In this document: positions 1-64,000 of the stretch, one piece after another | Numbering within the stretch: position 1 is the stretch's first letter | How the letters are laid out: the number at the start of each line of letters is the position of its first letter | Source of the DNA: Dehalococcoidia bacterium | Lineage (GTDB): Bacteria; Chloroflexota; Dehalococcoidia; UBA2979 | DNA length: 64,000 nucleotides | Assembly (NCBI GenBank): GCA_028279505.1 | Contig: JANQNP010000067.1 | Span: 9 to 64,008 of the forward strand | Reading direction: 5' to 3' | Position numbers and translations under genes: made by a program | The notes under the pieces: generated by a model | The model's database searches: none | The model's input: the letters and a program-made list of their open reading frames with translations, nothing else | Told to the model about the DNA's origin: nothing

Positions 1-1
1 T

Positions 2-187
2 CTGCTCGCCCTCGGCGGCATCACCGCGCTGACCCGCGTCGCGCTCACCCCGCTCTCGGTCCTCGGGACCGACGCCTTCGGCGTCGACTCGGTGATCTTC
101 CTCCTCGTCGGCGTCGCCGCCCTCGCTGCGGCAGCCCGCGCCTCGGATCCGGCTCGCGCCCCGACCGAGACGGCAGCGACCAGCTGA
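2..187 (+). CDS. 3' end of a membrane-protein gene whose start lies outside the window (partial)
   Basis: Frame-2 ORF runs off the 5' edge of the window; hydrophobic TM-like tail LLALGGITALTRVALTPLSVLG...VIFLLVGVAALAAAARA; codons strongly GC3-rich; TGA at 185-187. Absent from the ORF track because it has no in-window start. Confidence 0.4.
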   Translation: MLALGGITALTRVALTPLSVLGTDAFGVDSVIFLLVGVAALAAAARASDPARAPTETAATS

Positions 188-671
188 CGCCGGCCGCCTG
201 GTACACGCGCTTCAACTCCTCGAAGCGGCTGTCGCCCTCCGACGGCGGAACGAGCACGCCGGTGTCGATGTACGTCCCGAGGCGTTCGAGGATCTCGTGC
301 CACCCGGCCGCCGCCCCGAGGATATGCGACGCCGGGATGTACTGCACGAGCGTCACCAGCGTCTCTCCGTCGCCGACCTCGACGAGGTCGAACCGCACGA
401 GGCCGGGCGCAACGTTCACGTCGTCCCACGTGAACTCGAAGATGTACGGCGCCTGCATCACCTTCACCGTGCCGTTCAGACCAGCGTCCGCCCGCTGGAT
501 CCGCCCACCCTCACGAGGTTCCAGCACCTCGCATTTCCACCACAGCGCCAGCTCCTCGGGACTCGTGATCGCCGCCCAGGTCTGCTCGATTGCAGCGCCA
601 ATCACCCGCCTCACCTCCAGGCGCCGCGCCGCCCCATGCCCCGCGATCGTCGCCAGCTCGTCGTTACTCAC
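45..671 (-). CDS. SRPBCC / Aha1-domain protein (ArsR-associated), cassette 1
   Basis: Aha1/SRPBCC-like sequence (ELALWW..., AAAGWHEILERL). GTG start at 671-669 overlaps the ArsR stop by 8 nt. Paralogous to ORFs 9848..10372 and 20331..20834. The C-terminal 47 aa Arg-rich tail is AT3-rich and antisense to the 2..187 gene, so the true stop is uncertain. Confidence 0.7.
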   Translation of the reverse strand: MSNDELATIAGHGAARRLEVRRVIGAAIEQTWAAITSPEELALWWKCEVLEPREGGRIQRADAGLNGTVKVMQAPYIFEFTWDDVNVAPGLVRFDLVEVGDGETLVTLVQYIPASHILGAAAGWHEILERLGTYIDTGVLVPPSEGDSRFEELKRVYQAAGVSWSLPSRSGREPDPRRGLPQRGRRRRRGGRSPSRRRRRRSRGPRAG

Positions 672-1044
672 CGGAGGTCCCCCCACTCCTGCGCGACTCA
701 CGGCCCGTCCGGCCACCCGCCGCGCCAGCAGCGAGATGCGCCTCTAGGTCGTCGAGGCTCCTCTCCCAGAAGGTTCGCTGGTCCGCCAGCCACTGCTCGG
801 CCGTCCGCATCGCATCCGCCGTCATCCGGCAGATGCGCACTCGGCCCACCTTCTCCGTGCGCACCAACCCGCTCCGCTCCAGCACCTTGATGTGCTGAAC
901 GAACGACGGCAGCGCCATGTCGAACGGTTCTGCCAGCTCCGAGACCGATGCCTGCCCGCGGCTCAGCCGCGACACCACGATCCGCCGTGTCGGATCGGCG
1001 AGGGCGTGAAACACTTCGTCGAGAGTCGCGGATTGGTTAGCCAT
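664..1044 (-). CDS. ArsR/SmtB-family HTH transcriptional regulator, cassette 1
   Basis: ArsR winged-helix signature FHALADPTRRIVVSRL...SVSELAEPFDMALPSFVQHIKVLERSGLV; ATG at 1044-1042. Confidence 0.85.
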   Translation of the reverse strand: MANQSATLDEVFHALADPTRRIVVSRLSRGQASVSELAEPFDMALPSFVQHIKVLERSGLVRTEKVGRVRICRMTADAMRTAEQWLADQRTFWERSLDDLEAHLAAGAAGGRTGRESRRSGGTSGE

Positions 1045-1046
1045 GT

Positions 1047-1077
1047 ACCTAACTATCCTTGAGCTGAACAGTTAGGT
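1047..1077. promoter_or_regulatory. Perfect 8 bp inverted repeat ACCTAACT-N15-AGTTAGGT abutting the ArsR start; candidate operator overlapping a -35/-10-like promoter of a leaderless transcript
   Basis: Read directly: ACCTAACTatccttgagctgaacAGTTAGGT. On the minus strand this reads TTGACC-N18-ATAGTTAGGTAC-ATG. Confidence 0.45.
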
Positions 1078-1281
1078 CAACAGCTAAGTGTCGCTCCGAG
1101 TCGCACGAGAGGGGTCAGGGTGGTCGCAGTCGATCGACAGCAGTAAGCACGGGCCGCCACGCGCTGGCTCTACATCGCGAACACCGCCCTGCTCGCGACG
1201 CACCAGGTCGACGCGGCCTACTGGGAGGAGTGGGACACGTTCCGCCTGCCAATCGGCATCGAGGGCTTCCTCCTCTTCACC

Positions 1282-1521
1282 GTGGCGGTGCTGATATCCG
1301 TCCTCCACGGCCTCGGCCAGGTCGCCCGCCGCGAGCCTGGAGCGGAGCGCTGGTCGTACGCGATCGCGGCGCTGGGCGTCTTCACCTTCACCCTGCACGC
1401 GGTCATCCTCGCCCTCGGAAACGACGACTTCCGCAGCGCCACCTCGCTCGCACTGCTGCTCGCGATCCTCGGCGTCGCGGTCGCCCAGGCCCTCGCCACG
1501 AGGCGAGTCACCACGAGCTGA
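1282..1521 (+). CDS. Small hydrophobic membrane protein, divergent from ArsR; true start probably upstream and non-canonical
   Basis: The open frame begins at 1147, after a TAA at 1144-1146. The first GTG (1282) falls inside a TM helix (FLLFTVAVLISVLHGL), which suggests an earlier CTG or another start. Three predicted TM helices. Confidence 0.3.
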   Translation: MAVLISVLHGLGQVARREPGAERWSYAIAALGVFTFTLHAVILALGNDDFRSATSLALLLAILGVAVAQALATRRVTTS

Positions 1522-1603
1522 CGAACGACGGCGACCTCCGATCGTTGATCGATCTGTGGCCCGCGACACGCAACCTCCCGAGGTGGCCCGGCAGGATCAA
1601 CCT

Positions 1604-3313
1604 ATGACGCACCGCCGCACCCTCGCCCTCCTCGCGACCTTCGCACTAGCGATCGTCGCCGCCTGCGGCGGCGACTCAGACGAGCCGAGCGGGGCCCCAA
1701 CCACCGAGGACCGCGCCGCCCCCGCCTTCAGCAGCGTCACCGTCGACGGCCCGCTCGACGTCACCGTCCGACTGAAACGCGGTGCCCCCGAGCGAATCGA
1801 GGTCACCGCACCCGGCGGCGGCCACGAGCGCATCGTCACCTCGGTCGAGAGCGGCGCGGCCACCGTCACCGCCGACAGCGAACCGCTCGAGGGCACGTCG
1901 GTCCTCCTCGTGGTCGCCACGCTCGAGGCCATCGACGCCACCGAGGGCGCATCCGTCTCCCTCGTCGGCGAGGTGGAGCTCCCCGTCTTCGAGGCCGCGG
2001 CGACCGCCGGCGCCTCGATCGTCGCCCGCGACGTGATCGGCTTCGAGCGGACCAGCGGCTCCTGGCAGCTCCGCGTCGAGGGCGACTCGACCATCGACCT
2101 CGCCGAGATCCTCGCCTCGTCGGTCAACGTCGAGGCGAGCGGGCGCAGCACCGTCACCGTCGAAGCCCTGATCTCGGTCACCGGCACCGTCGAGCCCGGC
2201 GCGACCCTCGAGGTGCTCGGCTCACCGAACCGCGTCGACGTCACCGGTGGCGGCTTCGTCCGAGCGGAGCCAGCGGAGCCGATAACGCCACCAACCGACC
2301 CGGCGCCCGAACGCCCAGACGCCCTCACCGGCGCCCCGCTCCCCGCGCTCGAAACCGAGTCCGTCGCCTTCGACGAAGACCGCTTCAACCCGAGCGCCGG
2401 CACCTTCCCCGCGCTCACCGATCCCGCGGTCGTCCCCGCCGAGGATGCCCGTTGGCTCGACGACGACACGCTCGTCCTCGGCGCGACGCAGAACGGCGAG
2501 GCCCGCGCCTACCCGATCTTCATGCTCACGTTTCATCACGTCGCGAACGACACCCTCGGCGGAGAGCCCTACCTCGTCACCTTCTGAATCGTCTGCTCAT
2601 CGGGGGTCGGCTTCGACCCCCTCCGACCCAGCGAAGACGGCGGCGGCGACCGCCTCCTCTTCCACACCGCCGGCATCTACAACGGCGTCTTCACGATGTT
2701 CGACGACCGCACCGGCAGCGTCTGGTCACACCTCGACGGTCGCGCCCTCGGCGGCGAACTGGCCGGCGAGGCCCTCGAGGTGCTCCCGCTCCAGACCACG
2801 ACCTGGTCAGCCTGGGTCGCCGACCACCCCGAAACCACCGTGCTCGCGCTCGACACCGGATACCGCTACCGCAATGAGGTGAGGCTCGCCGGTGGCGGCC
2901 TCGGCCACACCTTCGCCGACAGCCTCGTCAGCACCGACGATCGCCTGCCCATCAACGAACTGGTAATCGGCGTGCTCGTCGGCCAGCAGGCCGCCGCCTT
3001 CCCCGTCGACGTCATCCGCGAGGACGTCCCGCTCCACGCCGATGTCGACGGCGTCCCCATCGTCATCCTCGCCGACACCGAGGGCGAGCCCTCGCTCGCC
3101 TACCACCGCGCCCTCACCGACGGCCGCGTCCTCGACTTCGAGCGTTCCGAGGACGGCACCCTCCACGACACCCAAACGGCTTCCCGCTGGACCTCGAGCG
3201 GCCTCGCCGTCGACGGCGAGCTCGCCGGCGTCCAGCTCACCTTCGTCACCTCGTTCCTCAGCGAGTGGTACGGCTGGGCCGCCTTCCACCCTGAAACCAC
3301 GATCGAGGGCTAG
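1604..3313 (+). CDS. Lipoprotein with a GIN/DUF2807-like beta-rich region and a C-terminal DUF3179 domain, interrupted by one in-frame TGA (2585-2587); either a candidate selenocysteine codon or a pseudogene
   Basis: Signal peptide with lipobox MTHRRTLALLATFALAIVAACGG. ORFs 1556..2587 and 2696..3313 are both in frame 2 and separated only by TGA. Read-through gives ...GGEPYLVTF-[TGA]-IVCSSGVGFD...FTMFDDRTGSVWSHLDG..., continuous DUF3179 sequence. Confidence 0.7.
2602..2621 (+). other. GC-rich hairpin (8 bp stem GGGGGTCG/CGACCCCC, loop GCTT) starting 15 nt after the in-frame TGA; SECIS-like position
   Basis: Seen in sequence. There is no U-tract after the hairpin and the reading frame continues with homologous sequence. 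Confidence 0.4.
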
Positions 3314-3374
3314 CCTCCGTCGCGCCGACCGCTCGACGTTCGGGACCTGGACGCGGCCACCACCCCGCTCGCAC

Positions 3375-3412
3375 GAGGCGCGAAGCGTCAACCGAGGGGT
3401 CGAAGACCCCTC
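3375..3412. repeat. Dispersed intergenic element, copy A: GAGGCGCGAAGCGTC + aacc + hairpin GAGGGGTC-GAA-GACCCCTC
   Basis: Lies between convergent genes; the hairpin overlaps the SDR stop codon (3411-3413). Related copies are at 33235-33270, 43899-43935 and 44992-45025. Confidence 0.6.
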
Positions 3413-4187
3413 AGAAGCCGCCGCCGTTCACGCGGATCTTCTGGTTGGTGATGTAGCGGCCATCCTCGCCGACGAGGTGGGCCACCGTCGCTGCGATGTC
3501 GGCGGGCTCGCAGACGTACCCGAACGGCGAGCTGGCGTCGCGCTCGCGCATATCGACGTCGTCGTGGCCGGTCAGCGCCGAGACCAGCGCGCGACCCATA
3601 TCCGTGTCGACCAGCCCCGGCGCCACGACGTTCACGCGAATCCCGTGCTCGCGCTCCTCCTTGGCGAGGGTGTGCGCCATCGCCTCCATCGCCGCCTTGC
3701 TGAGCGCGTACAGCCCGTAGCCCGGCGCCATCCCTTCCGTCGCCACCGAGGAGATCATCACCACGTCCCCACGATCGGCCGCTCGCATCTGCGGCACCAG
3801 CGCCTGGACGGTGTGAATCGCGCCCCAGAGGTTCGCGCCGAGCAGCGTCTGGTACTGCTCCGTCGTCGCCTCCGTGATCTTCGGCCGGTTCACGTACGCC
3901 GACCCGAGCCCGGCGTTGTTCACAAGGATGTCGATCCGCCCGAGGTCCCCGACCGCCTGCTCGCACATCGCCTCAACGGCGGCGCGATCGGCTACGTCCG
4001 CCTGGTACACCTCCGCCCGCCGCCCGAGCGCCCGCACCTCGTCGGCGACCTCGTTCGCGGCCTCGGCGTTGTTCGCGTAGTTGATCGCCACGTCGGCGCC
4101 ATCCGCCGCAAGCCGCACGCAGATCGCGCGGCCGATGCCGCGGCTGCCACCGGTCACCAGCGCCGTTCGTCCCTCGAGACCTGCCAT
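3411..4187 (-). CDS. SDR-family oxidoreductase (FabG-like 3-oxoacyl reductase)
   Basis: TGGSRGIGRAI Rossmann motif, NNAG, YxxxK (YALSKAA), PGLVDTDM. Confidence 0.9.
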   Translation of the reverse strand: MAGLEGRTALVTGGSRGIGRAICVRLAADGADVAINYANNAEAANEVADEVRALGRRAEVYQADVADRAAVEAMCEQAVGDLGRIDILVNNAGLGSAYVNRPKITEATTEQYQTLLGANLWGAIHTVQALVPQMRAADRGDVVMISSVATEGMAPGYGLYALSKAAMEAMAHTLAKEEREHGIRVNVVAPGLVDTDMGRALVSALTGHDDVDMRERDASSPFGYVCEPADIAATVAHLVGEDGRYITNQKIRVNGGGF

Positions 4188-4276
4188 CGGGTGCTCCGTT
4201 CGTTCGCGAAACCGATCGTTATGAAGTACAGATTGCTACATTCAACCTCGCAGCTCTCTGACGATCGAAGCGAACG

Positions 4277-5206
4277 ATGCCCGTCCCCACATACAACGAA
4301 CTGATGCGGCCGGTGCTGGCTGCGCTCGATTCCGGAGAGACCCTGCCCGTCTCCCAAATCAAGGAGCGAGTGATCGACTCGCTCCCGGACGAGGCTGCTG
4401 ACACTCGAGCGACAACACCTGGCGGGGCACCGCTGCTAGTCAGGCGAATCGAGTGGAGTGTCCAGTACCTGCTGAAGGCCGCGCTGATCGAACGACCGGA
4501 GCGCGCCCACTACCGGATCACGCCTCGCGGTTCGGATGTCCTCACGAACGGCCCCGCTACCCTCGACTGGCGTTTCTTACAGACATTCCCCGAATTCGCG
4601 GGCTGGCTAAGTCGATCGAACTCGGTCCGACCGGGACGAGCCGGCGATGGAAGCGCCGAACTCGGGGCGCAGTCGGACGGGGACTCGACGCCGGACGATC
4701 TGCTCAGCAGGGGCGTCGCCGCAATCGAGGCGCGCGTGATCGATGAGCTAGTCGAACAACTCACGCAGATCACACCGACCCAGTTCGAGCGCCTAGTCAC
4801 ACGACTCCTCGAGTCGATCGGATACACCGGCACGGAGGGCGTCGGCGAAGTCACGTCCGGCGGAGCCGACGGCGGCATCGACGGGATCATCCGACGCGAC
4901 CGTCTTGGGCTCGAGCGAATCCTCCTCCAAGCGAAACAGTGGTCTGCCGACCGCCCTGTCGGGCGACCTGAGATCGATAAGTTCCTCGGAGTCCTCGGGC
5001 GCGAAGGTGTTTCACTGGGTGTGTTCATCACCACGTCCAGCTTCACCCGCGACGCTCGTGAGGGCGTCACGCACCTGGGTGGTCAGGTAGCGCTAATCGA
5101 TGGGCAGCAACTCTCGCAGCTCATGTACGAATACGACACCGGTGTGAGTATCGAATCCCGCTTCGTGACGAAACGCCTCGATACTGATTTCTTTGAGAAC
5201 CTCTAG
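4277..5206 (+). CDS. mrr: Mrr-type modification-dependent (type IV) restriction endonuclease
   Basis: Mrr_N winged helix (MPVPTYNELMRPVLAAL) plus Mrr_cat core (GGADGGIDGII...LLQAKQW...GVFITTS). Markedly lower GC and GC3 than flanking genes; AT-richer upstream region. Confidence 0.85.
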   Translation: MPVPTYNELMRPVLAALDSGETLPVSQIKERVIDSLPDEAADTRATTPGGAPLLVRRIEWSVQYLLKAALIERPERAHYRITPRGSDVLTNGPATLDWRFLQTFPEFAGWLSRSNSVRPGRAGDGSAELGAQSDGDSTPDDLLSRGVAAIEARVIDELVEQLTQITPTQFERLVTRLLESIGYTGTEGVGEVTSGGADGGIDGIIRRDRLGLERILLQAKQWSADRPVGRPEIDKFLGVLGREGVSLGVFITTSSFTRDAREGVTHLGGQVALIDGQQLSQLMYEYDTGVSIESRFVTKRLDTDFFENL

Positions 5207-5212
5207 CTCAGC

Positions 5213-5692
5213 TCAGCCTTCTGCGCCGTGCGCATCCATCAACGAAAGCGCGAGGACCACCTCGCCGTCCTCGACCTCACCCGTCGGCGTGAACCCCAGC
5301 CGCGCGTAGAACGGGCCGGCGTTCCCCGCCCGCTCCGCGTGCGACAGCACCACGCGGTCGACCCCATCGAGGGCGCGCGCCCGCTCGATCACCAGTCGCA
5401 TCGCCGCCGCGCCGTACCCGCGCCGCTGGTGCCCAGCATCGATCATCATCCGCCAGACGTAGACGCACCGCTCCTCGAGGACGTCGATCCCCTGCACGAA
5501 CCCGACCGGCTCGCCGTCGGCGGTGATCGCGCGGAACCACGCCTGCGGCTCGAAGTGCGCTTCCGCGATCGACCGCGCGTTGTCGGCGACCAGCTCGCGC
5601 TGCTCCGGCGCCACCGTCAGTCCGAGGATCGCCCGCAGGTTCTCCTTCGTAACCTCCCGCAGCTCGACGCGCGCGGCCCCGGAGCGGCTCAG
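5213..5692 (-). CDS. GNAT-family N-acetyltransferase (start codon unresolved)
   Basis: GNAT motif A (HQRRGYGAAAM) about 80 aa into the domain that begins near VELREVTKENL. No ATG/GTG/TTG lies at the expected N-terminus; CTG at 5692-5690 overlaps the upstream stop. Confidence 0.65.
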   Translation of the reverse strand: MSRSGAARVELREVTKENLRAILGLTVAPEQRELVADNARSIAEAHFEPQAWFRAITADGEPVGFVQGIDVLEERCVYVWRMMIDAGHQRRGYGAAAMRLVIERARALDGVDRVVLSHAERAGNAGPFYARLGFTPTGEVEDGEVVLALSLMDAHGAEG

Positions 5693-6801
5693 CTGAGGAC
5701 CGCCGTTCGCTTCCGCTCGATCAGGTCGAAGTCGATCTGCGCGCCGAGCCCGGGCTCGTTGAACGCGTACACGAAACCCTGCTCGTCGGGATCGATGTCC
5801 TCGACCAGCCCGTACTTCTGGGCGCCCGAGGGCAGCAGCACCTCGAAGTACTCGCAGTTCTTGATCGCCATGATCACGTGCAGGTTCGCCACGTTGTTCA
5901 GCGAGTTGCCGCCGTGGTGGACCTCGTAGTTCATGTGGAACGCCTCGGCCAGGTGCGCCGTCTTCAGGCAGGCCGTGATCCCACCCTTCACCGCCACATC
6001 GCCGCGCAGGTAATCCGTCGCCTGCGCCATCAGCCACGGCGCGTAGGCGGTGAACCCGCCCGGCGAGTACTCCGTCGCCATCAGCGGGATGCCGAGCTGC
6101 TGACGCAGCTTCACGTAGTTGCCGATGTCGTCATCGGCGAGAGGGTCTTCGTACCAGTAGAAGTTCAGCTCCTCGGCGACCTTCCCCACCCGCAGCGCGT
6201 CCGGATAGTCGTACGCCCAGGTCGAGTCGAGCATGATCCGGTAGTCGTCCCCGACCGCCTCCCGCACCGCCCGGCAGACCGCGATGTCGCCCTCGGCGCT
6301 CACCGTCGGCGGGTGGATCTTGTACGCGGCCCAGCCGTCCGCCTGGTACTGCGCCGCCTGCTCCGCGTACTCCTCGGGGGTCTCGAGGGCAGGCGAGCTG
6401 GCATACGCCGGCACCCGGTCCCGGTACGACCCGATCAGCCGGTGGATCGGCAGCCCCGCGATCTTCCCGCCGAGGTCCCACAACGCCACGTCGATGGCGC
6501 CGATCGCTCGAGGCGTCGTCATCCGGTAGCGGCTCGCCAGGTCCTGGTAGATCCGCTCGCGGTCCAGCGGATCCTGGTCGACGACCACCGGCTTCAGGTG
6601 GCGCGTGATCGAAAGCGCGTCCAGCTCCGCGCTGCGACTCGCATTCCCGAGGAACGCGTGCCCCTCGAACGCCTCGTCCGTCGCGATCGTGACGAGGCCG
6701 AGCTGACTGCTGCCCTCGAACGTCGGCGCGAGCTTCCCGTACTTCGTCGCCGGAATGTCGTCCCAGGCGAACAGCGTGACCGTCAGATCCGTGATCTTCA
6801 T
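5689..6801 (-). CDS. Enolase-superfamily enzyme (mandelate racemase / muconate lactonizing enzyme family)
   Basis: MKITDLTVTLFAW..., KIHPP, and metal-ligand-region motifs typical of MR/MLE-family dehydratases or epimerases. Confidence 0.85.
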   Translation of the reverse strand: MKITDLTVTLFAWDDIPATKYGKLAPTFEGSSQLGLVTIATDEAFEGHAFLGNASRSAELDALSITRHLKPVVVDQDPLDRERIYQDLASRYRMTTPRAIGAIDVALWDLGGKIAGLPIHRLIGSYRDRVPAYASSPALETPEEYAEQAAQYQADGWAAYKIHPPTVSAEGDIAVCRAVREAVGDDYRIMLDSTWAYDYPDALRVGKVAEELNFYWYEDPLADDDIGNYVKLRQQLGIPLMATEYSPGGFTAYAPWLMAQATDYLRGDVAVKGGITACLKTAHLAEAFHMNYEVHHGGNSLNNVANLHVIMAIKNCEYFEVLLPSGAQKYGLVEDIDPDEQGFVYAFNEPGLGAQIDFDLIERKRTAVLS

Positions 6802-6813
6802 CGCGCGGAACCT

Positions 6814-7863
6814 CTAAGCGCCCGGCGCGCAGGCCTGCATGACCGCCCGCGTCGAGTCGATGCCCGGCTGCGCGTTGACCACCCGCACGATCGCGATGTC
6901 GAGTCCCTCCGCCAGCACCTCGAACTTCGCCTTCGCCTCCGACGGCGTGGCGTACACGCCGACCGCATCGAGGAGCGCATCCGGGAACGCCGCGATCAGC
7001 TCCTCCTGCGTCGCGTGCTTCTTGCGCATCTCGTCGAGCTCCAGCAGCTCGTCGGCGAACCCCATCCGCTCGAAGTGGCCACGGTAGGCGAACTGCCGCT
7101 CGCGCTCCGTCGGGACCGTTGCGCGCAGCGCGTAGCCCATCGTCGCCCGCGCCAGGGCGTCGCGCGCGACCTGGATGTCCTCGTCGACCGAGACGCGGAT
7201 GTACTCCACGAGCTGCACCTCCGAGGGGTCGCGACCGGCCGCGCGCGCCCCCTCGTTGACCTGTTCGCGGCTCCAGTGCACGCGCTCGGTGCTGCACCAG
7301 TTCATCGCCGCACCGTCCGACAGCTCGCCCGCGAGCTGCAGCATCTTCGGCCCGAGCGCGCCCAGCAGCACCGGCGTCTTCGGCGCCCGACGGAAGCCGG
7401 AGATGCTCATCCCGCGGAGGGTGACCGCCTCGCCCTCGTAGTCCACCGTCTCGCCGGCGAGCAGCTTGCGGGTGGTCACGAGGTAGTCCCGCATCACCGC
7501 CAGCGCCGACTGCGTCCGGAAGCCGAGATTGCGACGCGTCGAGGGCTGATAGATCCCACCGGTGCCAATCCCGAGCATGAACCTGCCGCCGGTCATCTGG
7601 CTCAGTGTCCCGGCGCTGCTCGCGAACGAGACCGGCGACCGGAACGCCACCGGCGAGACGGAGATGCCGGTCGTCAGCCCCTCGGGCACCACATCCCTCG
7701 AGGCCTGCCAGCGCATGCCGCAGAGCTGGAACCCGTCGCTGCCGGCGCCGTCTGGCGTCCAGATACTCGTGTAGCCCTGCTCCGCCGCCTCGCGGCTGAG
7801 TGTCACCTGCTCGTCGAAGCTGAGCCGGAGGCTCGCGTCGAGGCCGACACCGATCTGCATCAC
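6814..7863 (-). CDS. LLM-class (luciferase-like) flavin/F420-dependent oxidoreductase
   Basis: MMQIGVGLD..., TIM-barrel LLM signature GGRFMLGIGTGG. Confidence 0.85.
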   Translation of the reverse strand: MMQIGVGLDASLRLSFDEQVTLSREAAEQGYTSIWTPDGAGSDGFQLCGMRWQASRDVVPEGLTTGISVSPVAFRSPVSFASSAGTLSQMTGGRFMLGIGTGGIYQPSTRRNLGFRTQSALAVMRDYLVTTRKLLAGETVDYEGEAVTLRGMSISGFRRAPKTPVLLGALGPKMLQLAGELSDGAAMNWCSTERVHWSREQVNEGARAAGRDPSEVQLVEYIRVSVDEDIQVARDALARATMGYALRATVPTERERQFAYRGHFERMGFADELLELDEMRKKHATQEELIAAFPDALLDAVGVYATPSEAKAKFEVLAEGLDIAIVRVVNAQPGIDSTRAVMQACAPGA

Positions 7864-7926
7864 ATCACTCCCGCCGCGATCCTCGGTGGCTGCGTTCGCG
7901 CGAGAGCGTACCGGTGAGCGCGGCGG

Positions 7927-9450
7927 TTAGGCAGCCCCGTCGCCGGAGACGCCGGCCTCGGCTCGGTCTTTGGCCTCGGCGGGAGCCGGCTGCTCCGTGG
8001 GCCGTCCGGCCGGTCGGCCACCCGGCGGCCCCATCTGCGGTCGCGGCGTCGGCGGCCGCAGCGACGATGCGATCGCCCCCAGGAGTGACAGGCCGGCCGC
8101 CACCCGGAACGCGACGCGAATGCCATCGAGGAGCGCATCGGGCGGCAGGTCACGCGCGTTCTCGACCGTATCGATCCCCGCCGAGTTTGCCGCCACGTAG
8201 ACCAGCACCGCCCCCGAGATCGCCAGCCCGACCGAGGAGCCGACGTTCCGCCCCGTGGCAAGACTCGCCGCCGCCGTTCCCAGCATCTGCCGCGGCACGC
8301 TCCCCATCACGTCGCTGCTGTTCGGCGACATGAAGATCGCGGCCCCGATCCCGCCGATCGCGAGCCGCGCCATGATCCACGGCGCGGTGGTCTCGGCGTC
8401 GATCGTCGAGAGCGACAGCAACCCGATCGCGACGATCAAGATGCCGATCGTCGTCTGATGCCGGAACTGATAGCGGTCCGAGATCTGCCCGCTGTACGCC
8501 GAGAACATCAGCATCATCGCCGGCACCGTCGCCAGGATCAGACCCGTCTGCACCGTCGAGTACTCGCGCACCTCGATCAGGTAGAACGGCATCAGGAAGA
8601 TGCTCGCCGACTGCCCAAGGAAGCTCAGGATCAGCGCACCCACCGAGATGCTGAACGTCCGCTGAGCGAACAGGCTCAGCGCCAGCACCGGGCTCTGGCT
8701 CCGCGTCTCGATGTTGATGAACGCGATCAGCGACACGACGCTGACCCCGGCCAGCCCGAGGATCGGCGGCGATGCCCAGCCCCACGCCTGACCGCGGTTG
8801 ACCGCGAGCAACGCCGCCGCCAGGAAGACGAACAAGGTGATCGCGCCCGGGATGTCCAGCTTCCCCGCCGGTCGATCTGACTCCGGGTCCCGGATCAACC
8901 ACACCGCCAGCGCGAACGCGACTAGCACGATCGGGATCCGCAGCCAGAACAGCGCCCGCCAGTCGCCGACCCCCAGCAGCACGCCACCGACGATCGGCCC
9001 GGTCATCAGCCCGGCCCCCACCACCGACCCGACGATCCCGAGGGCGCGTCCACGCTCCTCGTCCGGGAACGCCTCGGTGATGATCGCGTTGCCCGTGCCC
9101 AGCGCCCCCGCCAGCCCGATCGCCTGCACCGCGCGGAACGCGATCAGCATCTCGATGTTCTGCGCGACGCTCGCCAGCACCAGCCCGACGCCGAACACCA
9201 GCCACCCAACGAGGTAGATCCGCTTCCGGCCGAACAGGTCACCAGAGCGTCCCGCGGTCAGCGTCAGCCCGGTCGACACCAGTGAGGCGGTCAGCGACGC
9301 CCACACCACCACATCCGGCGGCCGGTCGAACTCATCGGACAGCGTTGGGAGGGCGACGTTGATGATGGAGAAGTCCATCGTCGCCATGAAGGTGCCGAAC
9401 GTGACGGCCAGCAGCGCGCGCCACTTGTACGGCAGGTTGGTGAGCGGCAT
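7927..9450 (-). CDS. MFS transporter (DHA2-like, 14 TMS)
   Basis: LAVTFGTFMATMDFSIINVALPT, GRSGDLFGRKR (motif A), multiple TM helices, Pro/Gly-rich cytoplasmic tail. Confidence 0.9.
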   Translation of the reverse strand: MPLTNLPYKWRALLAVTFGTFMATMDFSIINVALPTLSDEFDRPPDVVVWASLTASLVSTGLTLTAGRSGDLFGRKRIYLVGWLVFGVGLVLASVAQNIEMLIAFRAVQAIGLAGALGTGNAIITEAFPDEERGRALGIVGSVVGAGLMTGPIVGGVLLGVGDWRALFWLRIPIVLVAFALAVWLIRDPESDRPAGKLDIPGAITLFVFLAAALLAVNRGQAWGWASPPILGLAGVSVVSLIAFINIETRSQSPVLALSLFAQRTFSISVGALILSFLGQSASIFLMPFYLIEVREYSTVQTGLILATVPAMMLMFSAYSGQISDRYQFRHQTTIGILIVAIGLLSLSTIDAETTAPWIMARLAIGGIGAAIFMSPNSSDVMGSVPRQMLGTAAASLATGRNVGSSVGLAISGAVLVYVAANSAGIDTVENARDLPPDALLDGIRVAFRVAAGLSLLGAIASSLRPPTPRPQMGPPGGRPAGRPTEQPAPAEAKDRAEAGVSGDGAA

Positions 9451-9512
9451 CGAGCGACTCTACCGCGCACGTGAGCTTCGGTCTGTCCTGGCCTGGCGCC
9501 GGCGTCGGCGTT

Positions 9513-9543
9513 GAGATCGTATAGCGACTTAGTTATACATCTC
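9513..9543. promoter_or_regulatory. Inverted repeat GAGATCGTATA-N10-TATACATCTC ending 3 nt before the ArsR-2 ATG; candidate operator
   Basis: Seen in sequence; the arms are imperfect (one c inserted). Confidence 0.4.
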
Positions 9544-9545
9544 GC

Positions 9546-9851
9546 ATGAACGTTTTCGCGGCGCTCGCCGATCCAACTCGCGCCGAGATCGTGGACCGGC
9601 TCGCCGGTGGGCCGCTGACAGCCACCGAGGTCGTCGACCAGTTCGAGATCTCGCAACCGGCAATCTCGCGGCACCTGCGCGTCCTGCGAGAGGCCGGCCT
9701 CGTCACGGTCCAGCCGGCCGGACGCCAGCGCATCTACCACCTCGACCCGGCGCCGCTGCGCGACATCGACGGCTGGCTCGACCGCTACCGCCGCTTCTGG
9801 AGCGGACGCCTCGACGCCCTCGAGGACTTCATGGATCAGGAACCAGCATGA
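9546..9851 (+). CDS. ArsR/SmtB-family transcriptional regulator, cassette 2
   Basis: FAALADPTRAEIVDRL...VVDQFEISQPAISRHLRVLREAGLV; stop overlaps the next start (ATGA). Confidence 0.85.
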   Translation: MNVFAALADPTRAEIVDRLAGGPLTATEVVDQFEISQPAISRHLRVLREAGLVTVQPAGRQRIYHLDPAPLRDIDGWLDRYRRFWSGRLDALEDFMDQEPA

Positions 9852-10372
9852 CGACCTTCCCGAATCTCGACCCCGCGGTCCTCGGCGAGATCAGCCGCGG
9901 CTACAACATCCACTACGAGCGCCGCTCCAAGCACCCGCCCGCCCGCGTCTGGCGCGCGATCACCACGCCCGAGGAAATCGAACGCTGGGTCACGTTCCCG
10001 GCCCGCGTCGACCTTCGCATCGGCGGCGACTACTTCATCGACTTCCAGGGCAACTCGCCCGACAACATCGACGGCGTGATCGTCAGACTCGAGGCCGAGC
10101 GACGCCTCGCCTTCGTCTGGGGCCTCTCCGTCCTCGAGTGGACGATCGAACCCGCCGAGGGCGGCGGGAGCCGTTACACCTTCATCCACCACGGCATGCC
10201 CGTGCGCGGTCGCCCGGACGAGGAAGGCGTCGCCGCCGGGTGGCACACCTCCCTCGACCGCTTCGACCTGCTGCTGGAGGACGAACCGATCCCGACGTTC
10301 GACGACGCCGGGTGGCGCACGTTGTCAGCCGAGTACCGCGCCCGCATCGAGGCAGCGATCGGCGCCGTCTAG
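9848..10372 (+). CDS. SRPBCC / Aha1-domain protein, cassette 2
   Basis: PARVWRAITTPEEIERWV..., AAGWHTSLDRF; paralogue of 45..671 and 20331..20834. Confidence 0.8.
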   Translation: MTTFPNLDPAVLGEISRGYNIHYERRSKHPPARVWRAITTPEEIERWVTFPARVDLRIGGDYFIDFQGNSPDNIDGVIVRLEAERRLAFVWGLSVLEWTIEPAEGGGSRYTFIHHGMPVRGRPDEEGVAAGWHTSLDRFDLLLEDEPIPTFDDAGWRTLSAEYRARIEAAIGAV

Positions 10373-10450
10373 CCGCGTACCGGCCGCGCTCGCCCAACGC
10401 CTACAATCAGCGCCCACCTTCCGAGGGCTGCGCGGATTCGAGGCGAACCG

Positions 10451-10996
10451 ATGGCGACACAGGCACAGGTCCAAGAGTTGATCGCAAAGATGTCCGAGGA
10501 GCGCGCCGCCCTGCTCGAGGCCGTCGCGAACGTCGAGGAAGCCGAGGCCGACGTCCGGCCGCCCGAGGGCGAGGGCGAAGCCGGCTGGTCCGTGAAGGAG
10601 CAGCTCTCCCACCTCGCCGAGATGGAGACCTCCTACCGCGCCTGGGTGGAGCGCGCCCTCGTCGAGGACCGGCCCGACGTCACCGAGGGCACCACCTCCG
10701 ACCCCGTCGCCGTGCCGCACGACGAGGCCCACTCCGCCGACCTCGCCACCCACCTCGCCGAACTCGCGAAGCAGCGCGAACGAACGCTCGAGGTGATCGC
10801 CACCATCCCCCTCGACGGCTACGAGCGCACCGCCTCCACCCGCATCTTCGGCGAGCTGACCGTGCTTCAATGGCTGCGGTCCTACTACCGGCACGACCGC
10901 ATGCATGCCGCGCAGATCCAGGGCCGCCAGTCCGACTACGTCCCGCGCTGGGCCGAGGGTCAGGGCGAACCGCAACGCGCCACCAAGATCGACTGA
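10451..10996 (+). CDS. DinB/YfiT-like four-helix-bundle family protein (DinB_2)
   Basis: WSVKEQLSHLAEMETSY...LQWLRSYYRHDRMHAAQI resembles the DinB_2 metal-binding His pattern. Confidence 0.55.
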   Translation: MATQAQVQELIAKMSEERAALLEAVANVEEAEADVRPPEGEGEAGWSVKEQLSHLAEMETSYRAWVERALVEDRPDVTEGTTSDPVAVPHDEAHSADLATHLAELAKQRERTLEVIATIPLDGYERTASTRIFGELTVLQWLRSYYRHDRMHAAQIQGRQSDYVPRWAEGQGEPQRATKID

Positions 10997-11016
10997 TCGA
11001 GCGAGTCGAGGACACG

Positions 11017-11337
11017 ATGCTCAAGACCACCGCCGACACATTCCCCGACCGCGAAATCGAAGAGACGATCGGCCTTGTGATCGCCAACGCGGTCCGCGCC
11101 CGCAACATCGGCCGCGACATCACCGCCGGCCTGCGGAACCTCGTCGGCGGCGAGATCGGCGCCTACCAGCAGCTCCTCGTCGAATCGCGGGCGGAGGCGC
11201 TCAGCCGCCTTGAGGAACAGGCAGCCGAACAAGGCGCCGACGCGATCGTCGCCCTCCGCGTCTCCACCGCCAGCGTCATGTCCGGGGCTGCCGAGGTGCT
11301 CGTCTACGGCACCGCCGTCAAGCTGCGGGCGCAGTAA
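11017..11337 (+). CDS. YbjQ-family (UPF0145) protein
   Basis: MLKTTADTFPDREIEETIGLV...GADAIVALRV is typical of YbjQ/DUF74. Confidence 0.8.
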   Translation: MLKTTADTFPDREIEETIGLVIANAVRARNIGRDITAGLRNLVGGEIGAYQQLLVESRAEALSRLEEQAAEQGADAIVALRVSTASVMSGAAEVLVYGTAVKLRAQ

Positions 11338-11340
11338 CCG

Positions 11341-12525
11341 ATGACCAAGGAACCGCCCACCGGCTCGCTCCCCGGCGCCCTCGACGGCGTCCGCGTCATC
11401 AACGCTGGCCAGATCATCGCCGGCCCCTTCACTGCCACGCTCCTCGCCGAGTTCGGCGCAGACGTGATCAAGGTCGAGTCACCCGAGAACCCGGCCGTCC
11501 GCACCGTCCAGTTCGCACAGGACCACCGCGGCCAGCGCGGCGTCACGATCAACCTCCGCCATCCCGAGGGCAAGGCGCTCTTCCAGAAGCTCGCCTCCAC
11601 CGCCGACATCCTCGTCGAGAACTTCCGCCCGGGCGCCCTCGAACGGCTCGGCCTCTCGCCGGACGAGCTCCGCGACGAGAACCCCGGCCTGATCGCCATC
11701 CGCATCTCCGGCTACGGTCAGACCGGTCCCTACCGCGATCGCACCGGCTTCGACCGCGTCGCCCTCGGCTTCTCCGGCATGACCTACGTGACCGGCGACG
11801 AGGATCGCCCACCCGTCCGCCCCGGCTACTTCGTCGCCGACTACGGCACCGGCATCTTCGCCGCCTACGGCGCCGTCCTCGCGCTCCGCGCCCGCGAGAC
11901 CACCGGCCGAGGACAGGACATCGACCTCGGACTCTTCGAAGCGCCATGGAGGATGTCCGGCACCCACCTCCCGAACTACGGCCTCAGCGGAGAGAATCGC
12001 GAGCGCGCCGGCAACTACTACCCCGGCGTCGTCCCTGCCGAGCAGTTCGAGACGAGCGACGGCCACCACCTGATCATCAACGCCACCACCCAGCGCCCCT
12101 TCGAGCGCCTCTGCGAGGCGATGGGCCAGCCCGAGCTGATCACCGACCCCCGCTTCACCCCGCGCGAGGCGCTCGTCGCGAACGCCCACGCGATCCACGA
12201 CATCATCCGCCCCTGGGTCGCCAAACGAACCCTCGAGGAGAACCTCAAGATCCTCGACGAGGCCGCGGTCCCCTGTACCAAGGTCTACGCCACCAGCGAC
12301 ATCGTCGCCGACCCCCACTACGAGGCCCGCGACCAGGTCCTCACCGTCGACTCGCCGATGGGCGAGCAGCTCCTCCAGCCCGGCATCGTCCCGCGCCTCA
12401 CCGAGACCCCCGGCGGCATCCCCCGCCGCGCCCCCAAGCCGGGCGAGCACAACGCCGAGGTCTTCACGGAACTCGGCTGCTCACCCGAGGACATCGAGGC
12501 CCTCCGCACCGCCGGCGCGATCTAG
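11341..12525 (+). CDS. Family III CoA transferase (CaiB/BaiF)
   Basis: GVRVINAGQIIAGPFTATLLAEFGADVIKVE, RPGALERLGL. Confidence 0.9.
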   Translation: MTKEPPTGSLPGALDGVRVINAGQIIAGPFTATLLAEFGADVIKVESPENPAVRTVQFAQDHRGQRGVTINLRHPEGKALFQKLASTADILVENFRPGALERLGLSPDELRDENPGLIAIRISGYGQTGPYRDRTGFDRVALGFSGMTYVTGDEDRPPVRPGYFVADYGTGIFAAYGAVLALRARETTGRGQDIDLGLFEAPWRMSGTHLPNYGLSGENRERAGNYYPGVVPAEQFETSDGHHLIINATTQRPFERLCEAMGQPELITDPRFTPREALVANAHAIHDIIRPWVAKRTLEENLKILDEAAVPCTKVYATSDIVADPHYEARDQVLTVDSPMGEQLLQPGIVPRLTETPGGIPRRAPKPGEHNAEVFTELGCSPEDIEALRTAGAI

Positions 12526-12597
12526 CCCGCCCCGTCGGGCAATCCCTACTGCTGGCACCTCTTCGAAGCGTCGACCATCACTCGGATCACTGCGCCC

Positions 12598-14001
12598 GTG
12601 GGGCGCCGGACCGAGGTGCCCTCGATGCTCGGCTCACGCCACCACTCGTTCGAGACACTCGCGATCGCACTCGTCGCGCTGATCGCGCTCGCCGCATGCT
12701 CGCCCTCCAACTCCGCCGACGACGGCACCTTCTCACCCACCATCGCGGGCGACGCCCCTGCTGGCCTCGAAGTCTCGATCCCCCTCAACGCCCTCCCCGA
12801 TGGCGTCGCCCCCGAGGACATCGAGATCACCTCGCTGCCAATCGAGACGTCCGAGGAGCGCGAGACGACCAGCGCGGGGCCGCCGGAGTTCGCGCTGAGC
12901 TTCTCGCCGGATGGCCTCAAGCTGGACGAGCCGATCACGGTCTCGGTGCCCGTGGACATCAATCAGCCCGCGGCGTTGCTGGCGCTCCACCAGTCAGGCG
13001 ACAGCTTCGAGTCTCCGGAGATCACGGTGGTCGAGTCCGACGGCGGCTTCAGCGCGCAGATGACGATCGAGCACTTCAGCACGCTGGTGTTCATCTCGCC
13101 CGGCAGCCTCTCGCTGATGACCGCGTTCGAGAACAGCGCGGAGGCGTCTGTAACTCCAAGGGCCGCTCAGGCGCTGGTCGGAGACGAGCTCCTGGTCGAC
13201 CTGAACGTGACCGCACCGAGCGCCGAACCTGTCACGACCCGCGGCTGGTTCTACGTCTTCGATCTCGAGCCGCGACCGGACCACCCTGAGACGGCGGCTC
13301 CCCCCGGGGCCCAGATCGGCACGACGCACGACCAACCGGTCGTAGTGGAGGTCCTGGTCCCCGCCGGTCGGCGCCACACGCTCCTGTTCCTCGAGCTGAA
13401 GGCGAGCGGACCGGTCTCACCGGAGCGCGACACCGTGAGTCGCCGTATATCGCTCGCGTCGAGCGAGACCTGGACGCCGGAAGACCCGGTCGTCTTCACG
13501 TGCGAAGACCTCGGTGAGGTCGCGTTCGAGTTCAGTGCGCTCGGTCGGGTGAGCGCGCTCGCGACTGTCACCTCGGCCGCCGACAGTCGCGTCGAGGGGC
13601 TCGATGCCAACATCCTGGTCCTCTACTCGGTCCGGCGCGATGCTTCTGGGCCCGACGCGGAGTGCGTCACCAGCATCGCGACCCCAGCGCCGACCCCGAC
13701 GCCGGTGAGCGCGCCCACGGTCACGCTGACGGCGTTGTTCATCGGCAACGCGCACTACCCGGTCGAGCAGTTCTATACCGCGCTCCCGTTGGACGACGCG
13801 TGCGACTTCACTCACTGGCACGCAGCCGGCCCGGTCTTCTCCATCGAGGGTACGCGCGACGATCCGACCGGTGGCACGTCGATCGAGGACGAGGACCCGG
13901 ATGGCTGTGGGTTCGGCACGGTCACGGCTGTGCCATCGTTCGAGATCGACGTCCTCGAAACCGAGTTCAGGAACTACCGCGACATCATGGCCGGCTCGTA
14001 G
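12598..14001 (+). CDS. Secreted lipoprotein of unknown function (alternative start 12625)
   Basis: Lipobox LIALAACS; Pro/Thr linker; C-terminal Cys motif DPDGCGFGTV shared with the 52033..54102 protein. Confidence 0.6.
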   Translation: MGRRTEVPSMLGSRHHSFETLAIALVALIALAACSPSNSADDGTFSPTIAGDAPAGLEVSIPLNALPDGVAPEDIEITSLPIETSEERETTSAGPPEFALSFSPDGLKLDEPITVSVPVDINQPAALLALHQSGDSFESPEITVVESDGGFSAQMTIEHFSTLVFISPGSLSLMTAFENSAEASVTPRAAQALVGDELLVDLNVTAPSAEPVTTRGWFYVFDLEPRPDHPETAAPPGAQIGTTHDQPVVVEVLVPAGRRHTLLFLELKASGPVSPERDTVSRRISLASSETWTPEDPVVFTCEDLGEVAFEFSALGRVSALATVTSAADSRVEGLDANILVLYSVRRDASGPDAECVTSIATPAPTPTPVSAPTVTLTALFIGNAHYPVEQFYTALPLDDACDFTHWHAAGPVFSIEGTRDDPTGGTSIEDEDPDGCGFGTVTAVPSFEIDVLETEFRNYRDIMAGS

Positions 14002-14085
14002 CCAGGCGCACGCTCCGGGCTTGACCCGCCCTCCCCGGGTCTCCAGCATGACCGCGCAGCCGCGCGTCATTCCTGGAGGCCACCG

Positions 14086-15228
14086 ATGGCATCCCTCTCC
14101 AACCGCATCACCGACATGCTGGACATCGAGTACCCGATCATCCTCGCGGGGATGTCGCCCGTCGCCGAATGGGAGATCGCGGCCGCGGTTTCCGAGGCAG
14201 GCGGGTTGGGCGTCCTCGGCGCCGCCGGCATGACCCCCGACGAGATCTCCGAGAGCGTCCGCAAGATCCGCGACTACACCAGCAAGCCCTTCGGCGTCGA
14301 CATCCTGCTGCCCAACGCCACCGCATCGCTCGCCGACCTCGCGCGTGAGTCGCGCGACGGCGGCGACCCAAACGCGAAGCCGGAGCTGCCGCAGGAGTAC
14401 GTCCAGTTCCAGCAGCGCGTCTACGAGGCGTTCGACCTCGCGGACCCTGGCCCGGCCGACCCGCCCAAGGACGAGGCCTGGCAACGCCTGAGCACCGCCG
14501 AGCGCCAGAACGCCCAAGTGCAGCAGATCATCGATGACGACGTCCCAGTCTTCGCCAGCGGCCTCGGCAATCCGGCGCAGTACGTCGACGCCTTCCACAA
14601 CAACGGCACCAAGGTGATCGGCCTCGTCGGCAATGTGAAAAACGCCCGCCGCATCCGCGACGGCGGCGCCGACGTCGTCGTCGCGCAGGGCACCGAGGCC
14701 GGCGGCCACACCGGCCGCATCGGCACCATGGCCCTCGTCCCCCAGGTCGTCGACGCCGTCTCGCCCCTCCCGGTCGTCGCCGCCGGCGGCATCGCCGACG
14801 GCCGAGGGCTCGCCGCCGCCCTCGCTCTCGGCGCCGAAGGCGTCTGGTGCGGCACCGTCTTCCTCGCGACGAAGGAGGCCCACCTCGATCAGGAGCTCAA
14901 GGAGCGCGTAATCGACGCCGTCGACGAGGACACGATCATCACGCGCCTCTACAGCGGAAAGACGATGCGCAACATCAAGAACCCGCTGATCGACCTCTGG
15001 GAGCAGAGCGACATGCACGCCCTCCCGATGGGCGCGCAGGGCGCCGTCGCCGAGCCGACCCAACGCGCCGCCCGCAAGGCCGGCCGGATCGACCTGATCC
15101 GCAACGCCGGCGGACAGGCCGCCGGCCTCGTCACCGAGCAGCTGAGCGCCCAGGACGTGGTCAAGGCCATGGCCGCCCAGGCCGAGGAGGTGCTCGATCG
15201 CATCCCCTCCGGCGCCCTGACCAGCTAG
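14086..15228 (+). CDS. Nitronate monooxygenase / NAD(P)H-dependent flavin oxidoreductase (NMO family)
   Basis: DIEYPIILAGMSPVAEWEIAAAVSEAGGLGVLG, GGIADGRGLAAALALGAEGVWCGT. Confidence 0.85.
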   Translation: MASLSNRITDMLDIEYPIILAGMSPVAEWEIAAAVSEAGGLGVLGAAGMTPDEISESVRKIRDYTSKPFGVDILLPNATASLADLARESRDGGDPNAKPELPQEYVQFQQRVYEAFDLADPGPADPPKDEAWQRLSTAERQNAQVQQIIDDDVPVFASGLGNPAQYVDAFHNNGTKVIGLVGNVKNARRIRDGGADVVVAQGTEAGGHTGRIGTMALVPQVVDAVSPLPVVAAGGIADGRGLAAALALGAEGVWCGTVFLATKEAHLDQELKERVIDAVDEDTIITRLYSGKTMRNIKNPLIDLWEQSDMHALPMGAQGAVAEPTQRAARKAGRIDLIRNAGGQAAGLVTEQLSAQDVVKAMAAQAEEVLDRIPSGALTS

Positions 15229-15263
15229 CATCGAGGCAAGATCGACACTATCGAGGAGCCCAC

Positions 15264-16118
15264 ATGACGACCGAGACCGCGCCGGCCGAAGCGGCCACGC
15301 CTACATCGACACTCACCACCGTTGACACCGGGACCGACCAGCTCCTCGCCGAGCGCGACGGCGCGGTGCTGATCCTGACGTTCAACCGCCCCGACCGCAT
15401 GAACGCGATCAGCACCGAGATGCTCGGCGCACTCAGCCGGACGCTCGTCGCCGCGAACAAGGACCCCGAGGTCCGCGCCGTCATCCTCACCGGCAACGGC
15501 CGCGGCTTCTGTGCCGGTCTCGACCTCGTCGACAGTGGCCCCGGCGCCCGCGAGGCCGCCGGCAAGCAGGTCCAGACCCTCTTCGACCTCCACGACTCGC
15601 CGCCCACGGTCCTCTGGAACATGGACAAGCCGGTCATCTGCGCGCTCAATGGCGCAGCCGCCGGCTACGGGATGGACCTCGCGCTCCTCTGCGACATCCG
15701 CATCGCCGGTGAGAGCGGCCGCATGGCCGCCGTCACCGCGAAGCGCAACCTGCTCCCGGAGAGCGGCGGCACCTGGCTGCTGCCCCGCCTGATCGGCTGG
15801 GGCAAGTCCGCCGAGCTGTTCTTCCGCGGCCGCGTCGTCGGCGCCGAGGAGTGCAAGGAGCTCGGCATCGTCAACGAAGTCGTCCCGGACGAAGACCTCC
15901 TCGACACCGCCCGCCAGTGGGCGCAGGAGATCGCCGTCAACGCGCCGATGGCCGTGCAGGCCACCAAGCGCATGATGCGCCAGGGCATGAACGAGACCTA
16001 CGAGACCACGGTCGACCACCTGCTGGTTCACCTCCGCGTCCTCTTCGGCATGGACGACTTCAAGGAGGGCGTCAGCGCCTTCATGGAGCGCCGCGATCCG
16101 GAGTTCACCGGCCGCTAG
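15264..16118 (+). CDS. Enoyl-CoA hydratase/isomerase (crotonase fold)
   Basis: LILTFNRPDRMNAIS, TGNGRGFCAGLDL, ALNGAAAGYGMDLALLCDIRIA. Confidence 0.9.
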   Translation: MTTETAPAEAATPTSTLTTVDTGTDQLLAERDGAVLILTFNRPDRMNAISTEMLGALSRTLVAANKDPEVRAVILTGNGRGFCAGLDLVDSGPGAREAAGKQVQTLFDLHDSPPTVLWNMDKPVICALNGAAAGYGMDLALLCDIRIAGESGRMAAVTAKRNLLPESGGTWLLPRLIGWGKSAELFFRGRVVGAEECKELGIVNEVVPDEDLLDTARQWAQEIAVNAPMAVQATKRMMRQGMNETYETTVDHLLVHLRVLFGMDDFKEGVSAFMERRDPEFTGR

Positions 16119-16142
16119 CACAACCCGCAGCGCGAGACCGGC

Positions 16143-16175
16143 AAGGCCGCGTCCGCAGGGCGCGGCCTTTCTGCT
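16143..16175 (+). terminator. Rho-independent-type terminator hairpin after the enoyl-CoA hydratase gene
   Basis: AAGGCCGCG-tccgcaggg-CGCGGCCTT followed by TTCTGCT, 25 nt after the TAG stop. Confidence 0.5.
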
Positions 16176-16281
16176 AGGCAAGCCCGGGCAACGGGGATCA
16201 CTGAGGGTACGGTTATGTCGATGCTCACATTGGTCCGTTCGGCCGCCGAGCGATCGCAGAGGACGTGAGTCGAAACTGGCG

Positions 16282-17394
16282 ATGACCAACCCGATCCACG
16301 CCGTCGTCCTGGACGCGAACCAGTCATGGGTGGAGTCGCTGTTCGTCGCGATGTCCCGGACGGCCCGCGTCCAGCTGCTCCGAGTCGAGAGCCCGCCCGA
16401 GGTACTGAAACGACTGAGCGGGCGCGCCCGCCCCGCTCCGCGCGGCCTCGAGACCCGGTCCATCGCCGTCCCCGGCCTTCGCCGCTTCACCTCGCTCTCA
16501 CAACGCCGGGTGAGCCAGGCGCTTCGCCGAGTCGCGAACACCGCCCCGATCGATCTGCTGGTCTGCACCAGCCCGTGGCACGCCCCGGCTATCGAGGAGA
16601 CGCTCGCGGCGCTCAAGATCTACTACGCCACCGATCCCTTCCAGTACTTCGCCTGGCCACGCGAACGAACGCGCGACCTCGAGGATCGCGCGCTCGCGGC
16701 CAGCGACCTCGTAGTCGCCACCTCGGTCCAGCTCGCCGACGACCTCCGAGGGCGCGTCGATGTCCCCGTCGAGCACCTGCCGAACGCCGTGTCGCAGTCG
16801 TTCCTCGACGCGCTCGACCGCTCGCTCCCCCGCCCGACCGAGCTGGCCAGCGTCAAAGGCCCGATCATCGGCGTGATCGGCCAGATCAACGACTCCTACG
16901 ACTGGGACCTCGTCGACGCGCTCAGCCGCGACCTGCCCGACGTCACTACCGTCTTTGTTGGCCCGGTGATGCGAAGCGAGACCGCAAGCGATCGGTTCGA
17001 GCAGCTCGCGACCCGACCGAACGTGCTCTGGGTCGGCCCGCAGCCGCACGCCTCCCTGCCGCGGTACCTCGCGGCCTTCGACGTCTGCCTCAACCCACTG
17101 AGGAAGGACCCGCGAAACGACCGCCGCAGCCCACTCCGTCTCTTCGACTACTGCGCCACCCGCGCCCCGATCGCCTCCACCCCGATCCGCGAAGCCGAGA
17201 CGTTCGGCGACCAGCTCACCGTGATCGAAGCTCCCGAGGACGCCGCACCCGTGGTCCGCGCGCTCCTCGACGCCCCCGCGATCGACGTCGCCGCGCGGCA
17301 AGCGTGGGCGCAACGCAACACCTGGGAGGCCCGCGCCGACGCCTGGCTGCGACTCGTCGAGGAGCGGCTCGGCCGCAGCGACCCCACGCCCTAG
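16282..17394 (+). CDS. Glycosyltransferase (GT1/GT4-like)
   Basis: The C-terminal region resembles the GT-B nucleotide-sugar-binding half (FDVCLNPLR...PIREAETFG). The family assignment is tentative. Confidence 0.55.
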   Translation: MTNPIHAVVLDANQSWVESLFVAMSRTARVQLLRVESPPEVLKRLSGRARPAPRGLETRSIAVPGLRRFTSLSQRRVSQALRRVANTAPIDLLVCTSPWHAPAIEETLAALKIYYATDPFQYFAWPRERTRDLEDRALAASDLVVATSVQLADDLRGRVDVPVEHLPNAVSQSFLDALDRSLPRPTELASVKGPIIGVIGQINDSYDWDLVDALSRDLPDVTTVFVGPVMRSETASDRFEQLATRPNVLWVGPQPHASLPRYLAAFDVCLNPLRKDPRNDRRSPLRLFDYCATRAPIASTPIREAETFGDQLTVIEAPEDAAPVVRALLDAPAIDVAARQAWAQRNTWEARADAWLRLVEERLGRSDPTP

Positions 17395-17400
17395 GGCGTG

Positions 17401-18579
17401 CTACGAGATCCAGTCAAAGCGCCGTCCGAGGCGCCCCACGACCCGCTCCGGCAGCGGCCGCTTGCGCCACGGCACCTCGGTCGCTGGCTCCCCGAGGAGA
17501 TCCCGCCCAAAGTCGCCGGCCGGATCGCGCCAGACCGAATGCACGTGGTTCGCGTGATCTTGGGTGTTGTTGTTCTCAATCAGCAGCCGCTCACCCCGGA
17601 TCCGAAAGTACGTCGCGCCCGCCGAATCCACCGGGCCGGCCCACGCGAACGACGGCGGCTCGCTGGCCGCGATCATCGTGCGATAGCCCGTCGCGACCTC
17701 CTCGGGGACCAAACCGGTGTAGTAGTCGACGATCCGCTGCAATCGATCAAGCGGCGCACCCGACAACTCGGCGCCGGCGACCCCATCCGGCTTGGCCGGC
17801 AACCGCAGCGCTTGATCGCCCTCGGCGCTCGCGCCCAGCTCCGCCCGCAGCTCGTCGCGCCATCGCACCCAGTCCGGCGTCAGCACGCCCCCGATCATCT
17901 CCGACGCCGTCCGAGGTTCATCACCCGGCGCCGCCACCGCGCGATTCGACGTCACGATGTCCGTCGGCGGCGCCGGCGCGATGATCGCCCGCGCCCGCTG
18001 TTCCGGCGACAACCCCTCGAGGAGTTCGACCGCCAGCGCGATCGGGAGCAGCGGCGCCGTCAGCACATCGTCGTTCGGCAGCGCCGGGCGCGCCGGGTGC
18101 AACCCGATGAACAGCGGCGTGCAGCTCACGAGGTCGCCCGACACCGTGTACCGCACCGACAGGTGATGACCCTCGAAGCGCCACCCCCACACGTCGGCCG
18201 TCGGGTCGCCAAAGATCGCGACCGCGTACCGCAGCGGGTCGCGCCCGCCAAGCCGCCGGCGACGCTGCCGCCACGACTCGTGCCGGTCGAGGAGATTCTC
18301 CAGCGCCATCGAGTGATTCGCGAGCGTGAACCCGCCCTCGGAAAGCCCGCTCGCGAGCAGCTGCAGCGCGAGCTGCTGCTGGCGCGGTCGCATCTGGTTC
18401 AGCGCGAGTCCGCGGCGCGGATTCGGCGTGTAGAACCAGCGCGCGCGCTCCTCGCGATCGGCGATGTCCACCGTCGCGCGGCGCCGCGAGATCCGCCCCA
18501 GGCTCTCCAGGAACGCGTGCGCCCGTGCCCGCATCGCCCGCACCGTCGGAGGCGCGCTGATTCCAGTCGTGGTCATCAC
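17401..18579 (-). CDS. DUF3500-family protein
   Basis: WRFEGHHLSV, FYTPNP and NNNTQDHANHVHSVWRDP are reminiscent of DUF3500 conserved His clusters. Confidence 0.6.
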   Translation of the reverse strand: MMTTTGISAPPTVRAMRARAHAFLESLGRISRRRATVDIADREERARWFYTPNPRRGLALNQMRPRQQQLALQLLASGLSEGGFTLANHSMALENLLDRHESWRQRRRRLGGRDPLRYAVAIFGDPTADVWGWRFEGHHLSVRYTVSGDLVSCTPLFIGLHPARPALPNDDVLTAPLLPIALAVELLEGLSPEQRARAIIAPAPPTDIVTSNRAVAAPGDEPRTASEMIGGVLTPDWVRWRDELRAELGASAEGDQALRLPAKPDGVAGAELSGAPLDRLQRIVDYYTGLVPEEVATGYRTMIAASEPPSFAWAGPVDSAGATYFRIRGERLLIENNNTQDHANHVHSVWRDPAGDFGRDLLGEPATEVPWRKRPLPERVVGRLGRRFDWIS

Positions 18580-18628
18580 GGCCGCCCCGCGAGGTAGCTG
18601 TCAGCACCCGTTCGCTAGATTGGCCTCC

Positions 18629-20272
18629 ATGCTAATCGACGCCCGCAGGCTGCCCGACGGGCACCAGCTCCAGGTCGACCTCTGCATCGTCGGCGGCGGC
18701 CCGGCCGGCCTCACCGTCGCCCACCAGCTCCGCCACACCCGCCTCTCGATCTGCATCGTCGAATCCGGCCCACCGAGGCCCGACCCCGCCTACGAGGCGC
18801 TGAACGACACGCGCGCCATCGAGAGCGACCTCGCGCCGCCCGTCGACACCCGCGCCCGCGCACTGGGCGGCACCTCCCACCGCTGGAACATCGTCTCCCG
18901 CCGCTTCCCCCGCGGCGTCCGCCTCCTCCCGTTCTCCCCCATCGACTTCGAGGCGCGGTCGTGGGTCCCGGACTCCGGTTGGCCATTCCTTACCGAGGAA
19001 CTACAACCGTTCGAGGTCCAGGCGCGCCGGATCGCCGGACTCCCGACTACACCTGACGCCCCGGAGGCCGCGTCCTCCCCGGAGCGGCCACTGCTCCCCC
19101 TTGCCTCCGACCGAGTGCGAACGACCGTCGAGTGGTTCACTCCCTCGCGACGGTTCTACGAGCAGCTCCCGCGCGCAGTCGGCGACCGCGACCAAGTCAC
19201 GATCCTCACGCACGCAACGGTGACCGCAGTGACGGCCAACAAAACCTCGACGGCCGTCTCCGGCGTCACGTTCCGCACGCTCGACGGGCGTGAGCGTTCG
19301 ATCGCGGCGCGGCGAGTCGTCCTCGCCGCCGGTGGCATCGAGAACGCGCGACTGTTGCTCGACTCCCGCGACCAACACCCAGCCGGACTCGGCAACGCCC
19401 GCGACCTCGTCGGCCGCTACTACATGGACCACCTGAAGCTGATGGCCGCAGACTTCATCCCCGCCGATCGAACGCTCTTCGATCGGATGGGCTTCTACGA
19501 CATCCACGACCGCGACGGAACGACCGCCGCCGGCAAGCTCCAGCTCACCGACGAGGCCCAACGCGACGGCCAGGTCCTCAACGCCGCCGTCCGGTTCGAA
19601 CCGCGACCGTCCGACGCCGTCGTCCAGGGCACGCTCGCGGCGCGCGAGGTCGCCTCGAACCTCAAGCGCCGTCGCCTCCCACGAACAGTGACCCGCGATA
19701 TTCTCGAACACCCCCGCGCACTGCCGGCACTCGCTACACTCGGCCTGGAGCTCGCGGCGCGCCAGCGCCGCGCCATCCCATCGCTGACCGACGGCTGGTC
19801 CCGCCTCGGCCGGCCGTCCCGCCACCTCGAGCGATTCGTGCTCGAGCTGCAGATCGAACTGGCCCCCGACCCCTCGAACCGCGTCACACTCACCGAGGAA
19901 CGCAACGCCCTGGGCCAGCGCCTGCCCGCCATCTCCTGGCGCTGGAGCGACCTCGAGCGCCGCACCGTCACCGAGACCACCCACGAGCTGGATCGCGCCT
20001 TCGCCCGTGCCGGCCTAGGCTCCGTCCACCTCCGCGCGCCCGAAGACATCGAGGAGCTCACCCCCGCCGGCGACAACCACCCGACCGGCACGACGCGCAT
20101 GCACCGCGACCCGGCGCGCGGCGTCGTCGACGAGCACGGCCGCGTACACGGCATCGACAATCTCTACGTCGCCGGCAGCTCGGTCTTCCCCACCAGCGGG
20201 TACGCCAACCCCACGCTCACGATCCTCGCCCTCGCCGCGCGCCTCGCCGACCACCTCGCACGCTCGGACTAG
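18629..20272 (+). CDS. GMC-family FAD-dependent oxidoreductase
   Basis: N-terminal DLCIVGGGPAGLTVA (FAD GxGxxG); C-terminal GTTRMHRDPARGVVDEHGRVHGIDNLYVAGSSVFPTSGYANPTLT (GMC signature 2 region). Confidence 0.85.
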   Translation: MLIDARRLPDGHQLQVDLCIVGGGPAGLTVAHQLRHTRLSICIVESGPPRPDPAYEALNDTRAIESDLAPPVDTRARALGGTSHRWNIVSRRFPRGVRLLPFSPIDFEARSWVPDSGWPFLTEELQPFEVQARRIAGLPTTPDAPEAASSPERPLLPLASDRVRTTVEWFTPSRRFYEQLPRAVGDRDQVTILTHATVTAVTANKTSTAVSGVTFRTLDGRERSIAARRVVLAAGGIENARLLLDSRDQHPAGLGNARDLVGRYYMDHLKLMAADFIPADRTLFDRMGFYDIHDRDGTTAAGKLQLTDEAQRDGQVLNAAVRFEPRPSDAVVQGTLAAREVASNLKRRRLPRTVTRDILEHPRALPALATLGLELAARQRRAIPSLTDGWSRLGRPSRHLERFVLELQIELAPDPSNRVTLTEERNALGQRLPAISWRWSDLERRTVTETTHELDRAFARAGLGSVHLRAPEDIEELTPAGDNHPTGTTRMHRDPARGVVDEHGRVHGIDNLYVAGSSVFPTSGYANPTLTILALAARLADHLARSD

Positions 20273-20330
20273 CGAGGCCCACCGCCCTTCCGAGGTACCC
20301 GGCCCCTCCGAGGCGTGCGCGCCGGCCGAC

Positions 20331-20834
20331 TCACGCGCTCGCGAACGCCCCCTGGTAGTGCATCTGCAGCGCCTCGAAGTGCTCGTCGCTGTCCACCTCC
20401 GCCGGCACACTCCCGGCGAGATGCGTCGCGAGGCGGTCGAGGTGCCAGTGCCACCCTGCCGCGAAATCGGGATTCGAAGCATCCGGCAACAGGTGATCGA
20501 AGGTGAGCCGGGTCCCGTCGCCGTCCTCAGTCAGCTCGAACCGGATGCGCCACGGCATCTCGGTGTCCGCGCCCCACTCGTACTCCAGCACCGACGGCTC
20601 GTCCCAGACCAGGACGGTCCCATCCGCCGAGCCGGCCTCCCCATAGTCGAAGCGCACCGCCCCGCCCGCCCGCGGTTCGAACTCCGAGCGGAACGCCCAG
20701 CGCGCCGTCCGATCCGGGTCGGTGATCGCCGACCACAGCTCGGCCCGCGACACCGGGAAGTAGCGCGAGAAGCGGACCGCCTGCCGCCCTCCGAGGTCGA
20801 TCAAGCTCCCATAATCGTCGCGATCGTCAGGCAC
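20331..20834 (-). CDS. SRPBCC / Aha1-domain protein, cassette 3
   Basis: SRAELWSAITDPDRTARW..., AAGWHWHLDRLATHL; GTG at 20834-20832, 2 nt after the ArsR stop. Confidence 0.8.
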   Translation of the reverse strand: MPDDRDDYGSLIDLGGRQAVRFSRYFPVSRAELWSAITDPDRTARWAFRSEFEPRAGGAVRFDYGEAGSADGTVLVWDEPSVLEYEWGADTEMPWRIRFELTEDGDGTRLTFDHLLPDASNPDFAAGWHWHLDRLATHLAGSVPAEVDSDEHFEALQMHYQGAFASA

Positions 20835-21198
20835 CCTGGCTCCTCCGCTCGCCTCGCCGTCGAGGCGCTGTTCTTGTCGCACGACCGCGGCGGACCCGCC
20901 TACCGCGCCGCACCTCCGTATCGAGGGCATCGAGCCGGCTGTTCCAGAACGCACGGATCGGCGCCAGCCACCGGTCGATCTCCATCAACGCATCCGCCTC
21001 GAGTCGATAGATCTGCCGCTGCCCGTCGCGGGTCGCCGACACCAGCCCGCCCTCCCGGAGCGCCCGCAGATGCCGAGACACCCCCGGACGCGCGATCTCG
21101 AAGTGCGCCGCGATCTCCCCCGCCGACAGCTCGCCCTCCGTCAGCAGTTCGACAATCCGCCGGCGGGTCGGATCGGCAAGCAACGCGATCGCGTCCAT
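20827..21198 (-). CDS. ArsR/SmtB-family transcriptional regulator, cassette 3
   Basis: IALLADPTRRRIVELL...GEIAAHFEIARPGVSRHLRALREGGLV. Confidence 0.85.
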   Translation of the reverse strand: MDAIALLADPTRRRIVELLTEGELSAGEIAAHFEIARPGVSRHLRALREGGLVSATRDGQRQIYRLEADALMEIDRWLAPIRAFWNSRLDALDTEVRRGRRVRRGRATRTAPRRRGERRSQGA

Positions 21199-21206
21199 AC
21201 CAGAAG

Positions 21207-21224
21207 CGTACCCAAATTGGTACG
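21207..21224. promoter_or_regulatory. 18 bp palindrome CGTACC-CAAATT-GGTACG, 9 nt upstream of the ArsR-3 start; candidate operator
   Basis: Seen in sequence. Confidence 0.4.
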
Positions 21225-21274
21225 TAACGCAAGTAGTACATATCAGTCATTGTCGAGACAGGTGAGCGAGGCCG

Positions 21275-21956
21275 TCAGCCCTCGTCGAGAGCCGACAGCC
21301 ACTCCGACCAGTACCCCTGCCAATCCTCCACCTCGGATGGCGATGCCAGGCGCTGGTGCTGCACCGTCACCTTGGTCCGGCCCCCGCTCGCCTCGCCGAT
21401 CGAGATCAGCGCGACGCCCGAACCGATCGCGATCCGAATCCCCTTCGAGGTCGGTCGAGACCGCAACTCGGTCGCGAGCCCCGGGAGCAGGTCCGCGCGG
21501 TCGTCATCCTCAAGGAGCCACGACCGCAGAGCGCCCCCATCGACGGACACCGTCCGCGAACGATTCACATTGAAGGTGCCATCCGGGCTCTGGTGAGGGA
21601 GCCGACGACCCGTGATCCGCTCGTAACCGACCGTCACCGTCTGGGCCCACCACCCATCGACGGCATGCTCACTTTCGAGGTACCCAGCGATCGCCGCGTG
21701 GCCCTCGCTGCGCCCGGGCCAGGCGTCGATCAGGTCGCACCACTCGTCCCATGCGCGGCCGGTGGCGGCGCGCACCGCCTCGTCGCTCATCTCCGGCTCG
21801 GCGGCCCGTTGGCGGACAGCCACTTCCGAGGGCAGGCGATCAGCGGTCGAGTCGGTGCTCTGGTCGATCAGGACGCGCCGTGCGGCGCCGTAGCGTTCAC
21901 CGGTCTTCGCCATCCGCGCGCGGATCCGGCGCTTGAAGCTCTCGTGCTTGGTCATG
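21275..21956 (-). CDS. Hypothetical protein (basic N-terminus MTKHESFKRRIRARMAKTGERYG; Trp-rich C-terminal domain)
   Basis: ATG at 21956-21954; the upstream part of the long ORF would overlap ggt. No confident family assignment. Confidence 0.5.
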
Positions 21957-22247
21957 CAACGATCTCCCGTGTCAGGCGTGCACGACCGGCGACCCGCGCT
22001 CACCGACGCGCACGAAGACACGTCGTTGTCAGACCATCGCCGAGCACTCGTGGTCCCCTTGGCCCTCCGGGTCGACAGCGCGGGCGTCGATGAGAGGGTC
22101 TGGCGTGGCGATCCGCCGTCGCCAGCATAGCGAAGCGCTGCCACGTGGAGCGCCCTTCGCGGGCCGCTGGCGAGCGGACGGCGCGGCAGGCTGCCGCTAG
22201 CATTCGGCTCCGAATGAGTCGCGCGAGCGAGAGAACCGAGGCCCCCG

Positions 22248-23975
22248 ATGACGACCACCCTCCCCGGCACCGCCACCGGCCGAGGCCGCCACGACTTCCC
22301 GACGGTGAAGCAGCCCGCGGTCGGGTCGAAGGGCATGGTCACCTCCAACCACCCGCTCGCCTCGCTCGCCGGCACCGAGGTCCTCGTCAACGGCGGCAAC
22401 GCCGTCGACTCGGCGATCGCGACGATGTTCGCGCTCACCGTCGTTGAGCCGATGATGGTCACCATCTTCGGGGCCGGCTTCGTCAACATCCGCATGGCCG
22501 ACGGCACCGCCGTCGTCATCGACAACTACGCCACCGTCCCCCACGCCGCGACGCCCGACCTCTTCGACCCGATCCCGCCCGCGCACAACCACGAGGTCGA
22601 AGGCGACCTCAACGCCCTCGGCCACAAGGCCGTCGCCGTCGGCGGCACGCTCCTTGGTTGGTGCACCGCCGTCGAGAAGTTCGGCCGGCTCCCGCTCGCC
22701 GACGTCATGGCGCCCGCGATCCGCTTCGCGCGGCACGGCTTCCGCGTCAGCCCCTACCTGAACAACATCATCACGCTCGAGCTGGAGGGCATGCGCCGTT
22801 TCGAGGACACGGCCAAGGTCTTCCTCAGGGACGGCGACCCGCCCGGCGTCGGCGCCACGATCGTTCGCGAGGAGTACGCCGACACCCTCGAGGCCATCTC
22901 CACCTCCGGCGCCGAGTACCTCTACCACGGCCCCCTCGGCCGCGCGATCGCCGACGACATGGCCGCGAACGACGGCCTGATCACGATGGACGAGATCGAG
23001 GACTACGAAATCTTCGAGCGGCCACCGGTCCGCGGCTTCGTCCGCGGCCACGAAATCGTCGCCCCGCCTCCGCCCAGCTCCGGCGCGACCCACATCATTC
23101 AGATGCTCAAGATCCTTGATCACTTCCCGATCGCCGAGATGGGCTTCGCCTCACCCGACTACACCCACCTGCTCTCCGAGGCGATGAAGATCGCCTTCGC
23201 CGACCGAACCGAGTTCATGGCCGACCCGGCAACCGCCGACATCCCCCTCGACTGGCTCACCTCCGACGAGTACGCAGCCCAGCGTGCCGACGAGATCAGC
23301 CTCGACCAATCCCAGGACTACGCCCCGACGATCCCACCCGACCGCGAGCACACCTCCACCACTCACTGCTGCGCGATCGACGAGAATGGCAACGTCGTCG
23401 CGACCACCAACACGCTCCACTACGGCTTCGGCTCGAAGGTCACCGTCCCCGGGACCGGCATGCTGCTCAACAACAACATGCAGCTCATGGATCCGATCCC
23501 CGGCCGCACCAACTCGATCGCCCCGGGCAAGCGCATCCTCTCCTCGATGTCGCCGCTGATCGTGCTCAAGGACGACCAGCCGTTCATGGCCCTCGGCACC
23601 CCCGGCGGGCTGCGCATCTTCGGCGCCGTCGCTCAGGCGGTGGCCAACGTCATCGTGCACGGCATGACCCTCCAGCAGGCAATGGAGGCACCGCGCATGT
23701 GGGATCGCGGCCTCGGCCTCGAGTTGGAACAGGGGTTCGAGGTCTTCGGCGGTTTCGAGGCGCTCTCGTCCGACCTCGCCGGCCGCGGTCACGAGATCCA
23801 GCAGGTCTACAAGGTCGCCGGCGGCATGAACGGCCTGATGCGCGACCCGGAGACGGGCCTCTTCATCGGCGCCGCCTGCTGGCGCGCCGACGGCGCGCCG
23901 ATGGGCTACTCGGGCGGCGACGGCCTGATCCAGGCCGGCGACACCATAGATGCCATGCGCCGGACCTCCGGATAG
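22248..23975 (+). CDS. ggt: Gamma-glutamyltransferase
   Basis: GGNAVDSAIA, catalytic-Thr region TTHCCAIDENGNVVATTNTL, GSKVTVPGTGMLLNNNM, SSMSPLIV. Confidence 0.9.
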   Translation: MTTTLPGTATGRGRHDFPTVKQPAVGSKGMVTSNHPLASLAGTEVLVNGGNAVDSAIATMFALTVVEPMMVTIFGAGFVNIRMADGTAVVIDNYATVPHAATPDLFDPIPPAHNHEVEGDLNALGHKAVAVGGTLLGWCTAVEKFGRLPLADVMAPAIRFARHGFRVSPYLNNIITLELEGMRRFEDTAKVFLRDGDPPGVGATIVREEYADTLEAISTSGAEYLYHGPLGRAIADDMAANDGLITMDEIEDYEIFERPPVRGFVRGHEIVAPPPPSSGATHIIQMLKILDHFPIAEMGFASPDYTHLLSEAMKIAFADRTEFMADPATADIPLDWLTSDEYAAQRADEISLDQSQDYAPTIPPDREHTSTTHCCAIDENGNVVATTNTLHYGFGSKVTVPGTGMLLNNNMQLMDPIPGRTNSIAPGKRILSSMSPLIVLKDDQPFMALGTPGGLRIFGAVAQAVANVIVHGMTLQQAMEAPRMWDRGLGLELEQGFEVFGGFEALSSDLAGRGHEIQQVYKVAGGMNGLMRDPETGLFIGAACWRADGAPMGYSGGDGLIQAGDTIDAMRRTSG

Positions 23976-24185
23976 GCGCTCCGTGACAGCACTGTGCCGA
24001 ACCTCCGGCTAACCACCGCCTCTCGTCCGATCTCCGGCTCGCCGAGGCGAATCACCCCCGCGGAGGGAACCGTGAGCCGTTCGGAGCCCTCAGATTCCCC
24101 TTCCGCCCCGCAAGGCTGGGACCTCCGACACTGCTAAACATCCTCTGCCGGTGTGAGGCTGATCCGCAGAACGGAGGAGCCGCTC

Positions 24186-24743
24186 ATGCCGGAACTCGCC
24201 CTGATCTACACCACCCGCGAAGGCCAGACCGCGAAGGTCGCAGAGCGAATCGCCGAGCGGTTCCGCGCCGCCGGCTCGAACCAGGTCCAGGCGTTCACCG
24301 TCGCCGAGGCGCCACGTTCGATCGCCAACTTCGACGCAATCGCGATCGGCGGCTCCGTGCACTTCGGGCACTACGAGAGCGACCTGGTCACCTTCGTGAA
24401 GCGGCACGGCAACGAACTCGCCGCCCGCCCTTCCGCCTTCTTCTCCGTCAGCGGATCCGCTGGCTCGGACGTCGAGCCTTACGCCAGCGAGTCAGCTGGG
24501 TACGCCAGCGAATTCGTCGACGCGACCGGCTGGAACCCAGACGTCGTTGGCATCTTCGCCGGCGCCATCAAGTACACCCGCTACGGCTTCATCAAGAAGC
24601 GCGTCATGCGCCACATCGCCGGTCGCGAAGGCGAGCCAACCGACATCTCCCGCGACCACGAGCTCACCGACTGGGACGACGTCGACGCCTTCGCCGACGA
24701 CATCCTGCGCCACCTCGCCCCGGCCACGACCGGCGCCACCTAG
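24186..24743 (+). CDS. hemG: Flavodoxin-like menaquinone-dependent protoporphyrinogen oxidase (HemG family)
   Basis: LALIYTTREGQTAKVAERIA, IAIGGSVHFGHY, GAIKYTRYGF and LTDWDDV parallel E. coli HemG. RBS GGAGGAG lies 5 nt before the ATG. Confidence 0.75.
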   Translation: MPELALIYTTREGQTAKVAERIAERFRAAGSNQVQAFTVAEAPRSIANFDAIAIGGSVHFGHYESDLVTFVKRHGNELAARPSAFFSVSGSAGSDVEPYASESAGYASEFVDATGWNPDVVGIFAGAIKYTRYGFIKKRVMRHIAGREGEPTDISRDHELTDWDDVDAFADDILRHLAPATTGAT

Positions 24744-25852
24744 ACCGAGCGGAAGAACGCCCCCAGCCGCTCGGCGATCACCCCAGCCTGCGCCTCGCTC
24801 ACCTCTCGAGGATCGACGAGCACCACCCCGTCATCGAGGTGGTGGTTGCGTGTGCGAATGCTCGGCGACCCACCTTCGAGGAAGGCGACCAGCTCGCGCA
24901 CCTCGAACGCCCCGTCTGCCGCCCGGATCGCCACCCGTTCGATCGGCCGCCCCGCCTCGTCGCCGCGAATCGACGCCTCGACGGCGTCGACGCCTTCGAG
25001 CGCCGCGCACACGATCGCGTTCACCCGTCGCCGCCGCTCCAGCTCCGCGGCCTCGTCCTGCGATTCGTACCGTTCGAGGGCAACCAGCAGTCCGAGGATC
25101 TGCTCCTTGCCAACCTTCATCGGCCGCGCGATCCCGCGCGTCTGCGCCTCGCACGCCTCGATCAGGTCGCGCCGCCCGGCGATGAACCCGACCGTCGGCC
25201 CGCCGAACGCCTTCCCGCCGGAGTAGGCGACCAGGTCGCAACCCATCGCCACGTAGCGGCGAAGGTCCTCCTCGGCCGCCGCGTCGACCAGCACCGGCAC
25301 GCCCGCGGCATGCGCCAGCTCGATGCAACGTTCCAGGCCGACCATCCGCTCCTGCACGGAATGGTGCGACTGCACGTACATCAGGGCCGCCACCGGCGTG
25401 CCGTCCGCGAGCGCTCGCGCGAGCAGCTCCTCGGGCACGTTGTTCACCGAGCCGACTAGCTCCGGCCGCCCGCCTCCGAGGCGGATCATCTGTTCGACGG
25501 GTGCGCCGAAGTTGATCCAGTGGCCGCCCTGCACCAGCACCCGGTTCGTCCAGCCCTCGGAGTCCGGCAGCCGCGCCACCCGGTCCGGGTCCGCACCCGC
25601 CACCACCGCCGCGGTCGCGATCACGACCCCGGCCGCCGCCCCGGTCGTCACGCTCGCCGCCTCGGCCCCCGTGCGTTCCGCGATCAGCTCGCCGGCCCGC
25701 GCCCGCAGCGAAGCCAGGTCCACGTGCGAACCGGCCGCCTCGGCCTGAGCCTGCGCGACGTCTGGGTGCTGCGCCGTCCCACCGAGGGCGGTCAACTTGC
25801 CGGCGGCGTTGATCACCGGCGTCGCACCGAACTGCTCGTAGACGTTCGCCAT
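24740..25852 (-). CDS. SelA-like PLP-dependent enzyme (short SelA/DgaE-type, about 370 aa; lacks the N-terminal extension of true SelA)
   Basis: TPVINAAGKLTALGG and the PLP-Lys region SGGKAFGGPTVGFIAGRRDLI resemble the SelA family (SGDKLLGGPQAG). Confidence 0.75.
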   Translation of the reverse strand: MANVYEQFGATPVINAAGKLTALGGTAQHPDVAQAQAEAAGSHVDLASLRARAGELIAERTGAEAASVTTGAAAGVVIATAAVVAGADPDRVARLPDSEGWTNRVLVQGGHWINFGAPVEQMIRLGGGRPELVGSVNNVPEELLARALADGTPVAALMYVQSHHSVQERMVGLERCIELAHAAGVPVLVDAAAEEDLRRYVAMGCDLVAYSGGKAFGGPTVGFIAGRRDLIEACEAQTRGIARPMKVGKEQILGLLVALERYESQDEAAELERRRRVNAIVCAALEGVDAVEASIRGDEAGRPIERVAIRAADGAFEVRELVAFLEGGSPSIRTRNHHLDDGVVLVDPREVSEAQAGVIAERLGAFFRSV

Positions 25853-25978
25853 CCGCGCGCCCTGCCGCTCACCCCCGGGTCAGCCCAGTGTGCCCGGATC
25901 CACCAGCCGTCGCGATCAGGGAACGCCAACGGCGGACACAACGCCCACGCGGGGTGACCAACGAGGAGAGAGCGCCCG

Positions 25979-27385
25979 CTACGCTGCCTCGCGCTCCGGT
26001 TCGTCCGTGGCGCCCGCGTCCAGCTCGGCGAGGTGCGCGCGGAACTGCGACATCTCCTGCGCGATCCCCTCGGCCCGCTTCCGGTCCGACTTGAACGACA
26101 CGTCAGCGATCTGCAGCAGGTCATCCACCTCCGTGCGCGCCGTGCCGATCTGCTCGCCGATCGAGTTGAACACCGTCAGGATCCCGCTCGTGCTCGGCAG
26201 GTGCACCGCCTCGATCCGGCCGTTCACCTCCAACGCCCGCATCAGCGACAGGTCCTGCCGCAGATACTGGACGTAGCGCCGCACCGCGCGGATGTGCTCC
26301 TCAACCTCATCGAGGGCCGCCGAGAGCCGCCCGACGTTCCCCAGCACGCACTCCGACAGCGCCGTCATGTTGCTCAGCCCGGCGGCGTGATCGCCCCCGT
26401 CCTCCGCCAGCTCCTGCGCAAAGACCATCGCCATCTCGGACTGGAGCTTCGTCCCCGCGATCACGAACAGAATCTCGCCCAGCGCCCCCGTCACCGCCGT
26501 GATCGACTCGTCGATCAACTTGAACGTCGGCTCGCTCCGCTCCGAGTTCGATCGCAGCAGCCCCGCCACAGCGGACAACGCCGCCCCGGCCGTTCCCGCC
26601 CGCGCCGAGGCGAGCAGCGCGTTCAGCGAGAACAGCCCGACGTCCCCCGACAGACCGAGGATGTAGTCGGCCTTGTCGGTAAGCTTCGGCCCGAGCTGGA
26701 CGTACGCCTCCAGGTTGAGCAGCTGGTCGACGTAGTCGTTCACCAGCGCGCTGGAATCGAGCAGCGAAACGATCGTCGGATCCGCACCCGGCGCGATCGA
26801 ACCCAGCCGTTCGCGCGCCGGCGCGCCAAGCTCCGCGTCCCGCCCCTGGATCTCCGCCGGTAGCGCGGTGTGCATGAACGCCTGGTAGCTGTTGAACCCC
26901 GCCTCGACCAACAGCTCCCCGAGCCGTGCCGTCGACGCCTCGATCGCCGGCTTCCGGTCGCGGACGTTCTCGCGCTCGATCGCCTGCTCCACCTCGAGCA
27001 GCTCGCGATAGATCGACTGCGCCGCCTCAAAATAGGCGGTAGACGGCTTCAGCCGCACCGAGAGATACCCGCGCTCGATCGGCACCACCGTCGCCATCAC
27101 CCAGTAGTAGGCGCCGTCCTTCGCCCGGTTCTTGACGTAGGCCGCGATCGGCCGTCCGGCCTCAATCTCGTCCCACAGCAGTTGGAACACGCAGCGCGGC
27201 ATGTCTGGGTGGCGAATGATGTTGTGCGGTGCGCCCACCAGCTCCTCGTCGGAGTAGCCGCTGATGCGCGTGAAGACCTCGTTGCCCGAGAGAATCAGGC
27301 CCTTGAGATCCGTCGTGGAGAAGAACAGCTCTTCGATCTTGAACGGACGCTCAACCGACCGAACCATCGACCCTTGATCGCCCAT
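25979..27385 (-). CDS. Soluble Aer-like chemoreceptor: N-terminal Aer-type PAS domain plus a methyl-accepting signalling domain, no TM segments
   Basis: PAS: FTRISGYSDEELVGAPHNIIRHPDMPRCVFQLLWDEIEAGRPIAAYVKNRAKDGAYYWV closely parallels E. coli Aer. MCP signalling region: LFSLNALLASARAGTAGAALSAVA. Confidence 0.85.
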   Translation of the reverse strand: MGDQGSMVRSVERPFKIEELFFSTTDLKGLILSGNEVFTRISGYSDEELVGAPHNIIRHPDMPRCVFQLLWDEIEAGRPIAAYVKNRAKDGAYYWVMATVVPIERGYLSVRLKPSTAYFEAAQSIYRELLEVEQAIERENVRDRKPAIEASTARLGELLVEAGFNSYQAFMHTALPAEIQGRDAELGAPARERLGSIAPGADPTIVSLLDSSALVNDYVDQLLNLEAYVQLGPKLTDKADYILGLSGDVGLFSLNALLASARAGTAGAALSAVAGLLRSNSERSEPTFKLIDESITAVTGALGEILFVIAGTKLQSEMAMVFAQELAEDGGDHAAGLSNMTALSECVLGNVGRLSAALDEVEEHIRAVRRYVQYLRQDLSLMRALEVNGRIEAVHLPSTSGILTVFNSIGEQIGTARTEVDDLLQIADVSFKSDRKRAEGIAQEMSQFRAHLAELDAGATDEPEREAA

Positions 27386-27596
27386 GCGCACGCCTCGCTG
27401 GTTCCAACTCGCCTCCCAGCCCGGCGCCGCACGCGGAGCATCTCCGTCGCACGGATCGAGACCCGCCCGGATTCTCGCGGCCGGCGTGGCCACGACAGAT
27501 CAGGGTTGCCCCCTGCGAGGGCGCTCGTGAGCGTGTGGTGTCCGTACGGTGAGCGAAGGAACGAGGAGTCGGCAACCCGTCGCGACGCACCTGACC

Positions 27597-28742
27597 TCAG
27601 ACTGATGCCGTCCGGTCGAACCGCTCCCCGTCGACCCACACCGCCACCGGCTCGACCCATCGAGGTGCGGTGCGCACCTCGTCCAGCGTGTCGACCACCT
27701 CGATCGGCGCCTCGTTGATCCGGAAGACGGTCACGTGCGCCGGCCGTCCGACGGCGAGGCTCCCGAGGCCATCCGCATCCAGGTGCCAGGCGCGCGCCGG
27801 GTTGATCGTCACCGCCTGGATCACCTGCTCGATCGAACGGTCCAGCATCAGCGACTTCGTGAGGTTGTGCGCGACCGACCGGGAGTAGCGCTCGATGTTC
27901 CCCGGGTGCATGTCCGTCGAGATGATGTCGAGCGGCATCCCCAGCTCCCGCACCGCGCGCTCGGCCACCTCGAACGAGTACGACGCCCGCCCGTGGCTCG
28001 TCGCCACGATCACCCCGCGCTCGACGGCATCGAGGAACGCGCGGATCGGCGTCCCGTCCCGCTCGAGGATCCCGCCCGCCTTGCCGTGATACGTGTGCGT
28101 GACGATGTCGCCCCGCCGCAGCAGGTCGAGCACATCCTCCAGCAACGGCGGCGCGTTCCCGATGTGCGCCATCAGCGGCAGCCTCGTCAGCTCCGCCGCT
28201 TTCCGCGCGATCTTGACCGCCTCGAGGCCCAGCAACCCCGTGTGCGACGACGACGCCTGCACCTTGATCCCGCGCACCCACTCGCGATGCCGCTCCACGG
28301 CCGCCACGGTGCGCTCCAGCGACACGTACTCCCACTTCGAGGAGTGCCCGCCCTCGATCCCGGGCGCGCCGCTCGATCCGATGTTGATCGCGCCGAACAC
28401 CTTGGTCGACGCGCCCTCGATCATCCCGGCCGGGAACTCGTCGGCGGTCGGCGCCCCCATCGAGCCCGCCTCCACGATCGCGGCCACGCCCTGCTCCACG
28501 CCGAACTGGTCCGCTCGCAGGTTCTCCTCGCGCGAACGATTGGCGCTCCACCCGCGGCTGTGCCCGTCGATCCAGCCGGGTGAGACGTACATTCCGCTCG
28601 CGTCGAACCGCTCGTCGACCCCGGACGGATCCACCGCACCGAGGCCGGCCACCACCCCATCGCGGATCAGCACCGCGCCCGGCGCACTCGTGCCGGTCGT
28701 CACGTCGATGAGCGTGCCGCCCTCGATCAGCGTCGTCGTCAT
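27597..28742 (-). CDS. Amidohydrolase-family metallohydrolase
   Basis: GWIDGHSRGW (HxH-like metal site), TIM-barrel amidohydrolase features. Confidence 0.8.
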   Translation of the reverse strand: MTTTLIEGGTLIDVTTGTSAPGAVLIRDGVVAGLGAVDPSGVDERFDASGMYVSPGWIDGHSRGWSANRSREENLRADQFGVEQGVAAIVEAGSMGAPTADEFPAGMIEGASTKVFGAINIGSSGAPGIEGGHSSKWEYVSLERTVAAVERHREWVRGIKVQASSSHTGLLGLEAVKIARKAAELTRLPLMAHIGNAPPLLEDVLDLLRRGDIVTHTYHGKAGGILERDGTPIRAFLDAVERGVIVATSHGRASYSFEVAERAVRELGMPLDIISTDMHPGNIERYSRSVAHNLTKSLMLDRSIEQVIQAVTINPARAWHLDADGLGSLAVGRPAHVTVFRINEAPIEVVDTLDEVRTAPRWVEPVAVWVDGERFDRTASV

Positions 28743-28751
28743 GAAGCGCCG

Positions 28752-29390
28752 CTACCGATCCGTCGCGGCCAGCCGCGCGGCGAACCCGATCAGCACCGCG
28801 CCGAGCGACCGCTGGATCCAGCGGCGCACCGCCGGCGCGCCGAGCACGAACGTCCGGAACGCCGCGCTCGCGTACGCGTAGCCGGCGAACACCGCGAGCG
28901 TCATCAACATGAACACCGCACCGAGGCCCATCAACCGAGGATCGAGCGGCCCCGCCTCCCCATCGAGGAACTGCGGCAGGAACGCGAAGAAGAACACCGT
29001 CAGCTTCGGGTTCAACAGGTTGAGGAGCACGCCGCGGCGAACGACGGCCGTCATCGCGCCGCCCCACGCTCGCTGCTCGCCGCCTCGCGGTCCCGCCTCG
29101 TCGTCGAACTGCAGCATCCCACCCTCGCGCAGCATCGACAGGCCCATGTACACGAGGTACGCGACCCCCGCGTAGCGCACGACCTCGAACGCAACCGCCC
29201 CCGCCTGCATCACCCCCGACAGGCCAAGCATCGCCGCGAGGAGATGCGGCACGATCCCCAGCGTGCACCCGACCGCGGCGAACAACCCGATCCGCAGGCC
29301 ACCACCGAGGGCGCTCGACACCGTGTACAGCACCCCCGTGCCCGGGATCACGACGACGATCAGCGACGTCACGAGGAACTCGGGGCTCAT
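28752..29390 (-). CDS. LysE/RhtB-family amino-acid exporter
   Basis: IPGTGVLYTVSSAL..., six TM helices, NLLNPKLTVFFFAFLPQF. Confidence 0.85.
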   Translation of the reverse strand: MSPEFLVTSLIVVVIPGTGVLYTVSSALGGGLRIGLFAAVGCTLGIVPHLLAAMLGLSGVMQAGAVAFEVVRYAGVAYLVYMGLSMLREGGMLQFDDEAGPRGGEQRAWGGAMTAVVRRGVLLNLLNPKLTVFFFAFLPQFLDGEAGPLDPRLMGLGAVFMLMTLAVFAGYAYASAAFRTFVLGAPAVRRWIQRSLGAVLIGFAARLAATDR

Positions 29391-29421
29391 CGCCGCCCCC
29401 TCGATCGGAGCTCGTCGTCCA

Positions 29422-30924
29422 TCACAGGTGTCCCGTCATCTCCTCCCGCTCGTCGAGCGGGCGCAGCGCGTCGTTCACGCGCTGCCAGTCCTCGTAGAGC
29501 GCATCGTAGCGGTCGGCCCGCTCGGGGTCGGGCGAGACTACGCGCGAGACCTGCACCATCGCCTCGGCCGCCTCATCGATGTCGTCGTAGATCCCCAGCG
29601 CCACCGCCGCGTACATCGCGGCGCCGCGCGCCTCCACCGCGCCGTCGGTCGCCTCGACCGGCCGCCGCAGGTTGTCCACGATGATCTGCGGCCAGAGCGG
29701 GCTCGCGCCCCCGCTCCCCGTGAACCGCACCACCGTCGGCTCACCGCCCCACTCGAGGACCTGGTCGAAGATCGCCCGGATCGCGAACGCGCCGCCTTCG
29801 AGGACCGCGCGGAACATTTTGGCGCGCCCGTGCGCGCCGTGCAGGCCGACGAACGCTCCACTCGCGCCCGGGCGTAGCTCCGGCGCGACCTGCCCGGCGA
29901 GAAACGGCAGGAACCGTACCCCCTCGGAACCCGGCTCGACCCCCATCGCCGCCGCATCCATCGCCCCGAACGCGTCCGGCCGCGCCGCCTCGTCCGGGTG
30001 CCCGAGCCACGTATCGAGGAACCAGTCGGCCGCGCGACCGGCCATCACCGCGTTCCCCCCGTAGATGTGTCGCTCCGGCGGGATCCCGTAGAACCGGTAC
30101 CCGTCCGCCACCAGCTCATCCGTCACCGCGCGAACCACCGCGTGCGTCCCGATCGTGATCGCGTACGCCCCCACGGTCCCCGCCGCCGCACCCACGTTGG
30201 CGCAGATCCCGTCGTGCCCGCCGACCGCGACCGGCGTGCCCGCCGGAATCCCGAGGGCAGTCGCCGCCTCCGAGGTCACCTCGCCCGCCAGCTCCCACGG
30301 CGCCGCGACGCGCGGCAACAGATCGCGCGCGATCCCGAGCCCGGTCACCGACCGCGGATCGAAATCCTCACGGTCCGGTCCCGAGGTCGGATCCGTCACC
30401 GCCTCGCCGGTCAGTCGGTAGACCAGGAAGTCCTTCGCGTAGAGCAGCTGGGCCGTTCGCTCCGCGATCGTCGGCTCGTGCTGCTCGAGCCAGCGCCACT
30501 TGGCGACCATCCCGGCTGCGTAGTTCGCGAGGTGGTACCCGCTCGCCCGCCACTCGTGCAGCAACCGCATCTGGTCGAGGTGACGCCCATCCGACCAGGA
30601 GGGCGCGACCAGCGCACCACCCGCGTCGACGGCGGCGAACCCGTTCGCGCGAGCCGAGAGCCCGATCCCCGCGACCTCGGCCCCGTCGAGCGCCGGGCTG
30701 GCAAGCAGACGCCGCGTCAGCTCGCCGGTATCGCTCCACCACTCGTCCGGATCCTGCCAGACCCGTTCGGCGCCGCTCGTGTCGTCCGGTTCCGCCTCGA
30801 TCGATCGATGCTCGCGATTCCGCGCGGTCTCGCGCCCAAGCAGCCGCCCATCCTCGGAGAACGCGGCGACCTTCAGCCGGGTCGTACCGAGGTCGATCGC
30901 AAGCAGCACCCGCGAGTCGGACAT
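29422..30924 (-). CDS. FGGY-family carbohydrate kinase (xylulokinase-like)
   Basis: LLAIDLGTTRLKVAAF (N-terminal ATPase motif), GGHDGICANVGAAA, FTGSGGASPLWPQIIVDNL. Confidence 0.9.
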   Translation of the reverse strand: MSDSRVLLAIDLGTTRLKVAAFSEDGRLLGRETARNREHRSIEAEPDDTSGAERVWQDPDEWWSDTGELTRRLLASPALDGAEVAGIGLSARANGFAAVDAGGALVAPSWSDGRHLDQMRLLHEWRASGYHLANYAAGMVAKWRWLEQHEPTIAERTAQLLYAKDFLVYRLTGEAVTDPTSGPDREDFDPRSVTGLGIARDLLPRVAAPWELAGEVTSEAATALGIPAGTPVAVGGHDGICANVGAAAGTVGAYAITIGTHAVVRAVTDELVADGYRFYGIPPERHIYGGNAVMAGRAADWFLDTWLGHPDEAARPDAFGAMDAAAMGVEPGSEGVRFLPFLAGQVAPELRPGASGAFVGLHGAHGRAKMFRAVLEGGAFAIRAIFDQVLEWGGEPTVVRFTGSGGASPLWPQIIVDNLRRPVEATDGAVEARGAAMYAAVALGIYDDIDEAAEAMVQVSRVVSPDPERADRYDALYEDWQRVNDALRPLDEREEMTGHL

Positions 30925-30927
30925 CCG

Positions 30928-31311
30928 CTACTGCACCTCGAAGATCGCGAAGGAGCCGAGCGCCTTCGCGACGAGCCGGTCGCCGTTGAACACCTCCGAC
31001 TCGAGGACCGCGACGCGCCGCCCCCGGTTCACGATCGTCGTCTCGGTGCGAATGCTGCCCTCGCGCACCGGCGCGAGGTAGTTGATCTTGATCTCGATCG
31101 TCGCCGTCCGCTCGTTCTCGGCCAGCTCCGGCGAAAGCATCGCACCCATCGAGGTGTCCGCCAGCGAGTAGATCACGCCGCCATGCACGACGCCGTACGG
31201 ATTGAAGTGCTGCGGCCCGACCTCGATCCCGTTCTGTCCGCCGTCGGCGTCATCCAGGTGGCGCAGCCCGATCAGCTCGATGAAGTCCGCAGCCGATTCC
31301 GGTTCGTTCAT
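30928..31311 (-). CDS. PaaI-family hotdog thioesterase
   Basis: NPYGVVHGGVIYSLADTSMGAM is the characteristic PaaI/4HBT motif. Confidence 0.85.
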   Translation of the reverse strand: MNEPESAADFIELIGLRHLDDADGGQNGIEVGPQHFNPYGVVHGGVIYSLADTSMGAMLSPELAENERTATIEIKINYLAPVREGSIRTETTIVNRGRRVAVLESEVFNGDRLVAKALGSFAIFEVQ

Positions 31312-31432
31312 CTCGCTCCCTGCAACGGGCCTCGTTGATTCCACACGGCGAGCACATCTGCCAGAATCACGCCCGACAACGTACCGAGCATGCCACGCCA
31401 TCACCGCGCGAACCGCCTCGAGGAGGCCATAC

Positions 31433-32341
31433 GTGAACTCACCCGAGATGCAGGCCTTCCTCAAGGAGCGCGAAGAGCAGATGGCCGCGGCCGCCGACCA
31501 GCCCCGCCCTGACCTCGCAACCCAGCGCGCCGGCGCGGACTCGATGGCGCGGCCGGCACCCGAGGACGTGCAAGTCACCTCGGTCGACGCCGGCGGCGTC
31601 CCGGGCGACTGGGTTGTAGCACCAGGCGCCGACCCGGGACGGCGCGTGCTCTACCTGCACGGCGGCGGCTACGTCCTGCTCTCCGCGCTCACCCACCGTC
31701 GCCTCGCCGCCGACATCTCGCGTGAGTCCGGCTGCGCCGTCCTCGTCCTCGACTATCGCCTCGCCCCGGAGCACCCCTTCCCTGCCGCGGTCGACGACGC
31801 CCTCGCCGCCTACCGCTGGATCCTCGAGAACGGCCCGGACGGCGCCTCCCAGGCCACCAGCACCTTCATCGGCGGCGACTCGGCGGGCGGCGGCCTCACC
31901 TTCGCCACCGTGATCAACGCCCGCGACAACAACGTGCCGCTCCCCAACGCCGCCTTCGGCATCTCCTCCTGGACCGACGTCTCCAACACGCGGCCATCGA
32001 GGGAGACCCGCCTCGGCATCGACCCGCTCTTCACCGACCCGGCGCTGCTCGCCGCCTTCCAGGCCCAGTACATGGGCGAGCAGGACCCGAAGCAGCCGCT
32101 GGCATCACCGCTGTTCGGCGACCTCGCCGGCTTCCCGCCCGTCTACCTGCTCGTCGCCGATCACGAGGTGCTCCTCGACGACTCCCTCGAGTTCGCCGAG
32201 AGGGCCCGCGCCGCCAACGTCCGCGCCACCGTCAGCGTCGAGCCCGGCGGGATCCACTTCTTCCCGCAGATGAACCCCGACCTCCCCGAGAGCCGCGCCG
32301 CCATCCTCGAGATCGGCGCATTCCTGCGCGGGCACGGCTAG
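31433..32341 (+). CDS. Alpha/beta-hydrolase fold-3 esterase/lipase (HSL family)
   Basis: LHGGGY oxyanion motif, GDSAGG nucleophile elbow; GTG start with GGAGG RBS 7 nt upstream. Confidence 0.85.
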   Translation: MNSPEMQAFLKEREEQMAAAADQPRPDLATQRAGADSMARPAPEDVQVTSVDAGGVPGDWVVAPGADPGRRVLYLHGGGYVLLSALTHRRLAADISRESGCAVLVLDYRLAPEHPFPAAVDDALAAYRWILENGPDGASQATSTFIGGDSAGGGLTFATVINARDNNVPLPNAAFGISSWTDVSNTRPSRETRLGIDPLFTDPALLAAFQAQYMGEQDPKQPLASPLFGDLAGFPPVYLLVADHEVLLDDSLEFAERARAANVRATVSVEPGGIHFFPQMNPDLPESRAAILEIGAFLRGHG

Positions 32342-32437
32342 CCGCGGGACTCGTGAACGCCGGCACGAGGGCGCCCGGAGCGACCGGCATACTGATCGAG
32401 ACCATCGAACCACTTGATTCGATGAGGGAGGCACAAC

Positions 32438-33109
32438 ATGGGACTCGGTGACACGGTGATGTCGCTCCTCGCCGGTCGGAGCTGGCGCGTGGCCAGTCAG
32501 GCCGCCGCCCAGCGCCTCGAACCGCTCGAGTTCCCTGCCACCGTCGAGCTGAGCGGTGGCCCCGTCGAGCTACGACCGATGACCGCGAACGATCGCGTCG
32601 CGATGCTCGCCTTCGCGAACAGCCTCCCGCCCCACGACCTGCTCTTCCTCCGCCGCGACATCACCCAGCCCGACGTCGTCGACGCCTGGGTGCACGACCT
32701 CGAGAGCGACCGCTACGTCACCATCCTCGCCATCAAGGAAGACGCCATCGTGGGCTACGCGACCGTCGCTTCCGAGGGCCTGACCTGGACCCGCCACGTC
32801 GCCGAGCTGCGGATCCTCGTCAGCCCCACGATGCGCGGCCAGCAGCTCGGCCGGCTCCTCACCGAGCAGGCCTTCGCCCTCGCGAGGGAGCGCGGCGTCC
32901 GCAAGATGATCGCCCAGATGACGACTGACCAGACCGCCGCGATGCGCGTCTTCGGCCACATGGGCTTCGAGCGCGAGGCGCGCCTCCGCAACCAGCTCAT
33001 CGACCGTGACGGCCAGCTCCACGACCTCCAGATCATGAGCCTCGACGTCGACGAGTTCCGCGCCAAGGTCGACCTCATGGCGGTCAGCGCCCAGCACGAA
33101 CTCGTCTAG
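32438..33109 (+). CDS. GNAT-family N-acetyltransferase
   Basis: Motif A RGQQLGRLL, GNAT core beta-strands. Confidence 0.8.
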   Translation: MGLGDTVMSLLAGRSWRVASQAAAQRLEPLEFPATVELSGGPVELRPMTANDRVAMLAFANSLPPHDLLFLRRDITQPDVVDAWVHDLESDRYVTILAIKEDAIVGYATVASEGLTWTRHVAELRILVSPTMRGQQLGRLLTEQAFALARERGVRKMIAQMTTDQTAAMRVFGHMGFEREARLRNQLIDRDGQLHDLQIMSLDVDEFRAKVDLMAVSAQHELV

Positions 33110-33113
33110 CGGG

Positions 33114-33164
33114 CCCCACCCTCCGAGGCCAGCCAACCCTCCGAGGCCGCCCACCCTCCGAGGC
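33114..33164. repeat. Three tandem copies of a 17 bp unit (cCCACCCTCCGAGGCC) directly after the GNAT stop
   Basis: Seen: ccccaccctccgaggcc / agccaaccctccgaggcc / gcccaccctccgaggcc. Related CCCACCYTCCGAGG copies are at 10413-10426 and 20274-20313. Confidence 0.6.
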
Positions 33165-33234
33165 CAACCAACCCCAGGTAGCTCGCACGACCGCGCGCCG
33201 CGAGCCACGGCCCTGCGAGGTGGCCGGACCACGC

Positions 33235-33270
33235 ACCCCGAAGGGTCAGAAGAGGGGTCGAAGACCCCCC
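33235..33270. repeat. Dispersed intergenic element, copy B: ACCCCGAAGGGTC + agaa + GAGGGGTCGAAGACCCC
   Basis: Two GAA-triloop hairpins ending 2 nt before the CtaG stop codon (33272-33274). Confidence 0.55.
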
Positions 33271-33271
33271 G

Positions 33272-34111
33272 TCAGATTTGGCCGGCTCGTCTCGACTCCG
33301 TTGCTGACCAGGCGAAGAACGCCATCGCCAGCCGGGCCATCAGGATCGGCATCGTGCCCATCCACATCAGAAGCCCGGCGATCACCTGGTCATCCTTTGC
33401 TGAGAGGTCCGAGAAGGCGCGCGTCGCGAACTCGAACGTCGTGTAGAGCGGGAACTCCGAGAACACGAAGAACGCGCCCGGAATCGTCGGCAGCACCGTG
33501 ATCCCGAGGACATACACCAGCCGGCGCGCGTTCGCCGTCGACATGTCCCCCTCCTGGTCGAACGCGCCGATCGCGCTCCAGAAGATCAGCCCGGCCATCA
33601 GCCACAGCACGTCCATCGCCATCGAGCCGAACTGGATCGGCTTCAGCGTGTCGGCGACGAACGGCAGGTGTGTCACCGCCAGCACCGCGTTGAACGCGAC
33701 GAACGCCAGGAACGGCCGGTCCACGAGGTAGCGCGCCCAGCCCATCCCCGGCGCGCCCCACACCAGCTCGCGCATCCACGGCGGCGTGCCACGGATCAAC
33801 AGCGGTGCCACGATCAGCGAGTAGAGGATGTACTGGATCATGTGCGCGGTGAGCAGGTACCCCGCGCCCAGCACCCCCAGCGGCCAGTCCGTCGCGATCC
33901 ACAGCAGCACGTACCCCGTCGCGAACGAGGTCACCTGTGACCGCGTCACCACCGGCTCGCCGGCCGCGACCTTCGCCGGCCCGATCCGCCTGATCGCGTA
34001 CACGTACCCAACGAGGAGCGCGATCATCGCCGCCCAGATCCCCGGGTAGAACTGCGGCGTCCACGACCACGGCCCTGTCTGAGCCGAGCACCACCAGCCG
34101 ACGTTCGTCAT
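33272..34111 (-). CDS. Cytochrome c oxidase assembly factor CtaG-like membrane protein (Caa3_CtaG family)
   Basis: Polytopic membrane protein of about 280 aa, directly downstream of PCuAC and SCO1 genes with a 4 nt start/stop overlap. Confidence 0.65.
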   Translation of the reverse strand: MTNVGWWCSAQTGPWSWTPQFYPGIWAAMIALLVGYVYAIRRIGPAKVAAGEPVVTRSQVTSFATGYVLLWIATDWPLGVLGAGYLLTAHMIQYILYSLIVAPLLIRGTPPWMRELVWGAPGMGWARYLVDRPFLAFVAFNAVLAVTHLPFVADTLKPIQFGSMAMDVLWLMAGLIFWSAIGAFDQEGDMSTANARRLVYVLGITVLPTIPGAFFVFSEFPLYTTFEFATRAFSDLSAKDDQVIAGLLMWMGTMPILMARLAMAFFAWSATESRRAGQI

Positions 34112-34608
34112 CGCGCGCCCTCCGCGTCGGCGTACGTCAGCACCGGCACCTCGATCGTCACCGCCCCCGCGCGCTCGAACTGGAGCGTCACCGCGATCGT
34201 GTCGCCCTCCTCGAGGCGCGTCCCGAGCGCCATCAACATCACATGCAGGCCACCCGGCGTCAGCTCGGTCAGCCCATCCGGCGGCAGCACGATCCCGCCC
34301 TCGACCGGCACCATCCGCGACGTGTCCCCCTCCGCCACCGTCGAGTGCAGGTGAGTCATCGCTGCCACCGAGGTCGTTGCACCCAGCAGCCGGTCCCCCT
34401 CGCCGTCCCGGTCCACCATCGTGAAGTAGAGCGCCGCCGTGTCCGCCGGCGGCGCCGGCACGAACGGCTCGTGGATCGACAGATTCGAGGTCTCCGCCAC
34501 CGCCTCGCCGAGCGCCGCATCGCCGCCCGCACCGTCGTCGGGCTCGTCATCCTCGCCACAGCCCGAGGCCAGCAGCGCGACCGACGCGATCAGCAGCACC
34601 ACCGCCAT
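34108..34608 (-). CDS. Copper chaperone PCu(A)C (DUF461) lipoprotein
   Basis: Lipobox LLASGCG, His/Met copper motifs (HLHSTV, GGLHVMLM). Confidence 0.8.
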   Translation of the reverse strand: MAVVLLIASVALLASGCGEDDEPDDGAGGDAALGEAVAETSNLSIHEPFVPAPPADTAALYFTMVDRDGEGDRLLGATTSVAAMTHLHSTVAEGDTSRMVPVEGGIVLPPDGLTELTPGGLHVMLMALGTRLEEGDTIAVTLQFERAGAVTIEVPVLTYADAEGAR

Positions 34609-34619
34609 CGTCGCTCGGC

Positions 34620-35300
34620 TCACGAGCTCGGCCACCCCTCCCGCACCAGCAGCTCCAGGTCGTGAGCCCACGCCGACTGCCGAATGCCGCTCGGGTAGCG
34701 GAGGTGCGTCTGATCATCCTGCGTGTAGAGGAAGATCCACCCGGCGTGCGCCACGGTATAGCCACCCTCGAACTCCGAGTCCACGAACGCCACCGGCACG
34801 GCAGCCGCCTCCTGCGCGGCGATCAGCTGCTCCTCGGTTCCGGTCAGCCCCACGAAGTCGGTGTCGAAGAAGCCGAGCCACTCCGTCACCCGCTCCGGCG
34901 TGTCACGCGGGGCGTCGACCCCCACAAACACCACCTTCACCCCGCGTCGGGTATCCCCGGACGACTGGTCCAGCGCGGACGCGATGTTGGCGAGGTGCAC
35001 CGGGCAGATGTCCGGGCAGTTCGTGTAGCCGAAGTACAGCAGGGTCACGAACCCCGCCGTCTCCTCGACGAAGTCGTACGGCTCACCGGTCGCAGCGTCG
35101 TCGAGCACGAAGTCCGGCTTCGCCAGCGGACCGGGGAACGCCGAACCGGCAAGTCCGAGGTCCGCCACCACCTGTTCCTGCGGCGTCAGCGGTGCCTCCG
35201 TCGACCCCGAGTCGGAGTCGCCACAGGCCACCAAGACCAGCGATCCAACCACGAGGACCGCGAACATCTGCGTCCGAAACCGGAGTGGTGGCGAGTGCAC
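34620..35300 (-). CDS. SCO1/SenC-family thioredoxin-like copper chaperone
   Basis: FGYTNCPDICP (CxxxC), a conserved downstream His, lipoprotein signal (LVLVACG). Confidence 0.85.
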   Translation of the reverse strand: MHSPPLRFRTQMFAVLVVGSLVLVACGDSDSGSTEAPLTPQEQVVADLGLAGSAFPGPLAKPDFVLDDAATGEPYDFVEETAGFVTLLYFGYTNCPDICPVHLANIASALDQSSGDTRRGVKVVFVGVDAPRDTPERVTEWLGFFDTDFVGLTGTEEQLIAAQEAAAVPVAFVDSEFEGGYTVAHAGWIFLYTQDDQTHLRYPSGIRQSAWAHDLELLVREGWPSS

Positions 35301-35428
35301 GGTTGAGCCCTCGAACCCTGCGCGCGTGGTGGAGGCGCGGCGCTCAGCCGACGGTAGCGAGCAGCCGAAGTACCGGCAACGAGCCTCACGTGAGCGCGAT
35401 TACGGTCGCGACACGCCCCTCGAACGGA

Positions 35429-36625
35429 TCAGTCGGCGGCCTGCAGTCGGAACACCCCGCCGCTGGTCAGATCGAGCACCAGCACCTCGCCCTCGGCGTC
35501 CACGCCGAACGACACGAGGTTGCCGTCGAGCTCTGCGACCACCGCGGGCGGCTCATCGCCGTCGCGCTCCAGCACCCAGATCTCGCCGCTGCAGAAGTCC
35601 CCGAAGAGGTAGCGCCCACCCAGCCCCGCGATCGCATCGCCCCGGTAGACGAGCCCGCCGACGATCGCGCAGCGCCCGTCGCCGTGCGAGTAGGTCGCCT
35701 GCGGCAGCACCAGCCCGGTCGGGTCGCAGCCGGCACGGCTCAGACACCCCGAGCCCTCCATGATCGGCCAACCGAGGTTGTCCCCCGCCTCGACGCGATC
35801 GATCTCCTCCTCGCCCGAGACCTGCACATCGCCGAGCCACACCTCGCCGCTCTCCGCGTCGATCGACATCCGCCACGGGTTCCGCAGCCCGTACGCCCAG
35901 ATCTCGGGCCGCGCGCCCTCGGTCTCGAGGAACGGATTGTCGTCCGGGATCGCGTACGGCGCATCTTCCGAGGCGTCACGCACGTCGATCCGGAGCACCG
36001 TGCCGAGCAACGTCCCGAGGTTCTGCCCGTTCTCGAACGGATCGGTCGACGCGCTGCCGTCGCCGAGGCTCAGGTACAGCATCCCGTCGTCCGGCCCGAA
36101 CTGGATCGCCCCGCCGTTCTGGTTGAACCCCGGCTGCTCCAGCTCAAGCACCACCAGCTCGCTCGCCGGATCCGCGACGTCGTCGAGCACCGTGAACCGC
36201 GACAGCAGCGTGCGATCCGGCTTCGGGTCGACGAAGTAGTACACCCATAGGTGCCCGTTCTCCTCGAACCCCGGATCGAGCGCTACCGACAGCACGCCCT
36301 CCCCGAAGTCCGAGTCCACGCGGTCGGTGAGTTCGAGGAGCACCGACCCACCTGGGTCAGCCTCGCTGACGAGGAGCACTCGCCCGTCCTGCTCCGCCAC
36401 GAACAACCGCCCGCCCGGATACGCGCCGATCTCCACCGGCGACGCGTACCGCTCCCCACCGAGGGCCGGCGCCAATTCGAGGACCGGCAACTCCTCGTCG
36501 CCACACGCGAGGAACACGGCTGTGAGCAGTGCGACAGCGAAGGCAGCAGTGCGCAGGATCGAGTACCCCTCGGTGTCGTGGCGGTCGGCAGACGATAGCG
36601 CGGCCTCCGGTTCCGCGCCCAACAC
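35429..36625 (-). CDS. Soluble PQQ-dependent sugar (glucose/sorbosone) dehydrogenase-like beta-propeller lipoprotein (start tentative, GTG 36625)
   Basis: GSDH-family motifs (LLGTVLRIDV, NPWRMS, GDNLGWPIMEG), lipobox VFLACG. Confidence 0.75.
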   Translation of the reverse strand: MLGAEPEAALSSADRHDTEGYSILRTAAFAVALLTAVFLACGDEELPVLELAPALGGERYASPVEIGAYPGGRLFVAEQDGRVLLVSEADPGGSVLLELTDRVDSDFGEGVLSVALDPGFEENGHLWVYYFVDPKPDRTLLSRFTVLDDVADPASELVVLELEQPGFNQNGGAIQFGPDDGMLYLSLGDGSASTDPFENGQNLGTLLGTVLRIDVRDASEDAPYAIPDDNPFLETEGARPEIWAYGLRNPWRMSIDAESGEVWLGDVQVSGEEEIDRVEAGDNLGWPIMEGSGCLSRAGCDPTGLVLPQATYSHGDGRCAIVGGLVYRGDAIAGLGGRYLFGDFCSGEIWVLERDGDEPPAVVAELDGNLVSFGVDAEGEVLVLDLTSGGVFRLQAAD

Positions 36626-36681
36626 GCACGTACTGGACAACCGTCGCCCGATCAGCGAAAACACGGGCGAGGAGCGATGCC

Positions 36682-37542
36682 ATGACCACCGAAACGACGC
36701 CACGCCAGATCGAAGACCCCACCGTCGGCAAGGTTCTCTCCGACAAGCAACTCACCGTCACCGAGTCACTCCTCGAGGACTACTTCGAGGGCCTCGAACT
36801 CGATCGCGGCCCGTTTGACCGCGGCGAGGCCCCGGTCCCCTCCCTGATCGCCCGCTCCTTCGACAACTACCACGAGGAGTCACGCTTCCAGCAAGACAAG
36901 GGCCACCTCTGGATGCGCCAGCAGTGGGCCTTCCAGGCCCCGCTCCAGCTCGGTCAGACCTACACCACCCACGCCCGCATCGAGGACATCTACGAGCGCC
37001 GCGACCGCACAGTCGTCAACACCGCCGTCGACGCCACGGACGCCGACGGCAACACCGTCCTCACTTCCAACCACCACCAGTCGTTCCTCCTCAACCCACC
37101 CGAGAACCAGGTCGAGTTCCGCGACCCCACGAAGAAGGAGGGCGCCCGCAAGTTCATCGTCCCGGACGGCGACGCGATCGAGCCGATCGACCGTGCGATC
37201 ACCCTCGAGATGTGCGGGCAGTACTTCCACGGCAGCAAGAGCTACCACACCGACCTCGAGGCCTCGCAGGCCCTGGGCTTCCAGCAAGTGGTCGTCGGCG
37301 GCGCGATGACGATGTCCTACCTCGGCCACCTCATGGACGGCCACTTCGGCGCGCCCTGGTGGACGAGCGGCGTCCTCGACGTGAAGTTCACCAACCCCAC
37401 CTGGCCCGACGACCGCATCACCGTGAAGGGCGTCGCGACCGGACCCTCCGAGGACGAGCCGGACCGCGAGCACGCCTTCGCCTGGATCGAGAAGGACGAC
37501 GGCACGATCGTCCTCATCGCCAACGCCAGCGTCGCCCGCTAA
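36682..37542 (+). CDS. Double-hotdog MaoC-like dehydratase
   Basis: Two hotdog-like halves. The family assignment is tentative. Confidence 0.5.
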   Translation: MTTETTPRQIEDPTVGKVLSDKQLTVTESLLEDYFEGLELDRGPFDRGEAPVPSLIARSFDNYHEESRFQQDKGHLWMRQQWAFQAPLQLGQTYTTHARIEDIYERRDRTVVNTAVDATDADGNTVLTSNHHQSFLLNPPENQVEFRDPTKKEGARKFIVPDGDAIEPIDRAITLEMCGQYFHGSKSYHTDLEASQALGFQQVVVGGAMTMSYLGHLMDGHFGAPWWTSGVLDVKFTNPTWPDDRITVKGVATGPSEDEPDREHAFAWIEKDDGTIVLIANASVAR

Positions 37543-37588
37543 CGAGGATCGCAACCCGCCGCCTCGTCGGCGCCCGCGCGTCGAGCCG

Positions 37589-39445
37589 ATGACCGCCCTC
37601 GACCGCGTCGCGCGAGCGTCCCGAGCACCCTGGGCGCCGCCGCTGGCGCTGCTCGCGATCACCGTACTCGCGGCGTTCCTGCGCCTCTACGACCTCGATC
37701 GCGTCGGCCTCGGCAACCTCTTCTACGCCTCCGCGATCCGATCGATGGGCGAATCCGCCCACAACTTCATCTACGCCGCGTACGACCCCGCCGCCACCAT
37801 CGCCGTCGACAAGCCACCCGTCGCCCTCTGGCTCCAGGTCCTCTCCACGAAGCTCTTCGGCTACGAGGGCTGGGCGATGGTCCTGCCAATGGCGCTCGCC
37901 GGCACCGCCGCCGTCCCGCTCGTCTTCGCCGCCGGCCGCCGCTCGCATGGACTCGCCGTCGGCCTGCTCGCGGCCGCCCTCCTCGCCGTCTTCCCCGAAT
38001 CCGTCGCTACCGCCCGCGACTCCACCATGGACGCCCTCGTGATGGCGCTCCTCGCGGGCGGCGCATGGCTGCTGATCGTCGCTGTCGAGGACCGCCGCCC
38101 CTGGCTCCTCGTCGCCTGGACCGCGTTGATGGGCGTCGCCTTCAACGTCAAGTTCTTCGAGGGCTTCGTGATCCTTCCCGCGGCGATCCTCTACGTCGGC
38201 TGGCGCTGGCGCGACGACTGGCGCGCGCTCGTTCGCCCCGCCGCCGTCGCGATCGCCGTCGGCTTCCTCGTTTCGCTCTCCTGGATCACCGTCGTCGAAC
38301 TCACCCCCGAGGACGATCGCCCCCTCGTCATGAACGACGAGTCGAACAGCGCCTACGGGCTCGCGTTCCGCTACAACGGCCTCGAGCGCGTGCTCCCCGG
38401 CGAGGTCACGATCTTCCAGCCCGTCGGCAACGCCCCCGCCTCTGAGCGCCTGATCTCCGTCACCAACTCCTTCGGCGTCGGAACCCGCGGTCCGTTCCGG
38501 CTCTTCGAAGACACCTACGGCCCGCTGATCGGCTACAGCGTCCTGCTCGGCCTCCTCGGCGTCGCGCTCGCCGCGTGGCAGCGGCGCGACTGGCTGCTGA
38601 ATGGGCCCGGCCTGCTCTGGGCGGCCTGGCTGATCACCGGCGCCGTCCTCTTCAGCGCCTCCAACCGCGCCGCCGCCCACTACACCGAGTCTTACGCCCC
38701 GGCCATCGCCGTCCTAGGCGCGGTCGGCATCATCGAGGGCTGGCGCCTCGCCGCACGTGGCAACGTCATCCCGCTCCACCTCGGCGTCATCGCGCTCCTC
38801 GTCTTCGCCCGCGTCAGCTACGAGGAGTTCGAGCCGCTGAGCACCAACACTTTCCTCGCGGTCGGCGCCATCGGCATGATGGCCTCGCTCCTCGCGCTGA
38901 TCGGCCGCAACCGAGGTAGCGACCGCCCCCCGCTCCCCGCGCTGCGCGCCACCCTCCGAGGCGCCAGCGTCGCCGCCGTCCTCTCGATCTCGCTCCTCAC
39001 CTCGCTCTGGATCACCGTCGACGCCCCTCGAGGGGGACAGATCACGCGCCCCAACCCACTCGACTACACCCGCGCAGACGAGCCCCCGCCCACACAGCGC
39101 CAGGTCCCCGCCGAGGCGATGGTCGCCCACGCCGAGCGCCAGGCCCCCGGCACCCGCTACGCCTTCGCCACCACCGACATCAACGACGCCGGCGAATCGA
39201 TCGCCTACACCGGCGCCTCGGTGCTCCCGATCTGGAACGAGTACCAGCGCGTCCCCGTCCTCCACGAGGACGATCTCGCCGCACGCCTCGCCGCCGGTGA
39301 GGTCCCCTTTGTGTTGGTCGAAATCGGCCGCCAGCGCGGCGGCCTCCTCAGCGAGGTCATGCCAACCATCGAGGCGCACTGTTCAATCACGACGATCCCC
39401 GGTGCTACGAGCCGCTTCTACGACACCTGGGACTGCCGCCCGTAG
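37589..39445 (+). CDS. PMT/ArnT-family (GT39/GT83-like) membrane glycosyltransferase
   Basis: N-terminal multi-TM domain with the DxD-like loop (YDLDRVGLGN) characteristic of PMT_2-family mannosyl/arabinosyl transferases; large C-terminal extracytoplasmic domain. Confidence 0.7.
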   Translation: MTALDRVARASRAPWAPPLALLAITVLAAFLRLYDLDRVGLGNLFYASAIRSMGESAHNFIYAAYDPAATIAVDKPPVALWLQVLSTKLFGYEGWAMVLPMALAGTAAVPLVFAAGRRSHGLAVGLLAAALLAVFPESVATARDSTMDALVMALLAGGAWLLIVAVEDRRPWLLVAWTALMGVAFNVKFFEGFVILPAAILYVGWRWRDDWRALVRPAAVAIAVGFLVSLSWITVVELTPEDDRPLVMNDESNSAYGLAFRYNGLERVLPGEVTIFQPVGNAPASERLISVTNSFGVGTRGPFRLFEDTYGPLIGYSVLLGLLGVALAAWQRRDWLLNGPGLLWAAWLITGAVLFSASNRAAAHYTESYAPAIAVLGAVGIIEGWRLAARGNVIPLHLGVIALLVFARVSYEEFEPLSTNTFLAVGAIGMMASLLALIGRNRGSDRPPLPALRATLRGASVAAVLSISLLTSLWITVDAPRGGQITRPNPLDYTRADEPPPTQRQVPAEAMVAHAERQAPGTRYAFATTDINDAGESIAYTGASVLPIWNEYQRVPVLHEDDLAARLAAGEVPFVLVEIGRQRGGLLSEVMPTIEAHCSITTIPGATSRFYDTWDCRP

Positions 39446-39476
39446 TCGGCGGCGGCGTCATTCCCTCGGCGGACGT

Positions 39477-39806
39477 TTAGAACTGATCGAGGAGAATCGT
39501 GTTCCCGTTCGGATCCTTCAGCACGGCGCTCGCGGGCCCCTCGCCCGGCTCGGCCGTCTGCTCGAACGTCACCCCGGCCTCCAGCAGCTGTGCCTGGATC
39601 GCCCGCACGTCCGGCGGATTGAAGGTCAAGATGTTCTCCTCGAACATCCCCGCGAACAGCCCGATCGTCGTTCCGCCGCTCTCGAGGATCAGCCACCCCT
39701 CGTCCGCCTCCCCGCCGATCACGCCGAAGCCGAGCCGCTCGTAGAACGCCCGCGAGGCCGCCAGGTCCTGCACAGCAAGGCTGACGGAGAACTTGCCGAG
39801 GTCCAT
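39477..39806 (-). CDS. VOC-family (glyoxalase/bleomycin-resistance) protein
   Basis: [22 protein letters not shown] is the typical VOC beta-alpha-beta-beta-beta module. Confidence 0.85.
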
Positions 39807-39872
39807 GACCGCATCGTAGCCAACGCCGCGCGAAGCATCGCTATCCTCCGCTCACAGCCGAGGAGGAAGCGC

Positions 39873-40778
39873 ATGGTCACCGTCGTCCGTACACCAGACG
39901 AACGTTTCGAGGGCATTCGCGGCGCTGACCTCGAGCCCCACTGGCACGAGTGGACCGAGCCGGGCGGCACCACGCTCCGCATGCACTACCTCGACGAGGG
40001 CGACGGCCCGCCGATCCTGCTGCTGCACGGCCAGCCCTCGTGGTCGGTGCTGCTCTACCGCGATTTCATCCCGCGCCTCGTCGCCGCGGGCCACCGCGTG
40101 ATCGCGCCGGACTACATCGGCTTCGGCAAGAGCGACAAGGTCGTCGAGGACGAGTGGTACGTCATCGAGCGACACTGCGAGGCGCTGCGTTCGCTGATCG
40201 ACGCCCTCGACCTCCGGGACGTCAGCATCGCCGTCCACGACTGGAGCGGCCCGATCGGCCTGCGCCAGGTCCGCGACATGCCCGCCCGCTTCTCCAGGAT
40301 CTTCATCTTCAACACCTGGCTGCACCACATCGACATGAAGTACACCCCGGCCATCCGCGCCTACCACGCCCGGATCGCGGAGCTCGAGGTCGGGACCGGC
40401 GACCCGCTCGCGATGATGGGTCAGGGCGATGGCTCCAACGAGATCCTCGCCACCTTCCTCGCCCCGTTCCCCGATCCCACCCACATGGCCGGACCGCGCC
40501 GGTTCCCGCTGATGCACCCGTACGCCGATCCCGAGGGCGGCAACGCCATCGACCAGGCCCGCTCATACGAGTTCCTGCTGCACTGGCCGAAGCCCGCACA
40601 CGTGATCTTCAGCCACGACGACGGTGTCTTCCGCGAGTCGTGGGGACGCGAATGGGCGCAGCGGTTCCCGTTCGGCACCTTCGACGCGGTCTCAACCACC
40701 GCGGTCCACCACTTCCCGCAGATCACTGCGGCCGACGCGGTGGTCGACCTGATGCTGGGCTACCTCGCCGGCGACTGA
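39873..40778 (+). CDS. Alpha/beta hydrolase, haloalkane-dehalogenase-like
   Basis: LLLHGQPSWS, HDWSGPIG (nucleophile elbow with Asp), RBS GAGGAGG. Confidence 0.8.
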   Translation: MVTVVRTPDERFEGIRGADLEPHWHEWTEPGGTTLRMHYLDEGDGPPILLLHGQPSWSVLLYRDFIPRLVAAGHRVIAPDYIGFGKSDKVVEDEWYVIERHCEALRSLIDALDLRDVSIAVHDWSGPIGLRQVRDMPARFSRIFIFNTWLHHIDMKYTPAIRAYHARIAELEVGTGDPLAMMGQGDGSNEILATFLAPFPDPTHMAGPRRFPLMHPYADPEGGNAIDQARSYEFLLHWPKPAHVIFSHDDGVFRESWGREWAQRFPFGTFDAVSTTAVHHFPQITAADAVVDLMLGYLAGD

Positions 40779-40901
40779 GCGCCGCCCGGGTCTGAATTCT
40801 TACGTTTCGACCCCGAACGTCTCCCGACACGTCCCGTTGTAGGGCTTGTGAGGACGGCTTCGTCCTCGACAGCTCTCGCAGGACGAAGAGGAGACTTGAG
40901 A

Positions 40902-41444
40902 ATGAAGAGATGGCAAAAGCTGGCCGCCCTGCCGGTGTTGGTGGCAGCGGTCGCCTTCGGCGTCATGGCGCCCGCGGCCGCCTCCGCCGAGACCGATCGC
41001 GTCACCGATCGAGCGGTCACGGACCGCGCGACCGACCGCGTCACCGACCTCCGGCCCACCGATGTGCGCCCCGACGTACTCGAGGAAGGTCGCGTCGAAC
41101 TACGTGAACCACACACCCTCGAGGCCCGCGGCCGCGGCAACGTCGCCCTCGCCGGCCGCCTGAAGGTGACCGGCATCGCCTACGGCCACTCGGTCACCAT
41201 CACCGACCTCGCCGGTGACGCCGAAATCCGCGTCAGCGCGCGTGCTCACCGCACCGACGACGCCGGGAACCACATCTACCGAGGCCTGAACGGCGAGTTC
41301 TCGATCAGCGGCTCCGAGGTGATCGTGAAGTTCCACCGCGTCGGCATCCACTTCGAGGCGACCGGCAACGGCCGCGCCGAGCTGGACGGCCAGGGCTGGT
41401 TCAAGCTCGACGGCGGCCGCCCCCACCGGTGGCGCGCGTTCTAG
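40902..41444 (+). CDS. Secreted hypothetical protein with imperfect TDRxT tandem repeats
   Basis: Signal peptide MKRWQKLAALPVLVAAVAFGVMAPAAASA; DNA-level 15 nt repeats at 40988-41050. Confidence 0.55.
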   Translation: MKRWQKLAALPVLVAAVAFGVMAPAAASAETDRVTDRAVTDRATDRVTDLRPTDVRPDVLEEGRVELREPHTLEARGRGNVALAGRLKVTGIAYGHSVTITDLAGDAEIRVSARAHRTDDAGNHIYRGLNGEFSISGSEVIVKFHRVGIHFEATGNGRAELDGQGWFKLDGGRPHRWRAF

Positions 41445-41662
41445 CGAGCCAGCGGATCAACGTTGGGGCGCTGGCGAGCGTTCCAGCGAGCCGCCGAACC
41501 GACCCAATCCGAGAGGAGCGAGCGCCCCGCTGCTCCTCCGGTCCCGCCCAACGAAGGCCCGCGCGCGAGCGCGGGCCTTGCCGTCCTCCCCCACTCTGAG
41601 GCACGCTCCACCACCTCGGCCGCACTGCGCCCGGTTCTTCCGCTGTGCTAGAACATGCGCAC

Positions 41663-42565
41663 ATGATTCTGACATCGAGGCCAAGAACCGCTGCGCTCCT
41701 CGCCATCGGCATCGCGTTCCTCGCCGCGGTGGCCGCCCCGAGGTCGGCAATCGCTCAGCAGCCGAGCGAGTTCGTCGGAGGGCAGCCTGTCCCCGGAATC
41801 AGCCTCGCCGCCTACTCGGGTGGGCCGGTCGCCACCCTGCCCGCCGCCGCACCCCGGGCCGAGTCGTTCTGGACCACCATCGACGGACGAATGGTCGGCT
41901 ACCTCGTCAACTCCCCGGAGTTCGTGAACCGCGAGTTCATCGATCACTTCAGCGAGGGCATTCCCGCCGGCACGCCGATGCTGGTCGTCACGCCGCTCTC
42001 GGCTCTGGTGTCGTCGCCTGATCCCGACTGCCCACAGTGGCCCAACGATGCTCAGGCCACGATTCGTCAGGACGGCCGCGCGGAGGCGGTCTACCAGAAC
42101 ATCCTCGAGGAGGAGCAGCGGGGCTGCTTCGAAGGTCTCGTCTACTACCCGCGCAACGACTCGTATCGGATCACCGCGACCCCGGAGCTCGTCGATGCCA
42201 CCGAGCAAGCAACCCCGGTCTACATACCGACGAGCGGCACCCACCTCGCCGAGTTCTTGCCGTGGGCGCGGGTGAGCTTCACGATCAACGGTCAGGACGT
42301 CTGGCTGATGATCGTGCAGCGACCGCAGGACCAGTCGCTCTTCCTCTCGTTCCGCGACGCGACCAGTGGCGTAACGACCTATGGAGGAGGACGCTACCTC
42401 GGTGTGTGGCGGCTCGATAACGGCGACGTCTCCTTCGACCTCAATTCGGCGTACAACCCGCCATGCGCGTACAACGCCAACTGGATCTGCCCGCTCGTGC
42501 ACCCCGAGAACCACCTCGCGGTCGCCGTCACCGCGGGCGAACGCGCCTACCCCGACCCCCGATGA
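41663..42565 (+). CDS. Secreted protein with C-terminal DUF1684 domain
   Basis: Signal peptide; C-terminal YNPPCAYNANWICPLVHPEN is the characteristic DUF1684 terminus. The N-terminal domain is paralogous to 42689..43768. Confidence 0.65.
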   Translation: MILTSRPRTAALLAIGIAFLAAVAAPRSAIAQQPSEFVGGQPVPGISLAAYSGGPVATLPAAAPRAESFWTTIDGRMVGYLVNSPEFVNREFIDHFSEGIPAGTPMLVVTPLSALVSSPDPDCPQWPNDAQATIRQDGRAEAVYQNILEEEQRGCFEGLVYYPRNDSYRITATPELVDATEQATPVYIPTSGTHLAEFLPWARVSFTINGQDVWLMIVQRPQDQSLFLSFRDATSGVTTYGGGRYLGVWRLDNGDVSFDLNSAYNPPCAYNANWICPLVHPENHLAVAVTAGERAYPDPR

Positions 42566-42688
42566 TCGACGGCGAGCGCCCCGCGCCCGCACACTCGAGG
42601 CCATGCAACCCTCGCGTCGCGGAACGAGCGCCCCGATGATCGCACCACTAGGACGGCGACCGCGCCGAGTCAGTCCAGAGGAACCTCA

Positions 42689-43768
42689 ATGCGACGAAGC
42701 CTGATCCTCCTCGTGGTCGGCATCGCGATCGCCGCCCAGGCCCTCATCGCCGGCCCCGCCGTCCAGGCCCACGATGGCGACGTCGTCGCCGCCCGAGTCG
42801 CCGGCGATCTGCCGGTCGAGGGCGTCTTCCTCGGCCTATGGGAAGGCGGCTCCGTCGAGAGCCTCGGCGTCGACCAGCCGCAGGTCAGCTCCGTCTGGGT
42901 CAGCGCCAACGGCGCGCTCGTCGGCTACCTCGTTGGCGCGCCCGACTTCGTCAACGCCGACTTCCTCGGCCGATTCCCGCAGGGTCAGGTCGGACCTGGC
43001 ACGCCCGTGCTCGCCGTCGTCGTCCAGACCACGACACCGCCGCCGGCCCCGGTCGGCGCCTACTCCCTCGCCACCTGGACCGCCTTCTCCGACGTCCTGC
43101 TCGCGCCCAACTACGAGGTCGCGAGCTGCGCCGGCTGCTGGCCGGGCTACACCGGCACCACCATCGGCCTCACCACCCGCTGGATCGAAGGCGCCACGCT
43201 CGACGTCTACGTCTACTCCGGCGACGTCGACGACATCGCGGCTCTCGAGGCCCAACTCAACGAATTCCAGACGCGCCTCGATCTCCCGTGGCGGTACGTC
43301 GCCACGCCCGCCGAAGCGAACCTCCACATCTTCATGAACTTCGACCGCCTCAACGTCCCGACCTCGTTCCCGGCCTGGGCACAGGACAGCCTCGCCGCGC
43401 GCGCCAACGTCAGTGGATGGACCGCCTACGCGACCACAAGCTCCTCATTCACCATCGGCCCGAACGGCGTAGATCCCGCGGATCGGTACGCGATCGATGA
43501 AGCAGCGATCTACGTCCCCTTCAACCAGCAGAACGGCGACCTGATCGCGCAGCCGTTCATCGACTCGATCATCAAACATGAGCTCGTCCACGCCATCGGC
43601 TGGGGCCAGCACTGGGACGTCCCCGGTCGCCTGATGTCGCCCGTGGCGTCGAACCCCCTCGACGTCAGCGGTCTCGAATGGGACATGCTGAAGCTGCTCT
43701 ACGAGGACGACGTGCTCCCCGGCATGTACGACGACCAGGTCCTCGCGGTCATCACCGTCACCCAGTAA
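42689..43768 (+). CDS. Secreted metzincin-like zinc metalloprotease
   Basis: Signal peptide; HELVHAIGWGQH (HExxHxxGxxH) followed by a Met-turn candidate (RLMSP). Confidence 0.6.
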   Translation: MRRSLILLVVGIAIAAQALIAGPAVQAHDGDVVAARVAGDLPVEGVFLGLWEGGSVESLGVDQPQVSSVWVSANGALVGYLVGAPDFVNADFLGRFPQGQVGPGTPVLAVVVQTTTPPPAPVGAYSLATWTAFSDVLLAPNYEVASCAGCWPGYTGTTIGLTTRWIEGATLDVYVYSGDVDDIAALEAQLNEFQTRLDLPWRYVATPAEANLHIFMNFDRLNVPTSFPAWAQDSLAARANVSGWTAYATTSSSFTIGPNGVDPADRYAIDEAAIYVPFNQQNGDLIAQPFIDSIIKHELVHAIGWGQHWDVPGRLMSPVASNPLDVSGLEWDMLKLLYEDDVLPGMYDDQVLAVITVTQ

Positions 43769-43898
43769 CCACCCGCCGCCGCCCCGCGGGCTCAGCCGTC
43801 CCCGGACTCGCAACCACGCCGCCGGTCGACCCCGCGCCGAGCGCACCGCGGCGTGACCATCAGCCATTGCGACCCGAGCCACCGCCCGCGACACTGAC

Positions 43899-43935
43899 GA
43901 GGCGCGAAGCGTCTAAAGAGGGCCGAAGGCCCCCC
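43899..43935. repeat. Dispersed intergenic element, copy C: GAGGCGCGAAGCGTC + taaa + GAGGGCC-GAA-GGCCCCC
   Basis: Ends 11 nt before the gpmA ATG, immediately 5' of its GGAG RBS. Confidence 0.55.
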
Positions 43936-43945
43936 GGAGTGCGTC

Positions 43946-44704
43946 ATGACCCACGAAGTCGTCCTCATCCGCCACGGCCAGAGCCAGTGGAACCAGGAGA
44001 ACCGGTTCACCGGTTGGGTCGACGTCGACCTCGCGAACGCGGGCCGCGCCGAGGCCCACGAGGCCGGTCGCCAGCTCCGCGAAGCCGGCTACGAATTCGA
44101 CGCCGCCTTCACCTCAGTCCTGAAGCGCGCCATCCACACGCTCTGGATCGTCCTCGACGAGCTCGACCAGGCCTGGATCCCGGTCCAGCGCAGCTGGCGC
44201 CTCAACGAACGCCACTACGGCGCGCTCGCCGGCCTCAACAAAGTCGAGACCGCCGAGAAGCATGGTGACGAGCAGGTCTTCATCTGGCGTCGCAGCTTCG
44301 ACACCCCACCCCCCGCCCTCGACCCCACCGACCCCATGCACCCCAGCCACGACCGCCGCTACGCCGACGTCGGACTCCCCGAGGCCACCCCCGGCTCCGA
44401 GGCGCTCAAGCAGACCCAGGAGCGCGTCCTCCCCTTCTGGAACGAAACGATCGCCCCCTGCATCGAAGCCGGCGACCGCGTCCTGATCGCCGCCCACGGC
44501 AACAGCATCCGCGCCCTCGTCATGCACCTCGACCAGATCCCCGAAGACGAGATCAGCGAGCTCAACATCCCCACCGGCATGCCCCTCATCTACGAGTTCG
44601 ACGACGACATGAACGTCCTCGGCCACCGCTACCTCGGCGGCGAAGAAGCCGCCGCCGCGGCAGCCGCCGCCGTCGCCGCCCAGGCCAGCGGCAGCTCGCA
44701 GTAA
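43946..44704 (+). CDS. gpmA: 2,3-bisphosphoglycerate-dependent phosphoglycerate mutase
   Basis: [43 protein letters not shown]; Ala-rich C-terminal tail. Confidence 0.95.
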
Positions 44705-44991
44705 TCGAGGAATCCTCGGCCGACCCGAGTCCTCGGACCCGAGCGTCTAGCTCAGCTCGGCTGATGTCTCACCGGAGACCTCGAAGGCGTGTCGATCGAC
44801 GACTAACGGTCGCTGCCAGCCTTCAACGACCGGACCCTCACGCGACAGCGATTCTGGAGCAGGGTCGCGAGGGGCGCAGCCCCTCGCCTAGCAGGGCGGG
44901 CGGGTGGGCCACTCTCTAGTTCCGAAGACAACGCCGAAGGCGAGCCGCATCACGGCACCGGAAGAGCGCCGCGAGAGGGGCCGCACCTCCC

Positions 44992-45025
44992 AAGGCGCGA
45001 AGCGTCCTGGAAGACCCGAAGGGTC
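44992..45025. repeat. Dispersed intergenic element, copy D: AAGGCGCGAAGCGTC + ctgg + AAGACCC-GAA-GGGTC
   Basis: The hairpin ends exactly at the DAHP synthase stop codon (45026-45028). Confidence 0.55.
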
Positions 45026-46090
45026 CTAGGTACCGACGGGCGCTGGCGTCTGCGCGTGCGCCTCAGCCGCCTCGTTCAACAGCGCCTCGGTCTCGCTCCA
45101 GTCGATGCACGCATCCGTGATCGACACCCCGTAGCGCAGCTCCTCGCCGTTCAACGGCTGGTTCCCGGCGAACAGGTGACTCTCGAGCATCAGCCCGACG
45201 ATCCCGTCGCTCCCCGCCTGCCGCTGCGCCACCACATCCCGGAACGCCACCGCCTGCCGCGTGTGATCCTTCTCCGAGTTCGCGTGCGAGCAATCCACCA
45301 TCACCAGCGGGCGCGACTCCGAGGCCCGTAGCTTCTCCTGCGCCGCCGCGATCGACGCCGCATCGAAGTTCGTCGCGCCCTGCCCGCCGCGCAGCACTAG
45401 GTGCCCATACGGATTGCCCGTCGTGTTCATCACGCAGGTCCGACCTTCCTGGTCGATACCCACAAATGCGTGCGGCGCTCGCGCCGCCACCATCGCGTCC
45501 ACTGCCACCTGCGAATTGCCGTCGGTCCGGTTCTTGAACCCCACGGGCATCGACAAACCGCTCGCCATCTGCCGGTGCGTCTGGCTCTCGGTCGTGCGCG
45601 CACCGATCGCCGCCCAGGACACTAGGTCCGCGAGGTACTGCGGAACGATCGGGTCCAGGAACTCCGTCCCCGTTGCCAGCCCCATCCCCGTTACCTCGAG
45701 CAGCAGCTGGCGTGCCCGCCGCAGCCCCTGGTTCAGGTCGAACGTCCCATCGAGGTTCGGGTCGTAGACCAGCCCCTTCCACCCGAGGGTCGTGCGCGGC
45801 TTCTCGAAGTAGACCCGCATCACTACCAGCAGCTGCTCGCGCACCTGCTCCTCGAGACGTGCGAGCCGCTCCGCGTACTCGAGCGCCGCGCGTTCGTCGT
45901 GGATCGAGCAGGGCCCCACGATCACCATCAGCCGCGGGTCGTCTTGGCGGAGCACCGCCTCCACCTGCGAGCGCCCGCGATGGACCGAGCTGACGTGATA
46001 CTCCGTCGCCGGAAGCTCCTCGAAGAGCTGCGCGGGCGTGACCAACGGGTCCGTGCTCGCGATATGGAGATCTGAGGTCTGCTGGTGCAT
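45026..46090 (-). CDS. aroG: 3-deoxy-7-phosphoheptulonate (DAHP) synthase, class I
   Basis: KPRTTLGWKGLVYDP...LVSWAAIGARTTESQTHRQMASGLSMPVGFKNRTDGN is near-identical in pattern to E. coli AroG. Confidence 0.9.
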   Translation of the reverse strand: MHQQTSDLHIASTDPLVTPAQLFEELPATEYHVSSVHRGRSQVEAVLRQDDPRLMVIVGPCSIHDERAALEYAERLARLEEQVREQLLVVMRVYFEKPRTTLGWKGLVYDPNLDGTFDLNQGLRRARQLLLEVTGMGLATGTEFLDPIVPQYLADLVSWAAIGARTTESQTHRQMASGLSMPVGFKNRTDGNSQVAVDAMVAARAPHAFVGIDQEGRTCVMNTTGNPYGHLVLRGGQGATNFDAASIAAAQEKLRASESRPLVMVDCSHANSEKDHTRQAVAFRDVVAQRQAGSDGIVGLMLESHLFAGNQPLNGEELRYGVSITDACIDWSETEALLNEAAEAHAQTPAPVGT

Positions 46091-46304
46091 GTGGGGAAAC
46101 CAGTTCTACCTGGGCGCCTCCTCTGGGGGAGTGAGGTCGCCGGGTCTACCCGCCTCCGTGCGGGGCGATGCTTGGAGCGCCCGTTGCGAACCGGGCGTTG
46201 AGAACGGTCAGTCTAGCGATCCGCCGAAACAGTCGCACGTTAAGTAAAGCGCCTCACGGCGGCCAAAGTTACCGCCAGCAAGCCCCGCCTCGGCGAGCCG
46301 TCGC

Positions 46305-47240
46305 CTACTCGTCGTCGCCGAACTCGTCTGCCCACAGCGGCGACGACTTCTTGAGGAACCGCATCTGCGTCGTCGTCTTCGCGACCAGCGTGCCGTCCGG
46401 CTCCAGCAGCCGCGCCTCGTACCACACGTACTCGGACCGCTTCGACGACCCGATCGCCACCAGTTCGCTCTCGCTCACGTAGTCATGATCGAGGAACACC
46501 GGCCCCGCGACGTGCTTGACCTCCTGCGCGCCCAGCATCCCGACGATGCCCTCGCTGTTGAGGTTGAGCTGCCCCGAGGACCGCCCCGCCGCCATCGGCA
46601 CGTTCGCCGGATTCGCGATCGGCCCGCCCCACGGCGACTCCGTGCGGAACCACGCCTCCGGCGCCAGCGGCCCGCTCGGCTCCTTCGCCAGCTCCGCGCT
46701 GTCGATCCGCACGGGAATTGCCTCGGTCTTCTGCCCGATCACGTGGTCCGCGAGGATCCGCACCTCGTCCGCCCCCGTCGTGTTCAGGATCATCTGCCCC
46801 GTCAGCGACCCGCCGGGCGGATCGCCGATCTCGGCCGTCCCGTTCACCAGGTGCAGCCCGTCCGACTCGCGCTCGACCCAGATCTGGACGCGCTCGTCCT
46901 GGCCGCCCATCTCCGGCTCCTGCAGCCCGATCCGGCACATGTCTCCGTGCATCGTCGGCTTGATGAACATCGACGCCACGCCGCCGCGCTCGAACCACGC
47001 CTGCCCGAACCCGGCCAGCAACACCCGCGGCATCTGCGCGATGTGGACCACCCCGCGCACCACGCCGCCTTGGAAGCCCACCTTCTTGGCGACCTCATCG
47101 TTCTGCACGGCGCCTGCTTCTTGCGCCCAGTAGTTCTCGACCACGCGGAACGGCGTGAACAGCGCGCCCTCATCCTCGATGATCTCGCCGACGTCGTATT
47201 CGGTGTGCACGAAGCCTCCCTCGATATACGCGAAGCGCAT
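46305..47240 (-). CDS. Hypothetical protein
   Basis: Long ORF with real-gene codon bias; no confident family (possibly hotdog or ADC-like). Confidence 0.5.
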   Translation of the reverse strand: MRFAYIEGGFVHTEYDVGEIIEDEGALFTPFRVVENYWAQEAGAVQNDEVAKKVGFQGGVVRGVVHIAQMPRVLLAGFGQAWFERGGVASMFIKPTMHGDMCRIGLQEPEMGGQDERVQIWVERESDGLHLVNGTAEIGDPPGGSLTGQMILNTTGADEVRILADHVIGQKTEAIPVRIDSAELAKEPSGPLAPEAWFRTESPWGGPIANPANVPMAAGRSSGQLNLNSEGIVGMLGAQEVKHVAGPVFLDHDYVSESELVAIGSSKRSEYVWYEARLLEPDGTLVAKTTTQMRFLKKSSPLWADEFGDDE

Positions 47241-47320
47241 CGTACTCAGGCGTTGCCGTGTACGGGAGTGTTCGATCGTCCGTCAGCGGACAGGCAGCCG
47301 CAAACAACCGCCCGAGGGCG

Positions 47321-48166
47321 CTACGCCTCAGGCGACGCCGTCGCCACGAGCCACCGGATCCGCCGCGTCCCGTCGAGCTGCTCGCGCAGCACCAGCGTGC
47401 ACGTCCCCCAGCCACGCCGCGCGTCACCTTCGAGGACTTCGAACCAACCGAGGTGCGCCGACTGATGGCGGCTCAGCGGCAGCGCGTCCAGCTCGTGGAA
47501 GACGAGACGCCCCTCGCCGCGGCGCGCGGCGACGAGCTGGTCGGCGACCGCTTCGCGCCCGATCTCCCAGCCGCTACCCGGCAGCGACGCGCACACATCC
47601 GAGGTGAGGAGATCCTCGAACGCCGGCGTGGCGCCGTAGAGCGCCTCGCCGATCGGCGCGATTCGCGCCGCACGAGGCGTGTCGCCAGCGTCGTCGGCCG
47701 GCGAGGCAGCGGACAGCGCCTCGAGCACCTCCACCTGCCCAGCCCACATCTCGGCGGTCATCGGCGCGAGGTAGTTCATCTGCTGGCTGACGATCTGCCA
47801 ATCGTCCTCCAGCCTCGCGAGCACCGTCAGGTACCCGCCCGACAGCATCCGCGCCGACCCATCGTCCGATGCGAGCACGTACACCCCGCGCGACACCGCA
47901 CGCTCACCGAGGACAAACCGGTCCTGCTCGATCAGCGCGAGCCGCGGCGGCACCGACTCCATGAACCAGGTGAGCGCCGCCTCGATCGCCGGTCGGCCAT
48001 CGAGCACGATCCCGCTCGCGGCAAGCCAGCGCGCATCCACGGCGTACAGGTCCGCGACCGCAGCCGCGTCCCCGTCGTTGTAGCGCTGCTGGTACGACTC
48101 GAAGAGCCGATCGATCCCGACGGTCGGCGGCAGGCGATCAGGTGGCCGGACAGTGAGGGCACTCAT
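47321..48166 (-). CDS. Tandem SnoaL-like / NTF2-fold (DUF4440-type) protein
   Basis: Two repeats of the NTF2-like pattern (YAVDARWLAASG...GRPAIEAAL; second half ALSAASPADDAG...). Confidence 0.6.
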   Translation of the reverse strand: MSALTVRPPDRLPPTVGIDRLFESYQQRYNDGDAAAVADLYAVDARWLAASGIVLDGRPAIEAALTWFMESVPPRLALIEQDRFVLGERAVSRGVYVLASDDGSARMLSGGYLTVLARLEDDWQIVSQQMNYLAPMTAEMWAGQVEVLEALSAASPADDAGDTPRAARIAPIGEALYGATPAFEDLLTSDVCASLPGSGWEIGREAVADQLVAARRGEGRLVFHELDALPLSRHQSAHLGWFEVLEGDARRGWGTCTLVLREQLDGTRRIRWLVATASPEA

Positions 48167-48254
48167 CGACGATCAACCTATCGAGCACCCTCGATCTTCA
48201 CGAGGGCACAACGTCACGAAGTGAGGGGCCGGAGGAGCATACGGCTCGGGACCT

Positions 48255-49523
48255 CTAGCCAGAAGCCGCCTCCGCATGTTCCTGCGCGCGATCGACGCGA
48301 TCCGCCTCGCGCCGCTCGATCGGCCGCCCCGCCGTCCGCGCGATGAACGCGAACGCACCGAGGACAATCACGATCGCCGCCGTGACGAACACCGCACGCG
48401 TCCCCACCGCATCGTTCACCACACCCGTGAGCATCGACCCCAACAACACGCCCGACCCGAACGCCGTCGAGGTCACGCTCATCACCGTCGCCATCCCCAG
48501 ACCGCGACCGATGTCCACCGTCACCGCCTGCGCCGCGACGTTCACCACCGAGGACCCGACCCCGACGCCGAACATGAACCCGAGCAGGATCACCCAGTAG
48601 CTGTCCACGAACGCCGGCGTCAGGTACCCGACCCCCACGAGGCCCGATCCCAGCAACACGAGCACGCGCCGGCTCACCCGGTCCGCGAACAGCCCGGACA
48701 CCGGCTGCATCAACCCGCTCGTCACCTGCTGCGCCGCCAGCACCGCGCCCACCATCGTCGCCGTCGCCGCCAGCTCGTTCTCCAGGAACAGCGCCACGAA
48801 CGTGAAGCTCGCCCCCATCGCGAACGCAAGCGACGTCCGCACGATGTAGAGCGCCTGCACGTACGGGTGCAGCAGGATCTCCCGCCACGGCACCAGCGCC
48901 GGCGCGCCCGAGGCGCCCACACGCGTCGACCGCGATTGCGGCAGCAGCAGGAACGCCAGCATCGTCGAAGCCGTGAACAGCGCCGCCATGCTCAGGAACA
49001 CCGCGTCGATGCTGAACTGATCGCGGATCACCCCGGCCACGATCGGACCGGTCCCGAACCCAACGAAGTCGAAGACCCCGTAGGCGCCCATGTAGCGCCC
49101 CTCGTGACCGTCCGGCGCCAGGTCGCCGATGTACGCCGCGGACAGTGAGAAGATGAACGCCGACCCGATCCCGGAGAACGCCCGGAACGCGATCGTCCAG
49201 AACACCGCGTCCGTCGCCCACCACCCCAGCGCCGTCACGATGTACGTCGACAGCCCCAGCACCAGGAACTGCTTCCGCCCGTACCGGTCCGCGATCCGCC
49301 CGCTGAATGGGCTGATGAACAGCTGCGTGATCGCGAACGCGGAGAACGCCAGCCCGATCTCCGCGCCCGACGCACCCTGCGCCTCGGCGTAGACCGGCAG
49401 GATCGGCGTCACCATGCCGATGCCCATCGTCGCCGTGAACATCGCCATCGCGACCGTCAGGAAGGTCCGGCTCAGCACCCTGTTGTCCTTCGACGCCGCC
49501 GCACGGCGGCCAATGCACCCCAA
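48255..49523 (-). CDS. MFS transporter (12 TMS)
   Basis: GRIADRYGRKQ (motif A), 12 hydrophobic helices. Confidence 0.9.
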   Translation of the reverse strand: MGCIGRRAAASKDNRVLSRTFLTVAMAMFTATMGIGMVTPILPVYAEAQGASGAEIGLAFSAFAITQLFISPFSGRIADRYGRKQFLVLGLSTYIVTALGWWATDAVFWTIAFRAFSGIGSAFIFSLSAAYIGDLAPDGHEGRYMGAYGVFDFVGFGTGPIVAGVIRDQFSIDAVFLSMAALFTASTMLAFLLLPQSRSTRVGASGAPALVPWREILLHPYVQALYIVRTSLAFAMGASFTFVALFLENELAATATMVGAVLAAQQVTSGLMQPVSGLFADRVSRRVLVLLGSGLVGVGYLTPAFVDSYWVILLGFMFGVGVGSSVVNVAAQAVTVDIGRGLGMATVMSVTSTAFGSGVLLGSMLTGVVNDAVGTRAVFVTAAIVIVLGAFAFIARTAGRPIERREADRVDRAQEHAEAASG

Positions 49524-49576
49524 CGAAAAGCCCGCCGGATGGCGGGCTGGTCAGTCACGGTCGAGGTAGCAGCCCG

Positions 49577-49882
49577 CTACCAGCTCGACTTCTTCACGCC
49601 CGGGAGCATCCCCTGGTTCGCAAGCTCGCGGAACACGATCCGCGAGACCCCAAACTTGCGCATGTACGCCCGAGGGCGCCCCGTCACGCCGCAACGGTTC
49701 ACCAGCCGCGTCGCGCTCGAGTCCCGCGGCAGCTTCCCGAGCTTCGTGTACGCCTCCAGCTTGTCGTCTGGCGAGGCGTTCGGATCGGAGATCACCTTCG
49801 TCAGCTCGGCACGCTTCTCGGCGTAGCGCTCGATCAGCACCTGTCGCCGGGCGTTCTTCGCAAGCTTGGATTTCTTGGCCAT
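49577..49882 (-). CDS. rpsN: 30S ribosomal protein S14, long zinc-independent (C-minus) type, 101 aa
   Basis: [29 protein letters not shown]...[39 protein letters not shown]; no CxxC zinc ribbon; stand-alone, not in a ribosomal operon. Confidence 0.9.
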
Positions 49883-50059
49883 GGAGAGTTCTGTCCTGCT
49901 GTAAGCGCGAAGAGCGAGTATGACGGTGTATCGACCGAGCGGCAACGGGGCTCCCGCAACCCACCGACCGAGTGCCCGCCCCGCCCGCGACCACTGCGGA
50001 CCGGAGCTCGGCTCTGGTGACCAAGCCGCCCCCTGCGTAGGATCCGCCCACCCGTAACC

Positions 50060-50079
50060 GGTCACGAAGAGCGGTGACC
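50060..50079. promoter_or_regulatory. Inverted repeat GGTCAC-N8-GTGACC, 5 nt upstream of the GAGGAGG RBS of the CoA transferase gene, in the intergenic region it shares divergently with rpsN
   Basis: Seen in sequence. Confidence 0.3.
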
Positions 50080-50095
50080 CGATAGAGGAGGATTC

Positions 50096-51346
50096 ATGGC
50101 GTCCGGCCCCCTGAACGGCGTGCGCGTGCTGGAGTTCACACAGATCATCGCCGGCCCGCTCTCGTGCCAGCTCCTCTCCGACCTCGGCGCGGACGTCATC
50201 AAGATCGAGCCTCCGCAGGGCGAACCGTGGCGCCTCGCACAGCAGTTCATCCCACTCGAATCCAAGACCTACCAGGGCCTGAATCGCGGCAAGCGCTCCC
50301 TCGCCATCGACCTCGCCCACCCCGACGCCCGCGAGGTGATCTACAAGCTCCTCGAAGACATCGACGTGATGGTCATCAACTACCGGCCGGACGTCCCCAC
50401 CAAGCTCGGCATCGACTACGAATCCGTCCGCGCCATCAAGCCCGACATCATCTACGCCGACAACACCGCCTTCGGCCGCGAAGGCCCCTGGGCCACCCGC
50501 CCGGGCTACGACATCGTCGTCCAGGCCGCCTCCGGCCTCATGGCCGGTCTCGCCAAGCTCGACGACCGAGGTAACCCCAAGGTCGGCGGCGCCTACGCCG
50601 ACTACACCACCGGGTACTCGCTCGCCCTCGGCATCTCCGCTGCCCTCTACCACCGCGCACAGACCGGCCAGGGCCAGATGCTCGAGACCTCACTGCTGAT
50701 CAACGCCTTCCACATCCAGGGCCAGTCGATGTCCCTCCCCGCTGCCGACGCCGCCACACGCGGCAAGCTCCTCGCCGACCTCGAAACCCGCGAGGCCGAT
50801 GGGGTCGACTACGCCCAGTTCGTCCGCGACCACGAGCGCATCCCGCAGATCTACTACCGCGCCTACGCCACGAAAGACGGCGCGATCGCCATCGGCGCGC
50901 TCTCGGCGTCCCTCCGCGCCAAGGTCCGCGCGGCCTTCGAGGTCGAACACAACCGCGACGAACCCGGCTACGACATGCACGACCCCGCACAGCAGGCCAT
51001 CGACGCCGCCGTCACCGAGCAGGTCGAAGCGATGGTCCGCGAACAAACCTCCGACTACTGGGAATCCCACCTCGAGTCCCACGGCGTCCCCGTGAGCAAG
51101 GTCAACTTCGTCGAGGAGCTCTCATCGCACCCGCAGGTCACCGAGAACGACTACATGGTCCACCTCGACCACGAACTCTCCGGCCCGCAGGAGATGGCCG
51201 CCCCACCGTGGCGAATGAGCGAAACCCCGCCCGCCGCCCAGGGCGCCGCCCCACCGCTCGGTCGCGACACCGACGCCATCCTCGAGGCCGCCGGCTACCC
51301 CGCCGACAAGATCGCCGCCCTCCGCGAGGCCGGCGCCATCCACTAG
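50096..51346 (+). CDS. Family III CoA transferase (CaiB/BaiF)
   Basis: [31 protein letters not shown]; second paralogue in the window. Confidence 0.9.
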
Positions 51347-51374
51347 CGACGCCGGTCCGAGCAGGTTCCCCCCG

Positions 51375-51989
51375 TCACGGCGTTGGCATCTCCTCAATCA
51401 CCACGTCGACCCAGACGGAGGTACCACCCTCGGGGTTCGGAGACTCGATGCGGGTCGGCAGACCATCCGTCCAGTGCTCCGTGACGACCGAGCCATCCGG
51501 GTTGGTGGTGGTCACACGTGAGTCGCCGCCACCCAGGCGTAGCTCCTCAACGGAGCTGCCATCATCGAAGTCGACTCTCATGCTCGTCAGCTCCCCGGAG
51601 GCGTCGTAGTCAGAGGTCATCCTCGAGCCCTGGAACACGTCGGTCGTCGTGCGGCTCCCATCCTCGTGAGTGTCGGTCGTCGACGCGCTCGCGCCGGAAC
51701 GCTCGAGTGGAGCCTGCATCCACTCGTCCGTGACCTCGCCGTTGGCGTCCCGCACGGTCACCGTCCGCAGCCCATCCTCGTCAAGGACTGACTCGACGGT
51801 CGAGCCATCGGCGTTCGTCGCCGTCGCGCGGCTCGGCCCGCGCTGATTCGCGATCCTCGAGGGCCCGCCACCACTCGCGGCCGCCGGTCCCGGGTCGAGC
51901 GTCGCGCCCGAGCCAGCTCCACCCGGAGCCCCACCGCCGGCCGCCGGCTGCGGAGTCTGAGGTGCGTTCGCTACGTTGCCTCGTTCCAT
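51375..51989 (-). CDS. Hypothetical protein with YD-repeat-like segments
   Basis: TNADGSTVESV..., RDANGEVTDEW, SDYDASGELTSMRVDFDDGSSVEEL and TNPDGSVVTEHW resemble Rhs/YD repeats; Gly/Pro-rich N-terminus; no signal peptide seen. Confidence 0.45.
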   Translation of the reverse strand: MERGNVANAPQTPQPAAGGGAPGGAGSGATLDPGPAAASGGGPSRIANQRGPSRATATNADGSTVESVLDEDGLRTVTVRDANGEVTDEWMQAPLERSGASASTTDTHEDGSRTTTDVFQGSRMTSDYDASGELTSMRVDFDDGSSVEELRLGGGDSRVTTTNPDGSVVTEHWTDGLPTRIESPNPEGGTSVWVDVVIEEMPTP

Positions 51990-52032
51990 CGATTCCTCCA
52001 CGGTCCGGCGCCGATCAGCGCCATCACTTCCG

Positions 52033-54102
52033 TCAGTCCTGCTGAGGGTTCCGCTCGCACAGGTTCTCGATCGCCCGATTCGATGTGCCGAGGCTCCGAA
52101 GATCCTCGAGTACATACGAACACCACTCGCCGATCACCCGGGACGCAAAGCGCGCTTCCGGGAACTCTGGATCGATCACCGAGGTCTCCGGGTCGACGAC
52201 CCGGCGGTTAGTCGTGAATTCGACCGTGGGACCGAACCCGCAGCCACCCGGGTCGGGATCCGCGACCGCGATCCAGGGACGTTCGAACGAACGCACCACC
52301 GTCAGCGGCAGCCGGACGTGCGCGGCGTAGGCCCCGGCCCCGCACGAGTAGCGACCGCTGTCCGGCGAGTCCACCAGGTCGAACGCGTAGCGGTAGAAGT
52401 GTTCGCCATCGATGATCACCGTCTCTAAACGGACACCCCGCCCGCCCTCGGCGGTCCCGAACGGCGTCGCGAGGCCCGGCGCCTCCGTCGCCGCGAGCGA
52501 AGCATCACCGCCGGGCGCGGCGACGCTGTCGCCTGTGTCCGAGCCACCTCCGAGGACCAACACCGCGACGAGCACGACGCCGATCGCACCGATCCCCAGA
52601 CCGATCACGAGTGGCAGATTCCAGTTCTCCCAGAACGGCCCGGACCCTGGCAGCGCAACCTCGCTGCCGCTCCCCTTGTCGCCCGACGTCGCGCCCAGAG
52701 GTTCGGCAACCGCTGGACCCGGCGGCGCCGACGTGCCAGCGCCGCCTGATGCCGGTCGCGCCGGCGGTGCCGCCGTCGTTGCGGTGGCCCCACGCCGGGC
52801 CTCGGTCGTTGCCCGCAACGCGCCCGAGGACAGCGCCGCCAGCCGAGCCACCCCATCTCGACCGCGCTCCGGCGGCGCGAGCGCGGCGCCGGGCGCCACC
52901 TCGTCGAAGAGCCCACCGTCGACGGCATCGTGGTAGCTGCGAAGCACCCTCCGCGGCGACGCCGCGCGCAGATAGCCCTCAACCAACCGATCCAACCGCC
53001 CCGTAGCCAGGTCTGAGCGAACCTCGGCGAGCCGGTCGCGCGGCACAGCGAAGTAAGCGCGTCGCGCGCCGTCGACCTCGTAGAGCACGTAGTCCCACGT
53101 AACGCGAAACGGACGGACCGCAAACCCCGGTCGAACGATCGAACCCAGCGCCTCGCCCATCGGATGAGTGCGAGGCTCGGATGCACAATCCCTCGAGGGC
53201 GCTCGCGAGACCTGCGACTCGAGCGGTAGCGCCTCCATGCCCGCGACGAAATCGTCGACGAGCTCGAGCTCGGTATCGGTCAGCGCGGAAGACAACCGCT
53301 CGCGGGCTGCGTCCCAGCTCCGCTCCAGCAGGCGCTGACCGCTGATCGCCGGCGCCAACCGCCGTCGCAACGAGGCGTCACGCCCCTCCGCGTACAGGTC
53401 GACGCCGAACGCGCTTCGATCGATGTACCAGCCGAACCGATCAACCGCCGGCGCGACATCAGCCTCAACCGCCGGCGGCAGCGATCGGCGGCTTCGAAGC
53501 CCGGTCGCCACATCGAGGCAGAGCAGCGCGCCGCCGGTCGCGACCGCGAGCGCCGCCGCCAGCGGACGCCCCTTGCAGTAGTCCCCGCCGAGCTCCAGTC
53601 GCCCCCACCGAGGCCGCACAAGCAACCCCGGCGAATCGCTCCGCTCCATCAGCAGCATCAACGCCGGCGCGAACGTCCGCGCAAACAACCCGGCCACTTC
53701 CACCACGTGCTCATCGGGAATCGCGACCGAGAGGTGCGTCGACACACCCTCGATGGCGAACTCGTCCTCCAGGAGGTCGGTCAGCGTGCGATCGCCCGCG
53801 GCGATCCAGCGCAGCGCCTCATCGGTGAACCCGGGCTCGAGCGCGATCGGAGGAGTCGCGAACTCCGCCTCCGACCCATCGCACGTCAGCGCGAGCCCAC
53901 TCGGCAGCCGCACAGCATGCCGGTCGCCCGGATCGAGCCGGGCGCGCGGAACCTCGAGGGCGGGCAACAGTCGACGGAAGTCGACAGGCGCGCCGTCCAG
54001 GGCGCGAACGATGAACTCGTGCTCGATCCCGACAACGGTGCCGGAATCGACCGGAACAGCGAGCCGAGGCTCGGCGACGCCACCCCTACTGATCGTGACC
54101 AC
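52033..54102 (-). CDS. Large fusion protein: cytoplasmic carboxylate-amine-ligase-like (GCS2/YbdK-like?) N-terminal region, one TM helix, and a C-terminal Cys-containing extracytoplasmic domain
   Basis: N-terminal VGIEHEFIV...THLSVAI loosely resembles the GCS2 GxExE / HxH motifs (low confidence). TM helix LPLVIGLGIGAIGVVLVAVLVLG. C-terminal DPDPGGCGFGPTV motif is shared with the lipoprotein 12598..14001. Confidence 0.55.
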   Translation of the reverse strand: MVTISRGGVAEPRLAVPVDSGTVVGIEHEFIVRALDGAPVDFRRLLPALEVPRARLDPGDRHAVRLPSGLALTCDGSEAEFATPPIALEPGFTDEALRWIAAGDRTLTDLLEDEFAIEGVSTHLSVAIPDEHVVEVAGLFARTFAPALMLLMERSDSPGLLVRPRWGRLELGGDYCKGRPLAAALAVATGGALLCLDVATGLRSRRSLPPAVEADVAPAVDRFGWYIDRSAFGVDLYAEGRDASLRRRLAPAISGQRLLERSWDAARERLSSALTDTELELVDDFVAGMEALPLESQVSRAPSRDCASEPRTHPMGEALGSIVRPGFAVRPFRVTWDYVLYEVDGARRAYFAVPRDRLAEVRSDLATGRLDRLVEGYLRAASPRRVLRSYHDAVDGGLFDEVAPGAALAPPERGRDGVARLAALSSGALRATTEARRGATATTAAPPARPASGGAGTSAPPGPAVAEPLGATSGDKGSGSEVALPGSGPFWENWNLPLVIGLGIGAIGVVLVAVLVLGGGSDTGDSVAAPGGDASLAATEAPGLATPFGTAEGGRGVRLETVIIDGEHFYRYAFDLVDSPDSGRYSCGAGAYAAHVRLPLTVVRSFERPWIAVADPDPGGCGFGPTVEFTTNRRVVDPETSVIDPEFPEARFASRVIGEWCSYVLEDLRSLGTSNRAIENLCERNPQQD

Positions 54103-54287
54103 GCCTCGTCGCCCCTCGTCACCAATTCGCCCCGACCGACCGGACTGTACTAGAGAACCATGCAGCCTCGGCTACTCCCGGGGCGCCGGGGAGTATCACC
54201 CATCGCACCCGCCTCCGCCCGACAGCTCACATCGAAGCGCCCATCGCTTCGAGGAACCGTCGAAACGGAAGAGGCTGCAACCGGCTT

Positions 54288-55295
54288 CTAGGCCGGCGTC
54301 GCTTCGGGCGTCGGCTCGACGGTCGGTTCGGGAGTCGGGTCCGGTGTCGGGGTGGGTTCCGGAGTCGCCGAGGCACCCGGTCCGGGCGTCGGCTCCGGCG
54401 TTGCCTCAGGAGCCGGCTCCGGCGTGCTCGTCGGTTCGGGCGTCGCCGCCGGCTCGGGCGTCGCAGTGGACTGGGGCGTGCCCGTCGGCTCAGGCGTCGC
54501 AGCTGGCTCCGGAGTGCCCGCAGGCTCGGGCGTCGCCGCCGGCTCGGGCGTGGCTGTGGGCTCCGGCGTCGCCGACGGCTCCGAGCCCGAATCGTCTGAC
54601 GTCCCGACGGTCTGATCCGCGATCTCAACCTCGTTCGACGGCTCAGACTCCATCCCCGACGCATCGATCCCGACCACCCGGTAGTAGAACGTCACCCCGT
54701 CCTCGATCGGCGAGTCGACGAACTCACTCCCCAGCGGCGCCCCAACGATCTCGTACGGCCCGCCCGAACTCCGCGAACGGAGCACGACGTACCCCACGCT
54801 CACATCGTCATCCGGCCAATCCAACGTCGCGTACCGAATCGAGTGATGCTCCGACCCAGTCAGATGCCCACCGAGGAAGTACGTGAACTTCGGCCGGCAA
54901 TGCACGCGGGGCGACTCCGCCGGCTCCCCTGGCGCCCCGCCAACCACCGCACTCACCCGGTACTGATGCCGGAGGAAGCTCGGCTTCAGCGCCAGCTCCG
55001 TCGTCCCCCCACCCACCGAGGCAAGATCGCGATACCCCGAGGAAAACGGCCCTTTGTGCTCAATCTCGTACCCCTCGGCACCCTCGACCGCCCCCCACTC
55101 CAGCTGCGCGATCGGGTGGCGGTACCAGTCGATGTCACAGTCGACGTCCGCCGGGGTCCCCGACGGCACGTCGATGTCCGCCGGGATCACGAGGGCGTCG
55201 AGCTGGCTATCGCCAACAGAGATCGTCGCCGCGTTTGCGGTGATCGTCGTGATCGCCACGACCAGCAGTCCCAGAACGACGACGCGCCTGATCAC
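54288..55295 (-). CDS. Secreted FN3-like-domain protein with a C-terminal (T/A)PEPx Pro/Thr-rich repeat tail
   Basis: Signal peptide VVLGLLVVAITTITANAAT; FN3-like EWGAVEGAEGYEIEHKG and FYYRVVGIDASGMESEPSNEV; about 20 TPEPA-type repeats. Confidence 0.65.
   Translation of the reverse strand: MIRRVVVLGLLVVAITTITANAATISVGDSQLDALVIPADIDVPSGTPADVDCDIDWYRHPIAQLEWGAVEGAEGYEIEHKGPFSSGYRDLASVGGGTTELALKPSFLRHQYRVSAVVGGAPGEPAESPRVHCRPKFTYFLGGHLTGSEHHSIRYATLDWPDDDVSVGYVVLRSRSSGGPYEIVGAPLGSEFVDSPIEDGVTFYYRVVGIDASGMESEPSNEVEIADQTVGTSDDSGSEPSATPEPTATPEPAATPEPAGTPEPAATPEPTGTPQSTATPEPAATPEPTSTPEPAPEATPEPTPGPGASATPEPTPTPDPTPEPTVEPTPEATPA
54291..54600. repeat. 15 nt periodic tandem DNA repeats (ggctcSggcgtcgcY-like) encoding the TPEPA linker
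   Basis: Seen in sequence, within the CDS 54288..55295. Confidence 0.6.
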
Positions 55296-56920
55296 TCGCG
55301 GTCGCCCGCCAGCTCAGTGAGATTGGAGAAGGGTGAGCCGGCTGGCTGACCATCTCCTTGGCCGGTCACGTACTCGTACGAATCCTCGCCTTCACGAACG
55401 AAGTAGCGCGTCCCACGCAGCCCTTGCTCCATGAAGATGATGCCGCCGTCGCGCCGTGCGAGACGCGCCAGGTCGGACATCGTGGCAAGCACCGTCACCT
55501 TCGAGGCCGTCCCGGCCTGTCCTGGCTGAACACGCAGCAGCATCGAGTGATAGCGCGCCTGGATCCTGCCGTCCTCGTCGCGCCCGACGCCGAGCAGCCA
55601 GACGGCGAGCGCTCCCCCGAGCACGACTGCCCCGAGAACGAACCCGGCGACGGCAACCTGCCGCCAGCGGGCGACCGTCAGCTCGAGGCCCAACGGCGCG
55701 TAGGTGTTCGACACCTGGATCGTCTCACCGAGGCTGGTCGGTTCGCTCTGCGAGAGCAGCGTCGCTGGCCGGATCTCAGTGTCGCTGTACTCCACCGACA
55801 GCACCGGACTGAACTGCTCGCTGATCTGATTCGGGCCGAGCGCCCCTTGTAGGTCGACGGTCGGCACGACCTGCAGCTCATAGCGGGCAGGCGTGAAGCC
55901 GGTCTCCGCCTCCAGCGCCTCGACCAGGGCCGCAATCTCAGAGAACCGGAACCGCAGTTCGCCGCTGGTCTCCGCACCCTCGAACGGCATCGGGTCGATC
56001 GTGATCGGCGTCTGCGTCCACCCGTCCCCCGCACGAACCTGCAGTTCGAACCCTAGCTCGCCGCCCACGACCGGAGGCAGCGACGAGCTCAACGCGTAGT
56101 TGAAGCGAACCACCATCTCGCGCGCCAGGTTCGTGTAGACCGGCTGATCGAGGACCGCGGTTCCCTCCTCGTCGGTCTCGGACGGCGCGATGATCCCACC
56201 CGGATACAACCGCGAAGGCTCCATCACGAGGTAGTAGTCGAACCCGCCCTGATGCTCGTACGCGAGCTGCTCATCGAACGCCGAGTGCGACGAGTCCTCC
56301 CGGAACGCCCCGAACCCGATCGCCGCGAACAGCAGGATCGCCCCGGCACCCAGGGCGAGAGGCAGGAACAACGCCGCGGGAAGCGGCGGCATCGATCCGA
56401 GCCCGCTCGCCGACTCATGTCGCTCGCCGCCATGCTCGCTCGTCATCACCGTCCTCCTTCGCGCACGACCACTCGAGGTCCGCCAGTTGATCCCGCCGAT
56501 CGCGAACAGACCGGCCGCCGCGATCCCGAAGTGAACCGGCTCGCCAAGCCGGAGCAGCTGACTCGCCCCACCGGGCACGGCGAACCACTGCCGCCCGAGA
56601 ATCTCGTCGGGCGTCGGTCTCCAGTCATCAATCTCGTTCCGGTTGTCACCCTGAGGAACGAACCCCTCGGCCGCGTTGCCACCAACAATCCGGTGGATTA
56701 CCACACCGCCCTCCGGCACCCGGAAGGCGATCACATCTCCGACCTCGTAGTCCGAAGCACGCCGAACGACCACCAGGTCGCCGGTGTATAGCGTCGGCTC
56801 CATGCTGATGCCCGAGACGAAGATGTAGTCTGCCGGACCGTTCAGCATGAACCCCGGCCGGAGCAGCACGAACCAGCTAGCGAGCAGCAAGACCGGGATC
56901 AGCGTGGCTAGCTTGCGCAC
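55292..56920 (-). CDS. SipW-type (archaeal/ER-type S26) signal peptidase I fused to a C-terminal domain of about 350 aa containing TM helices
   Basis: VSGISMEPTLYTGDLVVV (Ser box) and VIHRIVG (His box) match SipW-type peptidases. Additional TM segments (ALFLPLALGAGAILLFAAIGFGAF; VAVAGFVLGAVVLGGALAVWLLGV). Its stop overlaps the next gene's start (ATGA). Confidence 0.75.
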   Translation of the reverse strand: MRKLATLIPVLLLASWFVLLRPGFMLNGPADYIFVSGISMEPTLYTGDLVVVRRASDYEVGDVIAFRVPEGGVVIHRIVGGNAAEGFVPQGDNRNEIDDWRPTPDEILGRQWFAVPGGASQLLRLGEPVHFGIAAAGLFAIGGINWRTSSGRARRRTVMTSEHGGERHESASGLGSMPPLPAALFLPLALGAGAILLFAAIGFGAFREDSSHSAFDEQLAYEHQGGFDYYLVMEPSRLYPGGIIAPSETDEEGTAVLDQPVYTNLAREMVVRFNYALSSSLPPVVGGELGFELQVRAGDGWTQTPITIDPMPFEGAETSGELRFRFSEIAALVEALEAETGFTPARYELQVVPTVDLQGALGPNQISEQFSPVLSVEYSDTEIRPATLLSQSEPTSLGETIQVSNTYAPLGLELTVARWRQVAVAGFVLGAVVLGGALAVWLLGVGRDEDGRIQARYHSMLLRVQPGQAGTASKVTVLATMSDLARLARRDGGIIFMEQGLRGTRYFVREGEDSYEYVTGQGDGQPAGSPFSNLTELAGDRE

Positions 56921-56961
56921 GATCTGATCCCGGTCATCTGCTCATCCACCAGGTCCCGGCG

Positions 56962-57402
56962 TCACAGATCCACGCAGGTACCGGGGCTGGCGTTCTGGAA
57001 GCAAACCGTCAAACGAATGGAATCGATCTCTTCAAGCAGGATCCCCTGCCCGAAGAAGTTGAAGTCCGCCGTCGACGGCGCCCCGTTCGGTGCCATCACC
57101 CGATGCAACGTCGACCCGAGGGGTGCGCCGCTTCCATCTCGAAGCGTGAGAAACGCATCCACCTCGACGAGTCCTGGAGGCCCATCCTTCGCCAGTGTGA
57201 CGAAGACTCGGTGCAGCTCCAACGGCGAACTCGCGTCCGCCTGCCAGGTCACGTCTGTGACCTTGACCGGCGGCGCATCAACGACGCCGGAGCCACCCGC
57301 CCCAGAGCTCCCACCCACGCTCCCGCCGGTCGCGTGCGCGACCGTAAGAGCGAGGGCGAAGACCCCGAAGACGACCGGCAAGAGCCGAGTGAGTCTCCTC
57401 AT
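56962..57402 (-). CDS. Small secreted protein (possible SipW/SPase substrate)
   Basis: Signal peptide MRRLTRLLPVVFGVFALALTVAHATGG followed by a Gly/Ser-rich stretch. Confidence 0.5.
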   Translation of the reverse strand: MRRLTRLLPVVFGVFALALTVAHATGGSVGGSSGAGGSGVVDAPPVKVTDVTWQADASSPLELHRVFVTLAKDGPPGLVEVDAFLTLRDGSGAPLGSTLHRVMAPNGAPSTADFNFFGQGILLEEIDSIRLTVCFQNASPGTCVDL

Positions 57403-57454
57403 CGGCCCTCCCTCACAACGATCTCGCTAGAGGAGCTCTAGTGAGCACGCGGAC

Positions 57455-57835
57455 CTAGTTGACCGCGACCACATTGAGCGCCGTGACGGTCTCGGGATCG
57501 ATGCCAGCCGCCGCGGAGCAGGTCACCGCGCCTGCCGTGTTGGTGCAGTTGGGGCTACCCCAGTTGCCGAAGCTGTCGGAACCACCGATCCCGAGGGTTC
57601 CATCCGTCGACACGTCCACGTCTGCGTCCGTGTCATCGATGTCGAAGTCAACACCCGTGATCTCGCCTGAAGTCAGCGTCCAGACGACGTTGGTCACGTC
57701 ATAGCCGCTCACGGTGCCACTCCCCGCGCCGACGCTGCCAGCATCGGGGTCGCTGAACGTAATCGCAGCTGCCGCACCAACGGTCATGGCGGCGAACAAG
57801 CCGACCACCGGAATCAAGAGAAGCTTCTTAATCAT
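57455..57835 (-). CDS. Small secreted protein with SipW-cognate-class signal peptide (TasA/camelysin-like fibre subunit candidate)
   Basis: MIKKLLLIPVVGLFAAMTVGAAAAITFSDPDAGSVGAG matches the 'A-x-F-S/N-D' SipW-cognate signal-peptide pattern of TasA/CalY; RBS GAGGAG about 12 nt upstream. Confidence 0.65.
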   Translation of the reverse strand: MIKKLLLIPVVGLFAAMTVGAAAAITFSDPDAGSVGAGSGTVSGYDVTNVVWTLTSGEITGVDFDIDDTDADVDVSTDGTLGIGGSDSFGNWGSPNCTNTAGAVTCSAAAGIDPETVTALNVVAVN

Positions 57836-58453
57836 TCCGATTCGTTCTCCTCGCATCTCCACCATCCATGGCGGAGTTGATTGTTCTCGTGTTCGCCCGC
57901 GCACCACGCGCGGACCGGGACGGTCCTCGTCGTCCCGGAAACTCGAGGTCCCTTCGCCCACACCTCCGTCCGAGGTGCGAGGGGTTGCGAGGCGCGTTAA
58001 ACGAAGAACGCGGGCTCGGACCCGTAAGAGGTCGCGAACCCGCGTACAATCTGAGATTGCACTGGGTGCGGGCTCACGCACCCTCGCACAGGCCCCGGCG
58101 TGGTTGCCGCCACGTCGGGGCCGTCTGCATTGCTCGCCAGATCGTCTACCCCGGCCAACTGCGTGTCATCGTCGGGCCGCGCCCCGTCGAAACCACGCCG
58201 CTACTCGCCGGGAGGGACTCCCTCCGACTCGCATCCATGCCGGTTGATTGAGGTCCCCCGCCAAGAGGACCGGCCCCCGGGTCCTTCCGAGGAGCCGTCG
58301 ACCCACTCGCTCGCGCGAAGTGGATCGGACCGCACTCTACAACAGTTTCGGTGCGCCGGGAGTGAGATTATGTCGAATGGATCGTCAGCTTTTGCACAAG
58401 CTCTACCCACCCGACGCACATTCCCCGCGTCGCGGCTGTGACAGAGCCGTGAT

Positions 58454-58999
58454 CTAGCCCGCGTCCCCTCCGAGGGCGCGACGGGTCGCCAGCGCCCGGT
58501 ACGCGAACAGCGCCTTCAGCGGCAGCGTCGAGAACAGCGCGCGCGTCAGAATCCCGCGCCAGCCGGCCGGGTGCTGATACCAGATCTGGTCGAGGACCTC
58601 GGTGTGCCCATCGTCGAGCGCGCGATAGCTGTGCCGGTGGATCCAGCGCGCCATCGGCCCCAGCTCCTGCGTGTCCGTGAACCCCTTCAGCGCCTTGAAT
58701 CCGCTGTGCACTGCGCGCCAGCGGATCGGGATCGGCCCCACCCACATCGTGAACTCGCTGACCGAACCCTCGCCCAGCGGGTCCATCCGGTGTACCTGCA
58801 TCACCGTCGGCGGCGGGGTCAGCTTCGTCAGCGCCTTCGGATCGGCGTGGAAGCGAGCCACCGCCTCCAGCGACGCCGGTACGACGAACCGCGACACGAA
58901 CGACGGCTCGCCCAGGCTCCGCCGGCGCTTCAGCGCCGTCGCCGCCATGGCGCCCGCCGCCGCCACCGCACCCGTGATCGCGATCCCTCGCACGCCCAT
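58454..58999 (-). CDS. SRPBCC-superfamily protein (polyketide cyclase/dehydrase-like)
   Basis: Size and pattern (PASLEAVARFHADPKALTKL...W..L) fit the Polyketide_cyc2 fold. The family assignment is tentative. Confidence 0.55.
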   Translation of the reverse strand: MGVRGIAITGAVAAAGAMAATALKRRRSLGEPSFVSRFVVPASLEAVARFHADPKALTKLTPPPTVMQVHRMDPLGEGSVSEFTMWVGPIPIRWRAVHSGFKALKGFTDTQELGPMARWIHRHSYRALDDGHTEVLDQIWYQHPAGWRGILTRALFSTLPLKALFAYRALATRRALGGDAG

Positions 59000-59075
59000 C
59001 TCGGCCCCCGCTCCTCCGAGGATGATCGTACCGCCGAGGCCACTCCGACAGGCCCGGTGCGCGCGACGCGTGGAG

Positions 59076-59858
59076 CTACTCGAAGAAGTTCGGCTTCCGC
59101 TTCTCCGCGAACGCCCGCACCGCCTCGGCGTGCTCGGGCCACGTCCGGGCCAGCCGGTCGCGCACCTGCTCGCGCTCCATCACCACGTCCAGGTCGCCCT
59201 CGACCGGGTTGTCCGCCAGCAGCTCCTTCACCAGCATCACCGCCGGCGTCGGGTTCTCGGCGAGTTGGCGCGCCTTCTCCATCGCCGTGTCGAACAGCTG
59301 ATCGGGCTCCACCACCGCAGTCACCAGCCCCATCCGCAGCGCCTCCTCGGCGTTGACCATGCGCCCCGTCAGCGACATGTCGGTGGCGTGCCCGAGCCCA
59401 ACGATCTGCGCGAGCAGGCGCGTCGAGCCCAGCTCTGGCACCAGCCCCACCCGAATGAACCGAATCGACATCAGTGCGTCGGTGGCCGCGATCCGCACGT
59501 CGCCCGGCAGCGCCATCGTCAGCCCGACGCCCACCGCATACCCGTGGATCGCAAACACCGAGGGCTTCCCCTGCCGCAGCAGATGCGTCAGCGGCGACGA
59601 GAACTTCGTCTGCTCCGCGCGCGTCGGCGTGTGATCGAGCCGCGTTCCGAAGCCGTCCATGTCCGCGCCGCCGCAGAACGCCCGTCCCTCGCCGGTCACA
59701 ACGAACGCGCCGATCCCGTCGTCGTCGTTCCACCGACCGACCTGGTCCTGCAGCTCGCGGTTCATCGTGTCGGTCCACGCGTTGAGCTTCTCGGGCCGGT
59801 TCAGCCGAATGATCCCCACCCGACCGTCGGTCTCGCTCAAGATGTGCTCGTACGTCAT
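59076..59858 (-). CDS. Enoyl-CoA hydratase/isomerase
   Basis: VGIIRLNRPEKLNAW, TGEGRAFCGGADM, AIHGYAVGVGLTMALPGDVRIA; ATG overlaps the upstream stop (ATGA). Confidence 0.9.
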   Translation of the reverse strand: MTYEHILSETDGRVGIIRLNRPEKLNAWTDTMNRELQDQVGRWNDDDGIGAFVVTGEGRAFCGGADMDGFGTRLDHTPTRAEQTKFSSPLTHLLRQGKPSVFAIHGYAVGVGLTMALPGDVRIAATDALMSIRFIRVGLVPELGSTRLLAQIVGLGHATDMSLTGRMVNAEEALRMGLVTAVVEPDQLFDTAMEKARQLAENPTPAVMLVKELLADNPVEGDLDVVMEREQVRDRLARTWPEHAEAVRAFAEKRKPNFFE

Positions 59859-61150
59859 GCCCCCACCTTTCCGGGGCGGGATGGTAGCAGCGACCGGAAC
59901 GCCGACCGCCCGTAGAGCACCGCCACCACCGCCTCCAGGCTGAGCGTGAACGCGATCGCACCGGCGCCGATCGCCGCCCCGGACCAGTCCGTGAGCGTCG
60001 GCACCAGCACCACGAACAGGATCAGCCCGAGCAACCGCCACGCGTTCACGTACACCAGGGCGCGTGTCCGTTTCGTCTGCAACAGCGCCGCGGCGTAGAG
60101 CTGCTCGATCGTCAGCAGCGGCGGCAGGAACGACAGGATCCGCAACCCCACCACCGTCAGCTCCGCCAGCCGGTCGTCCGCCCCCAGCAGATCGCGGACC
60201 ACCAGGTCGCTCAGCGGCGGCACCCACGCGACCAGCAACCCGCCCACCATCGCGATCACCCCAACGAGGACCGCGAACCGCCTCACCCCGTACGGCTCAT
60301 CGCCGCGACTGAACAGCGACAGCACCGTCGGCTGCACCCCGCCCGAGATCAGCGTCACGAACGTGAACACGCTCATCGCCAGCGGGAACGCCGCCAGCGA
60401 GACGTCCGCCTCTGAGGAGCGCGCCACCGTCGCCGTGATCAGCGGCGTGCTGACCGCCGGCAGGAACGCCGCGAACAGCAGCGGCGTGAAGAACGCCATC
60501 AGCGCCCGCTGGCTCGGCGACTCGACGCTCACGAGGCGCATCGAACCCGCGTCCCCGGTGATGATCGCCAGCCCCACCACCTCGACCCCGGCCCCTACGC
60601 TCACCGCGATCGCCGCCACCGGAGCCCCATCGACCCCGGCCGCCAGCAGCCCGGCCGCCGTCCCGAGGACCGCGACCGCGCCCCCGACCGTGCCCGCCCA
60701 TACCACCGCCGGCCGCTCCGCCCGCAGCGCGATCCCGTACAGGTGCATCCGCGCGATCGCGAACGCCGGGAACGGGATCAGCGCGATCAGCGAAACGGCG
60801 GCCTCATCGCGAACCCGCCCGTCAGTCGCGAACAGATCCTCGAGCACCAGATCAGACAGCGGCGTCAACGCGACCAGCAGCGCAATCGCCGACGTGATCG
60901 CCACGAAGATCGCGATGAACCGGCGCAGCGCCAGCAGCGAGGGACGGCCCTCGAAGAACACCAGCGTCAGGTGCTGCACGCGCAGCTGCGGCAGCGCGAT
61001 CAACCCGCTGATCCCCAGCGCCACGGCGAACCCGCCGATCGCCGGCTCCGGATCCGAGGTCCGCGCCAGCATCGCGTTCAGCGCCGGAGCCAGGATCTGC
61101 GCGATCCCGAGGTTCAGCGCCGACGGCAACAGCAGCGCGATCGCCCGCAC
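59855..61150 (-). CDS. MOP-superfamily polytopic membrane protein (Wzx/MurJ/MATE-like oligosaccharide flippase)
   Basis: About 12 TM helices, GTG start near 61150; the long N-terminal extension of the ORF is Arg/Gly-rich and spurious. Confidence 0.65.
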   Translation of the reverse strand: MRAIALLLPSALNLGIAQILAPALNAMLARTSDPEPAIGGFAVALGISGLIALPQLRVQHLTLVFFEGRPSLLALRRFIAIFVAITSAIALLVALTPLSDLVLEDLFATDGRVRDEAAVSLIALIPFPAFAIARMHLYGIALRAERPAVVWAGTVGGAVAVLGTAAGLLAAGVDGAPVAAIAVSVGAGVEVVGLAIITGDAGSMRLVSVESPSQRALMAFFTPLLFAAFLPAVSTPLITATVARSSEADVSLAAFPLAMSVFTFVTLISGGVQPTVLSLFSRGDEPYGVRRFAVLVGVIAMVGGLLVAWVPPLSDLVVRDLLGADDRLAELTVVGLRILSFLPPLLTIEQLYAAALLQTKRTRALVYVNAWRLLGLILFVVLVPTLTDWSGAAIGAGAIAFTLSLEAVVAVLYGRSAFRSLLPSRPGKVGA

Positions 61151-61360
61151 CGGCGCCACCGATGCGTCCGGCGGCCTCGCCTCGGGGCCGCCGTCGGGCG
61201 GTTCGGATCGCGGCGCGTCGCTCAACCTGGCCTGCCATCCAACCGTGGCGGGCCTCGACGGACCACGTCCCGCCCGACCCGCTCGCACCCGATTACGGCC
61301 GCCGCCGTCCGAGGAACGCGAACGCTCCCCGCGCGACCGAAACGCCGTACCCTGCACCCC

Positions 61361-62215
61361 ATGCCGGCCGGGCCGACACAGTACCGCTTCCCCGCCCCGT
61401 GGCTCACCCGCTGGCTCCTCGGAGTACCGGCGCGCTCGCGGCGTGACGTCGGCCTCGACGGTGGAACCCTCCTGGCGGCGAACGGCGCACGCTGCCGCGT
61501 CGAAGGCAGCGGCTACGTCCCGGTCGACCAGCCGTTCGTCCTCGTCACCAACCACTTCGAGCGCGAGGGCATGCGGGTCTGGTGGCCCGCCATGTTCCTC
61601 TCCTCGATCCTCCGCGAGCTCCGTGGCCCGGACGCCCCCACCATCCGCTGGATGGTCAGCGTCGAGTTCCACGGCTACCACCTCGGCCCCGTCCCGATCC
61701 CGGACGCCCTCATGCGCTGGGTGCTCCGCCTGATCGCGGACCGCTACGCCGCCATCCCCGTGCCGCGCGACACCTCCGAGGCGTCCGGCCGCTCCGCCGC
61801 CCTGCGCCTCGCCCGCCGCGCGCTGGCCGATGGCCACCCCGTCGGCATCACCCCCGAGGCCGCCGAGGCCGCCGATCGCCCCGAGGTCCTCGCCGAGCCC
61901 GACGAGAACGCCGCGCTCGCCGTCGCGCTGCTCTCCCGTGGCAAGATCCCCATCCTCCCCGCCGCGGTCTTCGAGGAAGGCGACACCCTCGTCGCCCGCT
62001 TCGGCGCCCCGGTCACGCTCGATCGCCGCCCGCCCCGTGCAGCGGGTCGAGACGGCACAGCGGGCGGAGCCGCCGAGGGCGCAACCGCCCCGGCAACGAC
62101 CAGTGCAGGCGCCACCGCGCCCGCTGTCCGCGACCAGCTCATGCACTCGATCGCCGCACTCCTCCCCAACGACCTGCGTGGCCCCTACGCTACGCCGGCC
62201 AACGACCGCGGATGA
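61361..62215 (+). CDS. Lysophospholipid/glycerolipid acyltransferase-like (LPLAT family)
   Basis: VLVTNHFEREGMRVWW (NHxxxxE/D acyltransferase motif I variant), GITPEAAEA region (motif III-like). Confidence 0.6.
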   Translation: MPAGPTQYRFPAPWLTRWLLGVPARSRRDVGLDGGTLLAANGARCRVEGSGYVPVDQPFVLVTNHFEREGMRVWWPAMFLSSILRELRGPDAPTIRWMVSVEFHGYHLGPVPIPDALMRWVLRLIADRYAAIPVPRDTSEASGRSAALRLARRALADGHPVGITPEAAEAADRPEVLAEPDENAALAVALLSRGKIPILPAAVFEEGDTLVARFGAPVTLDRRPPRAAGRDGTAGGAAEGATAPATTSAGATAPAVRDQLMHSIAALLPNDLRGPYATPANDRG

Positions 62216-63267
62216 CCGCGGCACCGGGATCGGAATCGGAGCGCGGCCGGCGCTGGCGCACCGCGATCGCGGTGCAGGTCCTCGTCGGCGTCCTCGTCCT
62301 CGCTGCCTTCCTCTGGCGCGTCGACATCCTCGGCGCACTGCAGAACCTTCCCGAGCTCCAGCTCAAGTGGGCCCTCGCCGGCACCGTCACGTTCTCGCTC
62401 TCGAAGTTCGTGCACGCCTACCGTTGGCGCTGGTTCCTCCGCCACCGCAAGGAGCTCCCGTTCCGCCGGCTCTTTGAACTCTTCCTCGTCTCGAACCTCG
62501 CCAACGCCATGATCCCGCTCCGCGCCGGTGACCTCCTCCGCGTCGAACTCCCCAGCCGGCGCTACGGCGTCCCCCGCGCCGAGCTCGCCAGCAGCGTCTT
62601 CCTCGTCGAGTCACTGCTCGACGGCGTCGCCTTCGTGCTCCTCGCCTTCGGCGGTCTCCTCATCTTCGACCTCCCCACCTCCCTGCGCCCGGGCGTCGCC
62701 GTCCTCGCCGCCATCGTCTTCCTCGTCGCCTACGTCTCCGTCCGCGCCGCCCGAGGTGGCGACGACTGGTCCGTCGACACCTCGCTCTGGCGCTACCTCG
62801 TCCCCCGCCGCTTCCGCCCGAGGATCAACGGCTGGCTCACCGAAGCCATCGACGGCATGTCCACCCTCAGCGACGTCCGCAGCGCCACCATCGCCGTCGC
62901 CCTCTCCGTCGTCGCCTGGATGCTCGAGGTCGGCGTCTGGTGGTACATGGGCAAGGCCTTCGGCATCGAACTCGCCTTCTCCGAGGCCCTCACCGTCATG
63001 ATCGCCGCCAACATGGCCCAGGCGATCCCCATCACCCCCTGGAGCATCGGCCCCTACGAGGTCGCCGTCACCGAGGTCCTCGTCCTCCTCGGCTCGAGCC
63101 GCCTCGACGGCTCCAGCTACGCCATCGGATCCCGCATCCTCCTCATGCTCTGGATCGGCGCCACCGGCCTCATCGCCATGTGGTCGCTCGACCTCCGCAT
63201 GCGCGACCTCCTCGGCTACGGCAAGAACCAGACCCCAGCCCCCGCCACCTCCGAGGCCGATCCCTGA
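62212..63267 (+). CDS. Lysylphosphatidylglycerol-synthase-TM-like (UPF0104 / MprF flippase-domain-like) membrane protein
   Basis: Eight TM helices with a conserved Arg/Trp-rich loop (KFVHAYRWRWFLRHRKELPFRRLFELFLVSNLANAMIP); its ATG overlaps the upstream stop (ATGA). Confidence 0.65.
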   Translation: MTAAPGSESERGRRWRTAIAVQVLVGVLVLAAFLWRVDILGALQNLPELQLKWALAGTVTFSLSKFVHAYRWRWFLRHRKELPFRRLFELFLVSNLANAMIPLRAGDLLRVELPSRRYGVPRAELASSVFLVESLLDGVAFVLLAFGGLLIFDLPTSLRPGVAVLAAIVFLVAYVSVRAARGGDDWSVDTSLWRYLVPRRFRPRINGWLTEAIDGMSTLSDVRSATIAVALSVVAWMLEVGVWWYMGKAFGIELAFSEALTVMIAANMAQAIPITPWSIGPYEVAVTEVLVLLGSSRLDGSSYAIGSRILLMLWIGATGLIAMWSLDLRMRDLLGYGKNQTPAPATSEADP

Positions 63268-63384
63268 TGTCCCTCGACGATCGAATCCACTTCGCCCGCA
63301 GTGACATCACCCGCTTCGAGGCCGACCCCTGATGTCCGTCAACGACCGAATCCAGCTCGCCCGCGGCGACATCACCCGCTTCGA
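63253..63384. repeat. Two tandem 66 bp direct repeats (about 88% identical) spanning the 3' end of the LPG-synthase-like gene and the 5' end of the macro-domain gene
   Basis: Unit 1 is 63253-63318 and unit 2 is 63319-63384; each carries ...GAGGCCGAYCCCTGATGTCC...GACATCACCCGCTTC. Confidence 0.7.
63267..63332 (+). CDS. 21-codon upstream mini-ORF ([21 protein letters not shown]) created by the tandem duplication
   Basis: Its ATG shares one nt with the upstream TGA (TGATG), and its TGA shares one nt with the macro-domain ATG (TGATG); the peptide duplicates the macro-protein N-terminus. Confidence 0.3.
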
Positions 63385-63853
63385 GGTCGACGCCATCGTC
63401 AACGCCGCCAACTCCACCCTCCTCGGCGGAGGTGGCGTCGACGGTGCCATCCACCTCGCCGCCGGCCCCGGCCTCCTCGAGGAGTGCCGCACCCTCGGCG
63501 GCTGCCCACCCGGTGAGGCCCGCATCACCGGCGCCTACGCCCTCCCAGCAACCTGGGTCATCCACACCGTCGGCCCGATCTGGCGCGGCGGCACCAACGG
63601 CGAAGACCAAACCCTCGCCTCCGCCTACCGCTCCTCCCTCGCCCTCGCCGCCTCCGTCGAAGCCCGCACCGTCGCCTTCCCCTCCATCAGCACCGGCATC
63701 TACGGCTTCCCGATCGACCGCGCCGCCTCAATCTCCCTCACCACCATTCGCAATTCCCTCGCAACCCATCCCACCATCGAGACCGTCACCCTCGTCTGCT
63801 TCAACGACGCCAACCACACCGCCTATGCCACCCTCCTCGACAAGGCCAGCTAG
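63332..63853 (+). CDS. Macro-domain protein (O-acetyl-ADP-ribose deacetylase, MacroD/YmdB-like)
   Basis: [49 protein letters not shown]. Confidence 0.85.
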
Positions 63854-64000
63854 GCACCCGAGCACCGACCCAACCACGCTCTTCCGGCCAGCGACGCGCG
63901 CTCACGCCACGCTCCGACCCGACCGCCGTCCGCGGGAACAGCCGTCGCACACGACTACCCGACGAACCACCCGACGATGCTGACCAGCCAACGGCGCGAA

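What the first reader, a model, noticed from the sequence alone, without database searches (positions are those of the whole stretch)
1604..3313. In-frame UGA at the CxxC position of a DUF3179 domain with a downstream SECIS-like hairpin: candidate new selenoprotein or a pseudogene
Seen in sequence: ORFs 1556..2587 and 2696..3313 are both in frame 2 and separated only by TGA (2585-2587). Read-through gives ...GGEPYLVTF-U-IVCSSGVGFDPLR...MFDDRTGSVWSHLDG...TTWSAWVADHPETTVL. Established knowledge (from memory of DUF3179/PF11376 homologues): the equivalent stretch reads ...VT(Y/F)CPLCG(S/T)G..FDR...MYD..T.S.W.Q. The TGA therefore aligns with the first Cys of a CxxC redox-like motif, giving a U-x-x-C pattern, which is the classic way Sec replaces Cys. 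A stable hairpin (GGGGGTCG-GCTT-CGACCCCC, 2602-2621) starts 15 nt after the UGA, inside the bacterial SECIS spacing range, and no U-tract follows. The N-terminal half is a lipobox lipoprotein with a GIN/DUF2807-like beta-rich region, so the product would be an extracytoplasmic Sec/Cys redox lipoprotein. I do not recall DUF3179 being a described selenoprotein family. A SelA-family gene lies at 24740..25852, but it is the short SelA-like type.
Basis: partly seen in the sequence, partly recalled or inferred. Interest (0 to 1): 0.85.

Follow-up and report, generated by a model that had tools for sequence, protein, structure and literature searches.

The report
Selenocysteine-coding DUF3179 lipoprotein gene, family already known
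The in-frame TGA at 2585-2587 is almost certainly a real selenocysteine codon in one 569-residue secreted lipoprotein gene that annotation splits in two, but DUF3179 is already a listed selenoprotein family, so this is a new member and not a new kind.

Summary
Window 1604-3313 is one reading frame interrupted only by TGA 2585-2587. Pfam DUF3179 spans the TGA, and the TGA aligns with the first Cys of the homologues' CxxC.

Eleven distinct related genes from independent assemblies (37-77% identical in the part before the TGA) all carry TGA at this codon. No orthologue with a Cys codon was found.

The 36 codons between the TGA and the next start codon are under purifying selection (dN/dS 0.36; 0.07 in the conserved block). 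They can only be translated by read-through.

The hairpin 2602-2621 is kept in all 11 genes. Three of its 8 pairs show compensatory changes, a rare GGG codon is fixed in the stem, and it meets every published bacterial SECIS criterion.

Pseudogene, sequencing error and split protein are rejected.

Two reviews (2022, 2026) already list "DUF3179 domain-containing protein, UxxC/T" as a selenoprotein family, citing Zhang and Gladyshev 2007. Of the 150 closest cluster representatives, 111 end exactly at this residue.

The SelA-like gene at 24740-25852 is a DgaE-family lyase, not SelA. The selA/B/C/D genes could not be checked.

Only three things are possibly new:
- the DUF2807 fusion;
- a link to TlpA-like redoxins;
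- a Rieske-like fold for DUF3179.

The parts
1604..3313 (+). One complete gene of 569 codons (Sec at codon 328), currently called as two ORFs: 1604-2587 (P0001, 327 aa) and 2696-3313 (P0038, 205 aa)
   Evidence: Translation. Pfam DUF3179 spans the TGA. The same split calls appear in all orthologue loci.
1604..1666 (+). Signal peptide with lipobox (…AIVAA-C21-GG); Cys21 codon at 1664-1666
   Evidence: The sequence MTHRRTLALLATFALAIVAACGG. All 8 orthologues have the pattern [AV]-A-C-[GS], and Cys21 is invariant. This is a pattern match only; no lipoprotein predictor was run.
1724..2227 (+). DUF2807 / GIN (adhesin-head-like) beta-rich domain, residues 41-208
   Evidence: Pfam PF10988, 1.8e-13, 51.1 bits against a cut-off of 24.2.
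2402..3298 (+). DUF3179 domain, residues 267-565, interrupted by the TGA
   Evidence: Pfam PF11376, 1e-58, 199.5 bits, profile positions 3-292 of 292.
2534..2539 (+). His311-His312 codons (CAT CAC). H311 is nearly invariant in the family; position 312 is H or E. They may be partners of the U/C site.
   Evidence: Alignments A3 and A4. The spacing of 15 residues to U328 resembles the Rieske H...CxxH spacing. This is inference only.
2585..2587 (+). In-frame TGA, predicted selenocysteine codon U328, first position of U-I-V-C
   Evidence: TGA at the homologous codon in 11 of 11 related genes. It aligns with Cys of CxxC in full-length homologues.
2594..2596 (+). Cys331 codon (TGC), second position of the UxxC motif
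   Evidence: Invariant in orthologues. At least 90% conserved in the DUF3179 alignment A4 (C160 of P0009).
2588..2695 (+). 36 codons between the TGA and the first possible start codon (ATG 2696); translatable only by read-through
   Evidence: the ORF listing gives 2696 as the first ATG/GTG/TTG after the stop. dN/dS is 0.36 overall and 0.07 for codons 350-364, similar to the rest of the domain at 0.25-0.29.
2602..2621 (+). Bacterial SECIS-type hairpin: 8-bp stem GGGGGUCG/CGACCCCC, apical loop GCUU (2610-2613), 22 nt between the UGA and the loop
   Evidence: Minimum-free-energy fold. RNAalifold consensus. In 11 sequences, 97.7% of cells are paired, 3 of 8 pairs have compensatory changes, and 0 of 500 shuffles reach the covariation score. 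The stem Gly codon is GGG in 9 of 9 although GGG makes up 13% of Gly codons. The hairpin meets the bSECIS criteria quoted.

Best explanation
Window 1604-3313 is a single gene for a 569-residue extracytoplasmic lipoprotein made of a DUF2807/GIN domain and a DUF3179 domain. UGA 2585-2587 is decoded as selenocysteine. The hairpin 2602-2621 is read as a bacterial SECIS that recruits SelB carrying Sec-tRNA(Sec) to the ribosome paused at the UGA (inferred from the standard bacterial mechanism). The product carries a U328-I-V-C331 motif in place of the family's CxxC. After export and lipidation at Cys21, the Sec/Cys pair, probably together with the nearly invariant His311 and His/Glu312, would form the reactive centre of the DUF3179 domain. 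That centre would be either a selenenylsulfide redox couple serviced by a TlpA-like membrane thiol reductase or a metal-binding site. The coding status and the RNA element are shown by comparative evidence. The use of Sec rather than another amino acid, the presence of the Sec machinery and the biochemical role are all inferred.
For: 1. There is one frame with a single TGA, and Pfam DUF3179 spans it.
2. The TGA aligns with the first Cys of CxxC in full-length homologues.
3. All 9 distinct orthologues (54-77% identity before the TGA) and 2 more distant Sec-type DUF3179 genes without DUF2807 (L015 and L016, 44% and 37%) have TGA at the same codon, with the frame continuing about 240 codons to a conserved C-terminus.
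4. No start codon exists between the TGA and 2696. That interval nevertheless has dN/dS 0.36, and 0.07 in its conserved block.
5. Synonymous diversity dips around the TGA: pS 0.18-0.24 against 0.3-0.5 elsewhere.
6. The hairpin is kept in 11 of 11 genes. Compensatory changes occur at three pairs: G-C to C-G, G-C to A-U, and C-G to U-A. 97.7% of cells are paired and 0 of 500 shuffles reach the covariation score.
7. The stem Gly codon is fixed as the rare GGG, while the loop Gly codon varies freely.
8. The hairpin satisfies the published bSECIS model: 4-nt loop beginning with G, 7-8 bp stem, 22 nt spacing, minimum free energy -9.3 to -16.1 kcal/mol.
9. DUF3179 with motif UxxC/T is an already catalogued selenoprotein family.
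10. 111 of the 150 closest 50%-identity cluster representatives end exactly at the residue before U.
11. The closest named genomes are Dehalococcoidia/Chloroflexi MAGs. That class contains MAGs with 46-49 predicted selenoprotein genes.
12. TGA is a normal stop for 11 of 37 window genes, so the code is not globally reassigned.
13. For the redox link: a TlpA-like Redoxin (WCPPC) lies upstream in 5 of 5 orthologue loci with enough sequence, and P0068 is a natural Redoxin + 2x DUF3179 fusion.
Against: - No selA, selB, selD or tRNA-Sec was found in the window or in any locus held. This covers only a small fraction of each genome, and the rest could not be read.
- No Rfam SECIS model matches.
- The hairpin overlaps strongly conserved codons (SGVGFDP), so part of its conservation comes from the protein.
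- Nothing here distinguishes Sec from another amino acid inserted at UGA.
- The TlpA-like neighbour is absent next to L015 and L016 and next to the Cys-type homologues examined.
- In some DUF3179 subfamilies the first Cys is replaced by D, S, N, H or R. This fits a metal ligand at least as well as a catalytic redox Cys.
Confidence: 0.88

Rival explanations
1. Pseudogene or assembly error: a nonsense mutation or miscalled base turned TGC/TGT into TGA and the gene is dead.
For: A single in-frame stop is what a fresh nonsense mutation looks like. Two related contigs, L006 and L010, do carry frameshifts.
Against: TGA is at the same codon in 11 distinct genes from independent assemblies and sequencing platforms, down to 37% identity. 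Downstream dN/dS is 0.29, and 0.07-0.36 in the interval without a start codon. 111 of 150 cluster representatives end at this residue. The frameshifted contigs are a 3x-coverage contig (L006, named as such) and a contig_N-named MAG (L010), both probably long-read assemblies. The protein resumes intact in another frame.
Confidence: 0.02
2. Split protein: the UGA is a true stop, and two polypeptides (residues 1-327 and 365-569) are made separately and assemble into one DUF3179 fold.
For: Gene callers produce exactly these two ORFs in every locus. ATG 2696 is conserved as Met365.
Against: The 36 codons between the TGA and ATG 2696 contain no ATG/GTG/TTG in frame. They are nonetheless conserved at protein level: IVCSSGVGFDP and RLLFHTAGIYNGVFT are invariant, with dN/dS 0.07-0.18. 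They include the nearly invariant second Cys of the family motif. In L015 and L016 the downstream ORF call starts elsewhere.
Confidence: 0.03
3. The UGA is recoded, but to an amino acid other than Sec. One route is Cys delivered by a tRNA-Sec-like tRNA(UCA) through SelB. Another is near-cognate Trp read-through stimulated by the hairpin.
For: Sequence analysis alone cannot identify the inserted residue. Unusual tRNA-Sec-type structures (8/4) have been reported in Chloroflexi and Actinobacteria (PMC5389517).
Against: The position is Cys in homologues and the family is catalogued as UxxC/T selenoproteins. The hairpin fits the SelB-type bSECIS model. Dehalococcoidia MAGs are among the most selenoprotein-rich bacteria. 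A Trp at a CxxC site would not be expected to stay under such strong selection.
Confidence: 0.06

Closest known systems
DUF3179 domain-containing selenoprotein family (PF11376, motif UxxC/T). Listed in Zhang et al. 2022 (PMC9312934) and the 2026 AEM review (PMC13188914), both attributing it to Zhang & Gladyshev 2007 (PMC1976440, Olavius delta-1 symbiont metagenome)
   Same: The Pfam domain is the same. Sec is at the first position of the family CxxC, giving UxxC. A SECIS-type hairpin follows directly. The function is unknown.
   Different: This member has an N-terminal DUF2807/GIN domain fused to it. Among 1.84 billion representatives, this fusion was seen only in its own cluster plus fragments. 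Its nearest named relatives are Dehalococcoidia/Chloroflexi MAGs and not Deltaproteobacteria. I could not retrieve the published example accessions (MBW1804167.1, MDJ0986319.1) to compare them directly.
Escherichia coli fdhF-type bacterial SECIS and the consensus bSECIS model (criteria quoted in PMC13188914, Fig. 2 legend)
   Same: A stem-loop inside the coding region directly after the UGA. The loop has 4 nt with G first, the stem has 7-8 bp, 22 nt separate the UGA from the apical loop, and the minimum free energy is at or below -7.5 kcal/mol.
   Different: The loop is GCUU in the window, and G[G/U] in only 9 of the 11 genes. No conserved lower stem or bulge was found. No Rfam model matches. 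SelB binding is untested.
Extracytoplasmic thiol-disulfide selenoproteins with UxxC/CxxU motifs (DsbA-like, thiol:disulfide interchange, UGC-containing TlpA-family proteins listed in the same reviews)
   Same: A secreted or membrane-anchored location, Sec replacing one Cys of a CxxC-type pair, and a genomic or fusion link with a TlpA-like redoxin.
Rieske [2Fe-2S] ferredoxin domain (for example T4moC 1vm9, NDO ferredoxin 2qpz)
   Different: The ligand set is HH...UxxC, not CxH...CxxH. There is no sequence similarity (hhalign probability 0.1; no PDB sequence hit). The residue-level superposition could not be inspected, and there is no evidence for an Fe-S cluster.

Membership tests
Bacterial selenoprotein gene (Sec-UGA decoding) | In-frame UGA aligned with Cys in homologues (Sec/Cys pair) with conserved flanks | tested here: met
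   U328 aligns with the first Cys of CxxC in P0009-P0011, P0013-P0028 and P0034. The flanks PYLVTF and IVCSSG are conserved.
Bacterial selenoprotein gene (Sec-UGA decoding) | UGA conserved among orthologues, and sequence downstream of it under protein-level selection | tested here: met
   TGA in 11 of 11 genes. dN/dS is 0.36 in the start-codon-free interval and 0.29 further downstream.
Bacterial selenoprotein gene (Sec-UGA decoding) | bSECIS consensus: 3-9 nt apical loop, 4-16 bp upper stem, G in the first two loop positions, 16-37 nt from UGA to loop, minimum free energy <= -7.5 kcal/mol (PMC13188914) | tested here: met
   Loop GNUU (4 nt), stem 7-8 bp, 22 nt spacing, -9.3 to -16.1 kcal/mol in 11 of 11 genes. 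Covariation at 3 of 8 pairs.
Bacterial selenoprotein gene (Sec-UGA decoding) | selA, selB, selC (tRNA-Sec) and selD present in the same genome | not testable with these tools
   None found in the 64 kb window or in the other loci held, about 190 kb in all. The rest of the genomes could not be read. There is only indirect support: Dehalococcoidia MAGs with 46-49 selenoprotein genes.
Bacterial selenoprotein gene (Sec-UGA decoding) | Selenium demonstrated in the protein (75Se labelling or mass spectrometry) | not testable with these tools
   This needs an experiment.
DUF3179 (PF11376), selenoprotein form UxxC/T | Pfam PF11376 match above the gathering score, with Sec at the first position of the family CxxC | tested here: met
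   199.5 bits against a cut-off of 27, profile positions 3-292 of 292. The motif is U-I-V-C. The family is listed as UxxC/T.
DUF2807 / GIN domain (PF10988) | Pfam match above the gathering score | tested here: met
   51.1 bits against a cut-off of 24.2, residues 41-208.
Bacterial lipoprotein (SPase II substrate) | N-terminal signal peptide ending in a lipobox [LVI][ASTVI][GAS]C | tested here: met
   ...AIVAAC21GG in the window. The equivalent Cys is invariant in 8 orthologues, and lipoboxes also occur in Sec-type relatives P0042-P0109. This is a pattern inspection only; no dedicated predictor was available.
SelA (L-seryl-tRNA(Sec) selenium transferase), for the gene at 24740-25852(-) | Score above the TIGR00474 cut-off | tested here: not met
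   selA scores 48.9 bits against a cut-off of 267.9. The best matches are NF047797 DgaE (359 bits) and TIGR01437 selA_rel, DgaE family (355 bits).
Rieske [2Fe-2S] domain | CxH ... CxxH cluster-binding motifs | tested here: not met
   [not shown]
Thioredoxin-fold CxxC oxidoreductase | Thioredoxin fold carrying the CxxC | tested here: not met
   No thioredoxin-family Pfam hit on the protein. The model of homologue P0009 matches Rieske-type beta domains, not thioredoxin.

The most novel reading that the evidence does not exclude
DUF3179 is a duplicated Rieske-fold module that has exchanged the CxH/CxxH iron-sulfur ligands for a His-His/Glu ... (Sec/Cys)-x-x-Cys site. It would work outside the cytoplasmic membrane as a metal-handling or chalcogen-redox lipoprotein, kept reduced by a dedicated TlpA-like redoxin plus an Lgt-like Cys-pair membrane protein. 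The Sec forms, which dominate the closest relatives (111 of 150 clusters), would then be a large, systematically mis-annotated class of secreted selenoproteins with a non-thioredoxin active-site architecture. The DUF2807 fusion in this Dehalococcoidia-like lineage would tether that site to a cell-surface beta-rich scaffold.
Probability: 0.2. Interest if true: 0.55.

Novelty: new member of a known kind. Interest (0 to 1): 0.3.

Why it matters
For annotation, the two called ORFs (1604-2587 and 2696-3313) should be merged into one selenoprotein gene. The same mis-call affects over a hundred 50%-identity clusters of DUF3179 proteins in public collections.

For biology, this adds an extracytoplasmic, lipid-anchored selenoprotein to a lineage related to Dehalococcoidia/Chloroflexi MAGs. 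It also gives the uncharacterised DUF3179 family three testable leads:
- the Sec/Cys site lies in a Rieske-like beta domain;
- there is a genomic and fusion link to TlpA-type thiol reductases;
- a compact 7-8 bp SECIS has clear covariation and could be used in reporter assays.

It does not open a new class, because the family has been catalogued as a selenoprotein since 2007.

Tried and rejected
- **Rfam.** The window at gathering threshold, 2540-2700 at E <= 10, and 7 loci at gathering threshold gave no SECIS or tRNA-Sec model hit. Bacterial SECIS elements are poorly represented in Rfam, so this says little.
- **ARAGORN.** The window and all loci gave no tRNA-Sec. An odd 95-nt 'tRNA-Ile' inside coding sequence at L009:1867-1961 is taken as a false positive.
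- **Sec machinery in the window.** The SelA-like gene is DgaE family. Ten other large ORFs are unrelated enzymes or have no hit.
- **A first list of all same-frame ORF pairs split by one stop** was useless in this 69% GC sequence. It was replaced by a GC3/GC2 filter, which leaves only the TGA at 2585.
The closest Cys homologue, P0009, was modelled instead.
- **hhalign of the DUF3179 profile against the Rieske ferredoxin T4moC** gave no signal. The PDB sequence search with the profile gave no hit.
- **Genomic context of Cys-type homologues** P0011, P0013 and P0022 showed no recurring neighbours.
- **Wider scans.** The genome and metagenome scans returned only 2 and 1 loci, so the orthologue set stayed small.
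- **Global reassignment of TGA** was rejected because 11 of 37 window genes end in TGA.
Full report
**1.

Reading 1400-3500 and translating 1604-3313 gives one frame of 569 codons with a single internal stop, TGA at 2585-2587. The text around it is ...GGEPYLVTF-*-IVCSSGVGFDPLR.... ORF-listing runs 1556..2587 and 2696..3313 in the same frame. It shows no ATG/GTG/TTG between the TGA and 2696.

With Cys substituted at the stop, Pfam gives DUF3179 (PF11376, 1e-58, 199.5 bits, residues 267-565, full profile) across the TGA. It also gives DUF2807/GIN (PF10988, 51 bits, residues 41-208). The N-terminus MTHRRTLALLATFALAIVAAC-GG is a signal peptide with a lipobox.

The hairpin GGGGGTCG-GCTT-CGACCCCC at 2602-2621 is in the minimum-free-energy structure. 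A composition control shows this is the only TGA in the whole window, on either strand, with coding-type GC3/GC2 for 50 or more codons on both sides.

**2. The TGA is conserved, not accidental**

A protein search with the read-through sequence returned eight proteins (P0001-P0008, 54-100% identity, 326-338 aa). All of them end at ...GGxPYL[VI]TF, the residue before the TGA. Their contigs were fetched. In every one the stop is TGA, and the frame continues for 241-244 codons of well conserved protein to ...FHP[ED]T[TS]I[ET]G-stop.

Scans of species-representative genomes and JGI metagenomes added three loci, all with TGA:
- L010, labelled 'MAG: Dehalococcoidia bacterium'
- L011, labelled 'MAG: Chloroflexi bacterium', the most divergent orthologue
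- L012

No orthologue with TGC/TGT was found. L006 and L010 carry frameshifts. One is a 3x-coverage contig (named as such) and the other a contig_N-named MAG, so both are probably long-read assemblies. The protein resumes intact in another frame, so these are most likely assembly errors.

More distant full-length homologues mostly have Cys at this column: ILLCEMCGTG, LTFCPLCNST, LAYCTLCGSG, VTFCALCNSG. Some subfamilies have R, D, S, N or H there. The second Cys is nearly invariant.

**3. The stretch after the TGA is translated**

Nei-Gojobori estimates were made on a codon alignment of nine orthologues.

| Region | dN/dS |
|---|---|
| DUF3179 part upstream of the TGA | 0.25 |
| Annotated downstream ORF | 0.29 |
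| 36 codons between TGA and ATG 2696 | 0.36 |
| Codons 329-340 | 0.18 |
| Codons 350-364 | 0.07 |

That interval has no start codon, so it can only be under protein-level selection if ribosomes read through the UGA. This rules out both the pseudogene and the two-polypeptide readings.

**4. The hairpin is under RNA-level selection and fits the bacterial SECIS model**

- Synonymous diversity falls to 0.18-0.24 around the TGA, against 0.3-0.5 elsewhere.
- In the nine orthologues the 7-bp core pairs in all. The only changes are G-U wobbles, and the single unconstrained loop base varies C/T/G.
- The stem Gly codon is GGG in 9 of 9, although GGG supplies 13% of Gly codons in these genes. It is the only one of 37 invariant-Gly columns fixed as GGG. 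The next Gly codon, in the loop, is the most variable.
- Two distant Sec-type DUF3179 genes without the DUF2807 domain also have TGA and a continuing frame. They are L015 from NCBI GCA_964347295.1 and L016 from ENA, 44% and 37% identical to the window protein. Both keep the hairpin through double changes: C-G to U-A in L015 and G-C to A-U in L016.
- On the 11-sequence alignment, 97.7% of cells pair and 3 of 8 pairs have compensatory changes. None of 500 column shuffles reaches the observed covariation score or percentage paired, and slid registers pair at only 38-69%.
- The published consensus bSECIS criteria are a 3-9 nt loop, a 4-16 bp stem, G in the first two loop positions, 16-37 nt from UGA to loop, and minimum free energy <= -7.5 kcal/mol (PMC13188914). 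All 11 hairpins meet them: GNUU loop, 7-8 bp stem, 22 nt spacing, -9.3 to -16.1 kcal/mol.
- No Rfam family matched, which is expected for bacterial SECIS elements.

**5. What could not be shown**

No selA, selB, selD or tRNA-Sec lies in the window or in the loci held.

It scores 355 bits on TIGR01437 and 359 bits on NF047797, against 49 bits on selA with a cut-off of 268. It says nothing about Sec.

I could not read the rest of any genome. Indirect support comes from three points:
- The nearest named relatives are Dehalococcoidia/Chloroflexi MAGs.
- BSepDB lists Dehalococcoidia MAGs with 46-49 selenoprotein genes among the ten richest bacteria (PMC13326102).
- tRNA-Sec genes are known in Chloroflexi (PMC5389517).

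TGA ends 11 of 37 compositionally supported genes in the window, so the codon is not globally reassigned.

**6. Comparison with what is known**

Two reviews list it in their tables of prokaryotic selenoproteins, both citing Zhang & Gladyshev 2007 on the Olavius symbiont metagenome:
- 'Selenium Metabolism and Selenoproteins in Prokaryotes' (PMC9312934, 2022)
- 'Recent advances in exploring the composition and evolution of the prokaryotic selenoproteome' (PMC13188914, 2026)

The entry reads 'DUF3179 domain-containing protein, pfam11376, UxxC/T'.

An exhaustive HMMER search of 1.84 billion cluster representatives with the 327-aa N-terminal product supports this. Of the 150 best hits, 111 are short calls (43-258 aa) whose match ends both at query residue 327 and at their own C-terminus. 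Each of the ten retrieved has an N-terminal Cys-containing lipobox-like motif and ends ...GGEPYLVT[FYW] or the variant ...PF[VL]VTY. 29 continue as Cys forms such as P0110 ITYCSICNSG.

Sec-type DUF3179 lipoproteins are therefore common and are routinely split by gene callers. What is unusual here is the DUF2807 fusion, seen only in this cluster (P0006) and a few fragments. NCBIfam has no model for the protein.

**7. How it most likely works**

*Shown:* this is one gene. The UGA is read through, and a conserved SECIS-type hairpin follows it.

*Inferred from the standard bacterial mechanism:* SelB with Sec-tRNA(Sec) binds the hairpin and inserts Sec at codon 328. The precursor is then exported and lipidated at Cys21.

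*For the chemistry there are two leads.*

- **Redox.** In every orthologue locus with enough upstream sequence, a membrane-anchored TlpA/ResA-like redoxin (motif WASWCPPCREE) is present. It is followed by a polytopic membrane protein with a weak Lgt match and a conserved CVARD[AG]C pair. These sit directly upstream of the gene in L003 and L008, and are separated from it by small inserts elsewhere. P0068 is a natural fusion of such a redoxin with two DUF3179 domains.

I could not inspect coordinates, and hhalign sees no sequence relationship. The Rieske mapping is therefore a hypothesis. The TlpA link is absent around L015, L016 and three Cys-type homologues.

**8. Verdict**

The gene is a genuine, currently mis-annotated selenoprotein gene (confidence about 0.88). 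It belongs to an already catalogued selenoprotein family, with a new domain fusion and in a lineage related to Dehalococcoidia. Interest is about 0.3. The residual novelty lies in the fusion, the redoxin link and the Rieske-like fold of DUF3179.

Noticed in passing
L001:6381-7687; L003:8565-9945; L005:2288-3597; L008:4875-6130; L009:1334-2649 (off the left end of the window contig): A conserved gene pair lies upstream of the Sec gene in the orthologue loci. The first gene is a membrane-anchored TlpA/ResA-like redoxin (WASWCPPCREE). The second is a 235-252 aa polytopic membrane protein with a weak Pfam LGT match (E about 1e-6) and a conserved Cys pair, CVARD[AG]C. The pair sits directly upstream of the Sec gene in L003 and L008. 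In other loci TetR+FAD-monooxygenase or AHSA1+ArsR+DUF6713 genes are inserted in between.
   Followed up: partly
P0068 (1004 aa): A natural fusion of an AhpC-TSA/Redoxin domain (WATWCPPC) with two complete Cys-type DUF3179 domains. It links DUF3179 functionally to TlpA-like thiol reductases.
   Followed up: partly
[not shown]
   Followed up: partly
Protein-representative hits P0042-P0188: 111 of the 150 closest 50%-identity cluster representatives are truncated calls that end exactly at the residue before the Sec codon. Public gene calls therefore systematically split Sec-type DUF3179 lipoproteins into two ORFs.
   Followed up: partly
window 24740-25852 (-): The 'SelA-like' gene is a DgaE-family PLP-dependent ammonia lyase (TIGR01437 selA_rel 355 bits, NF047797 359 bits). 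It is not a selenocysteine synthase.
   Followed up: yes
whole window, 37 compositionally supported genes: Stop-codon usage is TAG 21, TGA 11 and TAA 5. From general knowledge, TGA usually dominates at this GC content (69%). Whether this reflects avoidance of TGA in a Sec-rich lineage was not examined.
   Followed up: no
L006:11100-11200 and L010:10001-11749: Frameshifts occur inside the orthologous gene in a 3x-coverage contig (L006) and a contig_N-named MAG (L010), both probably long-read assemblies. The protein resumes intact in another frame, so these are probably assembly indels and not decay.
   Followed up: partly
L009:1867-1961: ARAGORN calls a 95-nt 'tRNA-Ile(gat)' that straddles the redoxin / Lgt-like gene junction. 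It is probably a false positive inside coding sequence. Rfam found no tRNA there.
   Followed up: partly
window 2639-2654: A second GC-rich hairpin, GGCGG-CGGCGA-CCGCC, lies in the variable Gly/Asp-rich linker after the SECIS-type hairpin. This stretch is not conserved in sequence or length among the orthologues, so the hairpin is unlikely to be functional.
   Followed up: partly
window 45-1521: Upstream of the gene lie an AHSA1/SRPBCC-like ORF and an ArsR-type HTH ORF on the minus strand, and a DUF6713 fragment (1282-1521, +). The same trio lies between the Lgt-like gene and the Sec gene in L005.
   Followed up: no

Follow-up and report, generated by a model that had tools for sequence, protein, structure and literature searches.

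The four sites described here, in a window of 64 kb (the window is the whole stretch of DNA that was analyzed), are members of a real, lineage-specific family of dispersed repeats in GC-rich Chloroflexota. The analysis documents the family, the anatomy of its units, their position at stop codons, their persistence at orthologous sites, polymorphism in the number of units, and the presence of arrays. With moderate confidence, we regard it as a REP-like family of two-hairpin units that would be transcribed as a hairpin barrier at mRNA 3′ ends and copied by some process, possibly one dependent on hairpins in single-stranded DNA (ssDNA).

Four copies of the module in the window

When the sequence was reread, the coordinates and sequences given for copies A, C, and D in the first-pass annotation were found to be correct. 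Copy A (3375 to 3412, plus strand) scored 48.4 bits with a covariance model (CM) and consists of two hairpins separated by the spacer aacc. Its hairpin 1, GGCGC-GAA-GCGTC (3377 to 3389), lies within the 15-mer GAGGCGCGAAGCGTC (3375 to 3389), and its hairpin 2, GAGGGGTC-GAA-GACCCCTC (3394 to 3412), has an 8-bp stem; in RNA folding, either strand of copy A gave two hairpins. Copy C (43899 to 43935, plus strand; 49 bits) contains the 14-mer AGGCGCGAAGCGTC at 43900 to 43913, the spacer taaaga, and a hairpin 2 with a 5-bp stem, GGGCC-GAA-GGCCC (43920 to 43932). Copy D (44992 to 45025, plus strand; 47.5 bits) begins with AAGGCGCGAAGCGTC (44992 to 45006, of which 44993 to 45006 is the 14-mer), followed by the spacer ctggaa and another 5-bp hairpin 2, GACCC-GAA-GGGTC (45013 to 45025).

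Copy B (33235 to 33268, plus strand) is a divergent member of the family. It scored 33.9 bits, versus 47.5 to 49 bits for the others, and lacks the 14-mer; its hairpin 1 is ACCC-CGAA-GGGT (33235 to 33246), and, after the spacer cagaaga, its hairpin 2 is GGGGTC-GAA-GACCCC (33254 to 33268). The four sites had been described as nearly the same and as sharing a 15-mer (G or A followed by AGGCGCGAAGCGTC), and both statements hold for copies A, C, and D but not for copy B.

The exact 14-mer occurs three times in the 64 kb (at 3376, 43900, and 44993), only on the plus strand. The expected number was 0.01, and none of 100 dinucleotide shuffles reached three. In every case, a perfect GC stem with a GAA triloop at its tip begins 4 to 6 nucleotides (nt) farther on. 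The CM, which was built from 43 copies, recovered exactly the four window sites, and the next best site scored 14 bits; because the window copies were in the training set, the informative part of this result is the lack of extra copies.

Gene calls confirmed that all four copies are intergenic and share one orientation. Copy A lies between a DUF3179 gene (plus strand) and an SDR gene (minus strand), copy B between a GNAT gene (plus) and a CtaG gene (minus), and copy D between gpmA (plus) and a DAHP synthase gene (minus). These three copies are, as had been noted, at the stop codons of the minus-strand genes. The end of hairpin 2 of copy A shares 2 nt with the TGA stop (3411 to 3413) of the SDR gene (3411 to 4187); the TGA stop (33272 to 33274) of the Caa3_CtaG gene (33272 to 34111) is 3 nt past hairpin 2 of copy B; and the TAG stop (45026 to 45028) of the DAHP synthase gene (45026 to 46090) is 0 nt past hairpin 2 of copy D.

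Copy C alone among the four makes no contact with a stop codon; its upstream neighbor is an unknown plus-strand ORF that ends at 43768. The earlier placement of this copy just 5′ of the gpmA RBS was right: it is 3 nt 5′ of the GGAG (43936 to 43939) and 13 nt 5′ of the gpmA ATG (43946, plus strand). Just 5′ of copy C we read a possible gpmA promoter, TTGCGA-N17-GACACT (43867 to 43895, plus strand), that was below the threshold of a consensus promoter scan; the same elements are kept upstream of gpmA in the related loci L106 and L103/L105. If this predicted promoter is real, copy C would be the extreme 5′ end of the gpmA transcript, in the GAA sense.

Structure of the unit

The unit is about 37 to 42 nt long and consists of hairpin 1, a spacer of 3 to 6 nt, and hairpin 2, which has a GC stem of 5 to 8 bp. 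Hairpin 1 is AGGCGCGAAGCGTC folded as GGCGC-GAA-GCGTC, with 5 bp including one G·T pair. Across 43 aligned copies its sequence is nearly constant, and neither hairpin varies in its loop or closing pair. The second pair of hairpin 1 is G·U in 31 of the 43 copies and G-C in 3. Sub-types of hairpin 1 are GGCGAAGCACC and GGCCCGAAGGGTC, the latter being the copy B type.

Hairpin 2, in the same 43 copies, is always closed by C-GAA-G, and the sequence of its stem is variable. Its inner five pairs are ∼100% paired, with many exchanges of GC for CG, and pairs 25-35 and 26-34 are divided about evenly between G-C and C-G; these pairing statistics are inflated because the copies were gathered in part by requiring a stem. 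With the same qualification, the proposal that the stem varies in a compensatory manner was supported, as hairpin 2 pairs throughout while its sequence varies. The copies first found by the 14-mer alone, in three MAGs, nearly all have the stem, and chance matches elsewhere do not. Most hairpin 2 stems are 5 to 6 bp and a few are 7 to 8 bp; several recur across genomes (GGGGTC/GACCCC, GGGCC/GGCCC, GCCCC/GGGGC, and CCCCC/GGGGG).

Host lineage and distribution of the family

The host is one of the uncultured GC-rich Chloroflexota represented by MAGs labeled “Dehalococcoidia.” The first-pass annotation had assumed an actinobacterial host, but this origin was ruled out: every true copy of the module, and likewise the closest proteins, belonged to Chloroflexota MAGs labeled “Dehalococcoidia.” Consequently, MIRU and actinobacterial REPs are unsuitable for comparison. 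The gpmA and SDR proteins encoded in the window have their closest matches (76 to 93% identity) among MAG proteins and among “Dehalococcoidia bacterium” and “Chloroflexi bacterium” entries, and one homologue is on a CBDFJZ01 contig.

Scanning one genome per species for the pattern AGGCGCGAAGCGTC-N8-13-CGAAG gave at least 102 loci. Some 75 of these were discarded: their 14-mers were chance occurrences within coding sequences from unrelated phyla, and the second hairpin was absent. Genuine two-hairpin modules were multicopy in three Chloroflexota MAGs (JAQCIU01, CBDFJZ01, and JABIST01) among the matches listed, and overall the module is multicopy in at least five related genomes. A narrower pattern applied to metagenome contigs gave 12 matches, 8 of them true modules, in contigs of 66 to 70% GC. 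Two matches in viral contigs were both chance occurrences in coding sequence and were rejected.

The CM gave 45 matches in 261 kb of related loci. Nearly all family copies scored 40 to 58 bits, versus 25 to 38 bits for unrelated genomes with a chance 14-mer plus CGAAG; a few degenerate family copies also scored below 40 bits. At gathering thresholds, Rfam gave no matches in the whole window; at an E value of ≤10, the regions around copies C and D gave subthreshold chance matches, none of them on the modules. In the literature on CGAAG repeats and on Chloroflexota/SAR202 repeats, we found no account of this two-hairpin family.

Position of the modules relative to stop codons

The contact with stop codons that had been noted in the window is family-wide. 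In 23 of 47 modules, the distance from the end of hairpin 2 to the stop of an opposite-strand gene (genes being long, high-GC3 ORFs) is −4 to +5 nt, and the commonest offsets are −2, 0, and +1. Conversely, such a hairpin is present at the stop codon in 23 (∼14%) of the 165 genes called with confidence in the related DNA. In the mRNA sense of the gene, the order is STOP, stem-UUC-stem, N3-6, GACGCUUCGCGCC; contact with a stop on the other strand therefore means that the mRNA of that gene has UUC loops instead of GAA loops.

The contacted stop codons are also different from the others. They are TAG in 10 cases, TAA in 9, and TGA in 4, versus 82, 10, and 50, respectively, for other genes, and the stop is preceded by a C in 20 of the 23 contacted genes versus 71 of the 142 others. 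In the gene sense, a CTAG or CTAA adjoins about half of the copies and is the stop of the adjacent gene. At loci L098 and L108, convergent gene pairs have a hairpin or module at each gene. A survey of hairpins after all stop codons was too noisy for a signal to be read.

As the most likely mechanism, we infer that the module is transcribed as the first part of the 3′ UTR, where its two stable hairpins might form a 3′-end barrier against 3′-to-5′ exonucleases or aid the end of transcription. According to the relevant passage of PMC12306157, 260 of 496 E. coli REPs are within 15 nt of a stop codon, and such REPs stall terminating ribosomes. Hairpins as near to the stop as those described here may likewise hinder the terminating ribosome. 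Two other observations bear on these proposed roles. The G·T pair present in hairpin 1 of 31 of 43 copies is mismatched in the mRNA sense, which suits a role in the mRNA poorly, and copy C and its orthologue are 5′ of gpmA instead of at a gene end.

Another explanation would be that the modules are ordinary intrinsic terminators without kinship, alike only because a short GC stem with a favored loop is optimal. The copies are indeed all intergenic, and three of the four in the window are between convergent genes. Moreover, GAA/TTC leads all triloop palindromes in these genomes, with 24 per 100 kb versus 6.8 per 100 kb in control loci. However, an exact 14-mer is common to dozens of loci in several species, no U tract lies 3′ of either hairpin on either strand, one copy is flanked by a possible promoter on one side and the gpmA RBS on the other, and units form tandem arrays and are polymorphic in number. 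We therefore consider kinless terminators very improbable. The first-pass annotation, which had offered a REP-like element, a structured RNA, or a shared terminator, had likewise preferred a repeat or structured element to independent terminators, and the presence of multiple copies in relatives, the retained pairing of hairpin 2, and the missing U tract agree with that preference.

A consensus scan detected no terminators or promoters on either strand near the copies, and a relaxed scan for hairpins followed by T's returned only noise. Hairpins stronger than those of the module are often close to the copies, as in the window (44867 to 44887) and at L039 and L040, and these could be the real terminators.

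Persistence and turnover among related genomes

Modules are kept at the orthologous ends of the SDR, CtaG, and DAHP synthase genes and 5′ of gpmA in genomes whose proteins are 76 to 89% identical. At such sites, hairpin 1 is generally kept and hairpin 2 is changed. At the SDR stop, TGACGCTTCGCG is retained in L111 (89%), in L113 (76%), and at the end of a tandem SDR paralogue, while the spacer, hairpin 2, and flanking sequences have diverged; hairpin 2 of these relatives is TGACCG-TGA-CGGTCA or GGCCG-TGA-CGGCC, and its loop is not UUC. At the CtaG stop, the module is present in the window and in L108, but the stems of both hairpins and the stop codons differ.

The DAHP synthase gene illustrates several stages. 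The CBDFJZ species (L104/L105) has the same hairpin 2, GACCC-GAA-GGGTC, as the window; in L108 a degenerate module is present at the stop; and in L106 only a remnant of the module is found, and the short spacer at this gene end is occupied by an 11-bp hairpin (AACGGCCCCGC-gcga-GCGGGGCCGTT). The orthologue of copy C 5′ of gpmA in L106 has an identical 14-mer. Taken together, these alignments show modules that are long established at the ends of particular genes.

The family is also dynamic in unit number and in arrays. One example is a 39-nt indel, precisely a single unit in length, between assemblies (99% identical) of the same species. L016 has a head-to-tail array, 2.9 repeats of 39 nt with 98% identity; L105/L104 have two or three units, and further head-to-tail cases were found at L047, L061, and L084. 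DAHP synthase of the CBDFJZ species no longer has the ancestral C terminus, and its final residues (...DPSGHRRRFAPA*) come from one unit of the repeat. Cores of 35 nt, which include the spacer and stem, are identical at unrelated loci, both within and between genomes; orthologous copies differ at 3 to 13 positions.

The persistence of hairpin 1 suits the hypothesis that the module is not a self-copying repeat but a vertically inherited, sequence-specific 3′-UTR signal. Hairpin 1 (GACGCUUCGCGCC / AGGCGCGAAGCGUC) would then be bound or processed by a trans-acting protein or an RNase, or would act as a termination signal peculiar to this lineage, and would be maintained by purifying selection at many gene ends, and hairpin 2 would be merely structural. 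This hypothesis accounts for the retention of hairpin 1 at the ends of SDR orthologues and the paralogue, where everything around it has diverged, for the covariation of hairpin 2, and for the decay of the L106 module where another strong hairpin stands. Because T runs and U-tract terminators are nearly lacking (there are three TTTT in the 64-kb window and no U-tract terminators by the copies), the clade may need some other end signal. Against this hypothesis, the module varies by one unit within a species, forms head-to-tail arrays, occurs once inside a coding region, and has identical cores at unrelated loci in different genomes. In addition, the module is present at only about one confident gene end in seven, its conserved G·T pair is mismatched in the mRNA sense, and one conserved copy is in a 5′ leader. 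For these reasons we rate a purely inherited signal as possible but unlikely.

For the REP-like family that we favor, new units would arise by copy-and-paste or by duplication, with hairpin 1 preserved. The obvious candidate enzyme would be an HUH or RAYT-like nuclease that recognizes hairpins in ssDNA.

Strand and replication bias

Evidence on whether the GAA or the UUC strand is the functional one is mixed. Hairpin 1 folds better on the GAA strand because its G·T pair becomes an A·C mismatch in the mRNA sense. In contrast, where the pairing next to hairpin 2 first departs from Watson-Crick, the two bases are A/C in 30 cases versus G/T in 11, so that the stem extends in the UUC (mRNA) sense, often via the G of TAG. 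Either strand, when folded as RNA, formed two hairpins; the energies of the two strands were similar, −16 to −22 kcal/mol for ∼45 nt, and the z-scores were modest (−0.6 to −3.4).

The GC skew of the window is strong and uniform (−0.11 to −0.18) and is alike for genes on the plus and minus strands. The GAA sequence is on the C-rich strand in all four window copies and in 44 of 55 modules over all loci. Genes whose coding strand is G rich have the hairpin at their stop codons about 2.5 to 3 times more often than other genes (21 of 134 versus 7 of 119; Fisher's P = 0.016), but P was 0.07 in the strongest-skew subset. A C-rich tract 5′ of the module was considered as a feature of the element and rejected, as the GC skew that extends along the strand throughout the window accounts for it.

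Both hairpins contain DNA mini-hairpins. The GAA strand carries GCGAAGC in hairpin 1 and CCGAAGG-type mini-hairpins in hairpin 2. Mini-hairpins of both types are very stable as ssDNA, and GCGAAGC has a melting temperature of 76.5°C (PMC13037366).

A further hypothesis is that the module is purely selfish, a miniature transposon that moves as ssDNA in the manner of IS200/IS605-PATE or REP/RAYT elements. A Y1 HUH enzyme would mobilize it as ssDNA and insert it 3′ of CTAR on the lagging-strand template. The CTAR sites that are tolerated in a genome of 69% GC would be mostly stop codons of leading-strand genes, and contact with stops would thus arise without any function of the RNA. The composition of the contacted stops, the C that precedes them, the uniform skew with four window copies in one orientation, the bias of the GAA strand toward the C-rich strand, the excess in genes with G-rich coding strands, and the stable mini-hairpins all agree with this view, as does the biology of IS200/IS605 elements as summarized in PMC6006769. 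In particular, the enrichment of TAA and of C before the stop, together with the skew bias, keeps IS200/IS605-like insertion of ssDNA at CTAR under consideration.

Several results argue against a purely selfish element, and we consider it quite unlikely. Half of the modules have no CTAR beside them, the strand bias is modest and is no longer significant in the strongest-skew subset (the P value is given above), and no pair of empty and filled sites was recovered. Copies have stayed at orthologous sites in spite of large divergence, as purely selfish elements do not usually do. By the usual logic of skew, the strand with the GAA mini-hairpins is the leading-strand template and not the exposed lagging-strand template. 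Finally, searches by tblastn of the ∼0.9 Mb of DNA analyzed for a Y1 transposase, that is, for a RAYT or IS200 gene, found nothing below an E value of 1, although with approximate queries (IS200 TnpA and E. coli RAYT) this is a weak test.

A further pair of possibilities is that the module is an ssDNA element of ∼40 nt that seeks stop codons, or that hairpin 1 is a sequence-defined 3′-end signal by which the lineage, in whose DNA T runs are nearly lacking, has replaced U-tract terminators. In the first case, a hairpin-recognizing HUH enzyme would paste the unit 3′ of C-TAG or C-TAA, using the strand that the replication fork exposes, and the unit would mark, and sometimes supply, the ends of leading-strand genes. 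We regard this pair as decidedly doubtful.

Significance of the family

If our reading is right, a well-defined repeat family is added for a bacterial lineage that is large, has not been cultured, and is poorly annotated. The module would then be a marker for annotating true gene ends in MAGs, as it starts a few bases from the real stop codon. The family would account for strain-level differences in length and for the altered C terminus of DAHP synthase. It is also a test case for two questions: whether the contact of REP-like units with stop codons is a function (3′-end protection or ribosome stalling) or an insertion preference, and how palindromic repeats without a tag spread in genomes without an obvious RAYT. 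General concepts are unaffected by this family.

Comparison with known systems

Mini-hairpins of the d(GCGAAGC) and CCGAAGG types are known from phage G4 origins, the ssiA site of RSF1010, and phage N4 promoters (PMC13037366). The likeness is that hairpin 1 contains exactly GCGAAGC and hairpin 2 is always closed as C-GAA-G. However, the phage and plasmid mini-hairpins are single functional ssDNA sites, whereas the present modules form a family of repeats placed on the chromosome at the ends of genes, and we found no link from this repeat to priming or to ssDNA promoters.

Like intrinsic terminators and hairpins without a U tract, the module is a GC-rich stem-loop that comes right after genes and that convergent pairs could use from both strands. 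So-called I-shaped terminator hairpins, which have no U tract, have been proposed for GC-rich bacteria. The modules also lack a U tract but differ from terminators in that a 14-mer is common to many loci and species, the hairpins are small and weak, and one copy is in a 5′ leader.

PATEs and IS200/IS605 elements resemble the module in having two subterminal hairpins, one end at a short specific sequence without a visible target duplication, and an orientation that is biased with respect to GC skew. In contrast to PATEs, the unit here is only ∼40 nt long, its two hairpins are unlike, half of the units are without the putative CTAR, and no TnpA was found.

The CGTC-tagged REPs have stems of 8 to 9 bp that start with A-T, loops of 4 to 5 nt, and a CCA tail, and they are mostly head-to-head dimers; no such families were reported from Chloroflexi (Di Nocera et al., 2013; PMC3733652). 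As in those families, the module has a CGTC a few nucleotides 5′ of a variable hairpin, is mostly intergenic with occasional intragenic units, and has no known transposase of its own, which is also the case for the CGTC-tagged REPs (PMC3733652). But the CGTC is an unpaired tag in CGTC-tagged REPs, whereas here it is paired, as the 3′ side of the hairpin 1 stem, 3 to 6 nt from hairpin 2. The modules also have G-C stems of 5 to 8 bp, a GAA triloop, and no CCA tail, and they are single or head to tail.

The closest likeness in behavior is to the REPs and BIMEs (REPINs) of Proteobacteria, which have a cognate Y1 HUH transposase gene (RAYT, or TnpA_REP) flanked by the repeats in an arrangement called a REPtron. 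Both are short (20 to 40 nt), GC-rich palindromic repeats that are dispersed and almost exclusively intergenic; the density here is 4 copies in the 64-kb window and 45 CM matches in the 261 kb of related loci. Both are found at the 3′ ends of genes, between convergent or codirectional genes, and about half of the units are near a stop codon (the figure for E. coli in the passage of PMC12306157 cited above is comparable to our 23 of 47). Both form clusters, include some in-frame insertions in genes, and show some persistence at orthologous sites.

Strictly defined, a REP has GT[AG]G 0 to 2 nt 5′ of the foot of the hairpin, a stem of 7 to 20 paired nt, and a loop of 2 to 5 nt (PMC6006769). The 3-nt loop of the module fits, but its stems, mostly 5 to 6 bp, are below this range, and the 43 aligned copies have neither GTAG nor GTGG at the foot of either hairpin, whichever strand is read. 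The REP unit is an inverted doublet, whereas here two unlike hairpins are in tandem on the same strand. We found no inverted doublets, as units were single or head to tail and the sole opposed pair (at L098) consists of two separate modules at convergent stops. Head-to-tail clusters are rare for REPs (PMC3733652) but are the form that clusters take here. The family thus works like REPs yet fails the strict tests for a REP in its tag, doublets, and stem length. Given this combination of REP-like behavior with failed defining tests, we class it as a new family within a type of system that is already known, and not as a novel type.

Hairpins in the spacer between gpmA and the DAHP synthase gene

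Copy D of the REP-like repeat unit (44992-45025) lies at the stop codon of the DAHP synthase gene, and the 321-nt spacer separating this gene from gpmA holds further hairpins. A 9-bp hairpin, GCGAGGGGC-gca-GCCCCTCGC, is located in the middle of the spacer (44867-44887), some 100 nt away from copy D. It exceeds both hairpins of the repeat unit in strength and could be the real terminator of the spacer, acting bidirectionally. Directly after the TAA stop codon of gpmA there is a small hairpin, TCGAGG-aat-CCTCGG (44705-44719), that differs in type from those of the repeat unit; thus, stop-adjacent hairpins are not confined to the GAA/UUC family. Just upstream of copy D, on the minus strand, positions 44936-44992 matched the terC RNA (RF03067) in Rfam with 26.3 bits (E = 0.06) versus a gathering score of 39.9. 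The match is below the gathering score and is probably due to chance.

The repeat unit and its 14-mer in other genomes

In a "Dehalococcoidia" species (CBDFJZ) represented by three assemblies (L103, L104, and L105), a repeat unit encodes the C terminus of DAHP synthase (...DPSGHRRRFAPA*; L104 201-470, L105 467-700). L104 and L105 differ from each other by one 39-nt unit after the DAHP synthase stop codon. L103 has an inserted block (851-5132), lacking in both L104 and L105, that contains genes for a type I restriction-modification S subunit, an N6 methylase, and a DDE_Tnp_1 transposase.

The 14-mer that forms the first hairpin of the unit also occurs in other repeat contexts in unrelated genomes. 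A Mycobacterium MAG (L032 3438-3478) contains tandem copies of AGGCGCGAAGCGTCAGG, and a Planctomycetota MAG contains an array of GGCGAAGCCGGGCGAAGCC...GCGCGAAGCGTC units (L041, about 4130-4230).

Tandem repeats in the window

Just upstream of copy B, the spacer between the GNAT and CtaG genes contains an 18-nt tandem repeat of 3.2 copies (ACCCTCCGAGGCCAGCCA; 33118-33174). The orthologous spacer of a related locus, L108, has several scattered TCCGAGGC motifs in its place. A second 18-nt repeat, of 9.4 copies (54412-54581), falls within a minus-strand ORF that probably encodes a repeat protein, and a 65-nt repeat of 2.2 copies with 88% identity is found close to the window's right end (63252-63391).

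Stop codon usage and strand asymmetry

Among 165 confident ORFs from the window and the related loci (L009 to L108), TAG was the most frequent stop codon (92 ORFs), followed by TGA (54) and TAA (19). The clade has a GC content of 69%, and in GC-rich bacteria TGA is more often the preferred stop codon.

The GC skew, (G-C)/(G+C), is very strong and uniform along the window (positions 1-64000), ranging from -0.11 to -0.18. Genes are divided between the strands at about 46:54, and the skew is alike for plus-strand (-0.163) and minus-strand (-0.137) genes. The skew looks like an unusually large strand asymmetry of the replication type, with almost no gene-strand bias.

Follow-up and report, generated by a model that had tools for sequence, protein, structure and literature searches.

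A conserved operon encoding a signal peptidase I-DUF5305 fusion and small secreted proteins, with a candidate leader RNA, in a Dehalococcoidia bacterium

The window analysed here is a 64,000-nucleotide stretch of contig JANQNP010000067.1 from a Dehalococcoidia bacterium (Chloroflexota; assembly GCA_028279505.1). Six minus-strand ORFs had been claimed in it by a sequence-only reading, and an ORF check of the window confirmed all of them with their coordinates unchanged; a coding GC3 signal of 0.77-0.83 was found in every one of the six (g1-g6, Table 1). The leader of about 600 bp claimed ahead of them is indeed non-coding. The genes g3 and g4 overlap as had been described, but the overlap is GTGA and not ATGA because the start codon of g4 is GTG. 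Four of the six genes, g1-g4, are a conserved operon, and the two-gene module next to it, g5 and g6, is unrelated.

Table 1. Features of the locus, with positions counted in the window
Feature	Position	Strand	Description or basis
Non-coding leader	57836..58453	-	618 nt upstream of g1; no coding GC3 signal in any frame
Conserved leader core (several hairpins; candidate cis-regulatory RNA)	57902..58129	-	Conservation with L102; ~225 nt
Hairpin P1, GGCCCCG-A-CGTGG [CGGCAA] CCACG-C-CGGGGCC	58091..58122	-	Compensatory changes across loci
Terminator-like stem-loop and U-rich tract in leader	57998..58024	-	Consensus scan match 58024..58011, tail CGTTCTTCGT
Conserved ACGGAGGTG island, 3' arm of CCUC/GAGG hairpin	57961..57969	-	Cross-locus conservation
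g1	57455..57835	-	126 aa secreted protein, candidate fibre subunit
g2	56962..57402	-	146 aa secreted paralogue of g1
g3	55292..56920	-	542 aa; fusion of signal peptidase I and DUF5305 accessory module
S26 catalytic domain, g3 residues 23-116	56573..56854	-	HMM matches and motif conservation
DUF5305 match, g3 residues 320-517	55370..55963	-	PF17231, profile positions 23-217 of 217
g4	54288..55295	-	335 aa secreted protein with Pro/Thr-rich tail
g5	52033..54102	-	689 aa neighbour, probably a separate module
g6 ORF	51375..52115	-	246 aa; independent gene call gives a 204 aa form, 51375..51989, start MERGN at 51989

The claim that g3 encodes a SipW-type S26 peptidase (Ser/His, ER/archaeal type) with SMEP and HR boxes is confirmed by its motifs (SMEP, HR and GDN..D) and by TIGR02228 (archaeal-type signal peptidase I; S26B), which matches the catalytic domain with 59.5 bits against a curated cut-off of 51.85. 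The HR box provides a catalytic His in place of Lys, and the catalytic residues Ser39, His76 and Asp92/98 are invariant or nearly so. Conservation of the S26 motifs in orthologues had been named as a check, and they are kept in 24 homologues: S39 is nearly invariant, and M40, P42, H76, R77, G91, D92, N93 and D98 are invariant. An assignment of g3 as a SipW orthologue was ruled out by its score with the Bacillus SipW equivalog NF046067 (27.6 bits vs the 190-bit cut-off).

The PF17231 match of g3 (E 5.2e-6, 26.5 bits) is just under the Pfam gathering score of 29, and a precomputed match to the same family is present on most of 31 g3 homologues. Transmembrane segments are predicted at residues 1-26, 178-207 and 420-447, together with a weaker one at about 129-146, giving three to four helices in total; the segments 178-207 and 420-447 flank the DUF5305 match, and a C-terminal tail of 95 residues comes after. 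Judging from these predicted segments, the architecture fits the DUF5305/TafG pattern (extracellular β domain, transmembrane helix and cytoplasmic domain) in fusion with SPase I. Peptidase and DUF5305 are fused in 24 ORFs and are split into adjacent genes in L057 and L044. DUF5305 (TafG) has been proposed as a peptidase accessory in archaeal Tat-fimbriae (PMC11821415), and bioRxiv 10.64898/2026.01.04.697558 gives it an accessory role for SPase I, to which it is in some cases fused; this helper role is so far a proposal, a limitation acknowledged in PMC11821415. The expanded architecture had been thought not to be a described system, but SPase I-DUF5305 fusions have already been mentioned, in papers of 2025-2026 on archaeal Tat-fimbriae and AbpX, for Tepidiforma, Actinoplanes and Anaerolinea (PMC11821415; bioRxiv 10.64898/2026.01.04.697558), the one in Anaerolinea thermophila explicitly in the latter.

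The products of g1, g2 and g4 each begin with a K/R region and also have a hydrophobic stretch and an A-x-A site. Cell-wall anchors, sortase signals and transmembrane anchors are absent from all three. The signal peptide of g1, whose ATG has a GAGGAG ribosome-binding site upstream, carries an A-A-A site; that of g2 ends in AHA, in agreement with the claim of a second small secreted protein. Neither g1 nor g2 belongs to a Pfam or NCBIfam family. A search of 1.84 billion representatives yielded 41 full-length relatives of g1. A subfamily profile built without g1 matches it with E 6e-12, and the g1-subfamily profile matches g2 with E 1.2e-5; L102, the closest syntenic locus, has a second small protein with which g2 shares 37% identity. 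g1 and g2 are members of a large unannotated family, in which hhalign links the g1 subfamily weakly to the main group, the Cys-containing one (probability 60%, E 8.5e-5).

The protein g1, taken beforehand as about 127 aa, had been called TasA-like with a SipW-cognate signal peptide. HMMs of that signal-peptide class (TIGR04088 and its relatives) match none of g1, g2 and g4 at E <= 1 and none of 36 family members at E <= 0.1, and TasA superfamily HMMs (Peptidase_M73/TasA, DUF1102 and related ones) give nothing for g1 or g2. While the monomer model of g1 is poor (pLDDT 54.7), the confident model of one family member (P0034) is a small seven-strand β-sandwich, complete-looking as a monomer. Modelling as a TasA/camelysin-like β-sandwich had been proposed as a check on g1; the model of this family member has no TasA-superfamily structural neighbour, and the label “TasA-like” is unsupported because the model has no structural match to TasA, AbpA, TafE or CanA. 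A true but very divergent membership of g1 and g2 in the TasA superfamily, with a jelly-roll core, is improbable in our judgement, while a few observations point to it: the genomic association with a SipW-type peptidase and DUF5305 is like that in TasA, Tafi and AbpX loci; the sole sub-threshold matches among the 36 family members are to Peptidase_M73 (E 0.036) and TapA (E 0.09), in one member each; and the cleavage region of the g1 subfamily (AFTA/AFTD/ITFSD) is by eye like the AFND/YFSD region of TasA/CalY.

The description of g4 as an FN3-like protein with a long linker stands in part. The Pro/Thr-rich tail is real (33 Pro and 24 Thr in the last 110 residues), whereas the FN3 assignment comes solely from a weak phmmer match of residues 154-222 to the solved Fn3-like protein 3mpc_A (E 0.0014), and Pfam gives no match at E <= 1. 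The N-terminus of g4 (ANA followed, after the cleavage site, by ATISVGDSQLDALVIPADIDVP) matches both the N-terminal profile of the family and an 85-aa protein of L102. This shared motif is joined to unrelated C-terminal parts: in the window these are FN3-like domains plus the Pro/Thr tail, L102 has a purely acidic tail, and loci of Actinomycetota carry CBM96. We regard g4, composed of the N-terminal motif, one or two β domains and the Pro/Thr tail, as a candidate fibre-end subunit.

The core operon g1-g4 recurs in Chloroflexota and Actinomycetota MAGs, and the proposed check of gene neighbourhoods found these four genes co-conserved in other genomes. A small-family gene is located upstream of the fused peptidase in 18 of 20 loci, and in 75 of the 83 peptidase loci overall; in 9 of 19 loci a secreted gene that shares the N-terminal motif lies downstream. 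Tandem paralogous genes for subunits of about 100 residues number two to five per locus, and the order in L102 is leader, g1-like, g2-like, peptidase and N-motif protein. The conserved g1-g4 synteny supports the claim that the co-encoded small secreted proteins are likely peptidase substrates, and this synteny together with TafD genetics in Haloarcula indicates that g3 is probably a dedicated signal peptidase maturing them.

For g5 and g6 the neighbourhood check had the opposite outcome: no homologue of either was found in the 83 related loci, and L102 has the operon without both. In addition, g5 homologues occur in four unrelated contexts with no peptidase or small-family gene nearby and pair instead with small MERGN-type proteins, which adjoin them in L086 and L087. 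The proposal of one expanded novel system made up of all six genes, to which the 689-aa membrane protein and the YD-like protein would belong, is therefore largely refuted and in our view very improbable, despite their common strand, the short gaps (185 nt for g4-g5 and 43 nt for g5-g6) and no terminator-like site between them. The conserved part of g5 is a cytoplasmic domain of about 400 aa; the protein also has one transmembrane helix and a variable ectodomain, and the part common to 124 homologues is limited to the N-terminal ~57% of the protein. Its “ligase-like” label finds no Pfam, NCBIfam or PDB sequence match, even with a 48-sequence profile; the conserved motifs GxEHE, STH and RPRxGRxE presumably resemble those of the carboxylate-amine ligase / glutamine-synthetase-like fold. 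The “YD-repeat-like” label of g6 is not borne out either (RHS_repeat, E 0.63, 11 bits vs a 22-bit cut-off). This protein shows weak repeat similarity to a neighbour gene product in L084 (E 4.7e-4) and is a probable partner of g5.

The minimum free energy of the leader RNA corresponds to z = -7.1, vs +0.2 to -2.6 in coding controls. Its core has about 90% nucleotide identity to positions 5838-6060 of L102 with single-base indels, whereas the adjacent proteins are 37-42% identical. A covariance model (R1) built without L102 matches L102 with 118.9 bits (E 3e-29) and also L003 over its full length; six instances of the element were found in total. Hairpin P1 covaries across six loci, with compensatory changes in L003, L026, L028, L102 and L105, and is always upstream of the first small-protein gene. 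In an alignment of four sequences, 78.8% of P1 cells pair, vs 64.9% in shuffles (0 of 500 reach the observed value) and 27-44% in slid controls, and five pairs change on both sides. L026, L028 and L105 have equivalents of the terminator-like hairpin and U-tract at the corresponding position, and these are stronger than in the window. The window, L003, L026, L028 and L102 all carry GGAGGTG unchanged, and the CCUC-GAGG pairs are invariant in three sequences.

Its conservation, far higher than that of the downstream genes, makes the leader a candidate cis-regulatory RNA, and its core is the most novel element of the locus; the conserved element could instead be a DNA operator. Riboswitch and attenuator leaders of pilus and matrix operons exist, c-di-GMP riboswitches being an example. 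Like them, the present leader is long and structured, has a terminator-like stem and lies 5' of a candidate surface-fibre operon, and it is more strongly conserved than the genes behind it. Unlike leaders of the c-di-GMP riboswitch type, it matches no Rfam family (none at E <= 1 over 9 kb; best E 0.5 and 1.1 over 365 nt, far under the gathering scores).

Three known systems can be compared with g1-g4. The taf loci of haloarchaea and their Sec-dependent relatives in Thermococcales and Archaeoglobales encode the signal peptidase I TafD, TafG (DUF5305) and the subunits TafA/C/E; TafA is processed by TafD, with TafG as the proposed helper (PMC11821415; PMC12337348). These and the present locus have in common a dedicated signal peptidase I of the Ser/His type that spans the membrane additional times, DUF5305 as its partner, two or three secreted subunits that are small and paralogous, one larger secreted “tip” protein, and conserved mature N-termini proposed as donor strands. 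In the present locus, by contrast, peptidase and DUF5305 form one polypeptide, and the substrates bear Sec-type instead of Tat signals. The subunits are about 100 residues long and detectably resemble TafA/TafE or DUF1102 in neither sequence nor fold; a TafB-like regulator and a TafF-like membrane anchor are both absent, and the host is a high-GC bacterium. As in tapA-sipW-tasA of Bacillus subtilis, an ER/archaeal-type signal peptidase is encoded with secreted substrates (their fibre role here being a candidate one) and with an accessory protein bearing the same N-terminal motif as the subunits; unlike there, g3 is no SipW orthologue, SipW having no DUF5305 module, and the locus has no Peptidase_M73/TasA domain and a family-model subunit fold that is not TasA-like. 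AbpX loci of archaea, Bacillota and Chloroflexota are made up similarly: besides their major and minor subunits they encode a tip protein, an SPase I and DUF5305 as accessory (bioRxiv 10.64898/2026.01.04.697558). However, ten transmembrane helices are reported for the AbpX-associated peptidase vs three or four in g3, and AbpX is a 163-residue jelly roll, whereas no TasA-superfamily similarity was found for g1/g2.

On balance, and with moderate confidence, we interpret g1-g4 and the leader as one operon for dedicated-signal-peptidase secretion and assembly, a bacterial (Chloroflexota/Actinomycetota) counterpart of the archaeal Tat-fimbriae, AbpX and Bacillus TasA loci. As read from their ordinary tripartite signal peptides, g1, g2 and g4 would be exported by Sec. 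The g3 protein would act as a membrane-embedded Ser/His signal peptidase I whose fused DUF5305 part provides the extracellular β domain, transmembrane helix and cytoplasmic domain, and by synteny and analogy with TafD it would cleave the co-encoded substrates, exposing a conserved N-terminal segment of about 15-20 residues. This segment may be donated as a strand to the small β-sandwich of the following subunit, which would let g1 and g2 polymerise into a thin surface fibre; assembly by donor-strand exchange is plausible. The g4 protein, which has the N-terminal segment and no family β-sandwich, may cap one fibre end and display FN3-like domains on its Pro/Thr-rich stalk. The conserved multi-hairpin RNA with its terminator-like stem may control transcription through the leader.

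The first 16 residues of the mature N-terminus are among the most conserved in the family alignment, and the same segment is of low confidence in AlphaFold (pLDDT ~54 vs 86-93 over most of the core); the donor strand of AbpX is reported to be unstructured in monomer predictions (bioRxiv 10.64898/2026.01.04.697558). The motif may instead be only a recognition and cleavage determinant of a dedicated-peptidase secretion system with monomeric products, such as surface- or wall-associated binding proteins. We consider this possible though rather unlikely. It would agree with the complete-looking sandwich of the P0034 monomer model, with no structural likeness to any known donor-strand pilin, and with the joining of the motif to carbohydrate-binding (CBM96) and FN3-like domains, which are typical of non-polymeric surface proteins. 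However, the conserved segment runs 15-20 residues past the cleavage site, beyond the need of a peptidase site; two to five tandem paralogues of about 100 residues per locus are a pattern of pilus and fibre loci; and the g4 homologue of L102, essentially motif plus acidic tail, is hard to see as a stand-alone binding protein. Extending the fibre interpretation, we tentatively suggest that the g1/g2 family (Ig-like, about 100 residues, hundreds of members in Actinomycetota and Chloroflexota) might represent a new donor-strand fibre class outside the TasA superfamily, matured by fused SPase I-DUF5305, capped by donor-motif-only proteins and, in this lineage, switched by an undescribed leader RNA (riboswitch-like or a protein-dependent attenuator).

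Bacillus and archaea are the hosts in which strand-donation fibres with their own maturing signal peptidase have been characterised to date. The present locus and its relatives suggest an unannotated version in lineages of soil and sediment that are abundant and mostly uncultured, among them Gaiellales, Acidimicrobiia, Dehalococcoidia and Anaerolineae, with subunits much smaller than, and of another fold from, those of the Bacillus and archaeal fibres. If the g1/g2 proteins polymerise, the study of biofilms and adhesion in these phyla would gain a new class of subunit, and the natural fusion of the g3 type would give a route to study what DUF5305 contributes to the peptidase. The leader, by virtue of its conservation, is a concrete and testable candidate for a new cis-regulatory RNA of surface-structure expression.

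Six minus-strand ORFs (g1 to g6) were found between 51375 and 58453, as the sequence-only reading had described, and their coordinates are collected in the table together with those of the leader upstream of g1. The GC content of the window is ~69%, and all six ORFs have the GC3 excess typical of real genes (0.77-0.83), which is absent from a 126-nt extension of g6 and from a 246-nt in-frame extension upstream of g1. On a public contig that overlaps the window, the genes called independently were the same, with g6 in its 204-aa form. A GAGGAG ribosome-binding site precedes the ATG of g1, and gaps of 52, 41, 185, and 43 nt separate g1-g2, g2-g3, g4-g5, and g5-g6, respectively. The four-base overlap of g3 and g4, reported earlier as ATGA, is GTGA because the start codon of g4 is GTG. 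When Pfam and NCBIfam were run on the six proteins, meaningful matches were obtained for g3 only.

Coordinates of genes and leader features in the window and in numbered comparison loci
Feature	Locus	Position	Strand	Remark
g1	window	57455-57835	minus	126 aa
g2	window	56962-57402	minus	146 aa
g3	window	55292-56920	minus	542 aa
g4	window	54288-55295	minus	335 aa
g5	window	52033-54102	minus	689 aa
g6	window	51375-52115	minus	246 aa; 204-aa form starts MERGN at 51989
Upstream gene	window	58454-58999	minus	181 aa
Upstream gene	L102	3046-3597		syntenic counterpart of the window's 181-aa gene
Leader core	window	57902-58129	minus	conserved core
Leader core	L102	5838-6060		conserved core
Leader core	L003	8652-8850		conserved core
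Leader hairpin P1	window	58122-58091		
Leader hairpin P1	L026	7193-7234		
Leader hairpin P1	L028	2080-2121		
Leader hairpin P1	L105	334-374		
Terminator-like hairpin and U-rich tract	window	58024-57998		weaker

Residues 23-116 of g3 match the archaeal/ER-type signal peptidase I model TIGR02228 at 59.5 bits (cut-off 51.85), and residues 320-517 match DUF5305 (PF17231) over nearly the full profile length (E 5e-6; 26.5 bits, slightly below the gathering score of 29 bits). There are 31 homologues of the whole fusion, with PF17231 precomputed on most of them. In an alignment of 24 of these 31, no change is seen at M40, P42, H76, R77, G91, D92, N93, or D98, and S39 is nearly invariant, in agreement with the earlier expectation that the S26 motifs are conserved in orthologues; g3 is a signal peptidase of the Ser/His type. 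As the sequence-only reading proposed, the locus has a dedicated peptidase of SipW type and secreted proteins that belong with it. The Bacillus SipW equivalog model gives g3 only 27.6 bits vs a cut-off of 190. Hydropathy indicates transmembrane segments at 1-26, 178-207, and 420-447 and a weaker one near 129-146, and the catalytic domain leads into an Arg-rich loop. The catalytic domain and the DUF5305 β domain probably lie outside the membrane and the C-terminal domain of ~95 residues inside.

When one genome per species was scanned, 298 relatives were obtained. MAGs that carry the full-length fusion belong to Chloroflexota (Dehalococcoidia, Anaerolineales, Chloroflexia, and Caldilineales), Acidimicrobiia, Thermoleophilia, and other Actinomycetota, and many Actinomycetota have a short peptidase without the fusion. 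Among cultivable bacteria, the fusion is present in Tepidiforma bonchosmolovskayae, Anaerolinea thermophila, and Actinoplanes lutulentus. Using separate profiles for the two halves, the peptidase and DUF5305 were found fused in 24 ORFs; they are separate neighbours in L057 (Tepidiformales, 4805-6315), where they are adjacent, and in L044 (7950-10702), and these split genes show that the family has undergone gene fusion or fission. A single ORF of 1114 aa in L020 (7932-11276) comprises the fusion and ~570 more residues. In 75 of 83 loci, and in 18 of the 20 fused-peptidase loci with enough flanking DNA, iterative profile searches of neighbouring ORFs placed a gene of the small family, to which g1 and g2 belong, upstream of the peptidase. 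Of 19 loci, 9 have a secreted protein with the N-terminal motif of the family downstream of the peptidase. In L043 (7596-12755), the module of small protein, fused peptidase, and downstream secreted protein is present as a tandem duplicate.

The small family consists of secreted proteins of ~120-150 residues and is unrecognised by Pfam and NCBIfam; a profile search gave at least 635 members, none carrying a Pfam domain. In a leave-one-out search, a seven-member subfamily profile built without g1 and g2 recovered both, g1 with E 6e-12 and g2 with E 1.2e-5. This subfamily is less firmly linked to a larger family that contains Cys (hhalign probability 60%, E 8.5e-5, 115 co-linear columns). With g1 as the query, 41 full-length relatives were found among 1.84 billion representative proteins, with the consensus YAFAAxNTV....AGxGxGxISGYxVTNVxYTL...VxFDLD...C...C...LxVxA. 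Against solved structures, the g1-subfamily profile gave no match and the profile of the small-family alignment gave only nanobody/Ig noise and a non-significant "Geopilin domain 2". The latter (9egp_B, E 0.034) was the best match.

The structure model of g1, for which the alignment was mostly of the other subfamily, was poor (pLDDT 54.7) and was not taken into the fold search. For P0034, a family member of the kind encoded next to fused peptidases, a usable model was obtained (mean pLDDT 74.6, and 86-93 for most of the core); it shows a β-sandwich of seven strands. This modelled fold does not support membership of the small family in the TasA superfamily, for which a jelly-roll core and polymerisation by strand donation are the defining features (preprint 10.64898/2026.01.04.697558), and the earlier label "TasA-like" does not hold. 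By eye, ITFSD resembles the cleavage region of TasA/CalY, and this likeness recurs in the subfamily as AFTA, AFTD, and AFTN; it was not confirmed by HMM.

In haloarchaeal Tat-fimbriae, processing of the major subunit requires the peptidase TafD, and the DUF5305 protein TafG is a proposed helper; in related Sec-dependent loci of Thermococcales and Archaeoglobales, the peptidase and DUF5305 are combined with small subunits, two or three in number, and with a tip protein of larger size (PMC11821415; PMC12337348). A preprint on the fibril protein AbpX describes the same DUF5305 accessory and already notes fusions to the peptidase (10.64898/2026.01.04.697558), so that the fusion itself is not novel as had been supposed. 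The g1-g4 operon has the same parts list as the taf-related Sec-dependent loci and AbpX.

The substrates of the operon have in common a conserved segment that begins right behind the cleavage site, and their C-terminal parts are unrelated. In g4, cleavage between ANA and ATISVGDSQLDALVIPADIDVP is followed by β domains and a 110-residue Pro/Thr-rich tail, and residues 154-222 match an Fn3-like protein (E 0.0014). The counterpart in L102, the closest syntenic locus, is a product of 85 residues (8695-8952, overlapping the peptidase stop) with a signal peptide, the conserved motif of ~23 residues (ASAALIDVDAGAVEAVTIPAEVP), and a purely acidic Asp/Glu tail of ~40 residues, and thus amounts to g4 in minimal form. 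An N-terminus of the same kind precedes carbohydrate-binding CBM96 modules (E 6e-24) in secreted proteins of Actinomycetota loci, with AASL.V....L as the post-cleavage motif; because these modules stand behind the same motif, it looks like a portable N-terminal tag. Examples are L032 262-969, L034 7315-7998, and similar genes of ~220 aa upstream of short peptidases. The N-terminal segment is among the most conserved parts of the small-family alignment, and AlphaFold confidence for it is low in the P0034 model; the AbpX donor strand is likewise of low confidence in monomer predictions (preprint 10.64898/2026.01.04.697558). This pattern would fit donor-strand exchange by the post-cleavage segment of the small subunits, in which g4-type proteins may be strand-only end caps, and a fibre is the leading idea for the products of the operon.

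The two remaining genes are neighbours of the operon and not members of it, contrary to the expanded six-gene system proposed earlier. A tblastn search of g5 and g6 against 83 related loci found no homologue of either, and L102 has the operon without both. At least 124 homologues of g5 share only the N-terminal ~57% (~400 residues), with the motifs GxEHE, STH, and RPRxGRxE; behind this part come one transmembrane helix and ectodomains that vary (TIG, HYR, VHL-β, and others). This common domain is cytoplasmic, in an uncharacterised family with swappable ectodomains; it has no Pfam or PDB relative, and a g5 profile matched solved structures in low-complexity linker regions only. Peptidase and small-family genes are absent from four g5-homologue contexts (L084-L087), where the g5 homologue is next to a small protein rich in Gly and acidic residues; in L086 and L087 this small protein starts with MERGN, as does the 204-aa g6. 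A DGS-type repeat of g6 is weakly present in the L084 neighbour (E 4.7e-4). The common start and this single weak match were the only likenesses found between g6 and the small proteins beside g5 homologues. The RHS/YD label given to g6 earlier is not significant.

The non-coding leader, estimated earlier at roughly 600 bp, is a gap of 618 nt with no coding signal, and its predicted folding is much stronger than that of shuffled sequence (z -7.1; coding controls +0.2 to -2.6). The in-frame extension of g1, called as protein in L102, was ruled out by its lack of GC3 signal and by single-base indels between the window and L102. The 181-aa gene upstream of the leader and a nearby ribosomal protein S14 gene are common to both, which suggests that the two contigs derive from related genomes even though their operon proteins have low identity. 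The leader cores of the window and L102 are ~90% identical over ~225 nt, and the adjoining proteins only 37-42%. A 205-nt core model of the window and L003, built with L102 left out, matches L102 at 118.9 bits (E 3e-29). The hairpin P1, GGCCCCG-A-CGTGG[CGGCAA]CCACG-C-CGGGGCC in the window, has compensatory changes in L003, L026, and L028 and covaries across six loci, the sixth and more divergent being L105, with an apical loop CNGC(A/C)A. In four sequences its pairing is 78.8% vs 64.9% in shuffles, of which 0 of 500 reach that value; five pairs are changed on both sides, and slid controls are 27-44% paired. Downstream of P1, each leader has a hairpin and a U-rich tract (strong in L026, L028, and L105), and then a CCUC/GGAGGUG hairpin. 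The element is read as a candidate attenuator-type cis-regulatory RNA, putatively new; alternatively, the element may be a DNA operator instead of RNA.

Rfam gave no match to the leader, covariance models R1 and R2 gave no further convincing instance over 83 peptidase loci, and the element was not found in L106; it is therefore regarded as clade-restricted. The pattern CCTCGCAACCC N{4,16} ACGGAGGTG had 14 matches in metagenomes, none near peptidase genes, and was dropped because this is roughly the chance count by a rough estimate. The short motif GGCNGCAACC alone was not enriched (20 observed vs ~28 expected); specificity lies only in the extended hairpin.

The observation made from sequence alone was largely real and its interpretation half right. 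The g1-g4 operon relates to a known kind of system and is distinguished by a subunit family that lacks annotation and by a leader of unusual conservation.
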